DNA of 8,384 bases from positions 1 through 8,384 of the forward strand of contig NW_021828401.1 in NCBI RefSeq assembly GCF_006345805.1, given 5' to 3'. The position numbers were made by a program, and so were the translations under genes. The number at the start of each line of letters is the position of its first letter. Position 1 is the stretch's first letter. The DNA is from Octopus sinensis. Taxonomy: Eukaryota. This document shows positions 1 to 8,384 of this stretch, in pieces. The notes beneath the pieces were generated by a model. It was not told the DNA's origin, searched no databases, and worked only from the letters and a program-made list of their open reading frames with translations.

Positions 1-1047
1 TAAACCTTTATAAGGTCCTTGGTTTGTAAAACTGTATACGGTAAGGTCCTTTATTATTATTGTATATATAACATAATGCAAACGTGTAGCTTTTTTGTGC
101 CTTTTGTTTGCAGAAAATAAAGAAATAACAGTAATAACGTTTAATAAAGATTTTTAGGGGGCTGTACCTCTGAAAAACCTAAACCTTTATAAGGTCCTTG
201 GTTTGTAAAACTGTATACGGTAAGGTCCTTTATTATTATTGTATATATAACAACTAATGCAAACGTTTAGCTTTTTTGTGCATTTTTTGCAGAAAATAAA
301 GAAATAACAGTAATAACGTTTAATAAAGATTTTTAGGGGCTGTACCTCTGAAAAACCTAAACCTTTATAACGTCCTTGGTTTGTAAAACTGTATACGGTA
401 AGGTCCTTTATTATTATTGTATATATAACATAATGCAAACGTGTAGCTTTTTTGTGCCTTTTGTTTGCAGAAAATAAAGAAATAACAGTAATAACGTTTA
501 ATAAAGATTTTTAGGGGGCTGTACCTCTGAAAAACCTAAACCTTTATAAGGTCCTTGGTTTGTAAAACTGTATACGGTAAGGTCCTTTATTATTATTGTA
601 TATATAACATAATGCAAACGTTTAGCTTTTTTGTGCATTTTGTTTGCAGAAAATAAAGAAATAACAGTAATAACGTTTAATAAAGATTTTTAGGGGCTGT
701 ACCTCTGAAAAACCTAAACCTTTATAACGTCCTTGGTTTGTAAAACTGTATACGGTAACGTCCTTTATTATTATTGTATATATAACATAATGCAAACGTG
801 TAGCTTTTTTGTGAATTTTGTTTGCAGAAAATAAAGAAATAACAGTAATAACGTTTAATAAAGATTTTTAGGGGGCTGTACCTCTGAAAAACCTAAACCT
901 TGTGTATAATACGCACCCCTTCTCTAACTTGAGTCAAGGAGGTCTATATAACGTCCTTGGTTTGTAAAACTGTATACGGTAACGTCCTTTATTATTATTG
1001 TATATACAGCATAATGCAAACGTGTAGCTTTTTTGTGCATTTTGTTC
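1..1047. repeat. Tandem array of a 179/178-bp AT-rich unit (5 full units plus a deviant sixth partial unit; open at the left edge)
   Basis: TAAACCTT unit starts at 1, 180, 358, 537, 715 and 894 (spacings 179, 178, 179, 178, 179). Units are near-identical. The sixth has 45 extra bp (902-946), and homology stops after TTTTGTT at about 1046. Confidence 0.97.
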
Positions 1048-1480
1048 ACAGATCTTTGTATAAAAGTTGTAGAAGTTCTTTTAATCGTTGATTGGGTCAG
1101 TTGCAAAACAAGATTTCTTACTTTGCGATCAGCCATTTGACATTAATTTTATATGTTGTCACCGAAACAGAGAAGAAGCAAATGTTTTAGAAAATATGAC
1201 AGACGAATCTTTTTCTCAGACAAAAAAATGTTTTATTTAACAACAACGGAAAGAATAACCTGGTTACAGAGAAAAAAGTACAACAGTGAAGAAACAACAA
1301 AGAATAATCACTCTTTAAATATTACATTCGGAAGGTAAGTATGTGAACATGTCTTTGTGTGCAACAGAATGTCTGAGAAAGTTTACTGTGCTTATGACAG
1401 AAAAATGTGTTTGAATGTGAGACATATCGGTGCCACTTTAGTGAGAAGTCTACCTGGTCATTTACACTTTAGCGTGTAGA

Positions 1481-1583
1481 CTAACCTTAACCCTAATCTT
1501 ACCCCTAAACCCTAATCCTGACCCAAACCCTAATCCTAGCTTTAAACTTAAGTCCTAATCCTACCCCCTGATCCAGATCCGAT
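1481..1583 (+). repeat. Degenerate (CCCTAA)n telomere-like hexamer tract
   Basis: ctaacc ttaacc ctaatc ttaccc ctaaac cctaat cctgac ccaaac cctaat cctagc...: about 15 degenerate ~6-bp units with exact CCCTAA at several places. Confidence 0.7.
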
Positions 1584-1763
1584 CATTAAACAGCAGTTAC
1601 ACATTAATATCTATGTGTATACGTAGGTATACATGTGTAGAATACATCCCCACTATTGGCACTATTTGTTAGTAAACAGTACGAACTGTGTCTAAAGTGG
1701 ATACGCAGAATGTGTATCACTCCGCTGTATATTGACAGTTCGTAAACAGACAGTTCGTAAATA

Positions 1764-2165
1764 GGCGCAGGAGTGGCTGTGTGGTAAGTAGCTTGTTTAC
1801 CAACCACATGGTCCTGGGTTCAGTCCCACTGCGTGGCACCTTGGGCAAGTGTCTTCTACTCTAGCCTCGGGCCGACCAAAGCCTTGTGAGTGGAGTTGGT
1901 AGACGGAAACTGAAAGAAGCCCGTCGTATATATGTATATATATATATGTGTGTGTTTGTGTGAGTGTGTTTGTCCCCCTAGCATTGCTTGACAACCGACG
2001 CTGGTGTGTTTATGTTCCCGTTACTTAGCGATTCGGCAAAAGAGACCGATAGAATAAGTACTGGGCTTACAAAAGAATAAGTCCCTGGGTCGAGTTGCTC
2101 GATTAAAGGCGGTGCTCCAGCATGGCCGCAGTCAAATGACTGAAACACGTAAAAGAGTAAAAGAG
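1764..2165 (+). mobile_element. Full-length tRNA-derived SINE with CORE-like domain (Octopus OR-type SINE-like)
   Basis: Pol III A box TGGCTGTGTGG (1774-1784) and B box GGTTCAGTCCC (1817-1827). ACCTTGGGCAAGT (1838-1850) matches the MIR/CORE consensus. Internal (TA)/(TG) microsatellite at about 1926-1973. 3' stem-loop CAGTC-AAAT-GACTG (2129-2142) and tail GTAAAAGA x2 (2149-2164). A second copy lies at 6530-6668. No TSD found. Confidence 0.9.
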
Positions 2166-2506
2166 ACTAAGCAAAATAAACACGTAAAACAATAACAATG
2201 CCTTCATTGAGTTGTCTATCATCCCATCACGAATGAAACAATGCATAACATGGTGGTAGCAGTGTTGATTACGTCTACTGCTGTAGACCACACACTAATG
2301 TAGCACTGAAATATCTTACACACCCAAGCTGAAGCTCGATTCGTGCTGGTGAAAGGTAAACAGTGAAATAAGGAACCCAACAGCTTTTCAGGGGTGCAGT
2401 CGGGTTCCAAAGTTAGGGGGAAGCGAGTACATAAAAAAAAAGCCCTGTGACTCATACCAAACAATTTTTCGCTGATTTTCCTTATATTACGCGAAATATT
2501 TCATTA

Positions 2507-2690
2507 TCTATTATATAAAATCCTTTCTGTAAGTCTGTGCGTGTGTCTTCTAGGATCTCGGGCATCCTCCATCCGATTGCGCTCAAATTTGATATGTAGA
2601 TACCGACAGTATCAGGGCGTGTATAAGTCTTGAAAAAATTACAAAAATCGATTCCAGGTGAGAATGCGATCGATAAAGCCGTGGGAATGT
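2507..2690 (+). mobile_element. 5' end of a non-autonomous Helitron-like element (right boundary undefined)
   Basis: A|TCTATTATATAAAA start, then a short GTCTGTGCGTGTGTC tract, then CCGATTGCGCTCAAATTTGATATGTAG. This mirrors the recalled invertebrate Helitron-N 5' layout TCTAT..TATAAA..(GTCT/GTTT)n..CCGATT..AAATTTGG. No nearby hairpin+CTAG 3' end on the + strand. Confidence 0.5.
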
Positions 2691-2989
2691 GCATTTGTGT
2701 GCGCAAGTACATCAGCTGTTGCGATCGATACTACACGTACGCAAGAAAAATGCACATGCAGTTTGTGCTGGCTGGCATGAAATAATGCCACAAAATGCAG
2801 TATATTTAAGAGACCAAAAATGTAAGATGCAAAAGAGATATTTTCTTAAAACTTGGCATGAAGGAAGGAAAGACTATTTCGTTTCTTAGGTCCCTAGGTT
2901 GTTGAAAGATTAAATATAAGATAAAACATATAACGATGATTAAGTAATGTGCAAAATAATAAATAAAACGTATATATTTGGTAGAATAA

Positions 2990-3165
2990 TGTGTATATAC
3001 ATGTATATATAAATATATATATATATATGTGTGTGTGTGTGTATGTATGTATGCATGTATATATATGTATATATATATATGTGTGTGTGTGTATATATAT
3101 ATGTCTATGTGTATGTATATATGTATGTATATATTTAAATTATATATATATACATGTATATATAA
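2990..3165. repeat. Compound (TA)/(TG)/(TATG) microsatellite
   Basis: Read directly; abuts the outer end of the left palindrome arm. Confidence 0.95.
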
Positions 3166-4513
3166 ATATAAGAAAAAGGGACAGGCAAAACAGGTTGCTT
3201 GACCGCATACCGAAAAAATAGAAATAGCAGTCAAGAATGCTTATTTCTATCAAAGTTGGACTCCGGGCATGACAGACCCTGTAATTCACATATGCAAAAC
3301 AGAAGGAATAGATAACGAATACGAAGTCTGGCGGTTATCTGTGAACATCATGTTTCTGGATTATAAACATATTGAATATATATTCCATATATTTTTTTGA
3401 AATATATTTCATATATATTGCATATATATTTCACATCCTTCTTCAGCACAGCTTTCCATTGAAAAAGATTTATCATAGATTTATCAAATGCTACGTACCT
3501 CAAACCTTCTGACCATGCGACATCAAAATATTTGAAGAGAGTGACAAAGGCTAAATCTACATAGACGTTTGAATTCATAAATCCTCCCTCCAAAAATTCT
3601 GCCATGCGCATTACAAAATAGGTTGTCAAAGGAAGTGAAATCTCCAAATAGTAATATAAAGATAAGAGTAATAATTTCTATAAAGGCTTTTAAAAAAACC
3701 CCAATTATTTACTGGTAGAATTCGGTATGTAAATATAGCCGATTACCGGCAGGAACTTCTGTAAAGTTCAGTATATATATTGTATATAAGAAAAAGGGAC
3801 AGGCAAAACAGTTGCTTGACCGCATTCTTGACTGCTATTTCTATTTTTTCGGTATGCGGTCAAGCAACCTGTTTTGCCTGTCCCTTTTTCTTATATACAA
3901 TATATATACTGAACTTTACAGAAGTTCCTGCCGGTAATCGGCTATATTTACATACCGAATTCTACCAGTAAATAATTGGGGTTTTTTTAAAAGCCTTTAT
4001 AGAAATTATTTACTCTTATCTTTATATTACTATTTGGATTTTTCACTCCCTTTGACAACCTATTTTTGTAATGCGCATGGCAGAATTTTTGGAGGGAGGA
4101 TTTATGAATTCAAACGTCTATGTAGATTTAGCCTTTGCCCACTCTCTTCAAATATTTTGATGTCGCATGGTCAGAAGGTTTGAGGTACGTAGCATTTGAT
4201 AAATCTATGATAAATCTTTTTCAATGGAAAGCTGTGCTGAAGAGGATGTGAAATATATATGCAATATATATGAAATATATTTCAAAATATATATGGAATA
4301 TATATTCAATATGTTTATAATCAGAAACATGATTTCACAGATAACCGCCAGACTTCGTATTCGTTATCTATTCCTTCTGTTTTGCATATGTGAATTACAG
4401 GGTCTGTCATGCCCGGAGTCCAACTTTGATAGAAATAAGCATTCTTGACTGCTATTTCTATTTTTTCGGTATGCGGTCAAGCAACCTGTTTTGCCTGTCC
4501 CTTTTTCTTATAT
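3166..4513. repeat. Long inverted repeat: arms 3166-3825 and 3854-4513 (660 bp each), 28-bp spacer 3826-3853
   Basis: Line-by-line reverse complement of the left arm matches the right arm with about 13 differences (about 8 single-base indels and 5 substitutions; about 98% identity). Confidence 0.97.
3348..3647 (-). pseudogene. Possible decayed non-LTR retrotransposon reverse-transcriptase fragment (frameshifted duplicate at about 4033-4330, +)
   Basis: The ORF reads TTYFVMRMAEFLEGGF...AFVTLFKYFDVAWSEGLRY...FQW. By eye this aligns in order and spacing with the Jockey/I-type RT stretch STTxQLLRxxExIxxGF...AxFxDxxKAFDxVWHxGLxYKL...W. An FGF reading lies just upstream across a frameshift in the right-arm copy (4033-4041). 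The conserved Asp is replaced by Thr. No HMM was run. Confidence 0.4.
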
Positions 4514-4636
4514 ACATATTATACTGAACTTTACAGAAGTTCCTGCCGGTAATCGGCTATATTTACATACCGAATCTACCAGTAAATAATTGGTTTTTTT
4601 TAAAAGCCTTTATATAAATTATTTACTCTTATCTTT
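3822..4636 (+). repeat. 617-bp tandem unit, about 1.3 copies on + (and about 1.07 copies inverted at 3166-3825)
   Basis: GCATTCTTGACTGC starts at 3822 and 4439 (period 617). The second copy stops at 4636, where a microsatellite begins. On the left arm GACCGCAT ends at 3208 and 3825 (period 617). Confidence 0.95.
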
Positions 4637-4667
4637 GTATATATAAATATGTGTTTATATATGTATG

Positions 4668-4726
<59 letters not shown>

Positions 4727-4999
4727 GTATATATATATGTATGTATGTTTATGTGTGTGTATGTATGTGTGTGTATGTTTGTATGTATGTATGTATGTGT
4801 TTGTGTGTGTATGTATGCATGTATGTATATGTTTGTATGTATGTTTGTATTTATGTATGTATGCATGTATCTATTTACGTATGTATGTATTTATGTATGT
4901 ATGTATGTATGTATGCATGTATGTATGTATGTATGTATGTATGCATGTATGTATGTATGTATGTATGTATGTATGTATGTATGTATGTATGCATGTATG
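4637..4999. repeat. Compound (TA)n/(TATG)n microsatellite
   Basis: Read directly; explains the overlapping YI/CM-rich ORFs. Confidence 0.97.
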
Positions 5000-5162
5000 C
5001 GCTGTAAGAATACGAAGTTTCTGGAATAATATATATTCTACTTGAAAAGCACTGAGATGACCATGGCATCGAAATAAATTTTCGGATCTGAAAAAAAAAA
5101 TGAAGGAAAAAAATTTGACAAAATTTAACGCAGTTAATTCTGTGTTTCTCGATGGTTATATT

Positions 5163-5198
5163 TGTGTGTGTGTATGTGTTTGTGTGCGTGCATGTGTA

Positions 5199-5250
<52 letters not shown>

Positions 5251-5286
5251 TGTGTGTGAGTATGTTTGTGTGTGTGTGTGTGCGTG
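5163..5286. repeat. (TG)n microsatellite
   Basis: Read directly; lies just beyond the 3' end of the minus-strand RTE-like element. Confidence 0.95.
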
Positions 5287-5293
5287 GTGTTCT

Positions 5294-5394
5294 GTTATTG
5301 GCATCTTTTTGTCTCGGGAGACAATGGAGTTTCGCATAAACCAATCCAGTCTGGTTTTTTACATTTCATGTATGTATATATATATACATATATA

Positions 5395-5450
<56 letters not shown>

Positions 5451-5998
5451 TTTATGTATGTATGTATGTATGTATGTATGTATGTATGTGTGTGTATGTT
5501 TGTATGTATGTATGTGTGTGTTTGTTGTGTGTGTGCGTGTGTGTATGTATGTATGTATGCATGTCCTGCTATTTTTTAAAATTATTATAAATCTTCCACT
5601 GAAGAGGGAGTCAGGTTTCCAACAAAGATACAAGGCTCCATCTTTGGGGTGTAGTTAACACAGACAAATTCACATTTGGAACTTGGAAAAGTCTTGCATA
5701 TCTTTACCGTTCCACTCACAGTTTTGCGCAGGACCTCGGCTAGATGTAAGAAAATCCTGGGTAACCCCATCGTCAGGACTCCTCTCTCGACCTTGCTGAC
5801 GTAGTCCAAAGGAGCGCAGAGAGCATTGCGTTTGGCACCAGCTTGGTTTGCAGGAGCTGCCGGAAGAGTATCGAGCGAACACGAAACCACCTACGGGCCT
5901 CCACTCTGGATTTCTTTGAAGGTTGTCTCTTTTCTGTAACCCTGGATAGGGGCCCATACTGGGTTCTGTCAGCCGGAGCCAGCTGAGCCCGCGTCCTG
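5294..5998 (-). mobile_element. Non-autonomous RTE-clade-derived retroposon (5'-UTR-like part 5587-5998 plus 3'-end-like part 5294-5340), interrupted
   Basis: The minus strand has ..ggcagctcctgcaaaccaagctggtgccaaacgcaatgctc..cctttggactacgtc..cccaggat.. and ends gcgaaactccattgtctcccgagacaaaaagatgccaataac. Both blocks resemble recalled BovB/AviRTE-related sequences (ctggtgccaaac..cctttggactac; ccattgtctctcgagacagacggatgccaacaac). The region is GC-richer than its flanks. The 5' boundary is approximate. Confidence 0.55.
5368..5564. repeat. Compound (TATG)/(TA)/(TG) microsatellite inside the RTE-like element
   Basis: Read directly. Confidence 0.95.
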
Positions 5999-6034
5999 TA
6001 TATTTTATTTAACGAGCTTATACTGTAAAGAGAT

Positions 6035-6417
6035 GGAGGCGCAATGGCCCAGTGGTTAGGGCAGCGGACTCGTGGTCATAGGATCGCGGTTTCGATTCCC
6101 AGACCGGGTGTTGTGAGTGTTTATTGAGCGAAAACACCTAAAAGCTCCATGAGGCTCCGGCAGGGGATGGTGGTGATCCCTGCTGTACTCTTTCACCACA
6201 ACTTTCTCTCACTCTTACTTCCTGTTTCTGATGTACCTGTATTTCAAAGGGCCGGCCTTGTCACTCTCTGTGTCACGCTGAATATCCCCGAGAACTACGT
6301 TAAGGGTACACGTGTCTGTGGAGTGCTCAGCCACTTACACGTTAATTTCACGAGCAGGCTGTTCCGTTGATTCGGATCAACCGGAACCCTCGTCGTCGTA
6401 ACCGACGGAGTGCTTCC
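6035..6417 (+). mobile_element. Full-length tRNA-derived SINE, second family
   Basis: A box TGGCCCAGTGG (6045-6055) and B box-like GTTTCGATTCC (6089-6099). 3' hairpin GTTCC-GTTGAT-TCGG-ATCAAC-C-GGAAC (6361-6387). The end AACCGACGGAGTGCTTCC resembles recalled RTE-type tails. Possible 8-bp TSD ACTGTAAA at 6022-6029 and 6421-6428, with the left copy 5 nt off the A-box-proximal start. Confidence 0.85.
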
Positions 6418-6529
6418 AAAACTGTAAAACGTCACAAAATTGCGGTATTCGTCGCGAGACAACATCTCGTATAGGCTTATAGTACTAAAAAGTACAAAAG
6501 CATATCAATAGCGAACGAAAAGTGTCCAG

Positions 6530-6663
6530 TTACAAACCACATGGTTCCGGGTTCAGTCCTACTGCATGACACCTTGGACAAGTGTCTTCTACTATAAGCC
6601 CCGGCCGACCAAAACCATGTCAGTGGATTGGTAGACAGAAACTAAAACAAGCCCGTCGTATAC

Positions 6664-6668
<5 letters not shown>
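6530..6668 (+). mobile_element. Truncated copy of the CORE-type SINE (no A box, no 3' body)
   Basis: Aligns to 1797-1930 at roughly 85% by eye. Retains the B box (GGTTCAGTCC) and the CORE-like segment, then runs into (TA)23. Confidence 0.9.

Positions 6669-6714
<46 letters not shown>
6669..6714. repeat. (TA)23 microsatellite, left flank of the Penelope-like element
   Basis: Read directly. Confidence 0.97.
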
Positions 6715-6717
<3 letters not shown>

Positions 6718-6857
6718 GTAAAACGGTAAGATAACAAAAGAAAGAAAGAGACCTCAATATTATGTAAATAGAGGAAATTTATCTATAAAATAATATGTTA
6801 CATTACTCGATAGTCAGATAAAAACTCTGAGTTTCAGATGCCGAAAATTCAACAAAA

Positions 6858-6895
6858 CCTGTTACTCTGAGTGTCACGTCCCGTTCGTCGGACAG
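6858..6895 (-). ncRNA. Minimal type I hammerhead ribozyme-like motif (A14C variant, probably inactive)
   Basis: Minus strand CUGU-CCGACGA-AC GGGAC GU-GAC-AC UCAGA GU-A-ACAG. Helix I is CUGU/ACAG, helix II is 2 bp, helix III is palindromic (ACUC-A-GAGU), and the cleavage triplet is GUA. The core reads CCGACGA instead of CUGANGA and GAC instead of GAA. Confidence 0.55.
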
Positions 6896-6897
6896 TT

Positions 6898-6933
6898 TCC
6901 GACGAACAGGAACGTGAAACTCCGAGTAACAGG
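6898..6933 (+). ncRNA. Minimal type I hammerhead ribozyme-like motif (5' strand of helix I lost at the inversion junction)
   Basis: U-CCGACGA(6899-6905)-AC AGGAAC GU-GAA(6916-6918)-AC UCCGA GU-A(6928)-ACAGG. GAAA and GUA are intact and helix III is palindromic (ACUC-C-GAGU). Only 1 bp of helix I can form in cis. Confidence 0.55.
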
Positions 6934-7036
6934 TTTTTTGAATTTCTGGTGCTTTTAATAAAGCATATTACTCTACCCTGGTATTTGAGTACTCTTTTTT
7001 CCACCTTGTTTCACATTTATGTGTTTACTCTTACTC

Positions 7037-7038
<2 letters not shown>

Positions 7039-7070
<32 letters not shown>

Positions 7071-7113
7071 GTGTGTGTGTGTGGTGTGTGGTGTGTGTGT
7101 TGTGTGTGTGTGT
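7039..7113. repeat. (TA)14 followed by imperfect (TG)n
   Basis: Read directly. The TA-then-TG order is the same as the internal microsatellite of the intact SINE at 1926-1973. Confidence 0.95.
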
Positions 7114-7193
7114 ACTGTATTATTAATTTTTCCTGACTTGCATTGTTGTGGCCCCCAAAATATTTAAAATATCAAACAATGTTTCAGGAAAAC

Positions 7194-7196
7194 CAC

Positions 7197-7254
<58 letters not shown>

Positions 7255-7291
7255 ACATATACACACAAACGCGCGCGCGCACACACACACA
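7194..7291. repeat. (CA)n microsatellite with embedded (GC)5
   Basis: Read directly. Confidence 0.95.
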
Positions 7292-7509
7292 ATCATACAC
7301 CCATATTCATTGAAATCAAAAGGATGTATATTACTTACCATGATCCCTTAAACGTCGGGCAGAAATATCGTGTACCTTTTTTTCATCTTTTTCAAACTTA
7401 GCCCTAAACTCATACGTGTTATTAATCTTGATGACAAACTCCGGGTCCCTGAAACTAATATATTACAATTGATAAATTTAATAAGAATGATTAAACAGAA
7501 ATAATATAA

Positions 7510-8384
7510 CTAGCACCATAACCCGGCGTTGCCAGGTCATAATGCTAGTGCATGCATATACAGCTGTGTGCATGCGCACATACACGCGAGTACTGTCCAA
7601 AATCTCCGACCAATCACATACAGCTAGCTGGCATTCAATTGGCGTATCAAGTTTTGGGCATTTTGATCGGGTTTTGGATAGAAAATTCACAAAAAAGTCA
7701 CTTCTGTTGATTTTTTAATGGCTTTGCGGGGTGACTGGGGAAATGTAAAGATGTGCACGACCACCCTTGGACGGTTTTGAATGACCATAGAAAGTGCGAG
7801 CCCTCTAACTGAAAAATTGTGGGTTTGTATAAAGGACACACACCCACAACCGACAGACGACTTTGGCCATTTATAGAGTCATAGTGCTAGTGCATGAATA
7901 TACAGCTGCGTGCATGCACACATACACGCGAGTACTGTCCAAATCTCCGACCAATATACACTATACAGCTAGCTGGCATTCATTGGCGTAATCAAGTTTT
8001 GGGCATTTTGATCGGGTTTTGGATAGAAAATTCACAAAAAAGTCACTTCTTGTTGATTTTAATGGCTTTGCGGGGAGGGGTGGGGGGGGAGTGTAAAGAT
8101 GTGCACGACCACCCTTGGACGGTTTTGAATGACCATAGAAAGTGCGAGCCCCTCTAAACTGAATCGTGGGTTTGTATAAAGGACACACCACACACACACA
8201 CAACATTTTGCCGTTTATATATATTTAATGGCTTTGCTGGGTGACTTGGAAATGTAAAAATGTGCACGACCCACCCTTGGACGGTTTTAAATTAAAATGA
8301 CCATAGAAAGTGCGAGCCCTCTAACTGAAAAATTGTGGATTTGTATAAAGGACACACACACACACACATTTTGCCGTTTATATA
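7510..8384 (-). mobile_element. Head-to-tail multimer of a short non-autonomous Helitron (units 7510-7877, 7878-8223, 8224-8384+)
   Basis: Minus-strand 3' end: hairpin ACCTGGC-AAC-GCCGGGT (7537-7521), then 7 nt, then CTAG|T (7513-7509). Unit 1 5' end is TCTATAAA at 7877. Units 2 and 3 begin TATATAAACGGCAAAATG(TG)n. GTCATA.TGCTAGTGCATG recurs at 7536 and 7878; TTTAATGGCTTTGC recurs at 7714, 8058 and 8224. Confidence 0.8.

What the first reader, a model, noticed from the sequence alone, without database searches (positions are those of the whole stretch)
3166..4513. 1.35-kb near-perfect palindrome whose centre is defined by a 4-bp GCAT microhomology
Seen: 660-bp arms at about 98% identity with a 28-bp spacer. 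The intact versions of both junction sequences survive in the window: GACCGCAT|ACCGAAAA at 3201-3216 and AGAAATAA|GCATTCTTG at 4431-4447. The centre (GACC-GCAT-TCTTG, 3818-3830) is their fusion at the shared GCAT. In the native unit, GCAT and ATGC flank exactly those 28 nt. Established: this is the signature of short-inverted-repeat-primed fold-back or template switching. Such palindromes are normally unstable and would give long dsRNA if transcribed (an ADAR substrate in a lineage with heavy A-to-I editing, if the host call is right). The arms have different outer neighbours, which argues against a simple fold-back read chimera. The homopolymer-type indels do suggest consensus noise.
Basis: partly seen in the sequence, partly recalled or inferred. 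Interest (0 to 1): 0.7.

Follow-up and report, generated by a model that had tools for sequence, protein, structure and literature searches.

The report
Snap-back inverted duplication in repeat DNA
A 660-base stretch of non-coding repeat DNA has been copied backwards right next to itself by a DNA polymerase that folded back on a 4-base match, a well-known kind of copying accident with no sign of function, and whether it exists in the animal or only in the assembly cannot be settled without the raw reads.

Summary
Arms 3166-3825 and 3854-4513 are reverse complements (651 matches, 5 mismatches, 8 one-base indels). They are separated by a 28-nt spacer, and the centre joins at GCAT.

Each arm is longer than one period, which is why intact "native" junctions survive.

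The left arm is an inverted copy of 3854-4513, placed between a TA/TG microsatellite and the GCAT at 3822. It has microhomology at both ends: ATAT on the left and GCAT at the centre. A 4-bp inverted microhomology across a short spacer is rare by chance here (P = 0.008). This is the textbook signature of fold-back priming or template switching.

A plain fold-back read is unlikely, because the palindrome is short, internal and asymmetric. However, the arm differences are indel-type noise that the neighbouring satellite lacks, so read support may be thin.

No coding potential, homologue or other copy could be found, and no eukaryotic genome data were available. The host and the dsRNA/ADAR idea remain untested.

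Verdict: a real but ordinary structural variant is most likely (about 0.6) and an artefact is less likely (about 0.2). It is a new member of a known kind, of low to moderate interest.

The parts
2989..3165 (.). Left flank. A TA/TG microsatellite with a loose 52-nt period, G-rich on the + strand. It is not part of the palindrome.
   Evidence: TRF. Base counts G 28 / C 4. No similarity to the reverse complement of 4514-4636.
3156..3169 (+). GTATATATAAATAT, the left copy of a 14-mer that directly abuts both ends of the composite. It may be a target-site duplication. Its last 4 nt, ATAT (3166-3169), are shared with the end of the left arm and form the outer-junction microhomology.
   Evidence: Exact copies at 3003, 3156 and 4637 only. 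Chance of this geometry within these microsatellites is 0.006-0.023 for exact placement and 0.06-0.09 with +/-4 nt tolerance, so it is only suggestive.
3166..3825 (-). Left arm. An inverted copy of 3854-4513, spanning 1.07 repeat periods (unit positions 33-617 followed by 1-75).
   Evidence: (I1-I3).
3205..3240 (-). Reverse-complement copy of the intact native GCAT-28 nt-ATGC segment, carried inside the left arm.
3822..3825 (+). GCAT, the microhomology at the centre junction. It belongs both to the end of the left arm and to the start of the native right-hand sequence.
   Evidence: Inverted microhomology length is exactly 4.
3826..3853 (+). 28-nt single-copy spacer (the loop), in native orientation relative to the right arm.
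   Evidence: Identical to 4443-4470 (D18, 6).
3854..4513 (+). Right arm, the source copy. It is contiguous with the spacer exactly as in the native repeat.
3822..4438 (+). First full 617-bp period of the direct repeat on the right side.
   Evidence: the repeat finder D18 spacing of 617. Alignment. BLAST 4439-4640 against 3822-4027 at 96.6%.
4439..4636 (+). Second, partial period (198 nt) of the direct repeat. It differs from the first copy by 2 mismatches and 5 indels. Positions 4514-4636 lie outside the palindrome.
4430..4461 (+). Native hairpin ATAGAAATA...TATTTCTAT. The native GCAT (4439-4442) sits in the loop, next to the base of the 5' stem.
   Evidence: DNA fold -8.8 kcal/mol, z = -3.0.
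4637..5000 (.). Right flank. It opens with the second boundary copy of GTATATATAAATAT (4637-4650), followed by a (TA)n and (TATG)n microsatellite that is G-rich on the + strand.

Best explanation
The locus first held about 1.3 tandem periods of a non-coding 617-bp repeat (3822-4636) embedded in TA/TG microsatellite.

A DNA 3' end then formed at the left edge of this block, with the sequence ...GACCGCAT on the strand being made. This could have been a resected double-strand-break end or a nascent strand at a stalled fork. The end paired through its last 4 bases with the complementary ATGC/GCAT 28 nt away on the opposite strand. A polymerase then copied about 656 nt back along the repeat, crossing the 617|1 period boundary.

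The new end was joined to the microsatellite flank at a 4-nt ATAT microhomology (3166-3169). The result is an inverted duplicate lying head-to-head with its source, separated only by the 28-nt loop.

Shown: the anatomy, both junctions and their microhomologies, the order of events (direct repeat first, palindrome second), and the absence of coding capacity.

Inferred:
- The event happened in the organism's germline rather than in vitro.
- The arms are truly identical or nearly so, meaning the event is very young or the arms are homogenised by gene conversion.
- It has no function. At most, if it lies in a transcript, it would give a roughly 660-bp RNA hairpin.
For: - Arms 98% identical with a 28-nt spacer in native orientation.
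- The native GCAT-28-ATGC is present twice elsewhere in the structure.
- An inverted microhomology of 4 bp or more occurs at only 0.8% of random short spacers in this sequence.
- The left arm contains the 617|1 period junction, so it was copied from the already duplicated right side.
- The inner copies next to the centre match gap-free over 141 nt. The outer direct copy differs by 7 events in about 200 nt, so the direct repeat is older (I2, 16).
- The second junction also has microhomology, and no flank sequence appears to be lost.
- The palindrome is internal and asymmetric, and its flanks are same-strand microsatellite rather than mirror images. This does not fit a one-junction fold-back read, which is symmetric about the read midpoint (PMC12338684).
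- The architecture matches published in vivo events:
  - Human germline inverted duplications have a single-copy spacer and 2-8 bp of inverted microhomology, and 4-6 bp is enough in yeast (PMC3907307).
  - Fold-back-templated inverted insertions at breaks are made by Pol delta, with the other end captured by end joining (PMC11724301; PMC10622511).
  - Leading/lagging template switches occur at short interrupted inverted repeats (PMC10766183).
Against: - No read-level or independent-assembly evidence could be obtained.
- The arm differences are mostly one-base indels and homopolymer-boundary shifts. The satellite in the same window has none (P = 0.01). This points to a locally poor consensus and possibly very few supporting reads.
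- A near-perfect 660-bp palindrome with only a 28-nt spacer is expected to be unstable in vivo (established knowledge, reviewed in PMC7999016, which was listed but not read).
- Published fold-back insertions captured at both ends are tens of bases long, not 656. Large germline fold-backs have kb-scale spacers and extend to chromosome scale.
- IR plus spacer here is 36 bp, just under the 40-80 bp range favoured in the ODIRA data.
Confidence: 0.6

Rival explanations
1. Sequencing or assembly artefact. The animal has only flank + 3822-4636. The left arm was made in vitro by polymerase snap-back and template switching during library repair or whole-genome amplification, or it comes from a doubly chimeric long read. 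It then entered the consensus because few reads cover this microsatellite-bounded stretch.
For: - Fold-back reads make up 0.55-0.6% of ONT genomic reads and up to 20-30% in some libraries (PMC12338684).
- Amplification creates many artificial palindromes (Pacasus preprint 10.1101/173872, abstract).
- The arms differ only by noise-type changes, at a rate not seen in the adjacent satellite.
- In vitro polymerases use the same microhomology-primed chemistry, so the centre junction alone cannot separate the two cases.
Against: - It needs two chimeric junctions 660 nt apart in one molecule, one of them restoring the flank with no loss.
- Artefact fold-backs mirror the whole read, whereas here only 1.35 kb of at least 8.4 kb is palindromic.
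- There is no adapter or junk sequence at the centre.
- About 1% error per arm is better than raw CLR or R9 reads, which suggests more than one read contributed (inference).
Confidence: 0.22
2. Retroposition with cDNA snap-back. The whole composite 3170-4636 was inserted in one step by target-primed reverse transcription of an RNA of about 815 nt from the 617-bp repeat. On reaching the RNA 5' end (...ATGC-3' on the cDNA), the first-strand cDNA folded back on GCAT 28 nt upstream and copied itself for about 656 nt. It then attached to the upstream target end at ATAT. The 14-mer GTATATATAAATAT on both sides would be the target-site duplication.
For: - The same 14-mer directly abuts both ends of the composite.
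- 14-16 bp is the modal L1 target-site duplication length. Microhomology at the 5' junction and at the inversion junction is typical of 5'-inverted insertions (PMC2912911).
- cDNA libraries show 10-20% fold-back molecules, so self-priming of cDNA is common chemistry (PMC12338684).
- It would explain why the palindrome centre coincides with one end of the repeat block.
- Elements in this window end in TA/TG tails.
Against: - The 14-mer match is only marginally significant inside microsatellite (P = 0.006-0.09 depending on tolerance).
- There is no poly(A) or recognisable LINE/SINE 3' end at 4636.
- In the twin-priming model the inverted segment and the 3' segment are copied from different parts of one RNA, so a 656-nt duplicated arm is not what that model predicts (inference).
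- No other copy of the unit could be found to show that it is a mobile or transcribed family.
Confidence: 0.1
3. A mobile element with long inverted arms (Foldback-like or a long-TIR MITE), or a reintegrated rolling-circle product of a 617-bp circle. On this reading the palindrome is a family feature present at many loci, not a local accident.
For: - Both arms are longer than one 617-bp period, as rolling-circle or sub-repeat-built arms would be.
- The composite sits between matching 14-mers.
Against: - The inverted repeat does not reach the right end of the composite, since 123 nt extra lie on one side.
- The termini of the composite show no inverted repeat when read by eye.
- 14 bp is outside the target-site duplication range of cut-and-paste superfamilies (own knowledge).
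- The centre is a fusion of two points that are 28 nt apart in the native unit, which indicates a local copying event.
- No transposase or homologue was found.
Confidence: 0.05

Closest known systems
Fold-back (snap-back) inverted duplications primed at short inverted repeats. Examples are yeast and CHO palindromic amplification, human germline inv-dup with a disomic spacer (Hermetz et al. 2014, PMC3907307), and Pol-delta-dependent fold-back in yeast (PMC10622511).
   Same: Head-to-head inverted duplicate. A single-copy spacer equal to the fold-back loop. A few bp (here 4) of inverted microhomology at the spacer boundary.
   Different: Those events produce hairpin-capped or dicentric chromosomes and duplications of kb to Mb, with spacers of 0.8-70 kb in humans. 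Here the copy is only 656 nt, the spacer is 28 nt, and the far end was recaptured locally.
Fold-back-templated inverted insertions at double-strand breaks (Yu et al. 2024, PMC11724301), and Pol-theta-type snap-back templated insertions.
   Same: A microhomology-primed fold-back next to the break, synthesis, then capture of the other end by end joining. No loss of flanking sequence. Two junctions with microhomology.
   Different: Reported inserts are mostly 5-34 bp. This one is about 20 times longer, implying a processive polymerase.
ODIRA-type leading/lagging template switching at interrupted short inverted repeats (PMC10766183, PMC4689423).
   Same: A junction at a short interrupted inverted repeat, and a nascent strand that continues on the opposite template.
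   Different: ODIRA yields inverted triplications bounded by two such repeats around an origin, with preferred IR plus spacer of 40-80 bp. Here there is a duplication, one IR junction (36 bp), and one plain microhomology junction.
Fold-back artefact reads and amplification palindromes in long-read data (Breakinator, PMC12338684; Pacasus, 10.1101/173872).
   Same: A near-perfect palindrome, often with no adapter at the centre. Arm differences look like sequencing noise.
   Different: Artefact reads are mirror-symmetric over the whole read. Here the palindrome is short, internal and asymmetric, with unrelated flanks.
5'-inverted LINE insertions by twin priming.
   Same: A candidate 14-bp target-site duplication. 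Microhomology at the inversion junction and at the 5' junction.
   Different: Twin priming inverts without duplicating hundreds of bases. No LINE/SINE tail was recognised.

Membership tests
Fold-back / template-switch inverted duplication | The inverted copy lies directly adjacent to its source. | tested here: met
   3166-3825 against 3854-4513 at 98%.
Fold-back / template-switch inverted duplication | A single-copy spacer between the arms, contiguous with one arm as in the unrearranged sequence. | tested here: met
   3826-3853 is identical to 4443-4470 and in the same orientation as the right arm (D18, 6).
Fold-back / template-switch inverted duplication | Inverted microhomology at the spacer boundary beyond chance. 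| tested here: met
   4 bp observed. P(4 bp or more) = 0.008 over all 5-100-nt spacers in the native repeat.
Fold-back / template-switch inverted duplication | The junction is present in genomic DNA, meaning independent reads, doubled depth, or PCR/Southern evidence. | not testable with these tools
   No reads or eukaryotic assemblies are available. ORF look-ups across the centre found nothing on record.
Long-read fold-back artefact | The palindrome is symmetric about the read and runs to its ends. | tested here: not met
   The arms are 660 nt inside 8.4 kb. The left flank is unrelated to the reverse complement of the right continuation. The right side extends 123 nt further. This was tested on the assembled sequence, not on reads.
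Long-read fold-back artefact | Unsupported by other reads covering the site. | not testable with these tools
   No reads. Indirect hint only: an indel-type noise excess in the arms.
Foldback / long-TIR transposon | The inverted repeats form the two termini of the element and are flanked by a target-site duplication. | tested here: not met
   The matching 14-mers flank 3170-4636, but the inverted repeat ends at 4513, 123 nt short of the right end.
Foldback / long-TIR transposon | Multiple copies in the genome. | not testable with these tools
   No copy elsewhere in the window. The metagenome collection lacks even the window's SINE, so its silence carries no information.
Target-primed retroposition with 5' inversion | A target-site duplication of 7-20 bp flanking the whole insertion. 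| tested here: inconclusive
   A 14-mer lies at both ends, but chance within the microsatellite is 0.6-9%.
Target-primed retroposition with 5' inversion | A recognisable 3' tail or parent retroelement. | tested here: inconclusive
   No poly(A). The element is followed by (TA)n/(TATG)n like the SINE copies in the window. No parent family was found.
Hairpin-RNA locus / ADAR substrate | It is transcribed through both arms, with clustered A-to-G mismatches or small RNAs. | not testable with these tools
   No expression data. The RNA fold shows only that a transcript would form one long hairpin.

The most novel reading that the evidence does not exclude
The composite 3170-4636 may be a single retroposition event in which the first-strand cDNA self-primed (snap-back) at the RNA 5' end. 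That would insert a ready-made 1.35-kb palindrome flanked by a 14-bp target-site duplication. It would be a route by which retroelement machinery creates long hairpin-RNA or cruciform loci in one step, in a genome with many active LINE families. If the locus is also transcribed, it would be a newborn long-dsRNA source.
Probability: 0.1. Interest if true: 0.55.

Novelty: new member of a known kind. Interest (0 to 1): 0.3.

Why it matters
If real, this is a clean natural example in which ancestral and derived junctions sit side by side in one locus. It shows that a 4-bp inverted match 28 nt apart is enough to seed a 660-bp palindrome in an animal germline, and that the far end can be recaptured locally instead of producing a dicentric chromosome. 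Such young palindromes are potential fragile sites and, if transcribed, long-dsRNA sources.

If it is an artefact, it is a useful flag. It would show that a doubly chimeric molecule can survive into a published consensus in microsatellite-bounded DNA.

In either case it does not change any general picture. The mechanism is well documented and the sequence has no detectable function.

Tried and rejected
1. Independent copies or junction support.
- Exact-product look-ups of the 99-aa arm ORF and the 63-aa ORF spanning the centre found nothing on record.
- The word-indexed protein search with the arm ORF found no candidate.
- The exhaustive HMMER search with the 109-codon open frame found 0 hits in 1.84 billion representatives.
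- The metagenome scan for a 22-mer of the unit found 0. A control scan with the window's SINE core also found 0, so that collection holds no DNA of this host and its silence means nothing.

2. Host identification.
- ORF 5585-5890 had no homologue.
- Pfam gave nothing on seven ORFs.
- SINE strings do not occur in the paper library.
- The cephalopod/octopus call therefore rests only on my recollection of the SINE and on general features (36% GC, TA/TG-tailed SINEs, CCCTAA-like tract). It is unverified.

3. RNA families. Only sub-threshold miRNA models were found, lying on microsatellites and on the palindrome centre, and were judged spurious. ARAGORN found no tRNA.

4. Target-site duplication reading. 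The 14-mer looked striking against whole-window shuffles. It loses most of its significance against a microsatellite-specific null, so it was downgraded to suggestive.

5. Mis-join of two separate inverted copies. Rejected, because the two breakpoints are only 32 nt apart in unit coordinates and share microhomology, and the unit is not self-complementary, so no overlap could drive a mis-join.

6. Missed SMRTbell or ONT adapter at the centre. Rejected, because the spacer is native sequence found twice more in the locus.

7. Coding origin of the unit. The 109-codon open frame is mildly unusual (32 of 2000 shuffles) but has no relatives, so it was treated as chance.

Full report
**1. The observation**

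The window was read in full. A global alignment of 3166-3825 with the reverse complement of 3854-4513 gives 651 identities, 5 mismatches and 8 single-base gaps, which is 98%. The repeat finder gives gap-free inverted blocks of 186, 142 and 104 nt at 99-100%. Self-BLAST gives one inverted hit over 3156-4524. As a single strand the region folds into one continuous hairpin of -1119 kcal/mol.

The arms are separated by 28 nt (3826-3853), bounded by GCAT (3822-3825) and ATGC (3854-3857). The same GCAT-28 nt-ATGC is intact at 4439-4474, and in reverse complement at 3205-3240.

**2.

The right-hand side is not a single copy. Positions 3822-4438 and 4439-4636 are direct repeats with a 617-bp period (repeat finder D18; alignment; BLAST at 96.6% over 206 columns).

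Number the unit from the G of GCAT. The right side then reads 1-617 followed by 1-198. The left arm is the reverse complement of 33-617 followed by 1-75. Each arm is therefore longer than one period, and that is the only reason intact "native" junctions survive inside the arms.

The left arm contains the 617|1 period boundary, so it was copied from the already duplicated right side. The inner copies next to the centre match gap-free over 141 nt (I2). The outer direct copy differs from the inner one by 2 mismatches and 5 indels in about 200 nt. The direct repeat is therefore older than the palindrome.

**3. The two junctions**

*Centre.* The left arm ends ...TTGCTTGACCGCAT and continues TCTTGACTGC..., which is the native sequence after the GCAT at unit position 1. 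The overlap is exactly 4 bp. I enumerated every possible spacer of 5-100 nt in the native repeat. An inverted microhomology of 4 bp or more occurs at 0.8% of them. So the junction is microhomology-mediated rather than a blunt ligation.

The two breakpoints lie only 32 nt apart in unit coordinates, which fits a local snap-back or strand switch. However, one unit holds several hundred (overlapping) sites with 4 bp or more of inverted repeat. GCAT is a footprint of the mechanism, not a special signal.

The native GCAT sits in the loop of a modest native hairpin, next to the base of its 5' stem: ATAGAAATA...TATTTCTAT, -8.8 kcal/mol, z = -3. That hairpin could have helped stall a polymerase, but this is inference.

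*Outer left junction.* Homology to the right arm stops at 3166. The four bases 3166-3169 (ATAT) are shared with the end of the flank.

*Beyond the arms.* The right side runs on for 123 nt of repeat. The left flank is TA/TG microsatellite that matches the reverse complement of those 123 nt no better than shuffles do (68 of 123 against a mean of 73). Both flanks are G-rich on the + strand (28 G / 4 C and 74 G / 8 C), so they are not mirror images.

**4. A possible target-site duplication**

GTATATATAAATAT directly abuts both ends of the composite, at 3156-3169 and 4637-4650. A third copy lies at 3003. Against whole-window shuffles this is striking.

I also used a null that draws boundaries inside the window's own TA/TG tracts. 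There, a direct match of 14 nt or more in the right geometry occurs in 0.6-2.3% of pairs, and in 6-9% if 4 nt of slack is allowed. I treat this as suggestive only.

**5. What the repeat unit is**

It is AT-rich (33% GC) and non-coding.
- Pfam found nothing.
- The word-indexed search found no homologue.
- HMMER found nothing against 1.84 billion representatives for the 109-codon open frame of the left arm. That frame is only mildly unusual (32 of 2000 shuffles).
- There is no other copy in the window.
- A metagenome scan found none. A control scan with the window's own SINE core also found none, so that collection simply lacks this host.

The family status of the unit remains unknown.

**6. Real or artefact**

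*Against a simple artefact.* Fold-back artefact reads are mirror-symmetric about the read midpoint (PMC12338684). This palindrome is 1.35 kb inside at least 8.4 kb of unrelated sequence, with unequal sides. A second chimeric junction would be needed 660 nt away that restores the flank without loss. The spacer is native sequence, not an adapter. A mis-join of two separate inverted copies is excluded by the 32-nt breakpoint spacing and by the lack of any overlap that could drive it.

*For caution.* Eleven of the 13 arm differences lie in 3346-3642. Most are homopolymer-length or boundary changes. In contrast, 544 aligned nt of the 357-bp higher-order satellite in the same window show no one-base indel (Fisher P = 0.01). 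The consensus is therefore locally poor, as expected if few reads support it or if polishing skipped a duplicated stretch. Fold-back reads are 0.55-0.6% of ONT genomic reads and far more in some libraries. Amplified DNA is rich in artificial palindromes (10.1101/173872).

I put a real structure at about 0.6-0.7, summed over mechanisms, and an artefact at about 0.2.

**7. Mechanism**

The anatomy matches published in vivo events.
- Human germline inverted duplications carry a single-copy spacer and 2-8 bp of inverted microhomology, and 4-6 bp is enough in yeast (PMC3907307).
- Breaks near short inverted repeats give Pol-delta-dependent fold-back synthesis (PMC10622511).
- Fold-back-templated inverted insertions at breaks are completed by end-joining capture of the other end (PMC11724301).
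- Leading/lagging template switches use interrupted inverted repeats, preferentially 40-80 bp overall (PMC10766183). Here the total is 36 bp.

The present case differs in scale. It is about 656 nt, against the tens of bases of captured fold-back insertions, and it has a much shorter spacer than the human germline cases.

A less likely alternative is that the whole composite was inserted at once by target-primed reverse transcription, with cDNA self-priming. Points in its favour:
- The candidate duplication is 14 bp, and L1 target-site duplications peak at 14-16 bp.
- Microhomology is typical of the junctions of 5'-inverted insertions (PMC2912911).
- cDNA fold-back is common chemistry.

There is no recognisable retroelement tail, and the duplication is not statistically secure.

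**8. Host and downstream ideas**

No tool result identifies the organism. The cephalopod call rests on my memory of the SINE at 1797-1947 and 6530-6679 and on general composition.

Coleoid cephalopods do edit RNA extensively (PMC10278661, abstract). Octopus genomes are about two-thirds repeats with active LINE families (PMC13282606). Whether this locus is transcribed at all is unknown. The dsRNA/ADAR suggestion is therefore an untested consequence, not a finding.

**9. Verdict**

Existence in vivo, host and any RNA consequence remain open. This is a new example of a well-known kind of rearrangement in non-coding repeat DNA. Its interest lies mainly in being a clean specimen, or in being an assembly-quality flag.

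Noticed in passing
window 1-901 and 939-1046: A satellite array with a 179-bp unit organised in a 357-bp higher-order period. Alternate copies are 98-99% identical and show no one-base indels. A further partial copy follows a roughly 40-nt interruption.
   Followed up: partly
window 1481-1570: A degenerate CCCTAA-like (telomere-type) hexamer tract, interstitial, with about 67% matches to the hexamer.
   Followed up: no
window 1797-1947 and 6530-6679: Two copies of one SINE-like element (87% identity over 152 nt). Each ends in ...GCCCGTCGTATA and runs into a (TA)n/(TG)n tail. TA/TG microsatellites in this genome therefore often look like retroposon tails. This is relevant to the flanks of the palindrome.
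   Followed up: partly
window about 6040-6115: By eye, a tRNA-like head with A-box and B-box-like motifs (GGCCCAGTGG ... GGTTTCGATTCC). ARAGORN does not call it and Rfam tRNA does not match it, so it is probably a tRNA-derived SINE head.
   Followed up: partly
window 6845-6945: A second, much smaller hairpin. Its arms are about 46-48 nt and 87% complementary, with a short loop. The DNA fold is -42 kcal/mol with z = -11. It is older and more diverged than the main palindrome, and could be a MITE-like element or a hairpin-RNA candidate.
   Followed up: partly
window 7536-8384: A tandem repeat with a 345-bp period (90% identity, many indels) that continues as a 168-bp period to the end of the window.
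   Followed up: no
window 3351-3677, minus strand: A 109-codon stop-free frame in the left arm. It is broken by indels in the right arm. It is mildly unusual for this composition (32 of 2000 shuffles) but has no homologue in any protein resource searched.
   Followed up: yes
window 5163-5290 versus 7194-7291: (TG)n and (CA)n tracts 1.9 kb apart account for nearly all the other "inverted repeats" reported. This is trivial microsatellite complementarity.
   Followed up: no
window 7069-7112 and 5521-5545: Dinucleotide tracts interrupted by single-base slips (tggtg, tgttg). This is consistent with long-read consensus noise elsewhere in the window.
   Followed up: no
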